This document shows, piece by piece, positions 1 through 64,000 of a stretch of DNA of 64,000 nt. The notes under the pieces were generated by a model that worked only from the letters and a program-made list of their open reading frames with translations, had not been told where the DNA came from and ran no database searches. The DNA lies in IMG/VR virus record IMGVR_UViG_3300043410_001471, positions 181,437-245,436 of that record, one strand, 5' to 3'. Every line of letters starts with the position of its first letter. Positions within the stretch are counted from its first letter, which is position 1. Made by a program: the position numbers and the translations under genes.

Positions 1-1727
1 TTATTAAAGAAGTTGCTTATTTAAGAGCTGAGAAACTTCCGTATTGTGTATCAACAATGAACACATATTTTACAGCATATGTTATCAAATGGTCTGATTT
101 AAAGTTCTATCCTAAAAATTATAAAGGCGAACTTCAACCACATGATATTCAAAATTCTCAATCAAATAGAAATCCATCAATTAATGTTAATTCGAAAAAG
201 TTACCTAAGAAATTAGCATATGGAATTCGTATTATGGGAGGTAATTCATCTTTTAATTATTTACCATTGGGTATTTTAGATGATACAATTGCACTTCAAG
301 CTGAAGATAGAGGACATGAGGGTGGTGTATTATTCTTTAATTATGATACTAAATGGCCTATTAAAATTTGGAAAAGAGCTTTACAAATTTTAGAAACGGA
401 AGTTATGGAATCCGAACAAACTTCCAATACAAAATTAATTATAAAATCTTTGAAATCATTGATGAATGATAAGAAAGTAAAGGAATTATCATTTGCGGAA
501 ATTGTTCCATTAGATATAAAGAAAGAAAAAGATAACGCTTATATTCCAATAGAATTGAAAGTATATCCTAATAGAACATTTCATAGAAGAGAAATTTTAG
601 GAATTAATAATAATGAAGATACTTGGCAAACTCACCAAAAAGCAGTAGCTGAAGCTGAAATTGTTTTAGATGCAATTTATGGTGTGGGTAACGATTATTT
701 TGATAAAATATATACACCAGTTGAAGGTAAAGCACTTTTTCAAGGTGAATTAACTATGTTAGCAAAACATGCAGCAGCTGGTCACAAAATGGAAAGATAT
801 GAAGAAGAACCAATTATGCTATGGTTAAGTTCTAGACAATATAGAAAAGATTCTTTGGACATTTATAGAGGATTTGATTGTTCAACATTAAATACTCGCA
901 TTGCTCAATATAAAAAATTAGTTGAATCCATTTCTAAAGATAAAAAATTAGATGAATTAGTTAAAACGGAAGTAGATTTTTTAACTTACATATCAGAATG
1001 TGTTAATATAGACTCATTTGAAACAACGATTGATAATGTTGTTGCTAAATATAAAGGAAAATCTACAACCAACATCAATGACCTTTCTATGACAAAAATG
1101 GATTCGGCTCTTATGATGGCTCAAATTATTAGAGATTATTTAGATACACGAACTGCTAGATTAACAAAAGATGTTGTAATTACAGTTGGTAATAAAGTAT
1201 TGAAAATGGCTTCTGAATTATTGGAGAATGAAAATGTTCAATCCGAATTAATTTCATCATCTACCGGTGCTAATGGAAGATATAAGCAATTTTATATGAA
1301 CTTAGAGGAGGAATTAAATGAATTACCATATGAAGAGGTTAGTGATGTTAAAGAAACATTGATTTCAAAAGCTAAACAGCAAATGGATTCATCTTTAAAT
1401 CCAAATGGAGATATTCCAATGATTGATAGAGATGAAAATGCAAAATCGGTTTTTAAAATTGTTATTGTAAATATTAACAAAGGTATCGGATTTGAAAAAG
1501 GGCATAAGAATGCTGGAATAGATAGTAAAGATATCGATAACTTTTTCTTACAATTTACAGGAGATAATGGATTCTGGTCTAATAAAAGAGATTTTGAACC
1601 AAACACATATTCAGCTGAATATTTAAATTCAATAAAAGAATTTATGAAAACTAATGAGTTGAATGATAATGATGAGTGGCAAGATGCATATCAAAATACT
1701 CGTAAATTTGTAACATCTGTTTGGTAA
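1..1727 (+). CDS. Large hypothetical protein, 5'-truncated by the window edge (>=574 aa)
   Basis: Frame is open from position 3 (ATT AAA GAA...) into the ATG at 57, so the true start probably lies upstream; no recognisable motif. Confidence 0.85.
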   Translation, partial: IKEVAYLRAEKLPYCVSTMNTYFTAYVIKWSDLKFYPKNYKGELQPHDIQNSQSNRNPSINVNSKKLPKKLAYGIRIMGGNSSFNYLPLGILDDTIALQAEDRGHEGGVLFFNYDTKWPIKIWKRALQILETEVMESEQTSNTKLIIKSLKSLMNDKKVKELSFAEIVPLDIKKEKDNAYIPIELKVYPNRTFHRREILGINNNEDTWQTHQKAVAEAEIVLDAIYGVGNDYFDKIYTPVEGKALFQGELTMLAKHAAAGHKMERYEEEPIMLWLSSRQYRKDSLDIYRGFDCSTLNTRIAQYKKLVESISKDKKLDELVKTEVDFLTYISECVNIDSFETTIDNVVAKYKGKSTTNINDLSMTKMDSALMMAQIIRDYLDTRTARLTKDVVITVGNKVLKMASELLENENVQSELISSSTGANGRYKQFYMNLEEELNELPYEEVSDVKETLISKAKQQMDSSLNPNGDIPMIDRDENAKSVFKIVIVNINKGIGFEKGHKNAGIDSKDIDNFFLQFTGDNGFWSNKRDFEPNTYSAEYLNSIKEFMKTNELNDNDEWQDAYQNTRKFVTSVW

Positions 1728-1745
1728 TATAATAGTAAAATTAAT

Positions 1746-2849
1746 ATGAATAAATTTTGGGATTCCGAAATAGGTAATTTTGATAAGAAGGTATTAGTAG
1801 TACCCAATTATACTCACTTTGGTGAAGGTAAAAATATAAACGCAGATTCGTTTGTGTTAGTTATGAAATCATTTTTAGATAACACTAATTATGATAATTT
1901 ACAATTTATAATTCCATATCCAAATGGATATATGCCAACGGATTTTATGAAGTATAAAAATGTAAAACTTATTAATATGGGGAATGTTTCTACATTTCCC
2001 CCATTAATGAGAATTCAATTCCCCGATTCTGCATTTAAAAAGATATTTTCTGAAGAAGGAATTGATATCATTTGGTCACATTTGCCGGAATGGACTAATC
2101 AATTATTAATCGTTCGTAGATACAACACAGTAACTCAACCTGTTTTGGGTTATTGCCATTGGTGGGAGATTCCTGAAAATGGTGCATATAATCATAATTC
2201 CTTTTGGGCAAATGTGCAAGGTATGTTGAAAATGAGTGTATGTGGGGTAAACTCACAATGGGTTAAGAATTTAGTATTAAAAAGAGCAAGTGGGTTTTTG
2301 AATAAAGAACAATTAGAAAAATTAGATACAATCATTCAGCCTTGGTATTTAGGATGCGATGAGTGGCAAGAAGGAATTGTAAAACCAAAAACTATTTTAT
2401 TCAATCATAGAGCAGATGGGTATACCGGTGCTGATTGGTTTTTTGAAGAGATGGATAAGTTGTGGGAACAAAGACAAGATTTTAAAGTTCTTACATCCAT
2501 AGCTAGTGTTTCAAAACCATATACGGAATCAATCCGACATCCTAATAGAGAACATTATAAACAAAATGTAGGAAGCGCTGATATTGGTGTTGGATGTTTT
2601 ACAAAATATTCAGCATGGAGTATGAGTACAACTGATGGGTTGAGTATGAATGTACCATATATTTTACCAAAAGGATTGTGCTATGAAGAAATGGTTGGAG
2701 AAGATTATCCATTACTTTATAATGGTAAAAAGGAATTTGTAAAAATGTTAGTAGATTACTTAGATGGTAAAATAGAAAGACCTAACACAAAAAAAATGGC
2801 TGAGAAGTTATATTGGAAACATAGTTTAGAAAATTGGAAAATTATATAA
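1746..2849 (+). CDS. GT-B fold (GT4-like) glycosyltransferase
   Basis: KTILFNHR strand and C-terminal 'SAWSMSTTDGLSMNVPYILP' resembling the GT4 ExFG..EAM..G.P donor-binding segment. Confidence 0.65.
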   Translation: MNKFWDSEIGNFDKKVLVVPNYTHFGEGKNINADSFVLVMKSFLDNTNYDNLQFIIPYPNGYMPTDFMKYKNVKLINMGNVSTFPPLMRIQFPDSAFKKIFSEEGIDIIWSHLPEWTNQLLIVRRYNTVTQPVLGYCHWWEIPENGAYNHNSFWANVQGMLKMSVCGVNSQWVKNLVLKRASGFLNKEQLEKLDTIIQPWYLGCDEWQEGIVKPKTILFNHRADGYTGADWFFEEMDKLWEQRQDFKVLTSIASVSKPYTESIRHPNREHYKQNVGSADIGVGCFTKYSAWSMSTTDGLSMNVPYILPKGLCYEEMVGEDYPLLYNGKKEFVKMLVDYLDGKIERPNTKKMAEKLYWKHSLENWKII

Positions 2850-2850
2850 T

Positions 2851-4077
2851 ATGAAATTTTGGGATACAGGTGAACAAACCAACACAGAAGTATTTGACTA
2901 CGATGAGATGAAAAAGAAGTTCATTGAGAACTTGGATTATCTTAAAGAAATGTCAGTAGAAGAGCAAACTCTATACAAAAAATGGATGGAGTGGAATGAA
3001 GATTTAATTGGTAATATGCGAAAATTACCTGCTTTACAACAACATTATGATTCGTTGTGGAAACCGACTGATATTATGGATAAGGAATTAACGATAAAAG
3101 AAATCGAAGGATTGCAACCATATATTGAAGTTGTAGAAGATAATCCAAAAGAATCTACTCGTTGGACTGAAATCCGTAGATTAATTCATACTATGGAGTT
3201 TCAGGCAAATCCAGGTCGTAATGTAAAGTGCTATGTTAAAGATAGAACAAGCGGAAAGATATTAGGACAAGTTTGTTTAGGTTCAGACATTACATCATTG
3301 GGTGTGAGAGATGCATACATTGGTTGGCAGAAAGAAGATAAGTTTCAAAATGGTAAATTGAATTGTACTACTATTGCAACTACAATCGTATCAACCCAAC
3401 CATTTGGATATAATTTCTTAGGTGGTAAGTTAATTGCAGCATTGGCAACTGCACCTGAAGTTAGAGATTACTGGCAAAAGAAATACAACAATCCATTGAT
3501 TGGAGTAGGTACAACATCATTGTATGGTATTCACTCACAATACAATGGTATTCCTCATTTCAAAACATTGGGAGAATCTAAAGGTAAGATTTCTACAAAG
3601 CCAGATGATAAGGTATACGACCCATGGCATCAATGGTTGAAAGAAAATCGTTCTGAATGGTATAAGCAACACATTATGGATGAGAGAGAACGAAATGGTG
3701 CTAATATGGGATACGATAGAAACGGACCTGTAAGTGGAATCAAACAAAAGATTATTCAGGCAATTTTTAAAGAGTTGGGAATCAAAGGAAACGCTTATGA
3801 CCACGGATTCCAAAGAGGTGTGTATTTCGCACAAATGTATGAGAATGGTAATGAGTTCCTTTGTTCTAAAATCGAAGAGAAGGATTTAGTTCTTAAAAAG
3901 AAATTCGCTGATGGTAATGATTATACTATCAAATGGTGGAAAGATAAAGCAATTAAGAGATATACTAAATTGCATGAAGAAGGTAAAATTAAACCCGAAG
4001 TTTTATTCTATATTGATGCAATTGGAATGACTTGGGAACAAATGAAAGAACATTACTTAAAAGAAGTGGGAAGATAA
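2851..4077 (+). CDS. DUF4338 / DruA-like protein
   Basis: Motifs PGRN, QPFGYNFLGGKLIAAL, TTSLYG..SQYN, GESKG typical of DUF4338. Confidence 0.7.
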   Translation: MKFWDTGEQTNTEVFDYDEMKKKFIENLDYLKEMSVEEQTLYKKWMEWNEDLIGNMRKLPALQQHYDSLWKPTDIMDKELTIKEIEGLQPYIEVVEDNPKESTRWTEIRRLIHTMEFQANPGRNVKCYVKDRTSGKILGQVCLGSDITSLGVRDAYIGWQKEDKFQNGKLNCTTIATTIVSTQPFGYNFLGGKLIAALATAPEVRDYWQKKYNNPLIGVGTTSLYGIHSQYNGIPHFKTLGESKGKISTKPDDKVYDPWHQWLKENRSEWYKQHIMDERERNGANMGYDRNGPVSGIKQKIIQAIFKELGIKGNAYDHGFQRGVYFAQMYENGNEFLCSKIEEKDLVLKKKFADGNDYTIKWWKDKAIKRYTKLHEEGKIKPEVLFYIDAIGMTWEQMKEHYLKEVGR

Positions 4078-4080
4078 AAT

Positions 4081-6642
4081 ATGTATCAAAATATATACTA
4101 CGAAAGAAGCAAGAATTTAATTCATCTATGGGATGATACCAATGGATACCAAACATTTCCATACCGAAAATATGCCTACAAAAAAGACCCATATGGACAG
4201 CATCGTTCAATGTATGGGGATAAGTTATCTCGTATTTCAAAGTGGGAAAAGGATGAGGCCGAAGATTTATTCGAATCGGATGTACCAGAAACAACGAGAG
4301 TATTGGTAGATATCTATGATAATGATTTACCATCAAAAGGACATACAGTATTAACATTTGACATTGAGGTAGAAATGATATCAGGTCTACCAAACACACG
4401 AGAAGCTCAAAACGAAATCACAGCAATCGCAGCACACGATTCTATTACAAAAGAATATGAAGTGTTCGTATTAGATAAAGAAAGAAAAGTTAAAAACAAT
4501 GCTACTAATTTTAGTAAAAACGGCAGAGAGGTTAAAGTACACATATTTGACAACGAAAGGAATTTATTATTTGCATTTCTTAATTATTACCAACAAGTTG
4601 ACCCGACTATTCTAACGGGTTGGAACATTGATTTTTTCGATATTCCATATCTTTACAATCGTATTAAGAATGTTTGTGGAGAGGGACATGCTAAGAGATT
4701 ATCTCGTATCGGAGAAGCATTCTGGTCACCATATAGAGAGAAGTTTAGTTTTGGTGGTGTGAGTGTATTGGATTACATCAATTTGTATAAAACATACACA
4801 TATACATTGGAAGCATCTTATACATTGAACTACATCGCTACCAAAGAATTGGGTAGAGGTAAGGTGGAGTATGAGGGAAGTTTGGATGATTTATTTGTAA
4901 ACGATTTGGAGAAATTCATTGAGTATAACATTGTCGATGTGGAGTTGGTTGTAGCAATGGATGCCAAATTACAATTCATTGAATTATGTAGAGCCGTTTG
5001 TCACGCTGGATTTGTTCCATATGAAGATTACATATTTTCATCAAAGTGGTTAGAAGGAGCTTGTTTAGGATATCTTAAAAAGAAAGGATTGGTAGCAACC
5101 AATAAACCAAAAGATAGAAAGGAAAGAATGCAAGCTCTTAGAGATAATAACGAAGAGAAATTCATTGGAGCATATGTAAAAGAACCTATCGTTGGTAAGT
5201 ATGATTGGATTTATGATTTGGACTTAACATCTCTATATCCATCAATCATTATGACTTTGAATATCAGTCCCGAAACAAAGATTGGTAAGATTCAGAATTG
5301 GGATGCTGAAGCAAATATCAGAGGGTTAGATACTACATACAAAGTAGTTGGTAAAGATGGTGATACTTATGAATATACGACTCAGGAACTAAAGGAAGTT
5401 ATTAAGGATAGTAATTTAGGTGTTGCGGCAAATGGAGTTCTCTATTCACAAGATTCACCGGGTTTGATTGCCGATATCTTAAATGATTGGTTTCAAAAGC
5501 GTGTTGAGTTCCGTAAATTAGAAAAGAAATATGGTACGGAAGGTGATACTGAAAAGTATGAATTCTATGCTAAAAGACAGCTAGTACAAAAGATTCTTTT
5601 GAACTCAATGTATGGTGTATTGGGTTTACCAGCATTTCGATTCTATGATGTGGATAACGCTGAAGCAGTAACCCTAACAGGTCAAACTGTTATTAAGAAA
5701 ACAGCAGAGATGGCAAACATCAAATATTGGAAAGAACTCGGAACTAAAGAGGATTATAATGTGTACATCGATACTGATTCCATTTATATGATGGCAGAAC
5801 CTTTGGTAAAACATAGATACCCTGAATATAAAACATTTGACCAAAATCGAATGGCTGAAGAGGTAAATACTATTGCCGAAGAAACTCAAACATTTTTGAA
5901 CACATTCTATGATATGTTGGCTGAAAAGTTCTTCTTTATTCCAAAAGAGAAACATAGATTTGAGATTAAGAAAGAATACATTAGTAAAGCAGGATTTTGG
6001 GTAGCAAAGAAGAGATATGCACAATGGATGATTCTAAAAAATGGTGTACCTTGTGATAAGTTGGATGTTAAAGGATTGGATGTGGTTCGTTCATCATTTC
6101 CTAAAGCATTTCAGGACTTTATGGCTAAAATGTTGAAAGATATTTTAATGGGTAAGGATAACGCATTTATGGATGAATCTTTATTGGATTTCAAAAAGAA
6201 TATGATTAATCTACCTGTAAACAAAATAGCAAAGGGTGGAGCAATTAAGGAGTTAAGTAAGTATGATAATGGTAGTTGGAGAAAAGATGGTGGAGAAGCT
6301 ATCGCATCATTTGAAAAGGGAACACCTGCACACGTTAAAGCTGGAATCACTTACAATCGATTATTAAAATTCTTCAATTGTCCATTTAAGCATGAACCAA
6401 TTAGAGATGGTGATAAAGTAAAGTGGGTATATCTTAAAACAAATCCATTGGGATTAGATACTGTTGCATTTAAGGATTATAATGACCCAAAAGAGATTAT
6501 GGATTTCGTAGAACAATATGTTGATAGAGATATGATTTATAAAGCAGAGTTGGAAAACAAAGTAGATGATTTCTATAACGCCTTAAAATGGAGTAAAGCA
6601 TCAACCGAAGCACAAACCGCTAAAAAGTTTTTTAGTTTTTAA
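4081..6642 (+). CDS. Family B DNA polymerase with 3'-5' exonuclease
   Basis: ExoI FDIEV, ExoII GWNIDFFD, polB motifs DLTSLYPS, KILLNSMYG, YIDTDS. Confidence 0.97.
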   Translation: MYQNIYYERSKNLIHLWDDTNGYQTFPYRKYAYKKDPYGQHRSMYGDKLSRISKWEKDEAEDLFESDVPETTRVLVDIYDNDLPSKGHTVLTFDIEVEMISGLPNTREAQNEITAIAAHDSITKEYEVFVLDKERKVKNNATNFSKNGREVKVHIFDNERNLLFAFLNYYQQVDPTILTGWNIDFFDIPYLYNRIKNVCGEGHAKRLSRIGEAFWSPYREKFSFGGVSVLDYINLYKTYTYTLEASYTLNYIATKELGRGKVEYEGSLDDLFVNDLEKFIEYNIVDVELVVAMDAKLQFIELCRAVCHAGFVPYEDYIFSSKWLEGACLGYLKKKGLVATNKPKDRKERMQALRDNNEEKFIGAYVKEPIVGKYDWIYDLDLTSLYPSIIMTLNISPETKIGKIQNWDAEANIRGLDTTYKVVGKDGDTYEYTTQELKEVIKDSNLGVAANGVLYSQDSPGLIADILNDWFQKRVEFRKLEKKYGTEGDTEKYEFYAKRQLVQKILLNSMYGVLGLPAFRFYDVDNAEAVTLTGQTVIKKTAEMANIKYWKELGTKEDYNVYIDTDSIYMMAEPLVKHRYPEYKTFDQNRMAEEVNTIAEETQTFLNTFYDMLAEKFFFIPKEKHRFEIKKEYISKAGFWVAKKRYAQWMILKNGVPCDKLDVKGLDVVRSSFPKAFQDFMAKMLKDILMGKDNAFMDESLLDFKKNMINLPVNKIAKGGAIKELSKYDNGSWRKDGGEAIASFEKGTPAHVKAGITYNRLLKFFNCPFKHEPIRDGDKVKWVYLKTNPLGLDTVAFKDYNDPKEIMDFVEQYVDRDMIYKAELENKVDDFYNALKWSKASTEAQTAKKFFSF

Positions 6643-6643
6643 T

Positions 6644-7402
6644 ATGAAAGGATTAAAATTTTGGAAACCCATATCATTTGATGTTACATCATTTAGATGG
6701 AAATTGAATGAGAGAAAAGGAAGGAGATTTCAAGGTTCAGGTTCAGATAATTCAAATAAGAATGTATACACTTACAACGAACTTGGATTTAGAGGTGATT
6801 CATTTTTAAAAACTGGTTATAAAATTATGAGTGTGGGATGTTCTCACACCGAAGGTATAGGTGTAAATGATGATGAAACTTGGTCGCATTATTTATCAGA
6901 AATGATAGATAGTGGAGTAGATTTAAATTTCGGGCATAGTGGTAGAAGTAATGATTATATAGCAAGAACTATATTAACATTTACTGATAAAGTAAAACCG
7001 GATTTAGTATTGGCGATGTATAGTTATCCATCTCGACGAGAATATTATAAATCAGATGGTGGTATTGAACCATTTGCTTTAAATCCTTGGGGATATTATA
7101 AAGAACATCCGGATGGTATAGGTGAATTTCAAATGTTAGAAAAATTATCAAATGAAGAAGATGATTATATCAATTGGTACAAAAATCATTTGCTAATAAC
7201 ATATTATTTGAAATCAAAAAATATTCCATTTATTTGGAATGGGACATTTGTGAACACCGAATATACAGATGATAATCGATTTGATGGGGAATATAAACAA
7301 TATAGTGATACACATCAGCATGCTACATCGGAAGAAAATAAAAATTATGCAGAAAATTTATATAATCACATAAAAAGACTTGGTATTATCAAAAATTTAT
7401 AG
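6644..7402 (+). CDS. SGNH/GDSL-hydrolase-like protein
   Basis: Block I GCSHTEG, GRSN, C-terminal D..H. Confidence 0.6.
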   Translation: MKGLKFWKPISFDVTSFRWKLNERKGRRFQGSGSDNSNKNVYTYNELGFRGDSFLKTGYKIMSVGCSHTEGIGVNDDETWSHYLSEMIDSGVDLNFGHSGRSNDYIARTILTFTDKVKPDLVLAMYSYPSRREYYKSDGGIEPFALNPWGYYKEHPDGIGEFQMLEKLSNEEDDYINWYKNHLLITYYLKSKNIPFIWNGTFVNTEYTDDNRFDGEYKQYSDTHQHATSEENKNYAENLYNHIKRLGIIKNL

Positions 7403-7410
7403 TATATTTG
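7403..7410 (+). promoter_or_regulatory. Bacteroidota -7 promoter box (also at 12558, 29320, 29571, 33198, 40340, 62732)
   Basis: TAnnTTTG consensus, preceded by TTGG/TTGA, in intergenic gaps upstream of + strand genes. Confidence 0.75.
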
Positions 7411-7445
7411 TAAAACAAAATTAAAATTTAAATAAAACAACAATT

Positions 7446-8159
7446 ATGAACAAAAACAATCTATTACGATTTATCCAAAAGTATTCATTAGGTGGGGTAA
7501 TCGAATCGGTAGCATGGAACGCTGAAGGTAATAAGTTATCAGTTCGTTTCATTTCGGATGACAAGACTATGTTAGGTGAAGTGGATTTTGATGGTTTCAC
7601 ATCAACACCATTTAACATCGGTATTTACACAACTTCTTTATTAAAGAATTTAGTGGGAATTTTAGACAGTGATATCAATTTAAAAGTAGATTCAGTTGGA
7701 GATAAGGCGACTGTATTAAAGTTATCTTCAGATGAAACTGAAACATCTTATCAATTAGCAGATTTGGGAGTTATTCCATCTGTACCTGATTTGAAACAAA
7801 TGCCTGAATTTGGTATTGGTATTGAAATGGCATCTAATATGATTGATAAATTTATCAAAGCAAAAGGTGCATTATCCGATATCGATACATTCACTGTATT
7901 TACTGAAGGTGGTGATTTGAAAATGGCTATTGGTTATTCTTCAATCTCTACAAATAGAGTAACATTTACGGCAACTAAAGGGTTCGATGGTGAAGTAAAA
8001 CCAATTTCATTCTCAGCGAAGTATTTGAAAGAAATCTTAACAGCAAACAAAGAAGCAACTACTGCAAAGTTAAAAGTTTCAACTGATGGTTTAGCGCATG
8101 TTGAATTTAAGATTGATGAATTTACTTGTAAATATTATTTAGTTGAAATCTCAAATTAA
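7446..8159 (+). CDS. Sliding clamp (PCNA/gp45-like)
   Basis: 237 aa, FSAKYLKEIL motif, located between DNA polymerase and clamp-loader genes. Confidence 0.8.
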   Translation: MNKNNLLRFIQKYSLGGVIESVAWNAEGNKLSVRFISDDKTMLGEVDFDGFTSTPFNIGIYTTSLLKNLVGILDSDINLKVDSVGDKATVLKLSSDETETSYQLADLGVIPSVPDLKQMPEFGIGIEMASNMIDKFIKAKGALSDIDTFTVFTEGGDLKMAIGYSSISTNRVTFTATKGFDGEVKPISFSAKYLKEILTANKEATTAKLKVSTDGLAHVEFKIDEFTCKYYLVEISN

Positions 8160-8163
8160 TAGT

Positions 8164-8424
8164 ATGGAAGAGAAATTAGAACAACCTGTTGATATTGTAG
8201 ATGCGGAGTGGTGTTTTCAATTCTTTGATAACGAACCAGTTGTATTTGCATATTCTAACGAAGGGCAAGAAGAAGCTTCCCCATTAGTTCTACAAATTCA
8301 ATCGGTAGAGGGGCAGGGACTGCACTTCAAACACAATGGTATGGAATTTAAAATATTCCCAAGACCAGTTAGTGAAGAAACAAAATTAGAAAGAGTAAAA
8401 TCAAAAGAAAATGACATTCGATAA
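8164..8424 (+). CDS. Hypothetical acidic protein
   Basis: ORF filling the gap; ATG at 8164 just after the clamp stop preferred over 8143. Confidence 0.7.
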   Translation: MEEKLEQPVDIVDAEWCFQFFDNEPVVFAYSNEGQEEASPLVLQIQSVEGQGLHFKHNGMEFKIFPRPVSEETKLERVKSKENDIR

Positions 8425-8710
8425 TTTAATAGAAAATGTATCTCAATGGGCATCTGATAAAGATATCCTAAAGAAAGAAAACGCACCTAAACAATTGTTA
8501 AAGGTGTTAGAAGAAGTTGGCGAAACCGCAGGTGCTTTATTGAAATCCAAAGATGAGGAAATTAAAGATGGTATTGGTGATTCATTTGTAACACTTATCA
8601 TTTTAGCTAAACAATTAGGTTTAGAGCCTGCAGATTGTTTAGAAGCAGCATGGAATGAAATTAAAGATAGAACGGGTAAGACTGTAAATGGCGTATTCGT
8701 AAAAAATTAG
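8411..8710 (+). CDS. MazG-like NTP pyrophosphohydrolase
   Basis: EEVGE...DGIGD acidic helix motifs. Confidence 0.85.
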   Translation: MTFDNLIENVSQWASDKDILKKENAPKQLLKVLEEVGETAGALLKSKDEEIKDGIGDSFVTLIILAKQLGLEPADCLEAAWNEIKDRTGKTVNGVFVKN

Positions 8711-8712
8711 AA

Positions 8713-9663
8713 ATGAATATTTGGGTATCGGAATGGGCTTCAAATGAAATGAAAATGCTGGAATACATAAAGTTTCCAGCAACATTTCATTTAAATAGAA
8801 ACGGATTACCAATTTATAATTGTAATTATGGAGAGTATGATGCGTTTATCTGGTCTACAAAAGAATTTAAACCAGATGAGGTAACATTTTTATTAGAAAA
8901 TAATTGTAAAGTATTTCTTTTTTGTATTCATGGTGATGGGTTTCATTTAGAAAATCGTAAAGAGTTTTTAAAATACGATAATTTTAAAATTATTACCGGT
9001 GCAATAGATGGTGGACTGGCTGGACAAATATTGGAATATCCAAACACATATTTGGATGTTACATTAGTATTAGCTTATTATTATACTCTATTTGCGGTTG
9101 AACTCTATGAATTTCATAAAACAACTTCAAATAAATCATATAAAGTTGGGTTATGGCATAGAGAGGGATATAGACATGATAGAGATTTTTTAATAAAAAA
9201 TATTAGAAATTCCAAACACTCCGAATCATTTAAAATATTAACCCAAAAAGAATTGGATATATATGATGTCCTTATAGGGCGTGATATTGAAAGTAGTTAT
9301 AAACAATGGTCTGTGCAATATTTTAATTTTATGGATTGTGAATTATTTCTAAGTTTCGAATCAGCAAATACGGATTCAACACCATTCTTTTGTTCTGATA
9401 AAATATTGAAAGGATTTATTTTAGAAGCATTGGGTATACCAACTATTCATGTATTACAATCTACTCTTAAGTCTGAATTAGAAAAATATGGGTTTGATAT
9501 AATAGGATATACATCATATCAGGGTGAAATTGTTAATAAATTGATTGATATGAATGTAGATGAATTAAAAGAAAGAAACATCAAATCAAATAATTTGAAG
9601 ATACTTGAAGATATGATAAAGGGTGGACAAATTTTAAACGAATTAAAAAAAATAATGATATGA
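8713..9663 (+). CDS. Hypothetical, GT10 (fucosyltransferase)-like C-terminus
   Basis: FLSFESANTDSTPFFCSDK resembles GT10 FxLxFENS..YxTEK. Confidence 0.4.
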   Translation: MNIWVSEWASNEMKMLEYIKFPATFHLNRNGLPIYNCNYGEYDAFIWSTKEFKPDEVTFLLENNCKVFLFCIHGDGFHLENRKEFLKYDNFKIITGAIDGGLAGQILEYPNTYLDVTLVLAYYYTLFAVELYEFHKTTSNKSYKVGLWHREGYRHDRDFLIKNIRNSKHSESFKILTQKELDIYDVLIGRDIESSYKQWSVQYFNFMDCELFLSFESANTDSTPFFCSDKILKGFILEALGIPTIHVLQSTLKSELEKYGFDIIGYTSYQGEIVNKLIDMNVDELKERNIKSNNLKILEDMIKGGQILNELKKIMI

Positions 9664-10607
9664 GTTTTTTCGCAAACGATATTAGTAAAAGAGAGCATAG
9701 TTTGTGGGTGGAAAAATATCGACCACAAACACTTGCCGATTATGTTGGTAATGAAACCATCAAAGAAACTATTCAACAATATTTGGATAATAATGATATC
9801 CCACATTTATTGTTGTATGGAAAAGCCGGTACTGGTAAAACTACATTAGCAAAGTTAATCGTAAACACAATTAAATGTGACCATATGATTATCAATGCAT
9901 CGGATGAGAACAATGTGGATACAGTCCGTAACAAAGTAAAGAACTTCGCATCATCGGTGGGTTTTGCAGGATTTAAGGTTGTAATTTTGGATGAGTTTGA
10001 TTATATGACTCCAAACGCACAGGCAATCCTAAGAAATTTAATGGAAACATTCTCTAAACATTGTAGATTCATTTTGACTTGTAACTACATTGAGAAGATT
10101 ATTGACCCGATTCAAAGTAGATGTCAATCATTTGCAATCACACCTCCAACTAAAAAGGATGTGGCAGTGCAAGTTAGTAAGATTTTGGATAAAGAAGGTA
10201 TTAAGTACGATTTAAAAAATGTAGCTGATATTATCAGTTCATATTACCCAGATATTCGTAGAATCTTAAATACTTGCCAATTACAATCAGCTAAAGGTGA
10301 ACTGAAAGTGGATAAAGCTATTATGGTTGAATCCGATTTCAAAAATAAATTAGTAGATGCATTGAAGGGTTCGGATGATAAGAGAAATCTTTATTTAAAA
10401 ATAAGACAAATGGTGTTGGATAATCAAATGAATGATTATACCGAAATGTATACATATCTTTATGATAAAGTAGATGATTACGCAGGTGGTAACACAGCAA
10501 ATATCATTTTAGCAATTGCAGATTCTCAAGCAAAAGATGCATTGGTTGTTGATAAAGAAATTGTATTCGCATCATTATTAATTCAAATTATAAACATTAT
10601 AAGATAA
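9660..10607 (+). CDS. Clamp loader AAA+ subunit (RFC small subunit/gp44-like)
   Basis: WVEKYRP, Walker A GKAGTGKTT, DEFD, SRC motif. Confidence 0.95.
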   Translation: MSFFANDISKREHSLWVEKYRPQTLADYVGNETIKETIQQYLDNNDIPHLLLYGKAGTGKTTLAKLIVNTIKCDHMIINASDENNVDTVRNKVKNFASSVGFAGFKVVILDEFDYMTPNAQAILRNLMETFSKHCRFILTCNYIEKIIDPIQSRCQSFAITPPTKKDVAVQVSKILDKEGIKYDLKNVADIISSYYPDIRRILNTCQLQSAKGELKVDKAIMVESDFKNKLVDALKGSDDKRNLYLKIRQMVLDNQMNDYTEMYTYLYDKVDDYAGGNTANIILAIADSQAKDALVVDKEIVFASLLIQIINIIR

Positions 10608-10846
10608 TGGAACAAGGATTACCAATGGGTATCAATTTAAATGATGCCAGAGATATGGATTGTGAATGTGGAAATAAAACATTTATGCCAGGTTATAGAT
10701 TTAAAAAATTAAGTAAAATAATGACTGGTCAGCCACAAGATACAATTATTCCAATAGAAATGTATTTATGTACACAATGTGGTAAACCATTACAGGAATT
10801 ACTACCAAAAGAATTACAAGATAAACAATCATCAATAGGATTATAA
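10607..10846 (+). CDS. Small Zn-ribbon protein
   Basis: CECG ... CTQCG. Confidence 0.7.
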   Translation: MEQGLPMGINLNDARDMDCECGNKTFMPGYRFKKLSKIMTGQPQDTIIPIEMYLCTQCGKPLQELLPKELQDKQSSIGL

Positions 10847-11298
10847 TGGCAGGAAAATCATTATTTGACCATATTAAAGCAATTACAAACGAACAAGACC
10901 CGAAGTACTTTGAAAAATTATCCGATGAAGATAAGAAATCTTGGAGTAACTTTATGATTAATCGTTTTCTTTCAATGAATCCTGAATGGGTAGAATTGAT
11001 TGCAACAATACTACCTTTGACTCAAACACTTGAACCAAAGGATATGTATAAATTGTATATCAACGCTATTCCAAAAGGTAGATACTTTTTAAAATATATG
11101 AAAGGCAAATCTGCCGAAAAGTATGAAGATTTTATAATAGAATTGATTAAAAAGGAATACGATTGTTCAGAATCCCAAGCTATTGAATATTTGGATATAT
11201 TATATTCTAATAGAGAGGGTAGAGAAAATATAAAGTACATTTGTGAAAAATATGGTACTGATAAAAAGCAAATTACAAAATTAAAATTAAAAATATAA
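10846..11298 (+). CDS. Clamp loader small subunit (gp62-like)
   Basis: FMINRFLSM motif; position after the RFC gene. Confidence 0.7.
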   Translation: MAGKSLFDHIKAITNEQDPKYFEKLSDEDKKSWSNFMINRFLSMNPEWVELIATILPLTQTLEPKDMYKLYINAIPKGRYFLKYMKGKSAEKYEDFIIELIKKEYDCSESQAIEYLDILYSNREGRENIKYICEKYGTDKKQITKLKLKI

Positions 11299-12533
11299 TG
11301 AATAAGAGTTTTTGTATATTACCCTTTATACATTTGAATGGTTATATGGATGGGACAGCAAAACCATGCTGCGATTCGCAAAAAGCATTTACTGATATCG
11401 ATTTAAAGGGAACATCAATCGAAGAAGCATTTAATTCAGAAGAATATAAAAAACTTCGATTGGATATGGTAAACGATGTACAAAACGAATATTGTAGTGC
11501 TTGTTATGATTTGGAAAAGCAAGATATAAAATCATCTAGAATTAGATGGAATGAACATCATGCATCGAGATTAAATGATATTGACAAGAAATATGTAAAT
11601 AACGATAAATTTGATGGTACAGTAGCTACGGAATTTGTATCATTGGATTTAAGACCTTCTAATATATGTAATTTTAAATGTAGAACTTGCAACGATTCAT
11701 ATTCAACTAAATGGCAAGAAGAGAAAGAAGATTTCTATAAAACAAATATGGGAGTTCTTGCATTCGGTGAAGAAAAAGTCGAATCATTAAATAAAGTGGA
11801 TTTCAAATTAAATGAGGAATCTATGAAAAATATAGAAGTATTGTATTTTGCAGGAGGTGAACCATTTGTATTGGAAGAGCATTTTAAATTATTAGATTCT
11901 TTGAAAAACAAAAAAGATATTTCTTTAATGTACAATACGAATTTTAGTATTTTAAAATATAAAGGAAAAACTATATTTGAATATTTGAAAGATTTCAGAA
12001 AAGTACACTTTTCAATATCAATCGATGGGTTGGGCGAAATTGGAGAATATGTAAGGACTGGGTTCGATACGAAAGTTTTTAAAAAGAATATGATGGTGTT
12101 GAAATGGGCTATGACTCAATATAAAAATATTACATATGACTTTCAATATACATGCTCATTATTAAATGCATATGATTTTTTTGATTTTATAGAGGAATTG
12201 GATGAATCACACGAATTGATTAATTTTCATTATGTTCGTTTTCCTTGGTGGTATAACCCTGTAAATTTTGATGAACATAGAACAAAATTGATAACATTAT
12301 ATACAGATAAATTAAATACAATTAAGTCTCAAAAATTAAAAGAGTATTTAGAAAAGTATATAAACTATCTGAAAAGTGCCAAAGTTACGAGTTGGGATAG
12401 AGTTAATTCTAAAAAATATTTGATAGCACATACTACACATGGTATGATATTTAATGATACATTTTTACCTGAAAAACTTTCATTTATAGATGATATTATT
12501 AACGAAGATACTCGAAAAAATCCAATCATTTAA
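11298..12533 (+). CDS. Radical SAM protein with N-terminal SPASM/twitch-like Cys motifs
   Basis: CNFKCRTC (CxxxCxxC), FCILPF..PCC, CSAC, FAGGEP. Confidence 0.88.
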   Translation: MNKSFCILPFIHLNGYMDGTAKPCCDSQKAFTDIDLKGTSIEEAFNSEEYKKLRLDMVNDVQNEYCSACYDLEKQDIKSSRIRWNEHHASRLNDIDKKYVNNDKFDGTVATEFVSLDLRPSNICNFKCRTCNDSYSTKWQEEKEDFYKTNMGVLAFGEEKVESLNKVDFKLNEESMKNIEVLYFAGGEPFVLEEHFKLLDSLKNKKDISLMYNTNFSILKYKGKTIFEYLKDFRKVHFSISIDGLGEIGEYVRTGFDTKVFKKNMMVLKWAMTQYKNITYDFQYTCSLLNAYDFFDFIEELDESHELINFHYVRFPWWYNPVNFDEHRTKLITLYTDKLNTIKSQKLKEYLEKYINYLKSAKVTSWDRVNSKKYLIAHTTHGMIFNDTFLPEKLSFIDDIINEDTRKNPII

Positions 12534-12582
12534 TTTGGAAAAATGAAATAAATTGTTTATATTTGTACTATAAACAAATAAT

Positions 12583-13446
12583 ATGGCAAGAGTTTCATTT
12601 TCCCAATATAGTATGTGGAGTAGTTGTCCACAACAATATAAATTAAGTTATATTGATAAGTTATCCGAATCAACTTCAAATATACATTCAGTATTTGGTT
12701 CGGCAATGCATGAAACACTACAAGAATACTTAGATAAATGCCTTCGTATTTCGAAATCGCAGGCCGATAAGATGATGAATCTTAAAGATATGTTGAAAGT
12801 AAAAATGAAAGACATTTATCTAAAGGAATTCGAAGAATATCAAAAACATATTTCAACAAAAGAAGAAATGGTAGAATTTTTGGAAGATGGTAATCTTATT
12901 TTGGATTACTTTCAAAAGCCAAAAAACTTCAACAATTTCTTTTCCCTAAAAGATGATGAGTTAGTTGCTATTGAACAACCAATCAATACTAAGATTGCAG
13001 AAAATGTAAACTTCTTAGGATTTATTGACTTTATCGTTAGAAACAAAAAAACAGGTAGATATCGTATTACCGATTTCAAAACATCTACTAAAGGTTGGAG
13101 TAAATATCAAAAATCAGACCCGGTTAAAAATTCACAAATACTTTTGTATAAGAAATTCTATGCTGAAATGTTAAACATATCACAAGATATGATTGAGGTA
13201 GAATTTATTATCTTAAAAAGAAAAGTAGCAGAGGTAGAAGATTATACAATCCCTCGTATCAGTAAGCATGTGCCAGCAAGTGGTAAACCATCCGTTAATA
13301 AAGCATGGAATGGATTCCTATCGTTTGTAGAATCCGTATTTGATGAAGCTGGTAATTATAGAATGGATATCGAATACCCAAAGAAGCCATCAAAATTATG
13401 TGATTGGTGTGAATTTAAACAAAGAGGAATTTGTGATGGAAAATAA
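12583..13446 (+). CDS. PD-(D/E)XK nuclease (RecB/Cas4-like exonuclease)
   Basis: SFSQY..WSSCP, GFIDF, DFKT, QILLY, C-terminal CDWC..C. Confidence 0.88.
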   Translation: MARVSFSQYSMWSSCPQQYKLSYIDKLSESTSNIHSVFGSAMHETLQEYLDKCLRISKSQADKMMNLKDMLKVKMKDIYLKEFEEYQKHISTKEEMVEFLEDGNLILDYFQKPKNFNNFFSLKDDELVAIEQPINTKIAENVNFLGFIDFIVRNKKTGRYRITDFKTSTKGWSKYQKSDPVKNSQILLYKKFYAEMLNISQDMIEVEFIILKRKVAEVEDYTIPRISKHVPASGKPSVNKAWNGFLSFVESVFDEAGNYRMDIEYPKKPSKLCDWCEFKQRGICDGK

Positions 13447-13487
13447 TTTTATCTATATATATGTATATATATAAATACAAATTAACT

Positions 13488-13685
13488 ATGGCAGATTTAA
13501 AATTAACAACTGTTAAGGTTATACAAAAGTTATACGATGAAGATTTTAAGATAGCCGCAATTCAAGGTGGTATCAATTTCCAAAAACTCGTTAATAGAAG
13601 TTTAGACCTTTACACTAAAAATGAACAATTTAGAAAACAATTAAACGAATACACTACACTACAAATGAGTGGTTCACAATTTTAA
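13488..13685 (+). CDS. Small protein, possible ribbon-helix-helix DNA binder
   Basis: beta-alpha-alpha-like pattern (LTTVKV..LYDEDFK..FQKLVNRSLDLY); ATG 13488 preferred. Confidence 0.55.
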   Translation: MADLKLTTVKVIQKLYDEDFKIAAIQGGINFQKLVNRSLDLYTKNEQFRKQLNEYTTLQMSGSQF

Positions 13686-13699
13686 GAAAGAAAAAAGTT

Positions 13700-15082
13700 A
13701 TGGCAAAGAAGAAGATTCTGTTACTATCGGATGACTTACGAATGGCTAGTGGTATAGCCAATGTTTCCAAACAATTAGTATTAGGTACAGTTGATAAATA
13801 TGATTGGGTACAATTGGGAGCAGCAATTAAACATCCTGAAGCTGGAAAAGTTTTGGATTTAAATGAAAGTGTTAGAGAACAAACCGGTGTAAAGGATGCT
13901 GAAGTAAAAATCTATCCATTTGATGGATATGGTAATGCTGATGTGATTAGACAATTGTTGATGGTTGAAAAGCCAGATGCAATCTTACACTTTACTGACC
14001 CGAGATATTGGATTTGGTTATATGAAATGGAGCACGAAGTTCGTCAATCAGTACCTTTATTCTTTTATCATATTTGGGATGATTTGCCAGACCCAAAATA
14101 TAATAGAGATTATTACGAAAGTTGCGATTGGATTGGAACTATTTCAAAACAAACTTATGGTATTACTAAAAGAGTTTGGGGATGGGATAGAGAAAAACAT
14201 TGGACTAAGCCGGAAGATTGGCAAGTAAGTTATGTACCACATGGTATTAATTCGGATTTGTATAAGCCGGTAGATGTACCTGCTGATTTTAAGAAAAGTA
14301 TATTTGGTGATAAAGAATACGAATTTGTTCTTTATTGGTCAAATCGTAACATCAGAAGAAAACAACCTTTAGATGTAATATTTGCATTTGATAAATTTGT
14401 TCAAGCTTTGCCAGAAGAAAAAAGAGATAAAGTTTGTTTACTAATGCATACTGAACCAGTACAAGAGCATGGAACGGATTTACCACGTAGTATTGAAGAA
14501 TGTTGCTCATCTGAAACAAATGTAATATTTGCACCAAACAAATATTCTGAAATAGAATTAAATTATTTTTACAATATTGCAGATGTAACAATTAACATAG
14601 CATCTAATGAAGGATTTGGATTAGCAACCGCAGAATCAGTAATGGCTGGAACACCGATTATTGTAAATGTAACAGGTGGGTTGCAAGACCAATGTGGATT
14701 CAGAGATAAAGGTACGGGTAAATTATTAACGGCTGAAGATTATGTTGAGATTGGTTCTTTGCATGATAGACATAAGAAAGCAGGTGTAGTTTGGGGAGAT
14801 TGGGTTAAACCAATTTGGCCAGTTCGTTCAACAACAGGTTCAGTTCCTACACCATATATCTTTGATGATAGAGTTGATTTTGAAGATGTAGCTCCTTTAA
14901 TTATGGATTGGTATATGACTCCAAAAGAAGATAGAAAATCCATTGGATTAAAAGGTAGAAAGCATTTCTTAGGTGAAGGTAAATTAAGTAAAGAGGCAAT
15001 GTGTGATGCATTAGTTGAGGGAATGGAAGGCGCATTCGCAAATTGGAAACCAAAACAAAAATTTAAGTTAATAGAGTTATAG
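13700..15082 (+). CDS. GT4 glycosyltransferase
   Basis: KILLLSDD..SGIA, NEGFGLATAESVMAGTP. Confidence 0.9.
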   Translation: MAKKKILLLSDDLRMASGIANVSKQLVLGTVDKYDWVQLGAAIKHPEAGKVLDLNESVREQTGVKDAEVKIYPFDGYGNADVIRQLLMVEKPDAILHFTDPRYWIWLYEMEHEVRQSVPLFFYHIWDDLPDPKYNRDYYESCDWIGTISKQTYGITKRVWGWDREKHWTKPEDWQVSYVPHGINSDLYKPVDVPADFKKSIFGDKEYEFVLYWSNRNIRRKQPLDVIFAFDKFVQALPEEKRDKVCLLMHTEPVQEHGTDLPRSIEECCSSETNVIFAPNKYSEIELNYFYNIADVTINIASNEGFGLATAESVMAGTPIIVNVTGGLQDQCGFRDKGTGKLLTAEDYVEIGSLHDRHKKAGVVWGDWVKPIWPVRSTTGSVPTPYIFDDRVDFEDVAPLIMDWYMTPKEDRKSIGLKGRKHFLGEGKLSKEAMCDALVEGMEGAFANWKPKQKFKLIEL

Positions 15083-15083
15083 T

Positions 15084-16349
15084 ATGAAACCAACATTAGT
15101 ATTTCAAGCACCAGTAGCAACAAGAAGTGGATATGGTGACCACGCGAGAGATTTGTTGCATTCACTTTATAAATTGGATAAGTTTAATATCAAAGTAATC
15201 AGTACTCGTTGGGGACAAACTCCAATGGATGCACTGAATTATGATAACGAATTTCATAAGTGGATTATAGAAAATATAACTCCACAAATTACAGAAAAGC
15301 CAGATATCTACATTCAAGTTACAGTTCCAAATGAATTTCAACCATTAGGATTTTATAATATTGGAATTACTGCCGCAATCGAAACCACACATTGTGCATT
15401 AGATTGGGTACATGGTTGTAATAGAATGGATTTAATCATAGTTCCATCCGAACATTCTAAAGATAGTTTAGTTAAAACTATTTACAATGAACAAGATAAA
15501 AGAACAGGTCAACTGATAGGACAGCATAAAATTACAAAACCAGTTGAAGTTTTATTTGAAGGATTTAATGAAAATTTTGGAAGTGATGAAGTTGCATATG
15601 TAGAACAATTAGACCAAATCAAAGAAGATTTTGCTTTCTTATTCGTAGGACATTGGTTGAGAGGAGATTTAGGAGAAGATAGAAAGAATGTAGGTATGAT
15701 GATTAAAACATTTGCAACTGCATTTAAAAAAGAAAATGTGAAGCCGGCATTGGTATTAAAAACATCTTCGGCCGGATTTAGTATAATTGATAGGGAAAAT
15801 ACAATTAAAAAAATTAGAGAGGTATTGGGTAAAGATTATAAATCAGTACCAATTTATCTTTTACATGGTGATTTAACGGAAGTTGAAATGAATGGATTAT
15901 ATGAACATCCAAAAGTGAAGGCTATGTTAAATTTCACAAAAGGTGAAGGATTTGGTAGACCCCTATTAGAATTCAGTTTGACGGGTAAACCTGTAATAGT
16001 ATCTAATTGGAGTGGGCATCTGGATTTCTTAAAAGAAGGCGCAGTATTGTTGGAAGGTGAATTGAAAAATGTACACGAATCAGCGGCTGACCAATTCTTA
16101 TTAAAAGAATCACAATGGTTTAATGTAAATGTTTCAAAAGCATTGCCTGTAATCAAAGATGTTTATAAAAATTATGATAAATACAAAGTAGCATCATCTA
16201 AATTGGGTAAGCAAAATAAACAAAATTTTAGTTTATCAAAAATGACCGAATTGTTTGATGGTATTTTAAATCAGTATGGTATTTATACTAAGATACAACC
16301 AAAGTTTCAACAACTTCAGTTACCTAAATTGAAAATGTTAAATAAATAA
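15084..16349 (+). CDS. GT4 glycosyltransferase
   Basis: SGYG, GEGFGRPLLEFSLTGKP. Confidence 0.9.
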   Translation: MKPTLVFQAPVATRSGYGDHARDLLHSLYKLDKFNIKVISTRWGQTPMDALNYDNEFHKWIIENITPQITEKPDIYIQVTVPNEFQPLGFYNIGITAAIETTHCALDWVHGCNRMDLIIVPSEHSKDSLVKTIYNEQDKRTGQLIGQHKITKPVEVLFEGFNENFGSDEVAYVEQLDQIKEDFAFLFVGHWLRGDLGEDRKNVGMMIKTFATAFKKENVKPALVLKTSSAGFSIIDRENTIKKIREVLGKDYKSVPIYLLHGDLTEVEMNGLYEHPKVKAMLNFTKGEGFGRPLLEFSLTGKPVIVSNWSGHLDFLKEGAVLLEGELKNVHESAADQFLLKESQWFNVNVSKALPVIKDVYKNYDKYKVASSKLGKQNKQNFSLSKMTELFDGILNQYGIYTKIQPKFQQLQLPKLKMLNK

Positions 16350-16822
16350 TGCCAGTATACAATCCAATATATCGTAGATTCATAGATGATAGGAATATAG
16401 TAATGCCAAATAGAATGGTACGAAATAGTTTTTATTTAATAAAAGAATACGAATATGTAGATGGCACTAAAGGTAAATATAGTGAAGCAAACGCTCCCAT
16501 TATATTTACCTTATTTGTATCTCAATCGAAAGATATAGTACATGCAATAAAAGTATCAAATGTTAGACCTGATTTAATTCAGAAATTTTTTGGTAAGTTT
16601 GCTAATACTGAAACTGAAGAATTAGAAATGAAAGGAGGAGCTAAAGCCTTTTATGAAAAGGTTGTTTCGAAAGTTCCTATAATTACAAACGATTCATATA
16701 GAACTTATAAATTGAGTGGATTTGGTAGAGTTTTTAATTTGGATATGGATGTGAATAAATTGACACCATCGAATAAAACGATAACTGGAATAAATTCAAA
16801 ATCTCAAATAAAGAATAGATAA
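16349..16822 (+). CDS. Hypothetical protein
   Basis: Translationally coupled ORF; no motif. Confidence 0.8.
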   Translation: MPVYNPIYRRFIDDRNIVMPNRMVRNSFYLIKEYEYVDGTKGKYSEANAPIIFTLFVSQSKDIVHAIKVSNVRPDLIQKFFGKFANTETEELEMKGGAKAFYEKVVSKVPIITNDSYRTYKLSGFGRVFNLDMDVNKLTPSNKTITGINSKSQIKNR

Positions 16823-16824
16823 TT

Positions 16825-17235
16825 ATGACATCAAAAGAATATGTTATTTGGCTTAAAGGTTTTGTAGAAGCCTGTCACGAATACGCACCAACTCCAAAAC
16901 AATGGGATGCGTTAAAAGATAAATTAGAAGAAGTTAAAGATGATACAACATCATCGCCTTTTCCGTTTGGAGTTCCTAATACGGCACCGATTGTAACATT
17001 ACCATATATTACACCGGGTCCATCAACAGACCCATATAATCCATATAAAATAACTTGTAGTAGTGGTTCATTTGGAACAATTACAACAACACCTGGAACG
17101 GGATATATTACAACATATAATCCTGTACAATTTGGTAGTGGTTCAATATATAATGTATCAACATCAATGACACGATTTCCAATATCAGGTAGTAGTGTAA
17201 GTTACACAAATGGTGGAAACGATATAAAAGATTAA
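16825..17235 (+). CDS. Hypothetical protein with Pro/Thr/Ser-rich C-terminus
   Basis: ORF in operon; low-complexity tail. Confidence 0.75.
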   Translation: MTSKEYVIWLKGFVEACHEYAPTPKQWDALKDKLEEVKDDTTSSPFPFGVPNTAPIVTLPYITPGPSTDPYNPYKITCSSGSFGTITTTPGTGYITTYNPVQFGSGSIYNVSTSMTRFPISGSSVSYTNGGNDIKD

Positions 17236-17236
17236 A

Positions 17237-18100
17237 ATGAAAAAAGTATTAGTTACGGGTGGCGCAGGTTTTGTTGGATATGCGCTTACATTAGAATTAC
17301 TTAAAAGAAAGTATGAAGTTCATGTGATAGATAATCTTTCTATCGGAAATGAAGCAAGAGTATCTCCATATGTAAAGTTTTTGGGTGGAGATATTAGAGC
17401 AATGGATAATATCAAAAATACACCATATGATTACATTTTTCATTTAGCAGCATTAAGTAGAATACAACCATCGTTTCAAAATCCAACACTAACATTTTCA
17501 GTAAATGTGGATGGCACTAAGCAAGTTGTAGAATATGCATATCATACTAAATCAAAATTAATATATGCAGGTTCATCATCTCGTCATCACAATCCAATGT
17601 TATCACCATATGCTATGAGTAAACATATGGGAGAAGAGTGGATAAAGATGTTTAAAGGGGTATATGGGTTGAATGCGGAGATAGTTAGGTTTTATAATGT
17701 GTATGGACCTGGAGAGTTAGTAGATTCTCATATGGCGGCTGTAATTGGGTTATGGAGAGCAGCTGTAAAAAATGGTACTCCTATTTTAATTCACGGAGAT
17801 GGTAAGCAAAGAAGAGACTTTACTCACATTGATGATATTGTAGATGGTTTAATTCGAATAGCTGAAAGTGATGAAAAGCATGAAGATGCTTGGGAATTGG
17901 GTACAGGCCATAATTACTCTTTAAATGAAGTAGCCAGTTGGTTTGCACCACATCCAATCAGATATGTGGATGATGTTAAAGGGAATTATAGGGAAACCAT
18001 TAGAATTAATGATGATGCCTTAAATAGATTGGGATGGCAACCAAAAGACCAATTAAAAGAATATTTAAATGAAATTAAGTTACGCAATAACGGCTTGTAA
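17237..18100 (+). CDS. NAD-dependent nucleotide-sugar epimerase/dehydratase (extended SDR)
   Basis: TGGAGFVG, YAMSK (YxxxK), RFYNVYGP, RDFTHIDD. Confidence 0.93.
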   Translation: MKKVLVTGGAGFVGYALTLELLKRKYEVHVIDNLSIGNEARVSPYVKFLGGDIRAMDNIKNTPYDYIFHLAALSRIQPSFQNPTLTFSVNVDGTKQVVEYAYHTKSKLIYAGSSSRHHNPMLSPYAMSKHMGEEWIKMFKGVYGLNAEIVRFYNVYGPGELVDSHMAAVIGLWRAAVKNGTPILIHGDGKQRRDFTHIDDIVDGLIRIAESDEKHEDAWELGTGHNYSLNEVASWFAPHPIRYVDDVKGNYRETIRINDDALNRLGWQPKDQLKEYLNEIKLRNNGL

Positions 18101-18692
18101 TGAAGTCGAAGAAACCATTAGATTGGTTAATCAGTTATTAAACTACAAAGAAGAAAATTCAGAAATCGTAGTTCTCTTAGATACTCCAAAAGCACCTACT
18201 GAATTAGTAGAGTATTTGGAATTACAAGCAAACGCAGACCATATTAATCTTATTGAATCTGAATTTGATAATGATTTCGCACAATGGAAAAACTTATTAA
18301 ACTCACAATGTAAAGGTGAGTGGATTTTTCAATTGGATGCGGATGAATATCTTACACCCGATTTGATTGTCAATATGGAAGCTCTATTGGAAGCAAATAC
18401 CGATAAAGACCTTATCTTAGTTCCACGCATCAATACTGTTGAAGGATTGACTGAAGCACATATTCAAAAATGGAGATGGAATGTAAACGAAAAGGGATGG
18501 GTAAACTTTCCCGATGTTCAAACTCGTATCTACAAAAACTCTGATAAAATTGGTTGGAGTGGTAATGTACATGAGAGAATTGTTGGGTTTGAATCATATA
18601 CAAATTTTCCTATGGATGAAATATATTGTATTAAACATCCAAAAACTATCGAAAGACAAGAACGCCAAAATAATTACTACGATACTTTATAA
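18069..18692 (+). CDS. GT2 (GT-A) glycosyltransferase
   Basis: LSYAITACNE, WIFQLDADE, W.G.VHE. Confidence 0.88.
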   Translation: MKLSYAITACNEVEETIRLVNQLLNYKEENSEIVVLLDTPKAPTELVEYLELQANADHINLIESEFDNDFAQWKNLLNSQCKGEWIFQLDADEYLTPDLIVNMEALLEANTDKDLILVPRINTVEGLTEAHIQKWRWNVNEKGWVNFPDVQTRIYKNSDKIGWSGNVHERIVGFESYTNFPMDEIYCIKHPKTIERQERQNNYYDTL

Positions 18693-19324
18693 TGATACAC
18701 ATATATTATCACATATATGCAATCGATGGCGTTGAAGCTATTATAGATGAGCAACTAAATCTAATTAAAAAGCATTTTGATTTCCCATATAAATTAAATA
18801 TTGGTATTTCAATAGCCGATGAAAATAAATCCATTACAAATATACTGAATAAAATTGATATAACATTGGTGAGAGATATTCGAGCTATGGGACATGAGTT
18901 TACTACATTGGATTTATTGGAAAAAGATAAAGAAAAATTTGGAGATTCCGATTATATTTTGTATCTTCACACTAAAGGAGCATCTAAACAAAATGATGAA
19001 AAATATCAGAATATAAAGACATGGCGACATGTTATGAATTATTTTAATATTGAAAAAGTAAATGATGTATTTAAATTATTTGAAAGAAGTTCGTTTAATA
19101 CATATGGAATACTTTTTTATGGATTTTTTTATTCTGGTAATTTTTGGTGGATGAAAGGTGATTATGCTAGAACTATTAATACAACTGGTATGAAGAAAAA
19201 TAGATTTAATGCAGAAATCAAATTTATCCAATCGGGAGAAAATTGGAAGCCATATTCTCCATATGATGTTGAACCGCAAGATAATTATTCTATAAATTTT
19301 AAAAGAGAAGATTATGCAAAATAA
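18692..19324 (+). CDS. Glycosyltransferase-like hypothetical protein
   Basis: YLHTKG and YSGNFWW motifs; located in GT cluster. Confidence 0.5.
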   Translation: MIHIYYHIYAIDGVEAIIDEQLNLIKKHFDFPYKLNIGISIADENKSITNILNKIDITLVRDIRAMGHEFTTLDLLEKDKEKFGDSDYILYLHTKGASKQNDEKYQNIKTWRHVMNYFNIEKVNDVFKLFERSSFNTYGILFYGFFYSGNFWWMKGDYARTINTTGMKKNRFNAEIKFIQSGENWKPYSPYDVEPQDNYSINFKREDYAK

Positions 19325-20183
19325 AATAACATTCATTTTTGATTACAAAGGAGAGGAATGGTGTATGCCATTGGCAATTCTTAATGAATTTAAAGAAAGA
19401 GGATGGGAAACCAATATAGTTTCTATTGCAAATGGTGATGGGTTATTGAAAGAATTTGTAGAAGGACCAGAAGAACCCAATATTGTTATGTTTTTAGATT
19501 GGGGTAGATTTGATTCACCATATTTGGATAAAAATTTAAAACCATCGGCTTGTTGGATACAAGAGAGTGGTGATGACCCACAAAACTTCGAAAGAAATTA
19601 TCCTAAAGCAAATAGATTTCACTACACAATTACTCCTGATAAAATATCAGCAGTAGAATATAGAGAAAGAGGTATAAACGCAGAATGGGTAAATCACTTT
19701 GCAGATACCAAAGTTCAATTTCCAATGAATTTAGAACCAAAATATGTTGCAGTAACGAGTAGAGGTAGGGGTGGTTCTCAATTTTTAGATTATCTTACAA
19801 ATTGGGCAGAAGGTGCGATTGGAAATCAAAATGGAATGGGACCAAAAGAACATACGGAATTTTTGAATAGTGGATTAATGGTTATTCAAAATAGTAGATG
19901 GGGGGAAATCACTCGTAGAATATTCGAAGGTATGGCTTGTGGTAAAATGGTATTAACTGATAGATTAGATGTAATTAGAGGATTGGAAGAGTTGTTCGTA
20001 GATGGTGAAGATATCGTATTATATAATGATATGTTTGATTGTATAGAGAAAATGAACTATTACAATGAAAATGAAGAGGAGAGGGAGAGAATTGCACATA
20101 ATGGTATGATGAAAGTATTGCACAATTATACACAAATACAAATAGTAGATAAATTAATATCAATGTATGAAGGAAGTAGGTAG
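19314..20183 (+). CDS. CgeB-like (Glyco_trans_1_2) glycosyltransferase
   Basis: RRIFEGMACG.MVLTD, F.DGEDIVLY. Confidence 0.8.
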   Translation: MQNKITFIFDYKGEEWCMPLAILNEFKERGWETNIVSIANGDGLLKEFVEGPEEPNIVMFLDWGRFDSPYLDKNLKPSACWIQESGDDPQNFERNYPKANRFHYTITPDKISAVEYRERGINAEWVNHFADTKVQFPMNLEPKYVAVTSRGRGGSQFLDYLTNWAEGAIGNQNGMGPKEHTEFLNSGLMVIQNSRWGEITRRIFEGMACGKMVLTDRLDVIRGLEELFVDGEDIVLYNDMFDCIEKMNYYNENEEERERIAHNGMMKVLHNYTQIQIVDKLISMYEGSR

Positions 20184-20706
20184 TAACACATACGGACATA
20201 ACGACATAAAAATAATACATGGAGGCGAAGGAAAAACACTTCGTATTGGTAAATTTTGCTCAATCGCCGAAGGAGTGGTTGTTTTCTTAGGAGCAAATCA
20301 TAGAATGGATTGGATTACAACATATCCTTTTGGGCATATAAGAGAAAGTGAATTTCCAAAAGTAAAAAAAGACCACGGACACCCATCTACAAAAGGAGAT
20401 GTAACCATTGGCAATGATGTGTGGATTGCAACAAATGCAGTTATTATGAGTGGTCTTAGAATTGGAGATGGAGCAGTAATCGGTGCATATAGTGTAGTTA
20501 CCAAAGATGTACCACCATATACAATCGTAGCTGGAAATCCTGCCAAACAAATTAGAAAAAGATTTAGTGATGAAGTTATTGATAAACTTTTAGAAATGAA
20601 ATGGTGGGATATGCCAGAAAAACAAATAAATGAAATTTCAGATATACTATGTTCAAATAATATAGATAAATTAATAGAAGCATATGAATCGTACAGACAT
20701 AATTAA
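20167..20706 (+). CDS. Hexapeptide-repeat O-acetyltransferase (CatB/Vat-like)
   Basis: IGKFCSIA, IGNDVWI, IGDGAVIGA, VAGNPAK. Confidence 0.92.
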   Translation: MKEVGSNTYGHNDIKIIHGGEGKTLRIGKFCSIAEGVVVFLGANHRMDWITTYPFGHIRESEFPKVKKDHGHPSTKGDVTIGNDVWIATNAVIMSGLRIGDGAVIGAYSVVTKDVPPYTIVAGNPAKQIRKRFSDEVIDKLLEMKWWDMPEKQINEISDILCSNNIDKLIEAYESYRHN

Positions 20707-21277
20707 TATGTTAATTAAAAAATACGAATATAAATCGTATTTAGAAGTTGGAACTCAAGACCCTACATCGAATTTTGATAAAATAGAAGTAGAAAACAAA
20801 GTTTCAATTGACCCATTTCCGAGAGGACGGGTTACATTTGTTGGAACATCGGATGAATATTTTGAATCAATAACCGATGATGTAAAATATGATATCATAT
20901 TCATAGATGGATTACATCATTCAGACCAAGTTCTAAAAGATATCGAAAATTCATTAAACCATTTATCGGAAAACGGAACTATCGTTTGTCACGATTGTTT
21001 ACCTACCACCGAAAAGATGCAAGAACGAGATGACCATGGTGGCGAATGGACTGGAGATGTTTGGAAGGCAATCGCAGAATTGAGGGTTGAGAGTATTGAT
21101 TTAGATATCAGAGTAGTTAATACGGATTATGGATGTGGAATTATTCGTAGAGGTACAAATATACCATATGAAACAACGGATAATTATAAATCATATTATC
21201 ATTATTCTATGAATAAAGGAAGAATGTTAAATGTTATTTCACCAGAACAATTTATACAATGGATAAATATAGTGTAA
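20684..21277 (+). CDS. Class I SAM-dependent methyltransferase (Methyltransf_24-like)
   Basis: YLEVG, DIIFIDGLH, IVCHD. Confidence 0.85.
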   Translation: MNRTDIINMLIKKYEYKSYLEVGTQDPTSNFDKIEVENKVSIDPFPRGRVTFVGTSDEYFESITDDVKYDIIFIDGLHHSDQVLKDIENSLNHLSENGTIVCHDCLPTTEKMQERDDHGGEWTGDVWKAIAELRVESIDLDIRVVNTDYGCGIIRRGTNIPYETTDNYKSYYHYSMNKGRMLNVISPEQFIQWINIV

Positions 21278-21909
21278 TTATACCAACACTTTGGAAATCT
21301 AATAGAACTAAAAAATTACTTTCCGATTTAAGAGAATGCGAATATGTTGATGAAATAATTGTTATAGATAATGAATCACCAGCTGATATGAATTTATTTG
21401 TAGAACCAAAAATGCGAATGATTTCAAAAGGTAAAAACATTTATGTAAATCCTGCATGGAATTGGGGTATTGATTTAGCAAAAAATGAATCAATCGCATT
21501 ATTAAACGATGATATAAATTTTGACCCAAACATTTTTGGTTTAATTACAAATGATGTATTAAATCAATATGGTATTATAGGTATGGGGGAAGGAAATTAT
21601 AGAGGTGAAATTGATGAAGAAAGAGGACCTTATTTAGATGTATGGCAGCCTGGTGTGAATGATTGGGGATGGGGATGTTTCATTATGTTCAATAGAAAAT
21701 ATTGGGTAGATATTCCGAATGATATTAAAATTTGGTATGGTGATAATTTTATTAAAGATGTAAACACATCACCAAAAGCATGTTTAAGGAATTTCAAAGT
21801 AGAAACCGAAATGAGTACAACATCCGATGAAAAAGAATGGGATGAAATTAAGAAACAAGATTATGAGTATTTTATAAATTATTTGCGTTATGGAAAAACT
21901 ACCAATTAG
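21259..21909 (+). CDS. GT2 glycosyltransferase
   Basis: SVIIPT, IIVIDN, LLNDD. Confidence 0.85.
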   Translation: MDKYSVIIPTLWKSNRTKKLLSDLRECEYVDEIIVIDNESPADMNLFVEPKMRMISKGKNIYVNPAWNWGIDLAKNESIALLNDDINFDPNIFGLITNDVLNQYGIIGMGEGNYRGEIDEERGPYLDVWQPGVNDWGWGCFIMFNRKYWVDIPNDIKIWYGDNFIKDVNTSPKACLRNFKVETEMSTTSDEKEWDEIKKQDYEYFINYLRYGKTTN

Positions 21910-22633
21910 TGTAGGAATATTGGCTTGGCATAGTGGACAAGTATTAGTGGATACATTAACTACATATCACAACAACGGATTGTTTGATATGGTAAATGAT
22001 GTTACAATACTATTTCAGGAATTCAATGAACAAGATTATCAAATTGCAAAGCATTTTGGTTTGGATTTTATTGGATTGACACAAAATATTGGTATTGGGC
22101 AAGCATTTATTAAATTAACTGAAAATGCACAAACCGATAATGTTTTGGTATTGGAGCACGATTGGAATCTAATAGAAGATAGAGACACCGCATATGATAG
22201 ATTATCATCTGGTTTAGAATTATTGGATGGTAGCGTTGATGTGGTTAGATACAGACACAGAGTAAACCCTGGATTTCCACATTTTTCATTCAGACATCAA
22301 GGAAATGAATTAACTTATTATGATGATGAAATTGGAGCAACATCACCGCATCTTTTAGATTCGGTTCATTGGTGTGACCCACATAAATCATTTCCAGAAC
22401 AAATAGGCCAATTTGGAGAATACTTTTTGAGTAGTTCTAGATATGGTAATTGGACAAATAATCCTTGCTTATATAGAAAGCAATTCTATTTAGATGTTGT
22501 AAAACCTTTCGCCGGTGATGGAATTTCATTGGAAGGTAACATTGGAAAATGGTGGGTTCAACAAAATTACGGAGTAGCACATGGTGAGGGATTATTCATG
22601 CATAATGATTGGCAAAAATACGGAAGAAGATGA
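21890..22633 (+). CDS. GT-A fold glycosyltransferase
   Basis: NIGIG.A, VLVLEHDW (DxD-like). Confidence 0.7.
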   Translation: MEKLPISVGILAWHSGQVLVDTLTTYHNNGLFDMVNDVTILFQEFNEQDYQIAKHFGLDFIGLTQNIGIGQAFIKLTENAQTDNVLVLEHDWNLIEDRDTAYDRLSSGLELLDGSVDVVRYRHRVNPGFPHFSFRHQGNELTYYDDEIGATSPHLLDSVHWCDPHKSFPEQIGQFGEYFLSSSRYGNWTNNPCLYRKQFYLDVVKPFAGDGISLEGNIGKWWVQQNYGVAHGEGLFMHNDWQKYGRR

Positions 22634-23421
22634 AATATACAATAGTAGGATGTATAACAAAATATGGAGTAGAGCAAATTAAACCATTCGTTGAATCAAT
22701 TGAACGAAGTGGATTTAGTGGTGAAAAATTAATGTTAGTATATGATGTTACACAAGATACACTGGATTATTTAAATGATAAAGGGTGGATATTGGTTCAA
22801 TCAGAACCTCAACAACATATCATCTTACAAAGATTTAGAGATATGTATCAGATATTACATCAATATGAAACAGATGTAATTATTTGGGTCGATGTTAAAG
22901 ATATTATTTTTCAAAAAGACCCAACTGAATGGTTGAATAAATGGATGAGAAGGGATATCCTTGCATTTAGTGAATCATTGAAATTTGGAGATGAGGAATG
23001 GGCAAGATTAAATGCCGGAACATCATTTCCAATGGAATGGGAATGGTTACAAAATGAACAAATATATTGCGCAGGAACTATTGTTGGTAAGAGAGATGCA
23101 ATTAGAGATTTGTTTATTGACATTTATAGATGGAGTTTAACAACATCTAATCCAGAACAATTGGCAGACCAGGCTGCATACAACATTCTTATTCATTTGA
23201 ATCAATTTAAAGATAAGGTTCAATTTGTAAAACAACAAGAGGGATTTGCAGCACAATTACATTTGAAGTTAAAAAAGGGAGATACTTTACCATATACGGA
23301 AGTACTACCAACCATTGATGGTGATGTAATTAAAAATGAAAAAGGTGAATTGTACACATTGATTCATCAATATGATAGAAACGAAGAACTTAAAAAAATC
23401 ATAGAAAATAAATACAAATGA
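22630..23421 (+). CDS. GT-A-like glycosyltransferase
   Basis: WVDVKDIIFQKDP, DQAAYN, IHQYDR; ATG 22630 preferred. Confidence 0.65.
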   Translation: MKYTIVGCITKYGVEQIKPFVESIERSGFSGEKLMLVYDVTQDTLDYLNDKGWILVQSEPQQHIILQRFRDMYQILHQYETDVIIWVDVKDIIFQKDPTEWLNKWMRRDILAFSESLKFGDEEWARLNAGTSFPMEWEWLQNEQIYCAGTIVGKRDAIRDLFIDIYRWSLTTSNPEQLADQAAYNILIHLNQFKDKVQFVKQQEGFAAQLHLKLKKGDTLPYTEVLPTIDGDVIKNEKGELYTLIHQYDRNEELKKIIENKYK

Positions 23422-24314
23422 AAAAAATAGTTATAACATCCTTTGTGATGCCACATGAATTAGATGATTTGGAAAGAGTATTAGTTGATTTAAATAAAAC
23501 TATTAAATATGTAGATGGAAATAACTATGAGTTTTACATATCATTTTCAGTATCCGATTATCTATTTGATTGGGAAAATTCAAAAGTTGATAAGCAATTT
23601 TTTATAGATAGATTTAATTCATTGAAACCATTGACTGATTGGGCATCTAAATCAACATTTCAAATAAGAGATGAAATATATGGAGCATTTCAATGTAAAC
23701 GATATGCACATATGGAATGTAATGATGCAACCCATTTTATTTGGTTAGATACTGATATTTGTTTTGATGATAAAATTCTATTCTATATGGAAAAAGGAAT
23801 AGATGCAATTGAAGAAGGTAATTGGACTAAATATTTTATTACACCCGAAATTGTTAAATATTGGGATACAACTTGGGATTGTTTGGTTAATGAAAATTTT
23901 ATAGATAAACCATTAGATTATTGTAAAACGAATAACCCATTCGAAGATGCAGGGCAATATGGCGATGTGGGAATAGAAACTGTTTATAACAATGTACCCG
24001 GACAACCTATAACGAAATTTGGAGCAGGTTGGTTTACTTTATTATCGAAAGAATTATTGGATAGAATACCTTTGCCAGAATCTATGGGAGCATATGGCCC
24101 AGATGATACATTTTTAATGTGGGGAATCCAAAAATTAAATGAAACGGGTGAATCCATATACCAATTTAAATTAAAAAATCAGGTAGTTTGTGAGAACTAT
24201 ATTTATAGAAATAGAAAACACTATGATTCAATCTTAAAAAGAATCGATAGAAAGGAGGAATTTAAACAAATAGCACACTCCAATTTTCAACAAGAATTAA
24301 ATAAGATAAACTAA
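23418..24314 (+). CDS. GT-A-like glycosyltransferase
   Basis: FIWLDTD DxD motif, YGPDD; located in GT cluster. Confidence 0.55.
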   Translation: MKKIVITSFVMPHELDDLERVLVDLNKTIKYVDGNNYEFYISFSVSDYLFDWENSKVDKQFFIDRFNSLKPLTDWASKSTFQIRDEIYGAFQCKRYAHMECNDATHFIWLDTDICFDDKILFYMEKGIDAIEEGNWTKYFITPEIVKYWDTTWDCLVNENFIDKPLDYCKTNNPFEDAGQYGDVGIETVYNNVPGQPITKFGAGWFTLLSKELLDRIPLPESMGAYGPDDTFLMWGIQKLNETGESIYQFKLKNQVVCENYIYRNRKHYDSILKRIDRKEEFKQIAHSNFQQELNKIN

Positions 24315-24995
24315 ATGAGTAATTTAATTATTTTTGGTGATTCATTTTCAACTCATTTTACAACAGATGATTCTGTTAAGATAGAAGAAAGTTGGCCACA
24401 ATTACTTTCCAATAAATTAAATATGAATGTAATAAATCATTCATTAGTAGGAGGATGTAATGGAGAAATATTAAATAAATTTTTTAAAGAATATCAATGT
24501 ATTAAAAATAATGATATTGTCATTTTAGAAATTGGATTTTTTAATAGATTGTTGGACCATTTTAAAAATACAACAATACATTTAGAATACGATGATAGGT
24601 TTGATGAATTGGATTTTGAATTTTTCAGTAGAAAAGTATTGGATATGGATGAATACATACGACAGGATATAATAAAATATGGATTCATTTGTGAATATTT
24701 GAAGCAAAAAGGTAATAAATTTTACATATGGTGTTTGGATAGAGAACTATCATCTAAGAATGAACCATATGCACATTCACAATTTCATATATCACTTATA
24801 AAACAATTTGAATCAAATTTAATAACATTTAATGGCAAATATAGTTTAATGGATGAGGTAATAGAAAAAACACCTAAATATTGGGTAAATAATTCTGATA
24901 AACATTTCAATAAAACTGGCCATCAATTTTTTTTTCAATATTTATATGATATAATAATGTCTAAAATAGAAAAAGAAAATAAAAAAATAATATGA
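24315..24995 (+). CDS. SGNH-hydrolase-like protein
   Basis: FGDSFS, GGCN, SDKH (DxH). Confidence 0.65.
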   Translation: MSNLIIFGDSFSTHFTTDDSVKIEESWPQLLSNKLNMNVINHSLVGGCNGEILNKFFKEYQCIKNNDIVILEIGFFNRLLDHFKNTTIHLEYDDRFDELDFEFFSRKVLDMDEYIRQDIIKYGFICEYLKQKGNKFYIWCLDRELSSKNEPYAHSQFHISLIKQFESNLITFNGKYSLMDEVIEKTPKYWVNNSDKHFNKTGHQFFFQYLYDIIMSKIEKENKKII

Positions 24996-25369
24996 AATTC
25001 GAAGTAACTAATCCAAAGGCGTGGAAAGCTGTAAATGAAAAAAACATTCCAATGTCTCATAAAATTAAAGTATATGAGAAATTAGGAGGAGCATATCGTT
25101 TAGGTGAAAATGGGGGTGAGCAGGTATTTAACAAAATGACAGAATTGTTAAAACATAAAATAAATGAAGGACCTGAAACACAAGACCACGAAGTATCCAT
25201 GGCAGGTGGTCAATTGGATGATATTATAAGAAACGCAACCGAACTAAAAGGTAAGGTTGGTGAACAAGAAATGAATTTACCTGGTTGGATTCAAGACCAC
25301 ATATCTCAAGCTCAAAATTTTATTAATCAAGCTAATACTGGCTTTCATAAATTAGATGGAGGTGAATAA
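24992..25369 (+). CDS. Hypothetical, possibly virion-associated (DHEVSMA motif)
   Basis: INEG then DHEVSMA; ATATTTATA motif 46 nt upstream. Confidence 0.6.
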   Translation: MKFEVTNPKAWKAVNEKNIPMSHKIKVYEKLGGAYRLGENGGEQVFNKMTELLKHKINEGPETQDHEVSMAGGQLDDIIRNATELKGKVGEQEMNLPGWIQDHISQAQNFINQANTGFHKLDGGE

Positions 25370-25370
25370 T

Positions 25371-25685
25371 ATGGATAATTTATATACAGTCTTAATATCA
25401 ATTGTGACAGTATTGGGTTCAGCAGGAGCTTTTAGATACTATGAAAAAAGACAGATTCATAAAGAAAGAGATGAAGATTTCATCCGTCACGATTGTAAAG
25501 ATAGAATCGCTAAATTAGAAGCTCTATTGGAATCATCTGCAAAAGAAAAAGATGACCTTCGTAATATGGTATTGGCACTTACAAAAGAAGTGGCAGCATT
25601 ATCAGTTAAGGTTGAATTCCTTACAAGAGAAAACGAAGAACTTCATAAAAAGACAAAAACAAAAAAGTCATTATTGAATGGTTAA
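25371..25685 (+). CDS. Membrane-anchored coiled-coil protein
   Basis: N-terminal hydrophobic helix followed by heptad pattern. Confidence 0.7.
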   Translation: MDNLYTVLISIVTVLGSAGAFRYYEKRQIHKERDEDFIRHDCKDRIAKLEALLESSAKEKDDLRNMVLALTKEVAALSVKVEFLTRENEELHKKTKTKKSLLNG

Positions 25686-26520
25686 TAACTTTACATCGGG
25701 TATGTGGAATGGTATGAAAGTGGAATTCGGAAAAGTTTATTCCGGATTAAATACTTTTGCATTTAGACCATTGCAAGAAGCGGGTGAAAAGAAATTGAGA
25801 ATATTTGATTTTGATGATACATTAGTTAAAACAAAATCACACATATACATCACACATAAAGATGGTAAAAAATCTAAACTAACACCTGGTGAATATGCAA
25901 TATACGAACCAAAAGATGGTGACCAATTTGATTTTTCCGATTTTGAAAAGGTAAAACAACCACAAGAAATCAAGGGTGTTACGAGATTACTTAAAAATAT
26001 AGTAAGAGTAGGTGGTTCAGAAATCGTAATATTAACAGCAAGGAGCGCTTATAAACCAATTAAGGATTACTTATCCGATATTGGATTAGATAAGTTATAT
26101 GTGGTGGCATTAGCCGATTCTGACCCACAAAAGAAAGCAGACTGGATAGAGAGTAAAATAAAGAGTGGAGTAACGGATGTATTCTTCATAGATGATTCAC
26201 ATAAGAATGTATCAGCAGTTCAAGCTTTATCTAAAAAATATCCAAACATATCATTAAAGGTAAGACATGTTCAGCACGATATACCAACACCACCAAAACA
26301 AAATGATGATATGAAAACTCAATCAAAACAAAAAGATGTAACTAAACCAACATCAACAAAAGGAAATGATATGAGTTTGAAATCATTATTACCAAAGGAT
26401 TTGGATAAGAAGATTAAGAATCCAGAAACGGGTAAAATGATTAAATTAAAAACAGCATTAGGATACGAAAAAGATACAAAAGCATATAAAGCAGCACAAT
26501 TTGCATTAAAACAAAAATAG
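25678..26520 (+). CDS. HAD-superfamily hydrolase with C-terminal basic module
   Basis: FDFDDTL, ILTAR, FIDDS. Confidence 0.8.
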   Translation: MVNNFTSGMWNGMKVEFGKVYSGLNTFAFRPLQEAGEKKLRIFDFDDTLVKTKSHIYITHKDGKKSKLTPGEYAIYEPKDGDQFDFSDFEKVKQPQEIKGVTRLLKNIVRVGGSEIVILTARSAYKPIKDYLSDIGLDKLYVVALADSDPQKKADWIESKIKSGVTDVFFIDDSHKNVSAVQALSKKYPNISLKVRHVQHDIPTPPKQNDDMKTQSKQKDVTKPTSTKGNDMSLKSLLPKDLDKKIKNPETGKMIKLKTALGYEKDTKAYKAAQFALKQK

Positions 26521-26522
26521 TT

Positions 26523-26909
26523 ATGATTTACCTTTTAACGGGTCAACCTGGGAGTGGTAAAACTACTTTAGGAAAAAAGTTACAAATTTGGTTACAAACG
26601 GATAAAAAAAATTGGCGTAAATCCGTATTCCACATAGATGAACATCAAACAACACACCCTATTGAAGTTGCAAAATATTTGGATAAATGTGGTAATGATG
26701 TTGTAATAAGTTTTGTATTTCCCAATAGAAAAATAAGAGAAAAATTTAAATCCGAAAATAAAGTACAGGAAATCTATTGTCATACTAAAAAAATGAGAAC
26801 GGATTCAATTGTTACTGATTACGAACCACCAATACAATTTTTTGTAGATTTGGATACATCGGATACACCCGATAATACTTTTACAAAATTAATAAAATTG
26901 TTATTATAA
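26523..26909 (+). CDS. Short P-loop kinase (APS kinase/CysC-like)
   Basis: LTGQPGSGKTT, YEPP.. Confidence 0.65.
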   Translation: MIYLLTGQPGSGKTTLGKKLQIWLQTDKKNWRKSVFHIDEHQTTHPIEVAKYLDKCGNDVVISFVFPNRKIREKFKSENKVQEIYCHTKKMRTDSIVTDYEPPIQFFVDLDTSDTPDNTFTKLIKLLL

Positions 26910-27694
26910 TGAAATTCGATAGAATATATGTCAATGGGTGTAGTTTCAGTTGCGCAGGTGGATTACAATGGGATATACATAAAAAATTATACAAAGAAAA
27001 ATTATCAATTGATATAGATAATCATATGGATTTCGCATATCCAACTCTAATTGCAAATCACTTCAATGTACCCGTAATAAATGAATCAATTTCAGGTGGT
27101 TCAATTAATAGATTGATTAGAAAAACTTACGAATATATTTTTAAAAATATTCATAATTTAAAGGGAACTTTAATTATGTTAGAAATTCCACCAATGTGGC
27201 GAGATGAACTTTGGTCTAATAAATTAGATAGAACTTTAAATATTACAAGCGGATTGATAAGTGCACCTGATACCGATTTAACAGATATATCAAATGGATA
27301 TGGTAAGCATGAATTTAAAAAAATATACAATGAAGTTATGGTATATTTTGATTCATTTGTAAACCCCGATTTTGAAGATAAAAAATCGTATAATTCTCTA
27401 ATTGGATTATTATCTTTTATTAAAAGTTTAGAAATAGAATGTATTATTTTGGATAATTCGGAATTCCATCATTATCTTCTTAAAAATAATATGAGAGATA
27501 TTAAATTTAATTTTTGTTTTTTTGAAAACATACAAATGCATAGCTGGTTCAGAATCAAAAAGCTAACCATTGATGATGAATTAAATATGAAAAATATAGA
27601 TGGACATGCTGGAATTAAAGGAAATACGGAAATAAGTAAAACAATAATAAATTATATTAATAAAATTATTTTAGATAAGAAAATAATAATTTGA
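26909..27694 (+). CDS. SGNH-hydrolase-like protein
   Basis: NGCSFS, GGS.N, IDGH (DxH). Confidence 0.6.
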   Translation: MKFDRIYVNGCSFSCAGGLQWDIHKKLYKEKLSIDIDNHMDFAYPTLIANHFNVPVINESISGGSINRLIRKTYEYIFKNIHNLKGTLIMLEIPPMWRDELWSNKLDRTLNITSGLISAPDTDLTDISNGYGKHEFKKIYNEVMVYFDSFVNPDFEDKKSYNSLIGLLSFIKSLEIECIILDNSEFHHYLLKNNMRDIKFNFCFFENIQMHSWFRIKKLTIDDELNMKNIDGHAGIKGNTEISKTIINYINKIILDKKIII

Positions 27695-27727
27695 TATACT
27701 TATTAGTATAATCAAATAGTTATTAGT

Positions 27728-28303
27728 ATGGAAAACGAAGAAATGGAAGGATTCTTTCCAAATATCGAAGAAACAAGTAGAATCACAAAAAGAGGGTTAG
27801 GTGCTAAACCCATATTAGAATCACAAATAAAAGCAGCACAAGAAAAATCTCGTTCAGCATTCGAAGCAGCGAGAACATTGGGTATCTCATATAACACATA
27901 TAAGAAGTATGCCAAATTATATGGTATTTTTGAAGATTTAAAAAACCCATATGGCATTGGTATTGAGAGAGCCAAAAAAATCAAAAACAAAAAGTATCAT
28001 ATTGATGATTTAATTGCAGGGAAGCATTTAAAATATCCTCTATTCAAGTTCAAAAACAAATTGTTTGATAGTGGGTATTTACCAAAGGTATGTTCAAGTT
28101 GTGGATTCAGCGAAGAAAGAGTTACTGATGGAAAAATGCCATTATTGATTGATTTTTTAGATGGTAATCTAAATAATAGAAAGTTAGAAAACATTAGAGC
28201 ATTATGTTATAATTGTTTCTTCTTATTGGTAGGAGAACGAAATGTAAAGAATTGGTATGCAGAAAACGGAAATCCAGAAGATGAAGAAAATATACAGGAG
28301 TAA
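27728..28303 (+). CDS. HTH + degenerate HNH-fold protein
   Basis: AARTLGISYNTYKKYA helix-turn-helix; CSSC...IDFLDGN..N..LENIRALCYNC. Confidence 0.7.
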   Translation: MENEEMEGFFPNIEETSRITKRGLGAKPILESQIKAAQEKSRSAFEAARTLGISYNTYKKYAKLYGIFEDLKNPYGIGIERAKKIKNKKYHIDDLIAGKHLKYPLFKFKNKLFDSGYLPKVCSSCGFSEERVTDGKMPLLIDFLDGNLNNRKLENIRALCYNCFFLLVGERNVKNWYAENGNPEDEENIQE

Positions 28304-29309
28304 AGTCCCATTCAGGATTAGTTTTGGAGGTGGGGGTACTGATATGCCCGAATATACCAAATCACATATTGGTGCGGTAATCAATACTACTATTCGTTTA
28401 TTTACACATACATCTCTACAATTGAGAGATGATACCAAAGTTACATTTAAATGGATAAATAAGGATGAATTTGAGGAGCATGAGTTCAGTAGTGAGTTAG
28501 ATTGTTCGTATGGATTAAAACTCTTTAAAGCAACTCATAATCACATTTGCAAACGATTTAAGATAGAACCAATTGGATATGATATAGTTACCAATCAAGA
28601 TGTGCCAACTGGTAGTGGATTAGGAACTTCATCTACTCTTATAGTTTCTCTCATTGGTGTTTATATGGAATTATTCAACTTACCACTGGGTGAATATGAT
28701 ATCGCTGAAATGGCTATTCAAATTGAAAGAGTTGAATTGAAAGAAAATGGCGGTAAGCAAGACCAATACGCAGCAGCATTTGGTGGATTCAACTATATGG
28801 AATTTAGAGGAAATGATGTTATTGTAAATCCAATTAGAATCAGAGATAAGGTACAAGATGAAATTGAAAATAATATAGTTTTGTATTTTACAAATTTCAC
28901 TCGAAAGAGTTCCGATGTATTAGAAGAGCAAGTTAAAAAAATGGCTGATAATAACACAACATCGTTACTTTCATTACACGCATTGGTTGAACAAGCAAAA
29001 ATGATTAAAGATTGTCTTATTAAGGGAAACATTGATGAATTGGGTGAAATATTGGATTACGGATTTCAGCAAAAGAAATTATTAGCAAAAGGAATCAGTA
29101 CAACTGAAATAGAGCTATTATACAAAACTGCATTGGAGGCAGGGGCAACCGGTGGTAAGATAAGTGGAGCCGGTGGTGGGGGATTTATGTTCTTCTATTG
29201 TCCAAATAATACCAAATATAATGTTATTAAAGCATTGGATTCATTGAAGATGGGATATCATCAGCCATTTACTTGGAATAAATTTGGTATGAGGACTTGG
29301 CAAATATAA
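28281..29309 (+). CDS. GHMP kinase, HddA-like (heptose-7-phosphate/sugar kinase)
   Basis: PFRISFGGGGTD, PTGSGLGTSS, GKQDQYAAAFGG, KISGAGGGG. Confidence 0.88.
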   Translation: MKKIYRSKVPFRISFGGGGTDMPEYTKSHIGAVINTTIRLFTHTSLQLRDDTKVTFKWINKDEFEEHEFSSELDCSYGLKLFKATHNHICKRFKIEPIGYDIVTNQDVPTGSGLGTSSTLIVSLIGVYMELFNLPLGEYDIAEMAIQIERVELKENGGKQDQYAAAFGGFNYMEFRGNDVIVNPIRIRDKVQDEIENNIVLYFTNFTRKSSDVLEEQVKKMADNNTTSLLSLHALVEQAKMIKDCLIKGNIDELGEILDYGFQQKKLLAKGISTTEIELLYKTALEAGATGGKISGAGGGGFMFFYCPNNTKYNVIKALDSLKMGYHQPFTWNKFGMRTWQI

Positions 29310-29344
29310 AAATTATTCGTATATTTGAATATTAAGAAATTATT

Positions 29345-29545
29345 ATGTCTCTAAAAGTAACTAAAGAAAACAATAGTAAAACGGAAAAACCAACAAAATT
29401 TGAATACATATTCGAAGATGAGGAATGTAAATCCATATGGAAGTATGACCTTAAAAAATCAACCGCTGGACCGATATCAGTTGAATATCATTGGAAGGCT
29501 CACTATTTAAAGGAGCTAGAACTTAGAAGAAAAAGAGGAAGATAA
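29345..29545 (+). CDS. Hypothetical protein
   Basis: ORF directly after a TATATTTG promoter. Confidence 0.7.
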   Translation: MSLKVTKENNSKTEKPTKFEYIFEDEECKSIWKYDLKKSTAGPISVEYHWKAHYLKELELRRKRGR

Positions 29546-29597
29546 ATTTGGTAATTCAAAAAAATCTCCTTATATTTGTATAACTAAAACCAAAAGT

Positions 29598-29768
29598 ATG
29601 AGTAAAAAGCAAGAATTATTCGAACAAATGAACAAATTGTGGAACACCTTTGTGGAAGAGCACAATAAAACAACAAAAGTATCTCAAAAGAATGCCCGAA
29701 CGGCGATTGGTGACTTGAAAAAGTTAGTAACTGATTATAGACAGGCTTCGGTTGAGGAATCAAAGTAG
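29598..29768 (+). CDS. 56-aa histone-like (Hc1-type) protein, absent from the ORF track
   Basis: MSKKQELFEQMNKLWNTFVEEHNKTTKVSQKNARTAIGDLKKLVTDYRQASVEESK; own promoter (29571) and terminator (29779). Confidence 0.65.
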   Translation: MSKKQELFEQMNKLWNTFVEEHNKTTKVSQKNARTAIGDLKKLVTDYRQASVEESK

Positions 29769-29778
29769 TAAACCCAAT

Positions 29779-29805
29779 GGGGTACATGAAAGTGTACCCC
29801 TTTTT
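29779..29805 (+). terminator. Rho-independent terminator
   Basis: GGGGTACA/TGTACCCC stem followed by T-run. Confidence 0.85.
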
Positions 29806-29848
29806 ATTTTAACAATTAAACAATTTTTTTAACAAAAACAAAACAAGT

Positions 29849-32800
29849 ATGAAAAAAGTGATTTTATCGCTTCTCCTTTCAGTATCAGCTTTTGTAGGAT
29901 TTGGACAAGTAACCACTTCCTCAATTTCAGGTGTTGTGAAGAATGAGAAAAACGAAGTGTTGGTTGGAGCAACAATCCAAGCAGTACACACTCCAACTGG
30001 TACGAAGTATTCTACATCTACCAATAAGTTGGGTAGTTATGTGTTACCGGCGGTTAGAGTAGGAGGACCTTACACAATTCAAGCAACATTTGTTGGTACG
30101 AAGAAAGACGAGGTTACAGATGTTAATACCCAATTAGGTACTACATCAAATGTGAATTTTTTATTAGTTGATGAGAACAAAACCTTAAAAGAGGTTGTTG
30201 TAGTTTCTACTCGAAATAACATTATATCGAGAGAAAGAACAGGTGCATCTCAACAATTCACTCGTAGAGATTTACAAAACATCCCAATTACGGGAGCAAG
30301 AACAATCGATGGTATTACAAAGTACAATCCAAACGGAAACGGAAACTCATTCGGAGCACAAGATTCTCGTTTGAATAACTTTACAATTGATGGTTCTCAA
30401 TTCAATAATGGATTCGGTTTAGGTTCATCAGCACAAGCGGGTGGTAGAACCGGAGCATCGGCAATTTCTTTAGATGCTATTGAGCAACTTCAGGTTAATA
30501 TTGCACCTTTTGATATTCGTCAGAGTGGGTTTACTGGCGCAGGTATCAATGCAGTAACAAGAAGTGGTACAAACGAAATTGAAGGTAGTGTTTATCAAAC
30601 ACAAAGAGATAATAGTTCTACATATGTAGGTGATAACGCAAGAGGAACAAAAGTAACTGCATCTAAATTTGATGAGAAAGTACAAGGTTTCCGTTTAGGT
30701 GCACCAATCATTAAGAACAAATTGTTCATCTTTGGTAACTACGAACAAATTGAGAAAACTGAACCAGGTACAACTTGGATTTCAACAGGTTCTCCATTGA
30801 CAGGTTCACAAATTAGTAGACCAACTTATACACAATTATCAGACTTATCTAAATTTATGCAAGATAAGTTTAATTACACAACAGGTCCATTCGAAGGATA
30901 TTCTAACACAAACGCATCTAAGAAATTCTTAGTTCGTATGGATTGGAACATCAACGACAAACATAAATTAACGGCTCGTTATGTGCATCACGATTCTGAA
31001 GCAGAGATTAATATTTCAAACTCTACATCAGCAGGATTCGGTAATAGAACAACTTCAGCATTAGCAATGAGTTTCCAAAATAGTGGTTATATCATTATGG
31101 ATAACACTCGTTCTTATGTATTGGAATTAAACTCTAAATTATCAAATACTTTACATAATAACTTAATCGTTGGTTATGATAAGCAAATTGAGGATAGAGC
31201 ATATCGTTCTCAAATGTTCCCAACAATCGATATTAAGGATGGTGCAACAACTCTTACATCAGTAGGTTTTGACCCATTCACTCCAGGAAATAAGTTAGAT
31301 TACAATACTTTCCACATTACAAACAACTTAACAAAGTACGCTGATAAGCACACTTTGACATTAGGTTTTAATTATGAGAAATACCAATCTAATAACTTAT
31401 TCTTCCCAGCATCTAATGGTGTTTATATTTTCAATAGTTTAAGTGATTTCTACACTGCAGCTAATCAATCATTAGCAAATGGTGGAGCACCTTCAACATT
31501 AGTTCCAGCTCGTTTCCAATTCCGTTATTCGGCATTACCGGGAGCAGTTGAACCAATGCAAACTTTGAAAACTGATAGATTAGATGTTTACGGACAAGAT
31601 GAGTTCCAAGCAACTGAAAACTTAAAGTTCACTTTTGGTTTAAGAGCAGCAATCATCTCATTCGAACAAACTGCATTGGAAAATCCAGCAGTAACCGCAA
31701 TGACATTTGCAGGTGGATTGAAGTTTAACACAGGTGTATTACCAAAAACACAAACACTTTTCGAACCTCGTTTCGGATTTAACCATGATGTATTTGGTGA
31801 TAGAAAAACACAAGTTAGAGGTGGTACGGGTATCTTCACTGGTCGTCCTCCATATGTGTTTATCTCAAACCAAGTGGGTAACAATGGTGTATTGACAGGG
31901 TATATTGATGTGAGTGGTTCTGCGGCAGCTAAATATGGTTTCACTGCAGACCCTAATAAATACTTTATCCCATCAACTCCAACTTTACCATCTACATTTG
32001 ATTTAGCATTTACGGAAGAGAACTATAAGTTCCCACAAGTTTGGAAATCAAACATCGCAGTTGACCAAAAGTTACCATTCGGTTTCATAGGTACTGCTGA
32101 ATATATCCAAAATGTAAACTTAAACGCAGTTCATTATTACAACGCAAACTTTGGTGTTCCAACTGGCGTATTCGCAGGTGTTGATAAGAGAGCAAAGTAT
32201 GCAGGAACTGATGCAGGTGTTAGAGTAAATGGTAATGTTTCAAACGCAATCGTATTAGCTAATTCAGATAATACTCGTTTCAGTTCATTAACATTGAAAT
32301 TAGAATATCCTTACCAAAAAGGTATCTTCGGTTCATTTGCATGGACAGTATCGGATGCTAAAGACTTTATGAGCGCGGGTTCAATCGCTTCAGGTAGTTG
32401 GACAGGTGCTAGAAGTATCAATGGTAACAACGAATTAAACTTAGCTAATTCTGATAACTTATCTCCAAATCGTTTAGTTGGTTTGTTAGGATATAGATTA
32501 GAATATGGTAAAGGTTTAGGTGGAGCAACTTCATTCACATTAGGTTATGTAGGAAATCAGGGTAATCCATTCTCTTACACAATTGGTGGTGATATGAATG
32601 GTGATAGAATTGCAGGTAACGAATTAATCTTCGTTCCATCACAAATGAGTGATATCAAATTCGCACCATTGACAGTTGGTACAAGAACTTATACTGAAGC
32701 TGAACAACAAGCAGCATTTTGGTCTTACATCGAGCAAGACGAATACTTATCTACTCGTAGAGGTCAATATGCTGAAAGAAATGGTTCATTCTTACCAATG

Positions 32801-33121
32801 TTACATAGATTCGACTTATCAGTTGTACAAGATATCTATGTAAAGGTTAAAGGTAAAAAGAATACAATTCAAATCAGAGCAGATATCTTAAACTTTGGTA
32901 ACTTATTGAACAATGAGTGGGGTGTTTCTCAAAGAGCAACTATCCCAACTATCTTAAACTATTCAACTACTAATTCGGCAGGTGAACCAGTTTATAAGTT
33001 AGCAACTCAAAAATTAGCAGATGGTTCTACTATCTTAGCTAGAGATACTTATCAATATAATTCATCAGTATTTGATGTATGGTCAGCACAATTAGGAATT
33101 CGTTATATTTTTGGAAAATAA
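29849..33121 (+). CDS. TonB-dependent outer-membrane receptor (Oar/SusC-like, N-terminal carboxypeptidase-regulatory-like domain)
   Basis: Signal peptide (FG|Q), plug motif NNFTIDG...GGINAVTRSG, C-terminal QLGIRYIF. Confidence 0.92.
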   Translation: MKKVILSLLLSVSAFVGFGQVTTSSISGVVKNEKNEVLVGATIQAVHTPTGTKYSTSTNKLGSYVLPAVRVGGPYTIQATFVGTKKDEVTDVNTQLGTTSNVNFLLVDENKTLKEVVVVSTRNNIISRERTGASQQFTRRDLQNIPITGARTIDGITKYNPNGNGNSFGAQDSRLNNFTIDGSQFNNGFGLGSSAQAGGRTGASAISLDAIEQLQVNIAPFDIRQSGFTGAGINAVTRSGTNEIEGSVYQTQRDNSSTYVGDNARGTKVTASKFDEKVQGFRLGAPIIKNKLFIFGNYEQIEKTEPGTTWISTGSPLTGSQISRPTYTQLSDLSKFMQDKFNYTTGPFEGYSNTNASKKFLVRMDWNINDKHKLTARYVHHDSEAEINISNSTSAGFGNRTTSALAMSFQNSGYIIMDNTRSYVLELNSKLSNTLHNNLIVGYDKQIEDRAYRSQMFPTIDIKDGATTLTSVGFDPFTPGNKLDYNTFHITNNLTKYADKHTLTLGFNYEKYQSNNLFFPASNGVYIFNSLSDFYTAANQSLANGGAPSTLVPARFQFRYSALPGAVEPMQTLKTDRLDVYGQDEFQATENLKFTFGLRAAIISFEQTALENPAVTAMTFAGGLKFNTGVLPKTQTLFEPRFGFNHDVFGDRKTQVRGGTGIFTGRPPYVFISNQVGNNGVLTGYIDVSGSAAAKYGFTADPNKYFIPSTPTLPSTFDLAFTEENYKFPQVWKSNIAVDQKLPFGFIGTAEYIQNVNLNAVHYYNANFGVPTGVFAGVDKRAKYAGTDAGVRVNGNVSNAIVLANSDNTRFSSLTLKLEYPYQKGIFGSFAWTVSDAKDFMSAGSIASGSWTGARSINGNNELNLANSDNLSPNRLVGLLGYRLEYGKGLGGATSFTLGYVGNQGNPFSYTIGGDMNGDRIAGNELIFVPSQMSDIKFAPLTVGTRTYTEAEQQAAFWSYIEQDEYLSTRRGQYAERNGSFLPMLHRFDLSVVQDIYVKVKGKKNTIQIRADILNFGNLLNNEWGVSQRATIPTILNYSTTNSAGEPVYKLATQKLADGSTILARDTYQYNSSVFDVWSAQLGIRYIFGK

Positions 33122-33144
33122 TTTCAAATATAAACTAAATTTTA

Positions 33145-33172
33145 ATGGGGGGAAGAAATTCTCCCCATTTTT
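33145..33172 (+). terminator. Rho-independent terminator
   Basis: ATGGGGGGAA-GAAA-TTCTCCCCAT + TTTT. Confidence 0.85.
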
Positions 33173-33186
33173 ATTTGGAAAATTAA

Positions 33187-34854
<1,668 letters not shown>

Positions 34855-34888
34855 AATTTAAATTAATATAAACAAAAAACAAACAATT

Positions 34889-35095
34889 ATGGCAAAGTTT
34901 TATTCAGTACAAGTAGCAATCGAAGTTGAAGATGCTAAAGGTAAAATCAAAAAACAAAAGGAAAATTATTTAGTAGATGCAATGTCTGTAACAGAAGCAG
35001 AAGCTAAGTTAGTTAAGAAGTTCGTATCGGAAGGTGTAAACTTAGAATACGAAGTAGTAAAAGTTTCCGAAACAAATATTATTGAAGTATTCTAA
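34889..35095 (+). CDS. DUF4494-like small protein
   Basis: ENYLVDAMSVTEAEAK resembles the Bacteroidota DUF4494 YLVDA.SFTEAE motif. Confidence 0.7.
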   Translation: MAKFYSVQVAIEVEDAKGKIKKQKENYLVDAMSVTEAEAKLVKKFVSEGVNLEYEVVKVSETNIIEVF

Positions 35096-35096
35096 T

Positions 35097-35345
35097 ATGG
35101 AAAAAGAACTCAAAGAAGAGAAGGTATTAGTTCTCAAACGAGTTCCACCAGGGGATAGATGGGTATTTGCCGATGGTAGTCAAAAAGGTATTTACCCATC
35201 TCTTACCGATGCTTTAGAAGGTTGGTTTCAAATCAATGGAGATACCAACTTTTATATTGAAGCAAGAAAGGGAACGGTGGAAATCATAAAGCAGGAAGAG
35301 GTAGAAAAGATAGTACGAAAATTCTCATTATATGGCGAAGACTAA
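35097..35345 (+). CDS. Hypothetical protein
   Basis: Coupled ORF, ATG 35097. Confidence 0.7.
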   Translation: MEKELKEEKVLVLKRVPPGDRWVFADGSQKGIYPSLTDALEGWFQINGDTNFYIEARKGTVEIIKQEEVEKIVRKFSLYGED

Positions 35346-35769
35346 AACATTGGTAATAGCAAGTGGTTATTTCAATCCCGTTCATAAAGGACATATAGAA
35401 TATTTGATTAGAAGCAAGGAGCTGGGAGACCAACTCTTTGTTATTGTCAATTCTGATTTACAAAGAGAGCAGAAAGGTTCAAAAGAATTTATGGAAGAAT
35501 ATGAAAGGAAATTTGTCATTGAATCATTAAAGCCCGTAGATAAATCATTTATTGCTATTGATAGAGATAGATTGTGTAATAAAACTATCGAAATGATATA
35601 CAATATGTATAAGGATAAATTTGATAAATTCATATTTACTAATGGAGGTGACCAAACAGCTGAAACTATTGGTGAGGGTGATGTGTGTAATAGATTAGGA
35701 ATAGAAATGATTTTTGGATTAGGTGATAAAATCCAATCATCATCTTGGTTATTAAATGATAAAAAATGA
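35332..35769 (+). CDS. Cytidylyltransferase-family nucleotidyltransferase (RfaE-II/TagD/RibL-like)
   Basis: SGYFNPVHKGH (HxGH), KIQSSS. Confidence 0.88.
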   Translation: MAKTKTLVIASGYFNPVHKGHIEYLIRSKELGDQLFVIVNSDLQREQKGSKEFMEEYERKFVIESLKPVDKSFIAIDRDRLCNKTIEMIYNMYKDKFDKFIFTNGGDQTAETIGEGDVCNRLGIEMIFGLGDKIQSSSWLLNDKK

Positions 35770-36137
35770 TAAGAACGCCAATAAAAGTAGAAAAAGCCTG
35801 GGGGCACGAAATATGGATTCACAATGATGAAGAATATTGTGGAAAATTATTAGTATTTGAGAAAGTAAAAAATAAATTTTCAATGCATTACCATTTAAAA
35901 AAGAAAGAAACATGGTATGTACAAAAGGGGGGATTTATTTTTGATTGGATTGATACTGAAAATGGTAAATTAAATACTAAAATCTTAGCAATAGGAGATA
36001 GTGTTGTGATAGAAAGAGGATTACCACATCAATTGGAAGCTATGATGGATGGTTCTACTATTTTTGAAGTATCTACTCAGCATTTTGATGATGATTCGTA
36101 TCGAATTTATAAAGATTCACCAAATGATTTAAAATGA
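35766..36137 (+). CDS. Cupin (sugar isomerase-like)
   Basis: KAWG.E, SMHYH..KKETWYV, HQLEA. Confidence 0.85.
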   Translation: MIRTPIKVEKAWGHEIWIHNDEEYCGKLLVFEKVKNKFSMHYHLKKKETWYVQKGGFIFDWIDTENGKLNTKILAIGDSVVIERGLPHQLEAMMDGSTIFEVSTQHFDDDSYRIYKDSPNDLK

Positions 36138-36451
36138 GTTTTATAATTGGAAAAAGTTGTGTTGGATGTGTTGATACATCGTGTGTTGATGCTTGTCCTG
36201 TTGATTGTATAAACGGACCTATTCATATTGATAGAATGGGAGCCGAAGTAAAATCAATGTCAAAGGAAGAACTAATTGATAAGCAACTTTACATAGACCC
36301 AACAATGTGTATATTATGTGGCGCTTGTATTCCGGAATGTCCTGTTGATGCCATTTACAGAGATGAGAAGGAAGCAATCGATTTAGATGATGAAGAATCT
36401 ATACATAAAAATTACGAATTTTACGGACAAGTATTTTCCAAAAAAAATTAA
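36134..36451 (+). CDS. Dicluster Fe-S ferredoxin
   Basis: CVGCVDTSCVDACPVDC and CILCGACIPECP. Confidence 0.9.
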   Translation: MSFIIGKSCVGCVDTSCVDACPVDCINGPIHIDRMGAEVKSMSKEELIDKQLYIDPTMCILCGACIPECPVDAIYRDEKEAIDLDDEESIHKNYEFYGQVFSKKN

Positions 36452-36459
36452 TATTTATA
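36451..36459 (+). promoter_or_regulatory. Putative phage late-promoter motif ATA(T/C)TTAT(A/T) (also 24938, 27696, 41657, 48347, 51095, 52422, 54855)
   Basis: Recurrent motif upstream of operon starts lacking TAnnTTTG. Confidence 0.5.
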
Positions 36460-36493
36460 TTTAAAATAAATCGTTCACTAAAACAAACAAACA

Positions 36494-36724
36494 ATGGGAT
36501 TATTTTCATTTCTAAAAAACCTTTTCAAAAAAGCAGATGCTATTGAGAAACAGGTAGAAACTTTTGTAGAAGAAGTAGCAGAAAAAGCTCCTGAAGTAAT
36601 TAAGGAAGTTAAAAAAGTAACTACAAAAGCTAAGAAAGCAAAAGCAGAAGCAGAGGCTGCCGTTGCACAAGTTGAAGCATCAGTTGCTAAAGTAAGAGCT
36701 AAGAAAGCTAAAGCAACTAAGTAA
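36494..36724 (+). CDS. Small Lys/Ala/Glu-rich protein
   Basis: MGLFSFLKNLF amphipathic N-terminus, KAKKAK repeats. Confidence 0.7.
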   Translation: MGLFSFLKNLFKKADAIEKQVETFVEEVAEKAPEVIKEVKKVTTKAKKAKAEAEAAVAQVEASVAKVRAKKAKATK

Positions 36725-36756
36725 TAAAGTAAAGTAAAAAATCAGAGAATAACAAA

Positions 36757-36897
36757 ATGGCAAAAGCAAAATCATCTGCTGCATCGCAGAAAGTTTCATT
36801 TGGTAAGAGAAGAACAGGCCCAGGTTCCGGTACAAAGAGTTATGGTCCAAAAGCACAGAAACCAAAGAAATACAGAGGACAAGGTAAGATAAACTAA
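36757..36897 (+). CDS. 46-aa basic microprotein (KKYRGQG), absent from the ORF track
   Basis: MAKAKSSAASQKVSFGKRRTGPGSGTKSYGPKAQKPKKYRGQGKIN; stop 1 nt before the next ATG. Confidence 0.7.
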   Translation: MAKAKSSAASQKVSFGKRRTGPGSGTKSYGPKAQKPKKYRGQGKIN

Positions 36898-36898
36898 T

Positions 36899-37864
36899 AT
36901 GATTAGATTAAAATCCTTATTAAAGGAAGAAGAAGTTGTAAAAAACAAAAAAACAGGTAATGTTTATGTGGTTCAAACTTTTGACCCATCTAAACACGAT
37001 AAACCAAGCTCCGTTGAAATTGAAAAAGCTAAAGCAGCTAATAATGGGCAACTTCCTAAAGGAGAACCTCAACCTATTCAAACTCCAAAAAATACTGCAC
37101 CTACAAAATCAGGTCAAAAATTGGGTGGTAGTGATTTCAAATCATCAGCCGAAACTCCAAAAGGAAATGGCATCCCTAAGTTAAAGGATTTGATGCCGGG
37201 TGCAGATTTTTCTAACAAACCACTATCTCAAGTAACTCCCGTAGAAAGACAACAAATTTCTACTATTATTGATAAGTTAGCAGAATTAGGAAATCAGGCA
37301 AAACAAAGTGGTGAAAAAGCACCAAATTTTAATTTATGTAAGGTTTCAATTCCAGGTACTAACTTATATTGCGATGGTAACAAAGGTATTCCTCGTGAGG
37401 ATATGCCACAATTCAAAGGAACACCTGAACCAGGTTCTCCAGCCGATAAGTTACCAAAAGATAAAAATGGAGAAGCTGATACTGAAGAATTCTTTAAACA
37501 AATGTTAGAGAAAGAAGGTATAAATGTATCTAATCCTGCAGCAGTTCCACCTGATAGATTAAAAGCAACTCAATCTGAATTGGTTGGTGTTAAAGTAGCA
37601 GGTATGAGTAAAGCATTGGAAGAAAACCCACAACATCCAGCAATCACCGCACCTATATATGTTTCAAATGATGGATATGTGTTAGATGGACATCATAGAT
37701 GGGCAGCAGTTGTAGCATACAATGCGGCACATCCTAAAGAACAAATTCCAATGAATGTTAGAGTGATTGATGAACCGATTGTACCATTAGTACATCGTTC
37801 AAATAAATTTGCGGAAGCAATTGGTATTAAAGCAAAAGCCGCTGATACCGGCGCAAGAGGATAA
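36899..37864 (+). CDS. ParB/sulfiredoxin-like domain protein with LKSLLxE N-terminus
   Basis: PIYVSNDGYVLDGHHRWAA. Confidence 0.75.
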   Translation: MIRLKSLLKEEEVVKNKKTGNVYVVQTFDPSKHDKPSSVEIEKAKAANNGQLPKGEPQPIQTPKNTAPTKSGQKLGGSDFKSSAETPKGNGIPKLKDLMPGADFSNKPLSQVTPVERQQISTIIDKLAELGNQAKQSGEKAPNFNLCKVSIPGTNLYCDGNKGIPREDMPQFKGTPEPGSPADKLPKDKNGEADTEEFFKQMLEKEGINVSNPAAVPPDRLKATQSELVGVKVAGMSKALEENPQHPAITAPIYVSNDGYVLDGHHRWAAVVAYNAAHPKEQIPMNVRVIDEPIVPLVHRSNKFAEAIGIKAKAADTGARG

Positions 37865-37866
37865 TT

Positions 37867-38637
37867 ATGTACCCAGTTAGAGGATATTACAAACCGGAAG
37901 CACTATTTCATACTATCTCCCAATGGGAAGAGATAGCTAACGAGTTTTTGGCATTAGAAAAGCAAGGGTATGATACAAGAGGTGGTGTTATTGATAATAA
38001 CGCTACATTAGTAGGATTAATCAATAAGTACTTTGGTTATCAGCTATATGTTGAAACTGAATTGTACGATGAATATACAAAAAAGCAAGTATTGGATTTC
38101 ATTGAAGATTTCGTAAATCATAGAGCATGGGGATTGAAAGATGAATTTGGAAAATACATTGCAAATATTGATAATGATAAAATAGCATTCTTCTATTCAA
38201 GAGGAGCATTAGAACCTTATGTATTATTGGATAAGGAATTTACACAAGAAACATATGGTAGTACTGATATCGAAGTAGAAACTCTACATTGGGCATCAGA
38301 GCAAGGATTAAAGAATATTATAGATGGAATTGAACAAGGATTTCAATATTCCATTTCAACATTTACTACACAAGCTAAAGAGTTTTTCAGACCTGAAAGT
38401 AATGTGTTAGTTAAAGTAAAAGGTAAGTTAGTAGCAGCTTTTCAATCTGATGCTAAGACTTTGGTTACAGACCGTGGCAATAGAGCCGCTAATCTATTTC
38501 GTTTTTCCTACCCAGATAATGAAAACAATCTTTGTAGGAATTGGGAACAATGTAAGAATGATAAAACATATCTTTGGAACGAAATAGTTGTTAAACCAAT
38601 ATCTATATTAGATTATAAAAAAGTAGAAAAATACTAA
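37867..38637 (+). CDS. Hypothetical protein, possible ADP-ribosyltransferase-like fold
   Basis: TLHWASEQGLKNII / SISTFT / WNEIVV spacing resembles H-S-E of ARTs (weak). Confidence 0.4.
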   Translation: MYPVRGYYKPEALFHTISQWEEIANEFLALEKQGYDTRGGVIDNNATLVGLINKYFGYQLYVETELYDEYTKKQVLDFIEDFVNHRAWGLKDEFGKYIANIDNDKIAFFYSRGALEPYVLLDKEFTQETYGSTDIEVETLHWASEQGLKNIIDGIEQGFQYSISTFTTQAKEFFRPESNVLVKVKGKLVAAFQSDAKTLVTDRGNRAANLFRFSYPDNENNLCRNWEQCKNDKTYLWNEIVVKPISILDYKKVEKY

Positions 38638-38649
38638 ACTTAAATTACT

Positions 38650-39498
38650 ATGTTGTTAAGAAAAGGTGATAATAACGAAGATGTAAAAAAATTACAAGCT
38701 AAATTGGGTGTAGAACCTATGGGTAATTTCGGACCAAAAACCGAAGAAGCCGTTAAAGCTTGGCAACTGAAGAATGGTTTAACTCCGGATGGTATTGTAG
38801 GACCGGCAACTTGGGCAAAGATAATGGGAGAATCCATAACTGCACAAGTTTCAAATACACAATCAGTAGCATCAACTCCAGCACCACAAGTTGCAGGATT
38901 AAAATTAGATAAACTTAAAGGACATGTTCCTCAAGTTGTAATAGATTCAATTCCAGAAGTTGCTTCTAAATTTGGTATCAACACTCCATTGAGAGTTGCA
39001 CACTTTTTAGCACAATGTGGACACGAAAGTGGTGGATTCAGAGTAACGCAAGAAAACTTAAACTATTCAGCAAAAGGTTTGAATGGTATATTCAAAAAGT
39101 ATTTCCCAACTGAAGCTGCAGCAGCGGCTTATGCTAGAAATCCACAAAAGATTGCTAACAAAGTTTACTCTAATAGAATGGGTAACGGAACTGAAGCAAG
39201 TGGAGATGGATACAAATTCAGAGGACGTGGTTATATTCAATTGACAGGTAAAGATAACTACACTGCATTTGGTAAATCAATCGGAGTGGATATTCCAAAC
39301 AATCCCGATTTAGTAGCATCTAAATATGCATTAGCATCAGCAGCTTGGTTCTTCTCTAAGAACGGATTACATAAGATGGCAGATGAGGGGGCAAGTGATG
39401 TAGTTGTAACAAAGATTACAAAAAGAGTAAATGGTGGGACAATTGGATTGCCAGATAGAATCAAACACTTCAAAGAATATTATCATTTATTAGCATAA
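38650..39498 (+). CDS. Endolysin: peptidoglycan-binding domain + GH19
   Basis: DGIVGPATW, AHFLAQCGHES, FRGRGYIQLTGKDNY, TKRVNGG. Confidence 0.92.
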   Translation: MLLRKGDNNEDVKKLQAKLGVEPMGNFGPKTEEAVKAWQLKNGLTPDGIVGPATWAKIMGESITAQVSNTQSVASTPAPQVAGLKLDKLKGHVPQVVIDSIPEVASKFGINTPLRVAHFLAQCGHESGGFRVTQENLNYSAKGLNGIFKKYFPTEAAAAAYARNPQKIANKVYSNRMGNGTEASGDGYKFRGRGYIQLTGKDNYTAFGKSIGVDIPNNPDLVASKYALASAAWFFSKNGLHKMADEGASDVVVTKITKRVNGGTIGLPDRIKHFKEYYHLLA

Positions 39499-40328
39499 TG
39501 AGTAATAAAAAAAGGTTATATTGGAATAGTTGTTCTTTTTTAGATAATGATTGTATTGTTGATGAATTTGCGGATTTATCAACAATATTTAGTACATCTT
39601 ATCCCGATATTACCAAAATAAAACAAAGTTATAAAGCATCTATTGGTGGTAGTAGTAATGAATCTATATTCAGACGAACACTTATAGAATGCTCTAAAAA
39701 TCATTTCGACTTTGCTTTAGTAGCTTGGTCGCATCCCGAAAGATATTTTATAACCGATTGGAAGCATGAACTTGATTATAATAAATTAAGAGCTGATGCC
39801 GATTCTCTTTATTTCCCAACTAGATGGGATGAAACTCATATGTATGGGTATCAATCTCAAATTCCACATGAATTAAACGATATTGTTAAACATACAAATA
39901 TTCTAAAATTAGAACCAAAGGGTACTGATGATACTATATTTTATACTATAAGTTTACACAATTTTTTTAAACAAAAGGGGATACCACATTTATTTCTTAA
40001 TATGGGTAAATTGGATTCTGATGTATTATGGGCTAGAGAGAGTTGGTTGAATGAAATAGACCCTAAAAATTATTTATCGATAAATGATAATGATACTATT
40101 TTACAAAAAATGCAATTTTCATTTGTAGAATATTTTTTAAAATTGGATAATGGTATCTTAATGAAAGATGTAGAAATAAATCGATTACAACATTTAGGAA
40201 ACTTAGATAACTCCAAAAAAGATAAAATATATACAAGTGATGAATCTGGTCATTTAACCGATATGGGCTACAAACTGATATCTAAATATATTTGTGATTA
40301 TATTATGAAACATAATTTGGTTTTGTAA
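39498..40328 (+). CDS. SGNH-hydrolase-like protein
   Basis: NSCSF, GGSSNESI, DESGHL. Confidence 0.5.
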   Translation: MSNKKRLYWNSCSFLDNDCIVDEFADLSTIFSTSYPDITKIKQSYKASIGGSSNESIFRRTLIECSKNHFDFALVAWSHPERYFITDWKHELDYNKLRADADSLYFPTRWDETHMYGYQSQIPHELNDIVKHTNILKLEPKGTDDTIFYTISLHNFFKQKGIPHLFLNMGKLDSDVLWARESWLNEIDPKNYLSINDNDTILQKMQFSFVEYFLKLDNGILMKDVEINRLQHLGNLDNSKKDKIYTSDESGHLTDMGYKLISKYICDYIMKHNLVL

Positions 40329-40369
40329 CATTTTTTTCGTATATTTGTTACAACAATAATAATAAAAAT

Positions 40370-40573
40370 ATGTTAGGACTTAAAATTAGAATAGTATTAA
40401 ATGTATTATTCATCACATCTATCATAGGATTAGCAATATCCTATATCACAATCTTATTACCACAAATACCTGATTTAAACTTTTTAGAATCAGTTGGTTT
40501 ATATTGTATGTTATTACCTGTAAATGAGTTTTTAAAATCTATAATGGAGGGAGATGATGAACAACATAGATAA
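40370..40573 (+). CDS. Small two-helix membrane protein
   Basis: Two hydrophobic stretches; promoter at 40340. Confidence 0.65.
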   Translation: MLGLKIRIVLNVLFITSIIGLAISYITILLPQIPDLNFLESVGLYCMLLPVNEFLKSIMEGDDEQHR

Positions 40574-41624
40574 AAAATATCAGCAATTACTTTCAGATAT
40601 TATTGAATTTGGAGTAGAGAAAGAAGATAGAACCGGAACGGGTACTATTTCATTATTTGGAGAACAAATTCGCCATAAAATGAGTGAAGGGTTTCCCTTA
40701 CTTACTACAAAGAAAATGGCGTGGAAAACAATAGTAACTGAATTGAAGTGGTTTTTACAAGGTGATACCAATATCAAATACCTTGTTGATAACGATTGTC
40801 ACATTTGGGATGGTGATGCATATAAAAACTATTCCGAAACTTGGAATGCAGAAAATCCACCATTCGCCGGTCCTTATACCGATGTTGAACCATTTCTTAC
40901 TAAAGAGGAATTCATTAAAAGAATCAAAGAAGATTCAGATTTTGCAAATACATATGGTGAGTTAGGACCAATCTATGGCGCACAATGGAGAAGATGGACT
41001 TGGGATTTAAACCCAGACCCAATTGACCAAATCCAAAATTTAATCAATGAATTAAAAACAAATCCAGATAGTAGAAGATTGATGGTAAGTGCTTGGAATG
41101 TCGGTGCGTTAGAATCAATGGTACTTCCACCTTGTCATTATGGATTTCAAGTTTATACAAGAGAGTTGAGTTTGAATGAAAGAGGTGAATTGTTTAGAAA
41201 AACATATCCAAACAAATCTGTTGATGACTTCAAACCAAATGGAATGGAAATCCAATCAATGACACACCAATTAGACACAAGATACACTAACGCAAATATC
41301 CCAACCAGAGCAATCTCTTTAATGTGGAATCAACGAAGTGTAGATACATTCTTAGGATTACCATTCAATATCGCATCATATGGATTATTATTGTTAATGA
41401 TTGCAGATGAAGTAAATATGGTTCCTGATGAATTGATTGGTAATTTAGGTGATGTTCATTTGTATAAGAATCACATTGAACAGGCTAAAGAACAAATCAG
41501 TAGAAAACCAATGGAATTACCATCGGTTCATATTATGGATGGCATATATTCATTTATGCCAGGCGATGTCATATTAGAAAATTATAATTCACATCCAACA
41601 ATTAAAGCACCTTTAAGTAATTAA
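40554..41624 (+). CDS. thyA: Thymidylate synthase
   Basis: DRTGTG, LPPCH, QRSVDTFLGLPFNIASY. Confidence 0.97.
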   Translation: MMNNIDKKYQQLLSDIIEFGVEKEDRTGTGTISLFGEQIRHKMSEGFPLLTTKKMAWKTIVTELKWFLQGDTNIKYLVDNDCHIWDGDAYKNYSETWNAENPPFAGPYTDVEPFLTKEEFIKRIKEDSDFANTYGELGPIYGAQWRRWTWDLNPDPIDQIQNLINELKTNPDSRRLMVSAWNVGALESMVLPPCHYGFQVYTRELSLNERGELFRKTYPNKSVDDFKPNGMEIQSMTHQLDTRYTNANIPTRAISLMWNQRSVDTFLGLPFNIASYGLLLLMIADEVNMVPDELIGNLGDVHLYKNHIEQAKEQISRKPMELPSVHIMDGIYSFMPGDVILENYNSHPTIKAPLSN

Positions 41625-41682
41625 CAAATAAATAATTTCGATTTGAATTATTTCCTATATTTATAGATGATAATAATCATTT

Positions 41683-42333
41683 ATGAAACAGGCGGTATTA
41701 CATTTGAGAAATAATATTTTAGATTACTTAGTACAAGGATTCGCATACTTTGTATGTGTATGGATTGTATTTGCACTATGTTTTCAACTATTCTTTGTTT
41801 ACTTACATTTTTCAGGTAAAGATGTTTTGGCAGGCCAGATATCAAATGAAATAATGTGGAGAATTGATGGTACATTCAAAAATAATCCAAACAACATTAT
41901 GTATAACGCCGAAGACCATATATGGGTTGAATCGGTAACCAATCAGGTTAAAATCGGTAAGTTAGCCGGTAATAGAAATTTAGAATTCGGTTTAAAAAAT
42001 ATATTAGAAGAATTTTTACAAGAGAAGGGATTGGATTTAGCTCCATCTGCAACTCAAAGATTAAAAGTGGACATCATTTATTTAGATGTTCTGACTACAA
42101 AAAAGAATATATCAGTATTCCACTCTAATGAGGAGGAAGTTGTTATCCGTTTAAGAGGTACACTCTATAAGGATGGTAAAAAAGACAAAGAGGTTATGGT
42201 TGAAGAAAGTTCATCTGAAATCTCAATGTCAACTCTCATAGTAGATGAAGGTGGTAAGTTCAACCAAACATCATTGTCAAATGCATTGAAAAAAGGTTGC
42301 GATAAACTTATCACTAAACTACTAGGAAAGTAA
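41683..42333 (+). CDS. Membrane-anchored protein, CsgG-like fold suspected
   Basis: N-terminal TM; C-terminus KFNQTSLSNALKK resembles KFNQSTISIATKK of 48381 ORF. Confidence 0.55.
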   Translation: MKQAVLHLRNNILDYLVQGFAYFVCVWIVFALCFQLFFVYLHFSGKDVLAGQISNEIMWRIDGTFKNNPNNIMYNAEDHIWVESVTNQVKIGKLAGNRNLEFGLKNILEEFLQEKGLDLAPSATQRLKVDIIYLDVLTTKKNISVFHSNEEEVVIRLRGTLYKDGKKDKEVMVEESSSEISMSTLIVDEGGKFNQTSLSNALKKGCDKLITKLLGK

Positions 42334-42334
42334 A

Positions 42335-43987
42335 ATGAAAAAATTAATTATGTTTTTAGGGATACTATTGATATCCTTAACTTCTTATGGACAATTGACA
42401 ATCAGTCAATCTCTATCACCTAACTCAAATTTAAAAGTGGGTGATACTATTACAGTATCTTACAATTTAACCAAAGGACAGGTAATCAAAAATCCTCGTT
42501 ATCTTTGGTTTAGATATCAGTACAATAACAAAGCATTGGCTTATGTATCTACTGCATTTAATCAAGGAACATCTGCACAAACTTTCTACACTGGTTGGAG
42601 TAACTACAAATTTACTTTCAATGGTGGTGCGAGTGATAATGATTTAGATGTTCAGTACGGATTGACCCCTTGGAATTATGCAGTAAACGCAGATTGGAAT
42701 GTTGGACAATTGACAGTTCAAAGAGCAGATGCATCTATTAGTGGTTTAATTGCTACTCAAAAGTATATCTTAAAAGACCAAAACACTTACAACAACATTT
42801 TCAAAATAGATTTAGCAACTGGTACTGATACAACAGGTGCAGCGGTTGGAACAATCTATGGTGGTGGTTGGTCATCATTGGTAGGTGTAAAAGGTAATAC
42901 ATCTCAATTCAAAGTAAAAGTTCTTTATCCACAAGGATACACTATTACTGACCATAGTGTTCAATTAATGAGATTGAAATCGGATGGTAGTGGTATGATT
43001 GATTGGTCACAACAACCTATTGCACAATTACCATTGGATGCAAGTGGTGAAGCACTTTTCACAACACAAGTTAAAGTTGGTGATTCAGTTGGTGTATTTG
43101 TTGGACCTGCATTTCAAAAAAGTTGGATGAATAACATTGTGACCGTATCCGATGCATATAAGGCATTTTTAGGACATGCACAAACTGATATTAGTGGAAC
43201 TGCAAACTTCTTTACATATCCTACATTGGAAAAAAGAGTTGGTAAAATAACCACTAATTCAAATCCATTTGGTGAAGGTGATTCATATGCATTATTTGCA
43301 CATGTAATGGGACAAGATATGACATCAGTATCAATGATTCCAACATCAACATCATCATCTATTAGATGGCAAAGTGGTTTGTTGAATCAAAGTTGGTTAG
43401 ATGGCACACCTACAAGTAGAGTGTTAATTGATTCTCCTATAAAAGAAGTATACGCAGTATATGCTTGGGGTGGTGATTTAAACTGGTCACACTCATCAGA
43501 ACCATCTGCGATTGTAGCTAAAATAAGTGCAGGACAATATACAAATGCAGTAAGTGATAAATCGGTAAATACAATCAAATCTATGAGTACTGCTCCAATG
43601 GCATACCAAACTTTGGCAGTAGAAACGGCTAAATTAAGTGTAACATCTACATTGGAAGGTGGTAAAGTAGTATTAACTACAAATTTAACAAAAGAAGGTT
43701 TAGCAGGTTTACAAGTGATTATGAACTACGATGAATCTAAATTAACATTGGATAATGTGATATTTGATGCAGGAAGTACAATCACAAACTTCTCAACACA
43801 TAAAGATGGTAGATTAACATTTGGTTCTATTGACCAATTGAAAACTGCGAGAATCAAAGTTGGTACTCCATACAAATTAATATTCACACCAAAAACACCA
43901 TTAACAAATACAGCAGGATTATTCTATTTTGTATTATCGGATGCAGTAGATGCTAGTGGTAATAAAATCGACTTAATAGTTGAATAA
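42335..43987 (+). CDS. Secreted beta-rich protein with cohesin-like domain(s)
   Basis: Signal peptide (SYG|Q); GLQVIMNYDESKL cohesin-like strand pattern. Confidence 0.65.
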   Translation: MKKLIMFLGILLISLTSYGQLTISQSLSPNSNLKVGDTITVSYNLTKGQVIKNPRYLWFRYQYNNKALAYVSTAFNQGTSAQTFYTGWSNYKFTFNGGASDNDLDVQYGLTPWNYAVNADWNVGQLTVQRADASISGLIATQKYILKDQNTYNNIFKIDLATGTDTTGAAVGTIYGGGWSSLVGVKGNTSQFKVKVLYPQGYTITDHSVQLMRLKSDGSGMIDWSQQPIAQLPLDASGEALFTTQVKVGDSVGVFVGPAFQKSWMNNIVTVSDAYKAFLGHAQTDISGTANFFTYPTLEKRVGKITTNSNPFGEGDSYALFAHVMGQDMTSVSMIPTSTSSSIRWQSGLLNQSWLDGTPTSRVLIDSPIKEVYAVYAWGGDLNWSHSSEPSAIVAKISAGQYTNAVSDKSVNTIKSMSTAPMAYQTLAVETAKLSVTSTLEGGKVVLTTNLTKEGLAGLQVIMNYDESKLTLDNVIFDAGSTITNFSTHKDGRLTFGSIDQLKTARIKVGTPYKLIFTPKTPLTNTAGLFYFVLSDAVDASGNKIDLIVE

Positions 43988-43988
43988 T

Positions 43989-46283
43989 ATGAAACACTTA
44001 TTAGTTACATTATTCTTATTCATATCATTTTTAGGGTTCGGACAGAGTGTATCTGCTCCGGACTCTAAATCGTTTATACCATCCACAACTGCACAAGATG
44101 CAAGTGGATTTGTATTGAGTGGATTCAATTCTACATCAACTCTATTAGCATCAATCAGTTTAGTAGAATACCCATCAGGTACTACATTCTATCTAACTAC
44201 CACAACAGGTTTAACTGCGGCAAGTGGATTTACATTGTCGGGAAATAAAACTCGATTAGTTGTAACGGGAACGATGGCTAATATCAATACGGCATTGGCA
44301 TCCCTAAAAGTAAATACTGGTTCGGTAGTAGGAAATGTTAAATTATCAGTAGCAGCAACAGTCAATCCAATCGGTTACTATTATAATGGTGTAAACGGAC
44401 ACTTTTACAAACCTGTATATCCTGGAACAACTTATACTAATGCAAGAGCAATATCTTTAACAACAACATTCAAAGGACAACAGGGATATTTGGTAACAAT
44501 TACATCAGCTTCGGAAGATGCTTTTATTCAAGCCAATGTTCCTCAAACCAATATATGGTTCGCCGCAACGGATGAAGTAATAGATGGAACTTGGGTAATA
44601 GATGCTGGTCCTGAAAAGGGAACTGTAATGAAAACAAGGAATGGTAATCTTAATGGAAACATTCCAGGTGTATATAACAACTGGGCAAGTGGTGAACCAA
44701 ATGGTAGTAATCATACTGAGGATTATGCGGTAACAAAATGGAATGGTAATTTATGGAACGATTTAAATAACAATTGGAATAATGCGTATGTAATTGAATA
44801 TGGAACTTGGAGTAATCCAGATGACCAAACATTTACCGAATTTTATACCAATTCAGTAAATCACTCAAATGGCTCAGTATTAAGAACTCAATTTAATTTT
44901 GATTTTGGTGGGAATGTAGATGAAACTAAATTCTCAGCAAAAGCAAACACTTATGTAAATAATGTATGGGGAACAACAAATTCAACTGCAAGAGCATTAA
45001 GTGGGTTAGGTAAAGTTGATATTACAAGTGATTTGGATACTGTTAAAATAAGTGGTAATGGTGTAAAAGCATCAACAACTGCTGGATATGCTGAATGGTG
45101 TGTAATATACGAATATGAAGTAACAAACCAAAGATATAGAGTTGGAATCGATAGTAGAGAGGTTACAGGTATTTTATCTGACCCATCAACAATCAGTAGT
45201 TTACAATTATTTGATTTATGGAATGGACCAGTTACCTATGGTAGTTATGACTCGAATGGTTGGACAGAGGTTTATATCTATACCACAACACCATTGAATT
45301 TCGCTGGTTCATCTTATACATCTAATATTAGAAATGGTGGTTCATATTATGCATTAACTGCAGAATTTACATTTTCACCAATTCAAAGTTACAAACAACA
45401 TGGAATTGAAATTGTTGCGAATTCACAAACTGAATTAAACACTTTATATACGAATATTGTAACAGTATCAGATGTTTATTTAGCATTTAAAGAATTATCG
45501 AATGGTGGTATATTGGGAAACCAAAGTGGATTGGAATTTGGAAATGGTATCCAATATATGAATGCGGATGTGGATGGTAATGGTTCATTTAATGAAGCAG
45601 ATACTTACAAACTATTACAACATTTGAGTGGGATTGCACCACTAACACAATATTCAGCATTAACTTATTTGATGAAATTATATAACAAATCAGATTATGA
45701 TGTAATAACAAAATCAAATTGGAATACACAATTAAATTCAACAAGAAGTTTGATTCCATTTAATTTGAACACTGGTGCATTGAATAACACTTACAATATA
45801 AATGTAACATGGGTAGGTGATGTAAACCTTTCACATTCAGCACAACAAACCCAAAGTAGTGTTGCAACTAATTCAATTAGAACTATGAGTTTGACAACTA
45901 ATTCGGTTTCAAATATCATAAACGCAGAATTGATGGGCGAAAATGTGGGTGGTAAGTTAGTTGTAACAATTACATTAGACCCGTTACAACAAGAAGTGGT
46001 TGGAACTCAATTTAATTTGAATTATGATAATACTGCTCTTAAATTTGAAAAAGTAGATTTTGTAACAAAGGGTAATCCTACCAATTTTGGAACTGATAAG
46101 GGAACATCTATAATATTTGGTTCTTTAATTACGGATGGTTCAACTACATTGGATAAAACGACTCAATACAAAATAACATTTGCACCACTAATGATGCTAG
46201 GTGATAATTTGGGATTAACATCTATATCACTAACTGATGCGGTTAATAAGAATGGTACACAATTAAAAGTAAAGTTAAACTAA
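43989..46283 (+). CDS. Secreted protein: C-type lectin + dockerin/EF-hand-like + cohesin-like domains
   Basis: Signal peptide (GFG|Q); YLVTITS..WF..W..YNNWASGEPN..WNDL lectin motif; DVDGNGSFNEAD; GTQFNLNYD. Confidence 0.75.
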   Translation: MKHLLVTLFLFISFLGFGQSVSAPDSKSFIPSTTAQDASGFVLSGFNSTSTLLASISLVEYPSGTTFYLTTTTGLTAASGFTLSGNKTRLVVTGTMANINTALASLKVNTGSVVGNVKLSVAATVNPIGYYYNGVNGHFYKPVYPGTTYTNARAISLTTTFKGQQGYLVTITSASEDAFIQANVPQTNIWFAATDEVIDGTWVIDAGPEKGTVMKTRNGNLNGNIPGVYNNWASGEPNGSNHTEDYAVTKWNGNLWNDLNNNWNNAYVIEYGTWSNPDDQTFTEFYTNSVNHSNGSVLRTQFNFDFGGNVDETKFSAKANTYVNNVWGTTNSTARALSGLGKVDITSDLDTVKISGNGVKASTTAGYAEWCVIYEYEVTNQRYRVGIDSREVTGILSDPSTISSLQLFDLWNGPVTYGSYDSNGWTEVYIYTTTPLNFAGSSYTSNIRNGGSYYALTAEFTFSPIQSYKQHGIEIVANSQTELNTLYTNIVTVSDVYLAFKELSNGGILGNQSGLEFGNGIQYMNADVDGNGSFNEADTYKLLQHLSGIAPLTQYSALTYLMKLYNKSDYDVITKSNWNTQLNSTRSLIPFNLNTGALNNTYNINVTWVGDVNLSHSAQQTQSSVATNSIRTMSLTTNSVSNIINAELMGENVGGKLVVTITLDPLQQEVVGTQFNLNYDNTALKFEKVDFVTKGNPTNFGTDKGTSIIFGSLITDGSTTLDKTTQYKITFAPLMMLGDNLGLTSISLTDAVNKNGTQLKVKLN

Positions 46284-46624
46284 TGAAGAAGATAATATTA
46301 ATATCGTTAATTTTGTTAGTAGGATGTACTAAACCAGAATTACCAACACCAGTATTGCCTGTTGAAAAAATATTTAATGCAACTGAAAGTTCAGTAACAA
46401 ATGGACAATCTATACACTTTGATTTACCATCGGTAGGAGTGTATACATTAACTTTAATAGATAAAGAAAGTGGGCAAGTTGTAAGTAGAGAAAGATTTAA
46501 TGGTATAAGTGGTGAAAATGTAAAAAAGATTTATACGAAATCATTACAAAGTAGATATTTATATTTGTTATTGGAAGATGTTACTAAAAAAGAATTAGGT
46601 AAAACAACAATAATAATAAACTAA
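46283..46624 (+). CDS. Lipoprotein with T9SS-CTD-like Ig domain
   Basis: Lipobox LLVG|C; C-terminal ~70-aa beta-sandwich pattern. Confidence 0.6.
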   Translation: MKKIILISLILLVGCTKPELPTPVLPVEKIFNATESSVTNGQSIHFDLPSVGVYTLTLIDKESGQVVSRERFNGISGENVKKIYTKSLQSRYLYLLLEDVTKKELGKTTIIIN

Positions 46625-46993
46625 ATGAAAAAATTAATTTTAACATTTGCGATAGCAGCTTTATTGGTAGGATGTAGTAAAGAAGATATCATCCCAACAC
46701 CTCAATCGGTATCGGAAGATTTGAAGATTGCAAGTTCGGTGGGTATCAAAGTACAATCACACTTTGTAACATCGGAAGTTGCAATGAATGTAAAAACTGA
46801 AACTGCTCAATCAGTAACGATTAAAATATTCGATATTGGAAATAGAGTAGTATCAAAAGAAACAATGAATGTAGTAGCAGGTGATAATGTACTTAAAGTA
46901 TATACATCAGCATTACCATCATCTGCATATAGAATAGGATTATTCGATGCAAGTGGTAGACAATTAGGAATAACAGATTTTAACAAATTATAA
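46625..46993 (+). CDS. Lipoprotein with T9SS type-A sorting-domain-like C-terminus
   Basis: Lipobox LLVG|C-SKED; IKIFDIGNRVV..G.N..LPSSAY. Confidence 0.7.
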   Translation: MKKLILTFAIAALLVGCSKEDIIPTPQSVSEDLKIASSVGIKVQSHFVTSEVAMNVKTETAQSVTIKIFDIGNRVVSKETMNVVAGDNVLKVYTSALPSSAYRIGLFDASGRQLGITDFNKL

Positions 46994-47006
46994 AAAACAA
47001 TTTACA

Positions 47007-47327
47007 ATGGCAGAAGAACAAGAAGAAAAAGGTGGTACTTCAATTAAAAGTATCTTAATCGGTTTAGTGAGTACTATCACATTAGGAGTTGGTGGTTTCA
47101 TTACAAACAAATTAACAGGTGGTGAAGAAGAAAAACCTGCAGTACAACAAGCTGCACCTGTTATCAATATTCAAAACACTCAAAATCAATCTCAATCGGC
47201 AGGTGGTAAGACTGTAATCATTAAAGAGAAAGCAGTTGGTGGTGGAAATGCTCAACCAGCACAACCTCAACCAAAGCCTAAGAAGAAAGAAGGCGATGAG
47301 TTCAAAGAAGAAGCACCAAAGTGGTAA
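47007..47327 (+). CDS. Single-TM protein with Gln/Pro-rich tail
   Basis: Hydrophobic segment at residues ~14-33. Confidence 0.7.
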   Translation: MAEEQEEKGGTSIKSILIGLVSTITLGVGGFITNKLTGGEEEKPAVQQAAPVINIQNTQNQSQSAGGKTVIIKEKAVGGGNAQPAQPQPKPKKKEGDEFKEEAPKW

Positions 47328-47416
47328 TTTATAAATTAGGCGTAGTTGTAGTTATGTTAATGTTATTAGCAAGTGCAATCTATGTAGGATTAAAACAACA
47401 AAAAGAAAATGAGTAA
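47321..47416 (+). CDS. 31-aa single-TM microprotein, absent from the ORF track
   Basis: GTG start; VIYKLGVVVVMLMLLASAIYVGLKQQKENE; overlaps both neighbours. Confidence 0.45.
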   Translation: MVIYKLGVVVVMLMLLASAIYVGLKQQKENE

Positions 47417-48014
47417 TCAACAACCGCCAAGCGGATTTAAGGATTTATTAAATTCAATGATGTCCAGAAGATGGTACATCACTGCGTTAGTATTGGGTTC
47501 ATTCATATTAATCATCGGAGGTATTTTCGGTGCAATTACATCGAATACGGCAGCATCGGCAGAATGGAAAGAACTTCTATTATTAATGTTGGGTGCTTTC
47601 ATTGGTTCTTATGGTAAAATCATTGACTATTGGTTTAGTGATACCGATAAGGATAAAATGTTAGTTCAGAAAATGGATGAAGAAGATGGTACATCGTTAA
47701 GTAATACGGCGGATATGCCAGATACTCCAATCGTTCCTATGAGTGTAGCACCATTAGTATTACCAAATACCGAAGAATCAGTAGTATCACTACCAAAAAC
47801 TGAAGAAAAACAAACCGAAAAGAAAGGTGTTGAAATTGATGAAGATGGCGATGGCGTAATGGATGGTTTAGATTTCGATGGTGATGGTAAGATTGATGAA
47901 TACTTCGCACATAGACAATGTGAGCATGTATGGGGAGATTTGGATGGCGATGGTGAAGAAGAATGTTTAAAATGTGGTAAAATCAGAGATGATGATGCCG
48001 AAATGGTAGGATAA
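47409..48014 (+). CDS. Two-TM protein with DxDGDG (Ca-binding-like) repeats
   Basis: Two TM helices; DEDGDG, DFDGDG, DLDGDG; CEH..CLKC. Confidence 0.7.
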   Translation: MSNQQPPSGFKDLLNSMMSRRWYITALVLGSFILIIGGIFGAITSNTAASAEWKELLLLMLGAFIGSYGKIIDYWFSDTDKDKMLVQKMDEEDGTSLSNTADMPDTPIVPMSVAPLVLPNTEESVVSLPKTEEKQTEKKGVEIDEDGDGVMDGLDFDGDGKIDEYFAHRQCEHVWGDLDGDGEEECLKCGKIRDDDAEMVG

Positions 48015-48051
48015 ATAGGTTACATAGTATTAACAATTTAAATGTAAAACT

Positions 48052-48309
48052 ATGACTTTTAAAGAATGGGTAATTGATTTATTCAAAGATGAAAGAGGAG
48101 CAATATCAGTAAAACCTGTAATTGCATTCGTTGGAGCATTATTCTTATGTGGAACAATGTTAGTGAACTCTTTCTCACATGGTGATATCAAACCAGCAGC
48201 AGAATTGGTAAACGCAGTAATGGTAATCACAGCAATCGGAATGGGAGCTGATACATTAGATAAGTTTACACATAAAAAGAGTGAACCTAAAGAAGAAGAA
48301 TTAGGATAA
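48052..48309 (+). CDS. Small two-TM membrane protein (holin-like)
   Basis: Two hydrophobic helices, charged C-terminus. Confidence 0.6.
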   Translation: MTFKEWVIDLFKDERGAISVKPVIAFVGALFLCGTMLVNSFSHGDIKPAAELVNAVMVITAIGMGADTLDKFTHKKSEPKEEELG

Positions 48310-48318
48310 TAATTGAAA

Positions 48319-48346
48319 AGGGAGAACATAGTTTCTCCCTTTTTTT
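48319..48346 (+). terminator. Rho-independent terminator
   Basis: AGGGAGAA/TTCTCCCT stem + T-run. Confidence 0.8.
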
Positions 48347-48380
48347 ATACTTATACATAAACGAACAAACTCATTTATGT

Positions 48381-49103
48381 ATGAAAAATTTATTAGTATT
48401 ATTAAGTTTCTTTTTGTTAAGCAGTGTTGCGGGTGTTGCTCAAACAATAGGAAGCACTAAAACAGAGCAGTACAAAGCATCCTTCGAAACAAAATCGGAC
48501 ATTAGTCAATTTTTAAATTATGAAGGAAAGCAAATTCCGATTCAAATCCTTAAATGTGGTATTGGTGATGAAGTTTATGACCAATATCCGGAGCTCAAGG
48601 AAAAGAGAGTTGGTTTGGGTGTGGCTAATATCACGCTTGAATATTTGGATAATCTTAACCGATTTACATTTACGGAAGATAAAACTGAAATTAAAAACAG
48701 AATGGTTAAGCAGTTTCAGGCATCTCAAGCAGGCATTTCGGAAGATAAATTGGATGGTAGAGGAAAAATCCGTTTAGCACATTACTTTGTTGAAATAGAA
48801 GTATATGACTATTCCGTTTCCGAAGATGAAACAATCAATTTAAAAGATGGTATCAAAGATAATATGGTAACTCGTTTAGGTTTACAGGTTAGATTCACAA
48901 ACGCAGAGAATGGTACTATTATCGCAGCATCTGGTTTAGGTGAAGCAACTACAAAAAGAGAATTAACTCTATTATCAGATGCAACTATTGACCCTATAAA
49001 ATTCAACCAATCAACTATTAGTATTGCAACAAAGAAAGCATTGGATATCGCTTGTGCAAATATATTAGGTAAAATGGTTAAAAAGGGAGTATTTGAAAAA
49101 TAA
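48381..49103 (+). CDS. CsgG/HfaB-family protein
   Basis: Signal peptide (GVA|Q); LGLQVRFTNAENGTII..SGLGEA CsgG-like strand. Confidence 0.65.
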   Translation: MKNLLVLLSFFLLSSVAGVAQTIGSTKTEQYKASFETKSDISQFLNYEGKQIPIQILKCGIGDEVYDQYPELKEKRVGLGVANITLEYLDNLNRFTFTEDKTEIKNRMVKQFQASQAGISEDKLDGRGKIRLAHYFVEIEVYDYSVSEDETINLKDGIKDNMVTRLGLQVRFTNAENGTIIAASGLGEATTKRELTLLSDATIDPIKFNQSTISIATKKALDIACANILGKMVKKGVFEK

Positions 49104-49108
49104 TTATT

Positions 49109-49327
49109 ATGAAATATATTACATTCCTTATATTCTTATTTTTAGTTAGTTGTACGCCTGTTAGAAAAGTAAATGTTTATAGCAAACACAATTATTATCA
49201 AAGACATAGAACCAACACATATACATCTCCAACTTGGATTCCAGGTAGAGGTATCATATTGGAAACACATATACATAAGTTACCCAAAAGAAGTTACGCC
49301 CCTAAAGTTAGAAGAGGAAGGCATTAA
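49109..49327 (+). CDS. Small basic lipoprotein
   Basis: Lipobox FLVS|C. Confidence 0.65.
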   Translation: MKYITFLIFLFLVSCTPVRKVNVYSKHNYYQRHRTNTYTSPTWIPGRGIILETHIHKLPKRSYAPKVRRGRH

Positions 49328-50868
49328 TGAAAAAATGGTTAGTAAGTTTATCAATAATGGTTATGTTCATATTTGCTCAAGAAGCGAAAGGGCAAACCTA
49401 TACCCAAACATTCGTAGATAAATGTAGTGGACAAATCAAAACGGCAACAACTACTATGGTTAATGGTAACGCCGTTGTTTCCTTTTATGACCAAGTTAAA
49501 GTATTTACTCCATTGGAAGTACAAAGTGGAGCAGTTAAACTTTGGTTAAACGCAACATATTTAGCATATTCAACAATGGGTTGTCCTACTAACATAGTAG
49601 TTCAGCAAACAGTCCAACAAACTGTAAATAACGCAGTATCACAGGCAGCATCATCTGCGGCAACTCAAGCGGCTAGTGCGGCAGCAAGTTCAGCAGCTTC
49701 ATCAGCTGCGAGTTCAGCCGCATCAACTGCAGCAAGTTCAGCCGCAAGTTCGGCGGCATCTTCATCGGCATCTACGGCAGCAAGTAATAGTGCAAGTTCA
49801 GCGGCATCATCATCCGCTAGTTCTGCATCATCAACTGCGGCAAGTAGTGGTGCAACGGCATCTACATCATCAACTGCTTCAACTCCACCACCAGCAAGTA
49901 GTAGTTCATCATCTACGAATTCATCGAGTAGCAGTTCATCGAATAATAGTAATTCATCATCATCTTCATCCGAAACTAAATCGGAAAGTAGTAGTTCATC
50001 ATCATCTTCATCTGAATCAAAATCAGAGACTAAATCGGAAACAAAGAGTGAATCTAAATCCGAATCAAAATCTGAAAGTAAGAGTGAGGAAAAGAAAGAG
50101 GAATCTAAATCAGAATCTAAAAAGGAAGAGAAAAAAGAAGAATCTAAAAAAGAAGAAAAGAAAGAGGAGAAGAAGGAAGAGAAAAAAGAGGAAAAGAAAC
50201 AAAAGGCTCAAAATATGAATCCGTTGTTAATAGCATCGGATTTAACAACCGCTGAAGACCAGGATGGTACATACAATGCAATCGCATCGGTAGGTATTAG
50301 TAGAAGTTCAATGGCTGGAGATGTAACCTATTCCCTAAACTCTATGATATGGAGTTCATTAGACCAATTCGCATTAAGTAGTGGTATAACTAAAATGAAC
50401 TTTGAAGGTGGTAAGTTATCATCTATCAATTCATACTCATTGACATCGGCATATCTTAAAGGTAGTTGGATGGGATTGATGGGGTATACCTATATCAAAC
50501 CACATCCTAAATTGGGAGTATATGGATACAATGTGGGAGCAGTGATGTTAATGATGCCAGGTAGTAAACAAAAATGGGATGTATCCCTATCTACATCGGC
50601 AGTAGCATTTTGGACCAAACCATTTCAGTATAGTAAGAAATTAACACTTTCACCGCAAGTATTCGCAATGTATTCTCCAATTGGATATAATACATTTACC
50701 GGAAATACTGCAGTAGGTAGACACTTTGGATTTTTGGTAGGTTCTTCGGTTGATTATAAAATCAGTAGAAGATTTGGATTCTCATTTAACTATAAGTTGA
50801 ATATGAATACACAACCTGGTCAGAAATTTACAAGTAACTTTTTGATTGGAACAAGAATGATGCTTTAA
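49327..50868 (+). CDS. Secreted protein with Ser/Ala and Glu/Lys low-complexity stalk and beta-barrel-like C-terminus
   Basis: Signal peptide (AKG|Q); ASSAA and KKEE repeats; amphipathic beta-strands in the last ~210 aa. Confidence 0.75.
   Translation: MKKWLVSLSIMVMFIFAQEAKGQTYTQTFVDKCSGQIKTATTTMVNGNAVVSFYDQVKVFTPLEVQSGAVKLWLNATYLAYSTMGCPTNIVVQQTVQQTVNNAVSQAASSAATQAASAAASSAASSAASSAASTAASSAASSAASSSASTAASNSASSAASSSASSASSTAASSGATASTSSTASTPPPASSSSSSTNSSSSSSSNNSNSSSSSSETKSESSSSSSSSSESKSETKSETKSESKSESKSESKSEEKKEESKSESKKEEKKEESKKEEKKEEKKEEKKEEKKQKAQNMNPLLIASDLTTAEDQDGTYNAIASVGISRSSMAGDVTYSLNSMIWSSLDQFALSSGITKMNFEGGKLSSINSYSLTSAYLKGSWMGLMGYTYIKPHPKLGVYGYNVGAVMLMMPGSKQKWDVSLSTSAVAFWTKPFQYSKKLTLSPQVFAMYSPIGYNTFTGNTAVGRHFGFLVGSSVDYKISRRFGFSFNYKLNMNTQPGQKFTSNFLIGTRMML
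49640..50200 (+). repeat. Coding low-complexity tandem repeats (ASSAA / SES(K) / KKEE)
   Basis: Degenerate codon-level repeats inside the 49327 ORF. Confidence 0.85.
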
Positions 50869-50990
50869 TCCAATTTTAAAGGTTCAGTATGTTCTCTTTG
50901 TTTTCTGAATCCATACTCTTTTGTTGTTTTTGAAATCATCGCTCCGAATGAGCTACACATTAATGTAAGGGCTATAAGTAAGTTTATCAT
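50865..50990 (-). CDS. Possible 41-aa membrane peptide (only plausible minus-strand CDS)
   Basis: MINLLIALTLMCSSFGAMISKTTKEYGFRKQREHTEPLKLD fills an otherwise empty gap. Confidence 0.35.
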   Translation of the reverse strand: MINLLIALTLMCSSFGAMISKTTKEYGFRKQREHTEPLKLD

Positions 50991-51122
50991 ATATTATATT
51001 ATTTTAATATATATATCGACCTAAATTGTAAAAAAGTAAGAAAAATAGGATTTTCCAAATAAGTTGATGAAAGTTCCTTAAATTGTACAATTATATATTT
51101 ATTCAAAATTAAACACAAATAA

Positions 51123-51758
51123 ATGAAGAGAATTTTATCCATTGTTATGCTATTGGTTATAGCAACAACATTAAACGCACAAGATGTAGTACAATTGAAA
51201 CATCTTAATTACACATCACATTTCAGTAAATCAAAAAAATACCCTGTAATGGTAGAATGGTGGGAAACTAAAATCAAAGTTGGATGCGCAACTCCACTTC
51301 CTCGTAAGGATAACTTTAAGCCAGACCCATTATTACCAAAAGAAACTAACATCGGACAAGATTATGTAAATAGTGGATACGATAGAGGTCATTTAATGCC
51401 AGCAAAATCAAACCAATGTCAAACAACATTTGTACAAGATGAGTGTTTCTATTATTCTAATATGGCTGCACAAACACATAGATTAAATGCAGGAGATTGG
51501 AAATCATTGGAAACTCTAACAAGAGAATGGGCAGTAGTACAAGATTCGGTGCATGTGTGGGCTGGAAATGTTGGTGAGATTAAAAAAATAGGTACAACAT
51601 CAGTTCCAAAACAATGTTGGAAAGTAGTACATATTAAGAAAACAAATGAGTGGTTCTTTTACTTATTTGAGAATGATTTATCAGCACCAGATGGTATCAA
51701 TAACAATAAGGTGTTAAGAGAAGATATAGAGAAATTGACAGGTTTTAAATTCCAATAG
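51123..51758 (+). CDS. Secreted DNA/RNA non-specific endonuclease (NucA/EndA family)
   Basis: Signal peptide (LNA|Q); YDRGHL, SNMAAQ..LN..W. Confidence 0.92.
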   Translation: MKRILSIVMLLVIATTLNAQDVVQLKHLNYTSHFSKSKKYPVMVEWWETKIKVGCATPLPRKDNFKPDPLLPKETNIGQDYVNSGYDRGHLMPAKSNQCQTTFVQDECFYYSNMAAQTHRLNAGDWKSLETLTREWAVVQDSVHVWAGNVGEIKKIGTTSVPKQCWKVVHIKKTNEWFFYLFENDLSAPDGINNNKVLREDIEKLTGFKFQ

Positions 51759-51806
51759 GGGGAGGGGCTGGGGTAACGCAGTCGTAAACCCAAAATTTTT
51801 GATAGT

Positions 51807-51896
51807 ATGCAACAAAACGATATTTGCCCTAAATGCTCTTCGGTAATCGGTTCGGAGGGGATTTGTTGGGGGTGTATGATTAAAAGAAATAATTAG
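51807..51896 (+). CDS. 29-aa four-Cys microprotein, absent from the ORF track
   Basis: MQQNDICPKCSSVIGSEGICWGCMIKRNN; stop 2 nt before the next ATG. Confidence 0.5.
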   Translation: MQQNDICPKCSSVIGSEGICWGCMIKRNN

Positions 51897-51898
51897 GT

Positions 51899-52411
51899 AT
51901 GAGAACCACTAAATTCGTAACACAAACGGAAGAAACGGAACTAATCCATAAGTTGGGGGATAGACTTTTGGAATCGGGCTATAACGCTTCGAATTCGGTA
52001 ATAGTGATAGTGAGTACGGATTATTCATCCATAGTAGGTCAAATCCTACGACATTATCTTTCCCATAACGGAGAGGTGTGTGAGGGGTTTGGAATCGATG
52101 TTCCATATCCGGATGAAACTTGGAATAGAAGGTATGTTGATGAAATGTATGAAACCTTTCGAATACACTCCAATTCTTTTAGAGGAAAGGCTCTGATATT
52201 TGTGGAGGCTGGTGTAATTAGAGGTGGAAATTATACATATATTATGGATTGGATTAAAAAGCGTTTAGAAACTGGGAAACGACTTGTAACTCTAACTCTT
52301 TTTGAAAATGTGGGTTCGAAGTTCAAATCAGATTTTGTAGGCGAATACTATGATGATTCTAAAGAAGATTTAACTTTTTGGTGGGAAAGGTATAATAATC
52401 ATTGGAAATGA
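51899..52411 (+). CDS. Phosphoribosyltransferase-fold protein
   Basis: LIFVEAGVIRGGNY resembles a degenerate PRPP-binding loop. Confidence 0.5.
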   Translation: MRTTKFVTQTEETELIHKLGDRLLESGYNASNSVIVIVSTDYSSIVGQILRHYLSHNGEVCEGFGIDVPYPDETWNRRYVDEMYETFRIHSNSFRGKALIFVEAGVIRGGNYTYIMDWIKKRLETGKRLVTLTLFENVGSKFKSDFVGEYYDDSKEDLTFWWERYNNHWK

Positions 52412-52453
52412 AAAAAATTATATATTTATTATAGAAACTAAAATAACAAAACT

Positions 52454-52648
52454 ATGGAAGAAAAAGAATTAGATAAAGGGCCATTTAAAATATGTTTGGC
52501 TTGTACATCTACTCCAGTTGAAGGATGTGAATCTATGACAATGGATGAAGCATTAGAATGGTTAAATGCGAACAATGAAACTTTAGAAGAACCGGCTGAA
52601 TGTGGTGATTTAAAGAAGTACATTGTATTGGATGCGAATCATAACTAA
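52454..52648 (+). CDS. Small acidic Cys-containing protein
   Basis: ORF after an ATATTTATT motif. Confidence 0.6.
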   Translation: MEEKELDKGPFKICLACTSTPVEGCESMTMDEALEWLNANNETLEEPAECGDLKKYIVLDANHN

Positions 52649-52670
52649 TATAGTAAAAACATATATTGTG

Positions 52671-52749
52671 TAACTGATTGATAACCAATTAGTTAGATAA
52701 CCCATTGATTTTTAACGACTTATAACTCGTTGATTTTCAATGGGTTATA
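52671..52749. repeat. Two adjacent imperfect palindromes
   Basis: TAACTGATTG-5-CAATTAGTTA (52671-52695) and ATAACCCATTGA...TCAATGGGTTAT (52697-52749). Confidence 0.8.
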
Positions 52750-52831
52750 TTTTTTTGTAAAAAAAGTACCTCAAAAATTTGGCAGTATCGACATTTATTC
52801 GTATATTTACTATGTAATAAATGATAAAGAT

Positions 52832-53059
52832 ATGAATATTAAGCAATTTTATTTGGAAAGTTACCCAACTGATGAATTGGGTGTTGAAATTAATTCACAA
52901 GCTACATTCGGTGGTTTATGGGCCGCAATTCGTGGTGGTATTGTTTACGAATATATTGGTGTTTTTGATTCCGTAATTAGAGAGAGGGTTTTTGAGAAAT
53001 TCTCCGAAATTACAGGTCATGATTATGATTACATTTATCAAGAATGGATAAATTCTTAA
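52832..53059 (+). CDS. Hypothetical protein
   Basis: ATG 52832 downstream of a promoter; the 52730 start overlaps the palindrome and promoter. Confidence 0.7.
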   Translation: MNIKQFYLESYPTDELGVEINSQATFGGLWAAIRGGIVYEYIGVFDSVIRERVFEKFSEITGHDYDYIYQEWINS

Positions 53060-53160
53060 AAAATAATTGAGAAAAAGCTTGACTTGTGTTCAATTTTTTT
53101 GTATATTGTAAGGTAATTGAGAGTGAGAGTTAAAATCGTTAAAATCTAAAATTTAAAAAT

Positions 53161-53739
53161 ATGAAATCTAAAATGAAATTTACTTGGTTGGGTGTTAATT
53201 TTGAATTACCATCAGAGTGTTTAAGAACTACTTCTTATTGGGGTGAGAAATTAGAAACTCCTTATATTTCTATCGGACGTAAAGAAGTTCCCCTTTTGTT
53301 CAAACAATATGTTAAAGCTAAATATCCTGATTTTTTAGTGTGGGGTAAATCATCCACTTTCGCTAATGGTTCTTCTTCTGATTTGTATGTGTGTAAAGCC
53401 AATGGTGATGAACTTGATTATAGTTCTAAAGAATACAATGATTTAAGTTCATTCGCTAATATGATGCAAGGCGGTCGTTACAATGGTATGGAAGATATCT
53501 ACGAATACGGGGAGTCTGGTCAAACTGATAACGGAACTAGATTGGAATTTAATTCCAAATATGTTCATTTCCAACCTAAAGCTCCTTTCGCTTCTTGGCC
53601 AGATGTAAAGAGAATGTTAATCGATATGCAAGAAGGTAAGTATGTTTGGGGCCCGATTTCATTGGAGAAAGCAATTGAGAAAGTTAAGGGTTACAAAGCT
53701 AAAGATTCTGATATTCAGAAAGCATTACAATACATTTAA
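53161..53739 (+). CDS. Hypothetical, LPD29-like domain
   Basis: SSTFANGSS ... GRYNGMEDIYEY resembles LPD29 (G.FDGM.D.Y.Y). Confidence 0.5.
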   Translation: MKSKMKFTWLGVNFELPSECLRTTSYWGEKLETPYISIGRKEVPLLFKQYVKAKYPDFLVWGKSSTFANGSSSDLYVCKANGDELDYSSKEYNDLSSFANMMQGGRYNGMEDIYEYGESGQTDNGTRLEFNSKYVHFQPKAPFASWPDVKRMLIDMQEGKYVWGPISLEKAIEKVKGYKAKDSDIQKALQYI

Positions 53740-53765
53740 TTCCTTAAACTTTAAAATCTAAAATT

Positions 53766-53975
53766 ATGAATAAGATAGAAGAATTAATATCGGTAATTGG
53801 AAAAGAGGTTTCACAAAACCAATCACCAACATTGAGAGGTAAGTTAATAAAAGTAAATAAAAAGACTTGTACTTTTGAGGTAGTAAAATCACCATATCGT
53901 TCAGGCGATGAAAGTAGAATCGGTGAAAGATATTTAGTACCAATTAGTTGGGCTTGGAACGCATTTTTCTTCTAA
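53766..53975 (+). CDS. Small SH3/KOW-like hypothetical protein
   Basis: LRGKLIKVNKKTCTFEV beta pattern. Confidence 0.65.
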   Translation: MNKIEELISVIGKEVSQNQSPTLRGKLIKVNKKTCTFEVVKSPYRSGDESRIGERYLVPISWAWNAFFF

Positions 53976-54057
53976 AATAATTTAAAAATAAATGACAAAA
54001 AGCTTGGCATTATCAAGCTTTTTTCGTACATTTACTAAGTAATAAGAGATAAACATT

Positions 54058-54438
54058 ATGAAAAAAGAACAAGGATACAAAACAATTTTTAGTGATATCG
54101 ATGGGACTCTAATTGAGCAAGTTAGTTTCGAAGAGTTAGACCCAAATGTGGTAAATGTTTTACCAGGTGTTAAAGAGAAAATGAATGAATGGTACAATGC
54201 CGGACATTACATCGTTTTAACTACTGCAAGACCAGAACATTTGAGAGAGATTACTGAAATTCAAATGAACAAAGCAGGTATCAGATTTGACCAATTGGTT
54301 ATGGGTATCGGTAGAGAGGAACGAATTTTAATCAATAACAACTCTTCAAAAGACCCACAACGAAACCGAGCATTTGGAGTGCCAGTTGCTAGAGACGGTG
54401 GGTTTAATCAAATTGATTTTGAATCTGTTGGTTTATAA
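54058..54438 (+). CDS. Cap-less HAD phosphatase
   Basis: FSDIDGTL, LTTAR. Confidence 0.8.
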   Translation: MKKEQGYKTIFSDIDGTLIEQVSFEELDPNVVNVLPGVKEKMNEWYNAGHYIVLTTARPEHLREITEIQMNKAGIRFDQLVMGIGREERILINNNSSKDPQRNRAFGVPVARDGGFNQIDFESVGL

Positions 54439-54465
54439 TTAAAATATAATATATATAACAACAAT

Positions 54466-54839
54466 GGGGATGCCCGGTATTGACAGGTATGAAGTGTTAG
54501 TACAATTGATGCAAGCAGGATTAGATGGAAATCCTTAAACACCTATCGAACAATAAACGCAGTAGAATTATCTACAATGACCTTCGAAGATGCTATGGCA
54601 TTCGTTGGTGCTGATTTAGCAGTAGCTGCCTAATCTCTCCCGCACACATCGTGGGACTTGAAATAGAATGTGAACCCAGGTGGATACCAATTGAACCCGA
54701 AATCGAATTGGAAACATTAATGATAACGAATGTATAAATCTTTATCTATTTTGTCAGTTAAGAAAAACTGACTAAGCTTGTGAATGAGGTTTATTAAACC
54801 ATATTTTGGACGAGGGTTCGACTCCCTCCATCTCCACCA
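54466..54839 (+). ncRNA. ssrA: tmRNA; predicted tag (A)AVELSTMTFEDAMAFVGADLAVAA*
   Basis: GGGGATG/CATCTCC-ACCA acceptor with G3.U70, TTGAC after the 5' end, GGGTTCGACTCCC T-arm, tag ORF 54559-54633 ending AVAA. Confidence 0.93.
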
Positions 54840-54866
54840 TTTTGAAAAAAATTTATACTTATTAGT

Positions 54867-55121
54867 ATGATAAAACTAACGGATTTAATAAGTGAAGCAA
54901 CTACATCTTGGTCAAGAATGATGCAAGGTGTTAGAGCTGGTGGTTCAGGCCCTTGGTCTTTAGTTGCAATTGAGTACAACAAAGTAGTTGCTCAAAAGAA
55001 TAACATTAAAGATAAGAATCTTTTACCTGCTCACTTCGAAGCAATGAGAAGAGAAAATCCAAAAGCTAAAATCCATATCGAAGATGCGGGTGGACAAGTA
55101 GTTTGGAATGAAAAAAAATAA
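54867..55121 (+). CDS. Small protein with MIKLTDLISE N-terminus
   Basis: ORF after ATACTTATTAGTA motif. Confidence 0.75.
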   Translation: MIKLTDLISEATTSWSRMMQGVRAGGSGPWSLVAIEYNKVVAQKNNIKDKNLLPAHFEAMRRENPKAKIHIEDAGGQVVWNEKK

Positions 55122-55125
55122 TACA

Positions 55126-55509
55126 ATGAAACTAAAAGACTTATTAAACGAAAGTGTAGTTGCCAAAGATGGTAAAGTAACATCAAGTGGTAATCTTATC
55201 GGTTATTATGAATTCGATAGAGATTCAGATTCTTTTTGGGTAGATGATGTAAAGAAAGGCAAAGGTCAATTATCATTTGAAACCAAAAAGGAAGTTGAAG
55301 ATTACTTTAAGAAGAATGAAAAAGATGCTATCAAACATTTAGGAAAATTGAGAGAATCCATTCCAGAAGCAACAATGCATGATATGACAAGAGAAAAGGC
55401 ATTGGATAATCTTAAAGATGTAATTCATAATATCAGACCTTATAGTAAGGAAGTAGTTAAACATTGTGAAGCAGCTATTGCAATCATAGAGAAATTTGAA
55501 AAACGATAA
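55126..55509 (+). CDS. Small protein with MKLKDLLNE N-terminus
   Basis: ATG 55126 preferred; second LRES site internally. Confidence 0.75.
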   Translation: MKLKDLLNESVVAKDGKVTSSGNLIGYYEFDRDSDSFWVDDVKKGKGQLSFETKKEVEDYFKKNEKDAIKHLGKLRESIPEATMHDMTREKALDNLKDVIHNIRPYSKEVVKHCEAAIAIIEKFEKR

Positions 55510-56261
55510 TGATTAAGTTAAAAGATTTATTAAATTCAAACATATTAAATGAGGGTGTAGATGACCCGGGTATTCTTAAATGTGTATTTTTAGCAGGAGG
55601 ACCTGGTAGTGGTAAATCGAAGGTAGCTGCAGATTTGTTTGGTGTACAAGGTATAGCAACATTTTCGGCAAGTGGATTGAAGATGGTGAATTCTGATATC
55701 GCATTTGAAGCTCAATTAAAAAAGAGTGGTATTGACCCAAAAGATTTAGGTAAAATTGAAAAGGAAGACCCTGCATTATGGGATTTCATTACTAAATCAA
55801 AAGAAGGTCCGAGAGAAACGGGAAAAGGAATTACTCAAAAAACCAAAGCATTTTATGAAGAGGGTAGATTGGGTATGATTATAGATGGTACGGGTGATGA
55901 TGTGGCTAAAATCAGAAAGCAAAAAGCAAGAGCAGAAGAGTTAGGATACGATACATATATGGTATTTGTGAATACATCATTGGAAATAGCTCAGGCTCGT
56001 AACGCTAAAAGAAGTAGAAGTTTGCCAGAATCATTGGTTAATGATATATGGAAAGAATGTCAGCACAATTTAGGAGCATTTCAAACCCTATTTAGTGGTA
56101 ATTTCCGTATCATAGATAACACAAAGGATGGTAACAATATAACATCAAGCATTCAAAAAGCAGTTGATGGATTCATAAGAGAACCATTGAGAAATGCAGT
56201 TGGTAAGAAATGGGTAACGAATGCAAGAATTTTAAAAAACGCAAATATAATTAAGAAATGA
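55509..56261 (+). CDS. Zeta-toxin/AAA_33-like P-loop kinase with MIKLKDLL N-terminus
   Basis: LAGGPGSGKS, MIIDGT, ARNAKRSR. Confidence 0.75.
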   Translation: MIKLKDLLNSNILNEGVDDPGILKCVFLAGGPGSGKSKVAADLFGVQGIATFSASGLKMVNSDIAFEAQLKKSGIDPKDLGKIEKEDPALWDFITKSKEGPRETGKGITQKTKAFYEEGRLGMIIDGTGDDVAKIRKQKARAEELGYDTYMVFVNTSLEIAQARNAKRSRSLPESLVNDIWKECQHNLGAFQTLFSGNFRIIDNTKDGNNITSSIQKAVDGFIREPLRNAVGKKWVTNARILKNANIIKK

Positions 56262-56959
56262 TAAAGGCAGGTAGATACGATTTAAACGAAGCATCATTAG
56301 GTAGAATATATCAACATGTGGTTTCAAATCCTAAAATGAAAAATTGGGGAGTAGTAACTGCAAGTAGAGGTGAATTGACACCTGCTGAAAACAAACAAAG
56401 AAACAAAGAGTTAGAAAACGATTTGCGTAAATTGGGATACGGGTTTGTTCATGTAGATGGTATGTGGCAGGAATGTAGACAACCAAATACGGAATATAAG
56501 GATTGTCCAGAAGATATGAAAGTACCAACTGAAGAGAAATCTTTATTTGTACCTAACATATCACAACAACATATTCAGGCATTAGGTAAGAAGTATCAAC
56601 AAGATAGTGTATTATTTGCGGATGAAGCAACTAAAGCCAAAGGTGAAGCAACATTTATTGATTCAAAATCAGGTGAAGCATTCAACATTGGTAAGTTTGC
56701 ACCTGGCAAAATAGCACAAGGTTATTCTAAAATGAAAGGTGGTAAAGTATTCACATTTGAACCACAAGAAGAGCCTAAAGAAGAACCAAAGGATGATATG
56801 AAGTTGAAATCTTTATTACCTAAAGGAATATTGGATAAAACTGTTATGAATCCTGATACAGGTAAAATGATTAAGGTTAAATCGGCGTTGAAATACGATG
56901 ATGACCATAAGGTTAAGCAGGCTGCAAAATCAATGATTAAAACTGCTTTACATAAATAA
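56258..56959 (+). CDS. Conserved-looking phage protein with C-terminal basic module
   Basis: LNEASLGR; TASR..EN..RN..L..DLR..GYG; LGKKYQQDSVL. Confidence 0.7.
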   Translation: MIKAGRYDLNEASLGRIYQHVVSNPKMKNWGVVTASRGELTPAENKQRNKELENDLRKLGYGFVHVDGMWQECRQPNTEYKDCPEDMKVPTEEKSLFVPNISQQHIQALGKKYQQDSVLFADEATKAKGEATFIDSKSGEAFNIGKFAPGKIAQGYSKMKGGKVFTFEPQEEPKEEPKDDMKLKSLLPKGILDKTVMNPDTGKMIKVKSALKYDDDHKVKQAAKSMIKTALHK

Positions 56960-56964
56960 ATTTT

Positions 56965-58197
56965 GTGAAAATTGGTTATTTGAATAAATGTGTATTTTAC
57001 ACATTCCAAGGTAGTAATGTATTATCCGATTTGGAAAAATTGGAATACGATATTACGCAATATCAAATCGATGAATCATTTGATTATGATTCCATCGATA
57101 CAGAGAAAACCAATTTCTTAATTTTTAATTGGAGTAGGTATTTTACCGAGTATTACGATGACCCTATTGATAAAGAGGAATATCGTAAACAAGGTTTTGT
57201 ATTTACTAAAAAGTTTTTTGAAATAGTTGAAATATTATCTGAAAAGGGATTTAATTTTTTGATAGATAATGTAATGGAAGCTGATGTGTATATAACTCCG
57301 GAATTAGTTTTCTTCTTGGAAAAATTCCATCAGATGAAAATTAATTCGAATAGATTAGCTATGATTTATAACAATAGTATAAACATGGGTAGTTCTATTG
57401 TTAGAATTAGAAATTTTGAATTAAATACCTTTCATTTTCCTCATTTTTTCATATCCACATTATTTGAATTACCAGATATAGTAGATTGTAAATTTGAAAA
57501 GGAAACGGATTTTTTAATTCTAAATAGAAGATTGGGATTAAATAAATTTAAATTATTAAAAACCATATCTGATAGGGGATTATTGGATAAATGTTTATAT
57601 ACGATTCTATCGATTTTGCCAGATACTACTTATAATTTAAATAAGTATGCTGAATTGAATGAAGTGGCAAAACATATAGGATTGGATAGATTACCAATAA
57701 CATTATCCGATGATATTGCTGATGTAAACGATGTATTAAAAGATGATACATATTTGTATAGATTAAATACAAATGTATTTTTTAAGACAAAAGTTAATAT
57801 CATACCTGAAACATTTTTAGATTATAGAATTGATGATAGATTTACAAATACAATTCATATTACTGAAAAAACATGGAAAGCAATATATATAGGAGTCCCA
57901 TTTGTAGTAAGCGCTACAAACGGACATATTGAAACTTTACATAAGTTTGGATTCAAAACTTTTAACAATGTAATTGATGAAAGTTATGATTTGGAAGAAG
58001 ATGTTGATATTAAATTAGATAAGATAGTAACATCAGCAATTCAATTACTTGATAAGTACAATACAAATGAAGTATTGGATATTATTGAGTACAATAAAGC
58101 CCTTTTTAAGAATATTGAGCATAAAAAAAGTATTATTGAAGAATACTTTATAAAAGATTTTCAAAATATTTTTAAAAAAAATAAAAAATATATATAG
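56965..58197 (+). CDS. Hypothetical, GT10-like C-terminus
   Basis: GTG start; NIIPET..ITEKTWKAI..PF. Confidence 0.5.
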   Translation: MKIGYLNKCVFYTFQGSNVLSDLEKLEYDITQYQIDESFDYDSIDTEKTNFLIFNWSRYFTEYYDDPIDKEEYRKQGFVFTKKFFEIVEILSEKGFNFLIDNVMEADVYITPELVFFLEKFHQMKINSNRLAMIYNNSINMGSSIVRIRNFELNTFHFPHFFISTLFELPDIVDCKFEKETDFLILNRRLGLNKFKLLKTISDRGLLDKCLYTILSILPDTTYNLNKYAELNEVAKHIGLDRLPITLSDDIADVNDVLKDDTYLYRLNTNVFFKTKVNIIPETFLDYRIDDRFTNTIHITEKTWKAIYIGVPFVVSATNGHIETLHKFGFKTFNNVIDESYDLEEDVDIKLDKIVTSAIQLLDKYNTNEVLDIIEYNKALFKNIEHKKSIIEEYFIKDFQNIFKKNKKYI

Positions 58198-58253
58198 ATA
58201 TATTTGGAAGTTAAAAAAAACTTTCGTATATTTGTATCAACAAAAGAGAAAAA

Positions 58254-58264
58254 GTTCTTTAACA
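58254..58264 (+). promoter_or_regulatory. boxA-like antiterminator GTTCTTT(A/G)A (also 58951, 62744)
   Basis: Resembles rrn boxA (TGCTCTTTAACA); each copy lies between a promoter and a stable-RNA gene. Confidence 0.55.
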
Positions 58265-58270
58265 TTATAT

Positions 58271-58341
58271 CGTGGGGTAGTGTAACGGTAGCATATTGGG
58301 CTCATAACCCTAAGACGGAGGTTCGAATCCTCCCCCCGCAA
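58271..58341 (+). tRNA. tRNA-fMet(CAT)
   Basis: C1.A72 mismatch, GGG/CCC anticodon stem, cloverleaf. Confidence 0.92.
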
Positions 58342-58967
58342 CTAAAGTAAAAAAATTTACAAATAAATTAGGAAATGTGAAAATGTTTTCGTATATTTGT
58401 AAAACAAAATGAGATAGTGGTTGAAGCCAACATCTAATAAAACCGAATGTGTGAACATCTTTCCAACATATTAGCGGAGGGGTTAAAAAGCCGGATATCA
58501 CTAATTCATTTTGAAAAATATAATAATTGTGGGAGAGTAGACTAATTGTAAATAAGACGCCCGTAAAATGTACAACATTTCAATTATTATTACAAATAAT
58601 TTGGAAGTTTGAAAAAACTTTCGTATATTTGTAAAGTTGTTCAGAAGTAGGAAGTATATATGGTGTAAGTAAACATAGCTGAAAATGTTCAACAAAAAAA
58701 ATTAAAATAAATTTGAAAGTTTATTTGGAATTGTGAAAAAAAAGTATTATCTTTACATAGTAAATGAGAAACTTATAGGCGATGAAAGATACTCGGTATT
58801 CAAATTTATAAAAAAATAATTGTAAAAATATTAGGAAGTTTGGAAAAGTTTTCGTATCTTTACAAAGTAATCAGAAATCGTAAAAACATACCTGAAGTAA
58901 GAGTAACAAAGTTTACTATACCAAATGGTTGAAATCTGATTACAAAAAATGTTCTTTAAAATACTGA

Positions 58968-59837
58968 AAAGATTATACATAGTAGATTCGTTCTACATAG
59001 TATAACAACGGCCGCCTATGGTCGTGAAATAAACTACGAAAGTAGGATAAAGTGGGTACATTGGTTAATGTAACTGCGGCTACTCCCCCGTAAGGGAGCA
59101 AGCTTGAGTAGGCAAGTGAGATATCATTCTGACTTTGTAGGTGGGGGTAACACTATCATCGAAGAGCCGGAATGACTGGGCAAATGTAGATTGTTCAGTT
59201 GAGATGGGAACATCAATAAGAATAACTCATAGAATTATTGTGAAAAGTAAGGACTTAATCTCTCCTTATTATTGCGTGATTCAATACAAAAGTGGTCTTG
59301 AGAATCAAGCTATCCGAAAGGACGTGAGATAAGATAATGTACGAGTGGTGTCGTTATTATCCTTTAGACTGGGACACCAATCCCTTCTATTGAAGATGAC
59401 TTGAAGTATGGTGATAGGGATATCACATTGAGTAGTATAGTATTCTGTTGTTCAAAAGATAACGGAGCTGGTGGCAAACCACTACTCGAATCCATCTACA
59501 AACCAAAACTCATTTGCATTTTGACGCAAAATCATAAATCAAGTAAGCAAAAGTGTTTGCCAGTTTCAGATGAAAGGTGTGTACATAGTAGGGAGTTGTT
59601 CCTTGCCACGATACCTCCGCAAGAGGTCTGTGATTCTTTTGAAAGGTTTCTAGCATCGCAAGTGTGAATCAGCTCGGCAGGGTTGAAGAAAATAAGTAGG
59701 AAGAGAGTAATCTGAAACTCTAAGAGTGGTTGGCTATACTAACCCACATTGAATTGGTACATCTCAAAAGGGTGTGGAAAAGAAAGGAAACAATAATCTT
59801 TCGAAAGCTGGTTCACAAAAAGGAGTATTCTCATCCT
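58968..59837 (+). ncRNA. Large structured ncRNA, GOLLD-like (boundaries approximate)
   Basis: ~870 nt, GC-richer than flanks, no convincing ORF, many short hairpins (CTAC-GAAA-GTAG 59034, CTCCC..GGGAG 59083, ACCTC-CGCAA-GAGGT 59613), directly upstream of the tRNA array. Confidence 0.7.
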
Positions 59838-59844
59838 TATATAA

Positions 59845-59915
59845 GCGAGATTAGTGTAACGGTAGCACAGCAGCCGTCCAGGTTGCAAGATGGGGTTCAA
59901 TTCCTTGGTTTCGCT
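59845..59915 (+). tRNA. Atypical tRNA-Gly(TCC), G33, weak T-stem
   Basis: GCGAGAT/GTTTCGC-T acceptor; anticodon loop CG-TCC-AG. Confidence 0.65.
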
Positions 59916-60131
59916 CTTCGTAGTGGTTTACGGCAGATAGGTTGGGTGTATCTCTCCAATAACTGGAAATCCACTTTAAAAAAAATGACAAATAGTGTGA
60001 AGATATGGTTTTCGTAGGGGATTTTCGCCTTAAACAATCTCAACCAATACGAATTAGTGTTGATGGTAAAAGCGGCTGTAGCTAGGCCTTTGAAAGTACC
60101 ACCCTACAAATCTTTCTTTTATAGCTTATAA

Positions 60132-60202
60132 GCGGTGGAAGTGTAATGTTTGCACACCTAGCGTCCAGCTAGGGGGAGGTGGTTCGAATCCACACCACCG
60201 CT
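60132..60202 (+). tRNA. Atypical tRNA-Gly(TCC), G33
   Basis: Perfect GCGGTGG/CCACCGC-T acceptor; CCTAG/CTAGG stem; loop CG-TCC-AG. Confidence 0.75.
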
Positions 60203-60326
60203 CAATTAACTAATTTATTGAGGATGATAATAACCGGTGCATGACACGACGTGGCGTATTTTGAAGATGAATTAGTTTATTTTATAAAAAAATAACTTTT
60301 AATAAATTTTTACATATATATTAACA

Positions 60327-60485
60327 ATGAAAACTCTTAACATACATACAAATTGTTCATTAGCGGCTCAAAGAAATGAGTGGCAAGGGCTTGGTATGTT
60401 TAGTACGATAGCAAATCCGGCAGTCTTGAATTTAGGCAAGGTGGATTATATTGGAAAAAAGTTAAGGGACACTGATGTAGGATAG
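60327..60485 (+). CDS. 52-aa possible leader peptide
   Basis: MKTLNIHTNCSLAAQRNEWQGLGMFSTIANPAVLNLGKVDYIGKKLRDTDVG, followed by a terminator. Confidence 0.45.
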   Translation: MKTLNIHTNCSLAAQRNEWQGLGMFSTIANPAVLNLGKVDYIGKKLRDTDVG

Positions 60486-60517
60486 TAGTGTAAGATTTAG
60501 ATAAAAGATATTTAAAG

Positions 60518-60556
60518 AACCCCTTAACTAATTAAAAAAAGTTAAGGGGTTTTTTG
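60518..60556 (+). terminator. Rho-independent terminator immediately before tRNA-Asn
   Basis: AACCCCTTAAC/GTTAAGGGGTT 11-bp stem + T-run. Confidence 0.85.
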
Positions 60557-60560
60557 TTTT

Positions 60561-60632
60561 GGGATGGTAGCTCAGAGGCAGAGCAGATGACTGTTAATCA
60601 TCAGGTCGAGATTTCGAAATTCTCCCTTCCCT
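60561..60632 (+). tRNA. tRNA-Asn(GTT)
   Basis: Cloverleaf, GATGA-CTGTTAA-TCATC; single mismatches in the acceptor and T stems. Confidence 0.8.
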
Positions 60633-60638
60633 CAAAAT

Positions 60639-60716
60639 AGAAGATTAGCTCAGTCGGTTCAGAGCAATTCGTTTACACCGAATAGGTCATAGGTTCGAAT
60701 CCTATATCTTCTACCA
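60639..60716 (+). tRNA. tRNA-Val(TAC), CCA encoded
   Basis: Canonical cloverleaf. Confidence 0.93.
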
Positions 60717-60722
60717 TTTAAC

Positions 60723-60804
60723 GCCGACGTCGCATAGTGGCAATTGCAAGGGACTGTAAATCCCTCCTCTTCGGAGTTCGTAGGTTCGAGTCCTACCGGC
60801 GGCA
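60723..60804 (+). tRNA. tRNA-Tyr(GTA)
   Basis: AGGGA-CTGTAAA-TCCCT, long variable arm. Confidence 0.92.
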
Positions 60805-60810
60805 CAAAAT

Positions 60811-60883
60811 GGAGCTTTGGTATAGCTGGTGCGTACGCTAGTCTGAAGAACTAGAGGATAAGGTTCGATTCCTTGAGGCTCCA
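60811..60883 (+). tRNA. tRNA-Phe(GAA)
   Basis: CTAGT-CTGAAGA-ACTAG. Confidence 0.9.
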
Positions 60884-60978
60884 CAATGAATTGGCTAAGA
60901 CATCGTAAAATCGATGGGTGGTGATTCCGAATTTATTTGTGAGCCACTTAAACACTGATAGCAATGTCAATTCAATTT

Positions 60979-61052
60979 GAACTCGTAGCTCAGTCGGTTA
61001 GAGCACCTCACTTTTAATGAGGGAGTCAATGGTTCGAGTCCATTCGGGTTCA
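60979..61052 (+). tRNA. tRNA-Lys(TTT)
   Basis: CCTCA-CTTTTAA-TGAGG. Confidence 0.93.
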
Positions 61053-61107
61053 CATAGTAGTTTTGAGGTTGGCGAATTCTACTTTAAAAAAATAATCCAT
61101 CCACCAT

Positions 61108-61180
61108 AGGGTAGTTGACTAATGGTTAAGTCACTTGCTTTGGGAGCAAGACGATGGAGGTTCGAGTCCTCTCTACCCTA
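61108..61180 (+). tRNA. tRNA-Pro(TGG)
   Basis: CTTGC-TTTGGGA-GCAAG. Confidence 0.9.
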
Positions 61181-61186
61181 CAACAC

Positions 61187-61260
61187 TGGTAGTTAGCTCA
61201 TTTGGTTAGAGCATCTCGCTGATACCGAGAAGGTGGCAGGTTCGAATCCCGCACTACCAA
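61187..61260 (+). tRNA. tRNA-Ile(GAT)
   Basis: TCTCG-CTGATAC-CGAGA. Confidence 0.9.
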
Positions 61261-61338
61261 CAATACGAATCAACCGGGTGGCTGAAACCTGACTAGTAGT
61301 GGAGAATACCCACAACCCGGTCAATGTTCGTATTAACT

Positions 61339-61409
61339 ATGGGTATGGTGCAATGGTAGCATACCGGTCTCCAAAACCGATGATGTGGGTTCGAATCCTA
61401 CTACCCGTG
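61339..61409 (+). tRNA. tRNA-Trp(CCA)
   Basis: CTCCAAA loop, G73. Confidence 0.88.
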
Positions 61410-61471
61410 CTAAATGATAAAACTATGAAACAATTATTTGACAAGCATTAGGTAACAAAACCTAATGTATT

Positions 61472-61675
61472 ATGACAAACAAAGAGTATCGAGTAAAACG
61501 AATGAAGCAATCGTATGATTATTGCTACATTTGTCAGAAAAGAAACGGGAGTTGGTATTATGATTGTTCGCCCACATTTGTATATGGTAGACATGGAAGT
61601 GGGAAACCAATTGAATCATTCAAAGTAAGAAGATTCAGAAGTTGGAAATACAATCGTAAAACTCAATGGAAGTAA
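61472..61675 (+). CDS. Small basic Cys-containing protein within the tRNA array
   Basis: CYIC; C-terminal RSWKYNRKTQWK. Confidence 0.65.
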   Translation: MTNKEYRVKRMKQSYDYCYICQKRNGSWYYDCSPTFVYGRHGSGKPIESFKVRRFRSWKYNRKTQWK

Positions 61676-61679
61676 AGTT

Positions 61680-61751
61680 GGTTCTATGGTGTAATGGATA
61701 GCACTCTTCACTACGGATGAAGCAGTTTGGGTTCGAATCCTAATAGAACTA
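61680..61751 (+). tRNA. tRNA-Arg(ACG)
   Basis: CTTCA-CTACGGA-TGAAG. Confidence 0.9.
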
Positions 61752-61759
61752 CATTAAAT

Positions 61760-61831
61760 GTCAGGTTGGCCGAGTTGGTTAGGCGGAGGACTGCAAATCC
61801 TTTTACATTGGTTCGAATCCAATACGTGACT
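61760..61831 (+). tRNA. tRNA-Cys(GCA)
   Basis: GAGGA-CTGCAAA-TCCTT, U73. Confidence 0.9.
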
Positions 61832-61839
61832 CGATAAAG

Positions 61840-61886
61840 GATACTGGTTGTATCGCCTGACGAGGAGAGTGTGGTTCGATTCCACA
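61840..61886 (+). pseudogene. tRNA-like fragment without acceptor stem
   Basis: GATAC-TGGTT-GTATC hairpin and perfect T-arm TGTGG-TTCGATT-CCACA. Confidence 0.45.
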
Positions 61887-61890
61887 AAAC

Positions 61891-61960
61891 TGCATGGCTT
61901 AGTGGAAAAGAGTTATCTCTCATAAGGATGACCAAATGAGTTCGAACCTCATACATGCAA
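61891..61960 (+). tRNA. Atypical tRNA(CAT)
   Basis: TGCATG/CATGCA acceptor, extended 7-bp anticodon stem, shortened 8-9 connector. Confidence 0.5.
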
Positions 61961-61965
61961 CATAT

Positions 61966-62042
61966 GGTGTTTATAGTGTCAGCGGTTAGCACTTCAGTTT
62001 GTGGTACTGATAGCATGGGTTCGAATCCCATTAAACACCCCA
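61966..62042 (+). tRNA. tRNA-His(GTG), G-1:C73 and CCA encoded
   Basis: 8-bp acceptor, TTGTGGT loop. Confidence 0.93.
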
Positions 62043-62044
62043 AT

Positions 62045-62130
62045 AGAGAGTTACCCAAGTTGGTGAAGGGGCTTGTTTGCTAAACAAGTAGGATGTAAAA
62101 GTCGCAAGGGTTCGAACCCCTTACTCTCTA
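62045..62130 (+). tRNA. tRNA-Ser(GCT)
   Basis: CTTGT-TTGCTAA-ACAAG, long variable arm. Confidence 0.9.
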
Positions 62131-62139
62131 CGGAAACAC

Positions 62140-62214
62140 ACCCGTATGGCGGAATTGGAATACGCAGTGGCTTTAGACACCACACAATTGAAGGTTCGAG
62201 TCCTTCTATGGGTA
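62140..62214 (+). tRNA. tRNA-Leu(TAG), short variable region
   Basis: ACCCGTA/TATGGGT acceptor; loop TT-TAG-AC; lacks the usual long arm. Confidence 0.75.
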
Positions 62215-62231
62215 CAATAAATAACAATGAT

Positions 62232-62687
62232 ATGGTTTATAGAAAACTACATGATGGAACAAAAGTTGAATTAGAAACATATATCGCTGAATATATGAAT
62301 GAACATGAAGGAGTTGAAATACTAATTGGATGTGATTCACAAAACTTCAGAGATAAAACTATCTATGCGATTGTTGTAGCATTATATACGCCAGGTAGAG
62401 GAGCGCATGTATTGTATAATCGGTGGAATGCACCGAGAGAGTACACTCGTTCAGTAAGATTATTAAATGAAGTTTGGTTTGCAGTTGAAGTAGCAGAAGA
62501 ATTACGAAATGCCGGAGTTCAAAAAGCAACTTGGATTGATGTGGATTTAAATCCAGACCCTAAATACAAATCTAATGAAGTGTTCAGACAAGCAGTAGGT
62601 ATGGTTGAAGGTATGGGTTATAATGTACGATACAAAACTTTAGGTCCAATCGCAACATATTGTGCGGACCATTTAGTAAAAATGTAG
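62232..62687 (+). CDS. YkuK/DUF458 RNase H-like protein
   Basis: ILIGCDSQ, RLLNEVW, IDVD, ADH; ATG 62232 (the ORF-track extension overlaps tRNAs). Confidence 0.85.
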   Translation: MVYRKLHDGTKVELETYIAEYMNEHEGVEILIGCDSQNFRDKTIYAIVVALYTPGRGAHVLYNRWNAPREYTRSVRLLNEVWFAVEVAEELRNAGVQKATWIDVDLNPDPKYKSNEVFRQAVGMVEGMGYNVRYKTLGPIATYCADHLVKM

Positions 62688-62773
62688 AAAATAAATATAT
62701 AGAATTAGTTGACATTATAAAAAACTTTTCGTATATTTGTAATGTTCTTTGAAATAATGGTTTAGTAAGTAAC

Positions 62774-62847
62774 GCTCCGTTGGACAAATCGGTTAAGTCG
62801 CATCCCTTTCACGGATGAGATTAGGGGTTCGAGCCCCCTACGGAGTA
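62774..62847 (+). tRNA. tRNA-Glu(TTC)
   Basis: CATCC-CTTTCAC-GGATG. Confidence 0.93.
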
Positions 62848-62955
62848 CAACTCACATATCAAACACTTTAATTCGGTCAAGCCACATTGAGCCGTTAGTA
62901 TGTGAATAGGTAAGAGAGAGGTGGTGGCTGGTACATCTCTCTTACTACAACTTTT

Positions 62956-63028
62956 GCCTCCGTAGCTCATTTGGTAGAGCAGCTGATTTGTAATCAGCAG
63001 GTGGTTGGTTCGAGCCCGACCGGAGGCT
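62956..63028 (+). tRNA. tRNA-Thr(TGT)
   Basis: GCTGA-TTTGTAA-TCAGC. Confidence 0.93.
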
Positions 63029-63163
63029 CAATGATTACTGAAATTGAATGATACGAGCCCCGAAAGTTCGAAATGAGTCAATTGGTAATCATAGAGTGGA
63101 TTCATCAGTTGATGAAAACCAATCGGGGGTTGTCCCACTAGAATGGAAACATCCCCTGCAATC

Positions 63164-63237
63164 GGTACTTTGGTGTAGAGGCCTAACATGCTTCCCTGTC
63201 ACGGAAGAGACCACGGGTTCGAATCCCGTAAGTACCG
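63164..63237 (+). tRNA. tRNA-Asp(GTC)
   Basis: CTTCC-CTGTCAC-GGAAG, G73. Confidence 0.93.
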
Positions 63238-63426
63238 CGAAACCTGTTTTGATGGTAAATCCCAACATAATCCATCATCGTATAAGGGGTTGGGCAGATT
63301 GAGAAGCTGTCTTCGCTACGAAAGCGGAAAATATCTACAAATAAGATGAATAGAACACACTTTTGAGTTAGTGGCATGCTAAAGGTTCTCATCTGGTACA
63401 CAAGACCAGAGTTCATCTTATTATTT

Positions 63427-63500
<74 letters not shown>

Positions 63501-63512
63501 CATTAGAGTAAT

Positions 63513-63597
63513 GCTCGGGTGGTGTAATGGTAGCCACGAGGGACTTAAAATCCCTTGAACCGAAAGGTTCGTGCCGGTTCGAGTCCGGCCCCGAGTA
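63513..63597 (+). tRNA. tRNA-Leu(TAA)
   Basis: AGGGA-CTTAAAA-TCCCT, long variable arm. Confidence 0.93.
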
Positions 63598-63604
63598 CTG
63601 AAAC

Positions 63605-63677
63605 GGGGGTATGGTATAGTTGGCTAACACACTTGCCTTGCACGCAGGAATCCAGAGTTCGAATCTCTGTACCTCCA
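63605..63677 (+). tRNA. tRNA-Ala(TGC)
   Basis: G3.U70, CTTGCAC loop. Confidence 0.9.
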
Positions 63678-63729
63678 CTATCGTTGAAATATACGATAAA
63701 AACTATTATCGTTCATAATAACGATATTC

Positions 63730-63803
63730 GGACTTGTAGCTCAGTCGGTTAGAGCACCGCACTCATAATGCGTAGGTCGTTGGTTCGAGCCCAGCCTGGT
63801 CCA
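63730..63803 (+). tRNA. tRNA(CAT), elongator Met or Ile2
   Basis: CTCATAA loop, paired G1-C72. Confidence 0.88.
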
Positions 63804-63808
63804 CATAA

Positions 63809-63880
63809 GCAGATATCGTATAATGGTTATTACTCTAGCCTTCCAAGCCTGAGATGTCAGTTCGATTCTGACTATCTGCT
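63809..63880 (+). tRNA. tRNA-Gly(TCC), canonical loop
   Basis: GCAGATA/TATCTGC-T; CT-TCC-AA loop; two mismatches in the anticodon stem. Confidence 0.8.
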
Positions 63881-63961
63881 CAACTCAAGTACCCATACCG
63901 CTAACGATGGGCTAAGTAAGATACAATTCCGTACTGCGGGGAGTAGAATGCTTGAGATTAT

Positions 63962-64000
63962 TGCCCGATGGTGTAGCGGTAGCACAAATGTTTTTGGTGC
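63962..64000 (+). tRNA. tRNA-Gln(TTG), truncated by the window end
   Basis: TGCCCGA-TG-GTGT..GCAC D-arm, TT-TTG-GT loop. Confidence 0.7.

What the first reader, a model, noticed from the sequence alone, without database searches (positions are those of the whole stretch)
59845..60202. Two divergent tRNA-Gly(TCC) genes share a non-canonical CG-TCC-AG loop (G33)
Seen: sequences differ throughout, yet both keep Gly identity elements (G1-C72, C2-G71, U73), the same G33/G38 loop and weakened T-stems; a separate Gly(TCC) with a normal loop exists at 63809. Known: U33 is near-invariant (U-turn), and staphylococci use non-proteinogenic tRNA-Gly with altered T-arms for peptidoglycan synthesis. Inference: selected non-ribosomal glycyl donors, anticodon-nuclease decoys or GOLLD-associated RNAs (they directly follow it).
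Basis: partly seen in the sequence, partly recalled or inferred. Interest (0 to 1): 0.66.

Follow-up and report, generated by a model that had tools for sequence, protein, structure and literature searches.

The report
Dedicated glycine tRNAs for Mom enzymes
Two odd glycine tRNA genes in a 245-kb freshwater phage belong to a widespread family of phage tRNA look-alikes that keep what is needed to be loaded with glycine but not to read codons, and that occur with Mom-type enzymes, which use glycyl-tRNA to chemically disguise phage DNA.

Summary
Window 59845-59915 and 60132-60202 are two divergent tRNA-Gly(UCC)-like genes with the loop C32-G33-U34-C35-C36-A37-G38. They sit just 3' of a GOLLD RNA, and a canonical tRNA-Gly(UCC) lies at 63809.

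They are not drifting pseudogenes. They belong to a large phage family whose cloverleaf is held by compensatory changes. G1-C72, C2-G71, G3-C70, U73 and C35/C36, the bacterial GlyRS identity set, are nearly invariant. Positions 32 and 38 covary as a Watson-Crick pair (C-G 44, U-A 11), giving a 6-bp anticodon stem with a 5-6-nt loop.

G33 itself is not universal. That position is G, A, C, U or two bases.

In 30 of 30 stand-alone members the RNA abuts a Mom-like DNA-modification gene. The same holds in cultured Salinibacter, Arthrobacter and Microbacterium phages. The window's phage encodes two Mom-like genes and exactly two such RNAs.

Mu Mom is known to transfer glycine from Gly-tRNAGly to adenine in DNA. 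Best reading: these are phage-encoded, non-decoding glycyl donors for Mom-like enzymes, analogous to staphylococcal non-proteinogenic tRNAGly. Charging and use by Mom are inferred, not shown.

The parts
59845..59915 (+). tRNAGly-like RNA, copy 1. Acceptor GCGAGAU/GUUUCGC, U73, no encoded CCA. Anticodon hairpin is a 6-bp stem plus loop GUCCA (conventional loop CGUCCAG). T stem has U.G, G.U, G.U, G-C, G-C.
   Evidence: 34.1 bits; R1 91.4 bits; MFE cloverleaf; one of only two strong R1 hits in the genome
60132..60202 (+). tRNAGly-like RNA, copy 2. Acceptor GCGGUGG/CCACCGC, U73, no encoded CCA. D loop lacks GG. Same loop CGUCCAG. T stem has a G49.A65 mismatch.
   Evidence: 37.2 bits; R1 84.8 bits
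59428..59837 (+). GOLLD RNA, conserved 3' domain. The abundant RNA seen in metatranscriptome contigs spans about 59004-59807. Copy 1 starts 7 nt after it.
   Evidence: RF02032, 301.7 bits, E 4e-86; contig depth in the thousands over 59004-59807, falling to 0-255 over 59808-59941
59916..60131 (+). Conserved spacer RNA of about 215 nt between the two tRNA-likes. Present in some relatives; in others the two tRNA-likes are 5 nt apart.
   Evidence: homologous stretch in L034 and L062; RNA contig depth 90-905; no Rfam hit
63809..63880 (+). Ordinary tRNA-Gly(UCC) of the phage's tRNA array, with loop CUUCCAA and T stem G-C, U-A, C-G, A-U, G-C. It fills the decoding role.
   Evidence: (57.6 bits)

Best explanation
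The two elements are phage-encoded, non-proteinogenic tRNAGly-like RNAs.

Proposed pathway:
1. They are transcribed with GOLLD and the tRNA array.
2. They are cut out by the normal tRNA-processing enzymes and receive CCA.
3. The host GlyRS charges them with glycine, because its full identity set is preserved (G1-C72, C2-G71, G3-C70, U73, C35, C36).
4. They are kept out of translation by two features: a closed anticodon hairpin (a 32-38 Watson-Crick pair and no U33 turn) and weak or mismatched 49-65, 50-64 and 51-63 T-stem pairs that should lower EF-Tu affinity.
5. The glycyl ester is then used by the phage's two Mom-like GNAT enzymes. These lie at G000:179773-180537 and about 180527-181324, ending 113 nt before the window starts.
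6. The enzymes glycylate N6 of adenine in phage DNA, which rearranges to N6-carbamoylmethyl-dA and protects the DNA from restriction.

A private donor pool would spare host and phage translation, and would escape sequestration by EF-Tu.

Shown here: the sequence and structure features, their covariation, the family's spread, and its genetic linkage to Mom-like genes.

Inferred: processing, glycylation, exclusion from EF-Tu and the ribosome, and use by Mom-like enzymes.
For: (1) Structure under selection. On 58 family members, 98.3% of cells pair (71.9% in shuffles) and the covariation score is 0.748 against 0.216, with 0 of 500 shuffles reaching it. The sixth anticodon-stem pair (32-38) is C-G 44, U-A 11, A-U 1.

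(2) Glycine identity kept while the rest changes. Pair 1-72 is GC in 57/57, pair 2-71 is CG in 56/57, pair 3-70 is GC in 55/57. U73 is present in all but one row of the alignment printed (L014 has C), and UCC (once CCC) in all but L085 and one ordinary tRNA-Gly(GCC), L026:83-154, that passed the score cut. Pairs 4-7 and the anticodon stem vary freely. These are the GlyRS determinants listed in PMC7826273.

(3) Decoding geometry not kept. Loops are 5 or 6 nt inside the closing pair, with G, A, C, U or two bases at '33'. Some T loops are GGCAGAA or AGCAAAA. The stand-alone clade lacks nt 51 and has A63 bulged.

(4) Linkage to Mom-like genes. All 30 stand-alone members found by one pattern scan abut a Mom-like ORF (phrog_1384, E 1e-45 to 1e-50). 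None of 88 other tRNAs from the same scan has one within 500 nt. High-GC phages L014, L054 and L042 carry the same ParB-Mom-tRNA-like-terminase module.

(5) Cultured phages. Salinibacter phage B2_17 has a tRNA-Gly with loop CGUCCAG 33 nt after its Mom-like gene. Arthrobacter phage Shade has an unannotated tRNA-like overlapping the Mom-like 3' end (R1 60.9 bits). Microbacterium phage Warren has a tRNA-Gly 33 nt after its Mom-like acetyltransferase.

(6) Gene counts in near-complete jumbo genomes. Mom-like genes to tRNAGly-like RNAs are 2:2 in G000, G006, G007, G008 and G009, and 1:1 in G014. The count is 0:0 in G013, whose GOLLD-flanking tRNA-like has lost glycine identity (GUG acceptor, loop CUUAACG).

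(7) The Mom-likes look active. G000 Mom-like 1 hits PDB 8bv8 Mom (E 3e-10). Mu R111 and S124 align to invariant R96 and S109. Paralogue 2 has the same ELTRL...GSNIES.

(8) Known chemistry. Mom transfers glycine from Gly-tRNAGly to dA in dsDNA (PMC13219725).

(9) EF-Tu. Using the ddG table in PMC3239215, copy 1's G50.U64 (+1.4) and G51.U63 (+0.8) sum to about +2.2 kcal/mol. The canonical Gly at 63809 sums to about +0.1. This is my own arithmetic.
Against: - No experiment shows charging, EF-Tu avoidance or use by Mom.
- In the window's own genome the Mom-like genes are about 60 kb from the tRNA-likes. None of the 80 closest relatives of its Mom-like gene has a tRNA-like within 3 kb. For this clade the link is therefore co-occurrence, which shared descent could explain in part.
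- Two related but incomplete records with tRNA-likes show no Mom-like gene: G010 (80% complete) and G011 (52%).
- Mu Mom works with all three ordinary E. coli tRNAGly isoacceptors, so a private donor is not required.
- Enterococcus phage phiEf11, Polaribacter phage P12002L and others have Mom-like genes without an adjacent tRNA-like.
- Group C, the T4-like marine fragments with a lone CGUCCAG tRNA-like, shows no Mom-like gene in the 7-23% of each genome that is held.
- The Fisher test ignores relatedness. Its Mom queries also came from the same loci, although PHROGs confirms the family independently.
Confidence: 0.6

Rival explanations
1. They are processing punctuation only. The tRNA-shaped modules would be kept solely so that RNase P and the 3'-end processing enzymes cut out GOLLD and the neighbouring spacer RNA, as the tRNA-like at the MALAT1 3' end does. 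They would have no aminoacyl role.
For: In every GOLLD-linked relative a tRNA-like starts 7-20 nt after GOLLD. RNA contig depth collapses exactly there and rises again over the spacer. In some phages the same position holds a minimal acceptor/T-arm helix with no anticodon arm and no glycine identity (L062, L068, L083, L087, L090).
Against: It does not explain why G1-C72, C2-G71, G3-C70, U73 and C35/C36 stay fixed while everything else changes. It does not explain why most family members stand alone with no GOLLD and no other tRNA. It does not explain why they abut Mom-like genes. Any tRNA of the array could serve as punctuation. This role can coexist with the best explanation.
Confidence: 0.12
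2. They are working decoders of GGA/GGG whose anticodon loop was changed to escape a host anticodon nuclease or another tRNA-targeting defence.
For: Phage tRNAs with altered anticodon loops that resist host tRNA nucleases have been described (my own knowledge, not checked here). Many anticodon nucleases cut next to position 33/34. The phage keeps the UCC triplet.
Against: Relatives have 6- and 8-nt conventional loops, a covarying Watson-Crick 32-38 pair, T loops without U54-U55, a bulged T stem and D-arm insertions. These are incompatible with ordinary decoding. The phage also has an ordinary tRNA-Gly(UCC). No nuclease specific for tRNAGly(UCC) is known to me.
Confidence: 0.08
3. They are decoys or regulators rather than donors. 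Examples: sponges for toxins that act on Gly-tRNAGly (such as TacT-type acetyltransferases), titrators of GlyRS, or uncharged inhibitors that time Mom activity.
For: The same conserved identity set would be needed to mimic tRNAGly. Linkage to Mom-like genes would also fit a regulator of Mom.
Against: There is no toxin, antitoxin or defence gene consistently next to them; the neighbours are ParB-like, Mom-like and terminase genes. A donor role follows directly from Mom's established co-substrate. A regulator role needs extra assumptions.
Confidence: 0.08
4. They are decaying duplicate tRNA-Gly genes with no function.
For: Low Rfam tRNA scores (34-37 bits). ARAGORN misses copy 2. The loop sequence varies among relatives.
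Against: There is strong compensatory covariation in all four helices. The same architecture occurs in phages from 31% to 68% GC. The loop CGUCCAG recurs in unrelated backbones. Synteny with Mom-like genes is conserved.
Confidence: 0.02

Closest known systems
Non-proteinogenic tRNAGly(UCC) of Staphylococcus (glycine donors for FmhB/FemA/FemB)
   Same: Extra tRNAGly(UCC) copies exist beside ordinary ones. They keep the GlyRS identity set, have a 6-bp anticodon stem with a 5-nt loop, carry T-arm changes that weaken EF-Tu binding, and have a G at T-loop position 55 (seen in some phage relatives). They act as donors for a GNAT-fold aminoacyl-transferase (PMC7826273; PMC3239215).
   Different: The staphylococcal tRNAs are a lineage restricted to staphylococci and feed peptidoglycan synthesis. 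Here the genes are phage-borne, the two window copies keep UUC in the T loop, and the linked enzyme is Mom-like and acts on DNA. No Fem homologue was sought.
Phage Mu Mom with host Gly-tRNAGly (N6-carbamoylmethyl-dA)
   Same: The same enzyme family is involved (phrog_1384; PDB 8bv8 hit; catalytic Arg and Ser conserved). The same co-substrate class is involved, glycyl-tRNAGly.
   Different: Mu encodes no tRNA and uses all host isoacceptors. The paper describes this as scavenging a host resource and does not mention phage-encoded donors. Here the phage supplies its own non-decoding tRNAGly-like RNA.
tRNAs embedded in or next to GOLLD RNAs
   Same: GOLLD lies in tRNA arrays, and tRNAs are sometimes covalently linked to it (bioRxiv 10.1101/2024.12.08.627333 and PMC12990946). 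Here a tRNA-like follows GOLLD by 7 nt.
   Different: The published cases are ordinary tRNAs (Met upstream, Phe inside). The 3'-flanking pair here is a specific non-canonical tRNAGly family that also exists far from any GOLLD.
tRNA-like 3'-end processing modules (MALAT1 mascRNA; mitochondrial tRNA punctuation)
   Same: A tRNA-shaped element at the boundary of an abundant long non-coding RNA, with an atypical anticodon arm (my own knowledge). The RNA depth profile is consistent with this.
   Different: Those elements carry no aminoacylation identity, whereas these conserve the complete glycine set.

Membership tests
Canonical elongator tRNA-Gly(UCC) | Cloverleaf reaching the Rfam tRNA gathering score | tested here: met
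   34.1 and 37.2 bits against a threshold of 29; the other tRNAs of the array score 50-74
Canonical elongator tRNA-Gly(UCC) | U33 and an open 7-nt anticodon loop (32-38 not Watson-Crick) | tested here: not met
   G33 in both copies. C32-G38 pairs and covaries with U-A across the family.
Canonical elongator tRNA-Gly(UCC) | T stem tuned for EF-Tu binding, and G18-G19 in the D loop | tested here: not met
   Copy 1 has G50.U64 and G51.U63 (+1.4 and +0.8 kcal/mol in the table of PMC3239215). Copy 2 has G49.A65 and no GG in the D loop. Actual binding was not measured.
Staphylococcal-type non-proteinogenic tRNAGly | GlyRS identity set G1-C72, C2-G71, U73, C35, C36 | tested here: met
Staphylococcal-type non-proteinogenic tRNAGly | 6-bp anticodon stem with a 5-nt loop | tested here: met
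Staphylococcal-type non-proteinogenic tRNAGly | UGC/UGU instead of UUC in the T loop (G55) | tested here: not met
   Both window copies have UUC. G55-type loops (GGCAGAA, GGCAGCA, AGCAAAA) occur in relatives L065, L092, L078 and L026 copy 1.
Staphylococcal-type non-proteinogenic tRNAGly | Member of the staphylococcal lineage and used by Fem transferases | tested here: not met
   The lineage part was tested and is not met: the genes are borne by a freshwater phage. Use by Fem transferases was not tested; no Fem homologue was sought. This is an analogue, not a member.
Co-substrate of a Mom-family enzyme | Mom-family gene with catalytic Arg/Ser in the same genome | tested here: met
   Two ORFs, E 1.9e-53 and 2.5e-49 to phrog_1384. 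R96/S109 correspond to Mu R111/S124.
Co-substrate of a Mom-family enzyme | Genetic linkage of the RNA with the enzyme gene | tested here: inconclusive
   In this genome they are 60 kb apart with a 2:2 gene count. In other clades they are directly adjacent, 30 of 30, and also in three cultured phages.
Co-substrate of a Mom-family enzyme | RNA is glycylated at a 3' CCA end and donates glycine to dA in dsDNA | not testable with these tools
   CCA is not encoded in the window copies. This needs biochemistry.
GOLLD-associated tRNA | Immediately adjacent to a GOLLD RNA on the same strand | tested here: met
   The gap is 7 nt. The same arrangement is seen in 8 relatives.
Nuclease-resistant decoding phage tRNA | Altered loop but otherwise decoding-competent architecture conserved in relatives | tested here: not met
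   Loop length and T arm vary in relatives.

The most novel reading that the evidence does not exclude
The tRNA-likes may be more than spare glycine carriers. They could be enzyme-specific cofactors. Each Mom-like paralogue would recognise its own tRNA-like through the closed anticodon hairpin and altered D/T arms, as FmhB reads the D/T arms of staphylococcal non-proteinogenic tRNAs. That would give orthogonal donor-enzyme pairs insulated from EF-Tu. In the jumbo-phage clade their production would be coupled to the GOLLD nanocage RNA through co-transcription, and GOLLD could store or deliver them. This would give GOLLD its first functional partner.
Probability: 0.2. Interest if true: 0.9.

Novelty: new variant of a known kind. 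Interest (0 to 1): 0.8.

Why it matters
Mom was only recently shown to use glycyl-tRNA to hypermodify DNA, and that work assumes the phage scavenges host tRNA. If phages from at least four host phyla carry their own non-decoding tRNAGly next to Mom-like genes, several things follow:

- tRNA-dependent DNA modification would have a dedicated RNA cofactor.
- It would be a second, independent case of 'non-proteinogenic' tRNAGly, after staphylococcal cell-wall synthesis.
- Many phage 'tRNA-Gly' annotations, and some unannotated intergenic regions such as the one in the Arthrobacter Marthavirus phage Shade, would be cofactor genes rather than translation genes.
- There would be a natural set of tRNA variants showing which features exclude a charged tRNA from EF-Tu and the ribosome while keeping synthetase recognition. 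That is useful for orthogonal-tRNA engineering.
- It would be the first concrete lead on what is co-expressed with GOLLD.

Cultured phage-host pairs make all of this directly testable.

Tried and rejected
- **GenBank phages, DNA search.** BLAST of the window region and of the T4-like group C element found no match. A weak hit to Vibrio phage Seahorse is an ordinary tRNA-Gly with no Mom-like gene nearby.
- **GOLLD as the explanation.** Rejected as general. Seventeen stand-alone loci (131 kb) hold no GOLLD and no other tRNA. Many GOLLDs end in a terminator or a minihelix instead.
- **Adjacency in the jumbo clade.** The 80 closest relatives of the window's Mom-like gene have no tRNA-like within 3 kb.
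- **ParB-like gene next to the window phage's Mom-like genes.** Not found.
- **Group C (T4-like marine fragments).** The neighbours are gp46/47, Hsp20, gp45, gp44/62 and regA. There is no Mom-like gene in the fragments held, so this group remains unexplained.
- **Cellular genomes.** Only about five of these are real tRNAGly-like genes with the loop, all in MAGs. They were not followed up.
- **MAFFT alignment of the family.** It mis-registered the loops. It was replaced by a covariance-model alignment.
- **Metatranscriptome data.** Only contigs were available, so RNA ends, strand and charging could not be read.
- **Not tried.** No search for Fem-type transferases or a phage GlyRS was made.

Full report
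**1. What is in the window**

The window is the last 64 kb of a 245,436-bp IMG/VR virus record. The record has direct terminal repeats, is 31.7% GC and comes from fresh water.

Rfam finds a tmRNA (54466-54839), a GOLLD RNA (59428-59837, 301.7 bits) and about 24 tRNAs. Together with two tRNAs at the other genome end, these cover all 20 amino acids.

The two reported elements are real. Copy 1 is 59845-59915 and copy 2 is 60132-60202. Both start GCG, end CGC-U73 and have the loop CGUCCAG.

- They score 34.1 and 37.2 bits on the Rfam tRNA model, against 50-74 for the rest. ARAGORN sees only copy 1.
- CGTCCAG occurs nowhere else on that strand of the genome.
- An ordinary tRNA-Gly(UCC) with loop CUUCCAA lies at 63809.
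- Both copies fold, as minimum-energy structures, into cloverleaves in which C32 pairs with G38. This leaves a 6-bp stem and a 5-nt loop.

**2.

A pattern scan for the loop plus T loop in IMG/VR found the same heptamer in tRNAGly-like genes on several different backbones.

All close relatives carry GOLLD directly upstream. After it they always carry a pair of tRNAGly-likes, either 5 nt apart or separated by a conserved spacer of about 215 nt.

Within these pairs the loop is not constant. Variants are:

- CGUCCAG
- a 6-nt C-AUCC-G
- AUUCCU or AUUCCA
- an 8-nt C-AUUCCA-G

More distant GOLLDs are followed by one of three things:

- tRNAGly-likes with CUUCCAG, CUCCCAG or CGAUCCAG, some with a hairpin inserted in the D arm or with T loops such as GGCAGAA
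- a bare acceptor/T-arm minihelix
- a terminator

A second scan fixed only the D arm, UCC and the T loop. It revealed a large stand-alone branch of the family.

A covariance model built from 12 members and aligned to 58 gave the following:

| Measure | Result |
|---|---|
| Cells paired | 98.3% (71.9% in shuffles) |
| Covariation score | 0.748 (0.216 in shuffles; 0 of 500 shuffles reach it) |
| Pair 32-38 | C-G 44, U-A 11, A-U 1 |
| Pairs 1-72, 2-71, 3-70 | essentially invariant |
| U73 | present in all rows but one (L014 has C) |
| Pairs 4-7 and anticodon stem | vary freely |

So the conserved object is a glycine-identity tRNA shape with a closed anticodon hairpin presenting N(N)UCCA. G33 is its commonest version, not a defining one. 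Pseudogene drift is excluded.

**3. The decisive context**

The stand-alone members sit in loci with no GOLLD and no other tRNA.

I clustered their neighbours and scanned them with PHROGs. The gene order is fixed: ParB-like, then Mom-like DNA modification protein (phrog_1384, E 1e-45 to 1e-50), then the tRNA-like, then terminase small and large subunits. The tRNA-like touches or overlaps the 3' end of the Mom-like ORF, in either orientation.

Among loci from one and the same scan, 30 of 30 Gly-like elements abut a Mom-like ORF. None of 88 other tRNAs, mostly tRNA-Trp, has one within 500 nt (Fisher 1e-28, not corrected for relatedness).

Three high-GC loci found through the CGUCCAG scan carry the same module.

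The window's own genome has two Mom-like ORFs ending 113 nt before the window starts. It has exactly two strong hits to the family model; the next best hits are tRNA-Trp, tRNA-Met and the ordinary Gly, at about 42 bits.

Counts in near-complete related genomes:

| Genome(s) | Mom-like genes | tRNAGly-like RNAs |
|---|---|---|
| G000, G006, G007, G008, G009 | 2 | 2 |
| G014 | 1 | 1 |
| G013 | 0 | 0 |

In G013 the GOLLD-flanking tRNA-like has lost glycine identity.

The Mom-likes hit the Mom crystal structure 8bv8 and keep the residues equivalent to Mu R111 and S124.

**4. Literature**

Silva et al. (Nat Commun 2026, PMC13219725; preprint 10.1101/2023.03.24.534169) show that Mu Mom is a GNAT. 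It transfers glycine from Gly-tRNAGly to N6 of dA in dsDNA. An on-base rearrangement to N6-carbamoylmethyl-dA follows. All three E. coli isoacceptors work, and the authors treat the tRNA as a scavenged host resource.

Text searches of both versions find no mention of phage-encoded or adjacent tRNAs. Other papers mentioning momylation or Mom-like genes do not mention them either.

For staphylococci, PMC7826273 lists the features of non-proteinogenic tRNAGly:

- the same identity set
- UGC/UGU in the T loop
- a 6-bp anticodon stem with a 5-nt loop
- poor EF-Tu and ribosome binding
- competition between EF-Tu and FmhB for ordinary Gly-tRNA

PMC3239215 gives the T-stem rules for EF-Tu. By those values copy 1's G50.U64 and G51.U63 cost about 2.2 kcal/mol. 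The ordinary Gly tRNA at 63809 costs about 0.1. Copy 2 has a 49.65 mismatch and U51-A63 (+1.0). The stand-alone clade lacks nt 51 altogether.

**5. Cultured examples**

- Salinibacter phage B2_17 has an annotated tRNA-Gly 33 nt after its Mom-like gene, and its loop is CGUCCAG.
- Arthrobacter phage Shade has an unannotated tRNA-like (R1 60.9 bits; loop AUUCCGU with an A32-U38 pair) overlapping the Mom-like 3' end.
- Microbacterium phage Warren has a tRNA-Gly(CCC), fairly ordinary in shape, antisense and 33 nt after its Mom-like 'acetyltransferase'.
- phiEf11, P12002L, SerPounce, PMBT2 and DillTech15 have Mom-like genes without one. The RNA is therefore an optional accessory.

**6. Mechanism proposed and its status**

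Shown: the anatomy, the selection pattern and the genetic linkage.

Inferred, in order:

1. RNase P and 3' processing, then CCA addition. CCA is not encoded in the window copies.
2. Glycylation by host GlyRS.
3. Exclusion from EF-Tu and the ribosome.
4. Glycyl transfer by the Mom-like enzymes to phage DNA.

The rationale is taken by analogy from staphylococci. A donor that EF-Tu does not bind is fully available to the transferase and does not drain translation.

The GOLLD link is secondary. In this clade the donors are transcribed with GOLLD. RNA contig depth runs to thousands over 59004-59807, falls to 0-255 over copy 1 and rises to 90-905 over the spacer. One RNA contig bridges the GOLLD 3' end, a diverged tRNA-like and the spacer. 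This fits co-transcription followed by tRNA-type processing. Contigs cannot prove RNA ends.

**7. Weak points**

- In the window's clade the association is co-occurrence at a distance, not adjacency, and the genomes are related.
- Two incomplete relatives lack a detectable Mom-like gene.
- The T4-like group C, which has the identical loop, its own promoter-like sequence and a bulged acceptor stem, has no Mom-like gene in the small fragments held.
- A few MAG copies were not examined.

**8. Verdict**

The other two inferences are not supported.

Relative to the literature I could search, a phage-encoded non-decoding tRNAGly paired with Mom-like enzymes is a new variant of known kinds. It is directly testable in cultured systems.

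Noticed in passing
window 59916-60131: The 215-nt stretch between the two tRNA-likes is conserved in some relatives (L034:55-263 minus strand; L062 about 3915-4130 minus strand; opening motif UUCGUAGUGGUUU.CGGCAGA). It has RNA contig depth 90-905 in freshwater metatranscriptomes and matches no Rfam family. It is probably an unknown small RNA released by the flanking tRNA-likes.
   Followed up: partly
window 60300-60560: A promoter-like TTACATATATATTA is followed by a conserved AUGAAAACUCUUAAC.UACAUAC segment and a strong terminator (CCCCUUAAC...GUUAAGGGGUUUUUU). The element is present after the tRNA-like pair in every GOLLD-linked relative. It is either a 52-aa ORF (60327-60485) or a structured RNA.
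   Followed up: no
G000:179773-181324 (ends 113 nt before window position 1): Two tandem Mom-like DNA modification genes (phrog_1384, E 1.9e-53 and 2.5e-49), both with the catalytic Arg/Ser motif. This predicts that the phage's DNA carries N6-carbamoylmethyl-adenine or a related adduct.
   Followed up: yes
NC_042015.1 46210-46280 (L423:1795-1865): Arthrobacter phage Shade has an unannotated tRNAGly-like RNA overlapping the 3' end of its Mom-like gene. 22 Arthrobacter phage records, most with near-identical match statistics, carry the Mom-like gene; only Shade was examined for the RNA.
   Followed up: partly
L283, L295, L312: Three marine phage loci carry an ordinary-looking tRNA-Trp(CCA) 1-2.3 kb from a distant Mom-like gene (about 30% identity). 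This may be chance, or a hint that some Mom-like enzymes use another aminoacyl-tRNA.
   Followed up: no
L006, L012, L016, L021, L028, L030, L032, L036, L040, L046 (e.g. L028:8744-8817): T4-like marine phage fragments carry a lone tRNAGly-like with the identical CGUCCAG loop. It has a one-base bulge in the acceptor stem, an encoded CCA and its own sigma70-like promoter, and lies between gp46 and hsp20. No Mom-like gene is seen in the 7-23% of each genome that is held.
   Followed up: partly
L062, L068, L083, L087, L090 (just 3' of GOLLD): In some phages the position after GOLLD is occupied by a minimal tRNA-like: an acceptor stem plus T arm, with no anticodon arm and no glycine identity.
   Followed up: no
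window 55509-56959: Adjacent ORFs with polynucleotide-kinase/ATPase-like and SAM-methyltransferase-like PHROG hits lie just upstream of tRNA-Met and GOLLD. They could be an RNA repair or modification pair.
   Followed up: partly
window 61833-61960: A sub-threshold tRNA-like (Rfam 24.4 bits at 61891-61960) and a T-arm-like stretch before it lie inside the tRNA array.
   Followed up: no
L122, L203, L130, L175: A few bacterial MAG contigs (Alphaproteobacteria; Abditibacteriales in L130; L175's organism was not listed) hold tRNAGly genes with the CGUCCAG loop and otherwise fairly ordinary arms. No Mom-like gene lies within the 8-kb loci.
   Followed up: no

What the first reader, a model, noticed from the sequence alone, without database searches (positions are those of the whole stretch)
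62852..62945. Kissing-loop RNA directly after tRNA-Glu
Seen: stem TCACATA/TATGTGA (62852/62899) enclosing hairpin CGGTCAA..TTGAGCCG whose loop AGCCAC (62880-85) is exactly complementary to GTGGCT (62924-29) in the loop of a second 10-bp hairpin GTAAGAGAGA/TCTCTCTTAC. Inference: an unannotated pseudoknotted ncRNA, possibly a tRNA-processing ribozyme. HDV-like theta ribozymes are known next to phage tRNAs, but I could not fit that fold.
Basis: partly seen in the sequence, partly recalled or inferred. Interest (0 to 1): 0.62.

Follow-up and report, generated by a model that had tools for sequence, protein, structure and literature searches.

The report
Kissing-loop small RNA in phage tRNA array
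The 107-base gap between two tRNA genes of this freshwater jumbo phage holds a real, conserved small RNA of about 95 bases. Two hairpin loops in it pair with each other; it matches no catalogued RNA family, and its job is still unknown.

Summary
The tRNA-Glu/tRNA-Thr spacer (62849-62955, + strand) belongs to a family I call "module A". I found 22 distinct sequences in uncultured phage and freshwater or marine metagenome contigs.

Four helices are kept by compensatory changes:
- P1, 7-10 bp
- P3, 4 bp
- P4, 10-12 bp

Overall, 99.2% of pair cells form standard pairs and 9 pairs carry double changes. Four of the six kissing pairs vary while staying paired. Many G·U pairs place the RNA on the tRNA strand.

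Module A is single-copy and as conserved as its flanking tRNAs. It is nevertheless optional: relatives have 4-7 nt or unrelated modules at the same site. It can also follow tRNA-Trp or tRNA-Leu.

Rfam 15 has no match. The HDV-like/theta fold fails because no P2 helix can form. There is no similarity to T4 rnaC/rnaD.

Best reading: an independent small-RNA cassette co-transcribed with the tRNAs, probably released by RNase Z and RNase P. It would fold into two side-by-side arms clamped by the kiss and act in trans. A new ribozyme or a self-assembling RNA is not excluded. No expression data could be obtained.

The parts
62709..62737 (+). Sigma-70-like promoter (TTGACA, 17 nt, TATATT; 11 of 12 matches) about 35 nt upstream of tRNA-Glu. 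It is the likely start of the transcript that carries the element.
   Evidence: This is a consensus match only and has not been shown to be active.
62774..62848 (+). tRNA-Glu (UUC), with no encoded CCA. Its 3' processing would define the 5' end of the element.
62849..62955 (+). Module A, the whole tRNA-Glu/tRNA-Thr spacer. It is a member of a 22-sequence family of pseudoknotted small RNAs.
   Evidence: CM score 103 bits, E about 1e-19
62852..62859 (+). P1, 5' strand (UCACAUAU).
   Evidence: Pairs with 62898-62905. Two pairs covary and L027 uses a shifted register. P1 is 7-10 bp across the family.
62860..62873 (+). J1/3 junction. It is 14 nt here and 5-8 nt in most relatives, and begins with a conserved CA.
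62874..62877 (+). P3, 5' strand (CGGU).
   Evidence: Pairs with 62891-62894. The middle pair occurs as A-U (12), G-C (6) and C-G (4). The closing U·G is invariant.
62880..62885 (+). Kissing strand in loop L3 (AGCCAC). L3 spans 62878-62890.
   Evidence: Complementary to 62924-62929. Four of the six pairs vary while staying paired in relatives.
62891..62894 (+). P3, 3' strand (GCCG).
62895..62897 (+). J3/1 junction (UUA), nearly invariant.
62898..62905 (+). P1, 3' strand (GUAUGUGA).
62909..62919 (+). P4, 5' strand (11 nt).
   Evidence: Pairs with 62936-62946. The second pair from the outer end occurs as A-U (10), G-C (10) and G·U (2). The outermost pair occurs as G-C (19) and G·U (3).
62924..62929 (+). 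Kissing strand in loop L4 (GUGGCU). L4 spans 62920-62935, and G62930, A62933 and C62934 in it are invariant.
62936..62946 (+). P4, 3' strand.
62947..62955 (+). Unconserved tail, which doubles as the 5' leader of tRNA-Thr. RNase P cleavage at 62955/62956 would define the 3' end of the element.
   Evidence: The processing step is inferred.
62956..63029 (+). tRNA-Thr (UGU).

Best explanation
Module A is a stand-alone small-RNA gene of about 95 nt. It sits as an optional cassette inside the tRNA operon of a lineage of uncultured, mostly freshwater, T4-distant jumbo phages.

Shown:
- It lies on the tRNA strand, 1-6 nt after a tRNA 3' end and 5-9 nt before the next tRNA or another RNA module.
- It folds into arm 1 (P1 of 7-10 bp topped by a 4-bp P3 with a 13-nt loop) and arm 2 (P4 of 10-12 bp with a 16-nt loop).
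- The two loops pair through a 6-bp helix that covaries.

Inferred:
- It is transcribed from the promoter at 62709-62737 as part of the tRNA-Glu/module A/tRNA-Thr precursor.
- The host enzymes that mature the tRNAs cut it out: RNase Z or 3' trimming after tRNA-Glu, and RNase P before tRNA-Thr.
- The two arms, of similar length and joined by a 1-4 nt linker, lie side by side and are clamped by the kiss into a compact, nuclease-resistant body.
- Its conserved unpaired bases (UC/CA at the start of L3, AUU after the kiss, UUA in J3/1, UA before P4, G..AC in L4) form a binding surface for a protein or RNA partner, so the RNA acts in trans during infection.

The partner and the biological effect are unknown.
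For: - Family and context.
- Covariation: on A3 (22 sequences), 99.2% of cells are paired, 9 pairs have changes on both sides, and 0 of 500 shuffles reach the observed values. Slid controls give 24-50% paired.
- Kissing helix variants: AGCCAC/GUGGCU, AGCCGU/ACGGCU, AGCCGC/GCGGCU, the G·U intermediate AGCCGU/GCGGCU, AACCAU/GUGGUU and GCUAC/GUAGC.
- Independent fold: RNAalifold finds P1, P3 and P4 on its own.
- Strand: G·U pairs are common (U·G in 19 of 22 at the P1 end), so the structure exists only on the + strand.
- Constraint: identity to the window is 67-92% for module A and 67-87% for the flanking tRNAs.
- Not coding: lengths of 93-107 nt differ by non-multiples of three.
- Copy number: one per genome.
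- Transcription signals: a promoter lies upstream and there is no terminator inside.
- Independence from the tRNA: it also follows tRNA-Trp and an odd tRNA-Leu.
- Cassette behaviour: it combines freely with unrelated modules B and C.
- Precedent: T4 rnaD and rnaC lie 1 and 6 nt after tRNA-Arg in the T4 tRNA cluster.
Against:
- No partner was found. Of 334 G000 ORFs, none tracks module A strictly across genomes.
- The element is dispensable in relatives, so any function is accessory.
- Covariation cannot tell an intramolecular kiss from an intermolecular one.
- Members were collected with sequence patterns that fix parts of the motif, so the apparent invariance is partly imposed.
Confidence: 0.5

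Rival explanations
1. Module A is a new class of self-cleaving ribozyme that trims the 3' trailer of the upstream tRNA, or frees itself. It would be functionally like theta/HDV-like ribozymes next to phage tRNAs, but with a different fold.
For: - It always lies a few nucleotides after a tRNA 3' end.
- It has a pseudoknotted core with conserved unpaired bases.
- Theta ribozymes occupy the same kind of site (PMC10879173).
Against: - No ribozyme family of Rfam 15 matches at E<=10.
- HDV-like P2 is absent and the catalytic-C position is paired or is U.
- The distance from the tRNA end to P1 varies from 1 to 6 nt, so there is no fixed cleavage site relative to the tRNA.
- The same tRNA pair matures without the element in relatives.
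Confidence: 0.1
2. Module A is a cis-acting spacer element. As a structured trailer/leader it would insulate the folding of the two tRNAs, or protect or direct processing of the precursor, with no function after release.
For: - It lies between tRNAs in one transcript.
- Its compact fold could block 3'-5' exonucleases (inference).
Against: - Relatives join the same two tRNAs with 4-7 nt.
- It serves three different upstream tRNAs and is often followed by another module rather than a tRNA.
- Conservation equal to that of the tRNAs, and a covarying loop-loop helix, are more than a simple insulator would need.
Confidence: 0.15
3. The complementary loops pair between molecules, so the RNA forms dimers or closed oligomers. 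That would make it a small relative in principle of the RNA-only assemblies formed by GOLLD and ROOL, which are also encoded near phage tRNA islands.
For: - L3 and L4 are mutually complementary, so head-to-tail or reciprocal kissing is possible.
- A GOLLD RNA lies 3 kb upstream in the same array.
- GOLLD and ROOL assemble through inter-subunit contacts (PMC12286853).
Against: - Arm lengths (P1+P3 against P4) and the 1-4 nt linker fit an intramolecular side-by-side arrangement (inference).
- There is no direct evidence either way.
Confidence: 0.1
4. It is a chance set of hairpins in a spacer, or a decayed tRNA gene.
For: About 7 sites in the window, this one among them, pass a loose single-sequence version of the test.
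Against: - 22 homologues keep all four helices through compensatory changes.
- There is no tRNA-model or ARAGORN signal in the spacer.
- Conservation equals that of the tRNAs.
Confidence: 0.02

Closest known systems
Bacteriophage T4 small stable RNAs rnaC and rnaD (species 1 and 2 RNA)
   Same: They are small RNAs of about 120-140 nt encoded inside a phage tRNA cluster, on the tRNA strand and within a few nucleotides of a tRNA end. From general knowledge of T4, they are matured together with the tRNAs, and their function has stayed unknown for decades.
   Different: There is no sequence or structure similarity: the module A model finds nothing at rnaC/rnaD. No loop-loop pseudoknot is known to me for the T4 RNAs (own knowledge, not tested).
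Theta / HDV-like self-cleaving ribozymes next to phage tRNAs (PMC10879173)
   Same: Position directly downstream of phage tRNAs. A stem of 7 bp or more encloses a short 3-4 bp helix, followed by a further hairpin. Pseudoknotted.
   Different: - No P2 helix, so no nested double pseudoknot.
- The pseudoknot joins two terminal loops.
- L3 is 13 nt and L4 is conserved.
- No catalytic C after P4.
- No Rfam HDV-family hit.
- Found in freshwater jumbo phages, not gut phages.
GOLLD and ROOL RNAs
   Same: Structured RNAs of unknown function encoded in phages near tRNA islands. A GOLLD copy sits in this same array.
   Different: They are 4-8 times larger, have unrelated folds, and are shown to form nanocages (PMC12286853). 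Module A is about 95 nt with one kissing helix.
Parallel-hairpin RNAs clamped by a loop-loop helix (for example the purine riboswitch aptamer P2/P3)
   Same: Architecture in principle: two helical arms of similar length held side by side by Watson-Crick pairs between their terminal loops.
   Different: There is no enclosing three-way junction, since P4 lies outside P1. There is no expression platform, no Rfam match, and the context is a tRNA operon rather than a 5' UTR. This is a recalled resemblance, not a tested relation.

Membership tests
HDV-like / theta ribozyme | P2 helix joining the segment after the P1 5' strand to the 3' end (the nested double pseudoknot) | tested here: not met
   The best J1/3-to-tail helix is 1-5 bp, AU-rich and inconsistent between members. 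It is no better than shuffles in 19 of 20 members.
HDV-like / theta ribozyme | P1 of about 7 bp enclosing a 3-bp P3 with a short L3, the P1 3' strand directly after P3, then P4 | tested here: inconclusive
   P1 of 7-10 bp, P3 of 3-4 bp and P4 are present in that order. However, L3 is 13 nt and a conserved UUA separates P3 from P1.
HDV-like / theta ribozyme | Catalytic cytosine at the first position of J4/2 | tested here: not met
   The base after the 10-bp P4 pairs with the G before P4 (G-C in 19, G·U in 3). It is U in the window, L002 and L010.
HDV-like / theta ribozyme | Match to curated covariance models of the HDV ribozyme families | tested here: not met
   No hit at E<=10 in 62680-63440, and none at gathering score in the window.
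HDV-like / theta ribozyme | Site-specific self-cleavage at the 5' end of P1 | not testable with these tools
   Needs in vitro transcription and a cleavage assay.
Other known self-cleaving ribozymes and all Rfam 15 families | Match to the family covariance model | tested here: not met
   Only the three tRNAs and chance-level hits that overlap them.
tRNA / tRNA-like gene or pseudogene | Cloverleaf detectable by ARAGORN or RF00005 | tested here: not met
   No call inside 62849-62955.
T4-type small stable RNAs of phage tRNA clusters (rnaC/rnaD) | Encoded within a phage tRNA cluster, on the same strand, abutting a tRNA | tested here: met
T4-type small stable RNAs of phage tRNA clusters (rnaC/rnaD) | Sequence or structure homology to rnaC or rnaD | tested here: not met
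   The module A model run with filters off on the T4 locus gives only chance-level hits elsewhere.
T4-type small stable RNAs of phage tRNA clusters (rnaC/rnaD) | Accumulates as a discrete, stable processed RNA | not testable with these tools
Kissing-loop (loop-loop pseudoknot) RNA | Watson-Crick complementarity between two hairpin loops that is maintained by compensatory change | tested here: met
   131 of 132 kissing-helix cells are paired or gapped; the one exception is a U/C cell in L109. Double changes occur at columns 35/81, 36/80 and 37/79, and at 33/83 in L095 when the sequence is read directly.
Intrinsic terminator | GC-rich hairpin with a short loop followed by a U run | tested here: not met
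   No terminator-like site in the spacer. The P4 loop is 16 nt and the tail is not conserved.

The most novel reading that the evidence does not exclude
Module A is catalytic or self-assembling. Either it is a previously unknown class of small self-cleaving ribozyme used by jumbo phages to cut tRNA precursors, or it is a minimal RNA that oligomerises through its complementary loops. In either case, phage tRNA arrays would be general expression platforms for exchangeable functional RNA cassettes. At least five unrelated conserved modules are seen in these spacers.
Probability: 0.15. Interest if true: 0.85.

Novelty: new variant of a known kind. Interest (0 to 1): 0.55.

Why it matters
Phage tRNA clusters have been known for 50 years to carry unexplained small RNAs (T4 species 1 and 2), and more recently GOLLD, ROOL and theta ribozymes. 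This is a new family with a well-supported fold.

The relatives also show that the gaps between tRNAs in these jumbo phages are filled by interchangeable structured RNA modules. These modules are as conserved as the tRNAs themselves. That points to the tRNA-processing machinery being used as a general way to release phage small RNAs.

The covarying kissing helix gives a ready mutate-and-rescue handle for experiments. The limits are that the function is unknown, the phages are uncultured, and the nearest cultured relative lacks the element.

Tried and rejected
- **Rfam:** the gathering scan of the window and a permissive scan of 62680-63440 found nothing in the spacer.
- **GenBank phages (blastn):** only the tRNAs match, and no cultured phage carries the element.
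- **Nearest cultured relative:** by PolB this is Microcystis phage Mel-JY01 at 50% identity. It has neither module A nor the YkuK-like gene.
- **HDV/theta fit:** rejected, no P2.
- **T4 rnaC/rnaD homology:** rejected.
- **Bacterial and archaeal genomes:** a pattern scan gave two hits that the model scores as chance, so no host or prophage copy was found.
- **Partner protein by presence/absence:** I compared 334 G000 ORFs across 2 other module-A genomes and 5 genomes without it. Two candidates came out.
  - The 114-aa ORF fails on a wider set.
  - The NodU/TobZ-type carbamoyltransferase is present in 5 of 6 complete genomes with module A and in 0 of 6 near-complete genomes without it. It is missing from one complete module-A genome and present in two partial records without module A. 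This is at most a lineage-confounded tendency.
- **Module B in the window:** absent.
- **Alternative genetic code:** none was used.

Full report
**Setting.** The window is the last 64 kb of a 245,436-bp uncultured virus record with direct terminal repeats.
- Its PolB is closest, at 50% identity, to Microcystis phage Mel-JY01, followed by T4-like cyanophages.
- From 54.4 kb to the end, the + strand carries a tmRNA, a GOLLD RNA and 23 tRNA genes.
- The finding is the 107-nt gap between tRNA-Glu (62774-62848) and tRNA-Thr (62956-63029).

**Observation.**
- Two details need correcting. A62880 was counted both as stem and as loop. The inner hairpin needs a bulged G62891.
- The spacer folds better than shuffles (-30.3 kcal/mol, z = -3.25).
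- The combination of two perfect stems and a 6-nt loop-loop complement appears in 3 of 20000 shuffles. About 7 sites in the window, this one among them, pass the same loose test.
- One sequence alone is therefore suggestive, not conclusive.

**Homologues.** The gene just upstream (62232-62684) is a PF04308 RNase H-like (YkuK-type) protein.
- It led to 42 related IMG/VR loci that keep the same tRNA order.
- Their Glu-Thr spacers range from 4 to 196 nt.
- Several hold a clear homologue of the window's spacer, and others hold unrelated sequences.
- Pattern scans of IMG/VR and of metagenome contigs, filtered with a covariance model built here (R1), raised the family to 22 distinct sequences.
- All come from uncultured phage or freshwater and marine metagenome contigs.
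- A scan of one genome per prokaryote species gave only chance hits.
- GenBank phages have no copy.

**Structure.** On the model-fitted alignment A3, I counted the structure P1 + P3 + P4 + loop-loop helix.
- 99.2% of 527 pair cells form standard pairs.
- 9 of 24 pairs show changes on both sides.
- None of 500 column shuffles reaches the observed values.
- Sliding the partners by 1-3 columns drops pairing to 24-50%.
- RNAalifold, which cannot see the pseudoknot, predicts P1, P3 (including an invariant closing U·G) and P4 on its own.

*The kissing helix.* The covariance model has no pairs for it, so it is not favoured by the alignment method. Its observed forms are:

| L3 strand | L4 strand | Note |
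|---|---|---|
| AGCCAC | GUGGCU | window |
| AGCCGU | ACGGCU | |
| AGCCGC | GCGGCU | |
| AGCCGU | GCGGCU | G·U intermediate |
| AACCAU | GUGGUU | |
| GCUAC | GUAGC | |

Four of the six pairs therefore vary while staying paired.

*Caveat on collection bias.* My first patterns fixed the AGCC/GGCU core. The core variants turned up only when I anchored the search on P1 and P4 instead. Conversely, P1 and P4 invariance in those two sequences is imposed by that pattern.

*Strand and coding.* G·U pairs are frequent, so the structure exists only on the + strand, the tRNA strand. Lengths differ by non-multiples of three, so the element is not coding.

**Conservation and distribution.**
- Identity to the window is 67-92% for module A and 67-87% for the flanking tRNAs, so the constraint is comparable.
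- There is one copy per genome.
- It is absent from 26 related records, six of them at least 90% complete.
- Three relatives join tRNA-Glu to tRNA-Thr with 4-7 nt.
- It usually follows tRNA-Glu, but also tRNA-Trp and an unusual tRNA-Leu.
- It is followed by a tRNA, by a second conserved module B, or by a third module C with a T-arm-like hairpin.
- The window's next spacer also consists of two separately occurring modules.
- Module A thus behaves as an independent, exchangeable cassette, not as part of a particular tRNA.

**Transcription.** A near-consensus sigma-70-type promoter lies at 62709-62737, and there is no terminator in the spacer. This fits co-transcription with the tRNAs but does not prove it.

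**Comparison with known families.**
- No Rfam 15 family matches.
- The HDV-like/theta fold, known next to gut-phage tRNAs (PMC10879173), fails on its defining P2 helix and on the catalytic C.
- T4 encodes rnaD and rnaC right after tRNA-Arg. That is the closest precedent in kind, but there is no homology.
- GOLLD and ROOL share the tRNA-island context and form RNA-only assemblies (PMC12286853), but they are far larger.

**Mechanism.** What is shown: a conserved two-arm fold with a loop-loop helix, in a tRNA operon, that is optional and portable.

What I infer, at about 50% confidence:
- Release by RNase Z and RNase P.
- Side-by-side packing of arms of similar length, joined by a 1-4 nt linker.
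- Action in trans through the conserved unpaired bases.

Rivals are a cis-acting spacer (0.15), a new ribozyme (0.10), intermolecular assembly (0.10) and chance (0.02).

**What could not be done.**
- A presence/absence screen for a partner protein gave no strict correlate.

**Verdict.** This is a real RNA family, new to Rfam, with a convincingly supported kissing-loop fold. The ribozyme idea is unsupported but open.

Noticed in passing
window 59428-59837 (+): A full-length GOLLD RNA (301.7 bits) lies inside the tRNA array, between tRNA-Met (58271) and tRNA-Gly (59845).
   Followed up: no
window 54466-54839 (+): A phage-encoded tmRNA with a 24-residue tag ending in AVAA. Relatives carry tmRNAs with different tags.
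   Followed up: no
window 63030-63163 (+): The tRNA-Thr/tRNA-Asp spacer is also strongly structured (z = -3.15). It is made of two halves (about 63030-63091 and 63094-63161) that occur separately, in another order, or alone in relatives. The second half is 100% identical over 67 nt in L010.
   Followed up: partly
window 63239-63426 (+): The 188-nt tRNA-Asp/tRNA-Arg spacer has no match in any related locus fetched. Its content is unknown.
   Followed up: partly
L020:4575-4666, L027:4725-4813, L044:1769-1900, L055:1212-1297, L109:2662-2780(-) and others: Module B is a second conserved spacer RNA family. It has invariant blocks, a variable insert and a covarying hairpin. It often sits directly after module A, sometimes before tRNA-Glu, and is absent from the window.
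   Followed up: partly
L004:4694-4889, L005:4614-4807, L017:5205-5400, L095 downstream of 2111: Module C is a spacer element of about 195 nt containing a T-arm-like GGTTCGA hairpin. ARAGORN does not call it a tRNA.
   Followed up: no
L055:995-1108 and 1305-1403: Two tRNA genes carry 24-nt insertions in the anticodon loop. ARAGORN finds them only in intron mode, with unstable anticodon assignment. Module A and module B lie between them.
   Followed up: partly
window 62232-62684 (+): An RNase H-like YkuK-type gene (PF04308) is embedded in the tRNA array. It is conserved in position in 42 related loci. A role in RNA processing is possible but was not tested.
   Followed up: partly
window 29849-33121 and 33205-34854 (+): The phage encodes a 1090-aa protein with a carboxypeptidase-regulatory-like domain plus an outer-membrane beta-barrel (SusC/TonB-receptor-like), and a GroEL-type chaperonin. 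The first hints at a Gram-negative, possibly Bacteroidota, host.
   Followed up: no
G000:C1:57739-59433 (outside the window): A NodU/TobZ-type carbamoyltransferase is present in 5 of 6 complete genomes with module A and in none of 6 near-complete genomes without it. There are exceptions in both directions.
   Followed up: partly
window 55509-56959 (+): An AAA_33/zeta-toxin-like kinase and a SAM-lyase-like protein lie just upstream of the tRNA array.
   Followed up: no
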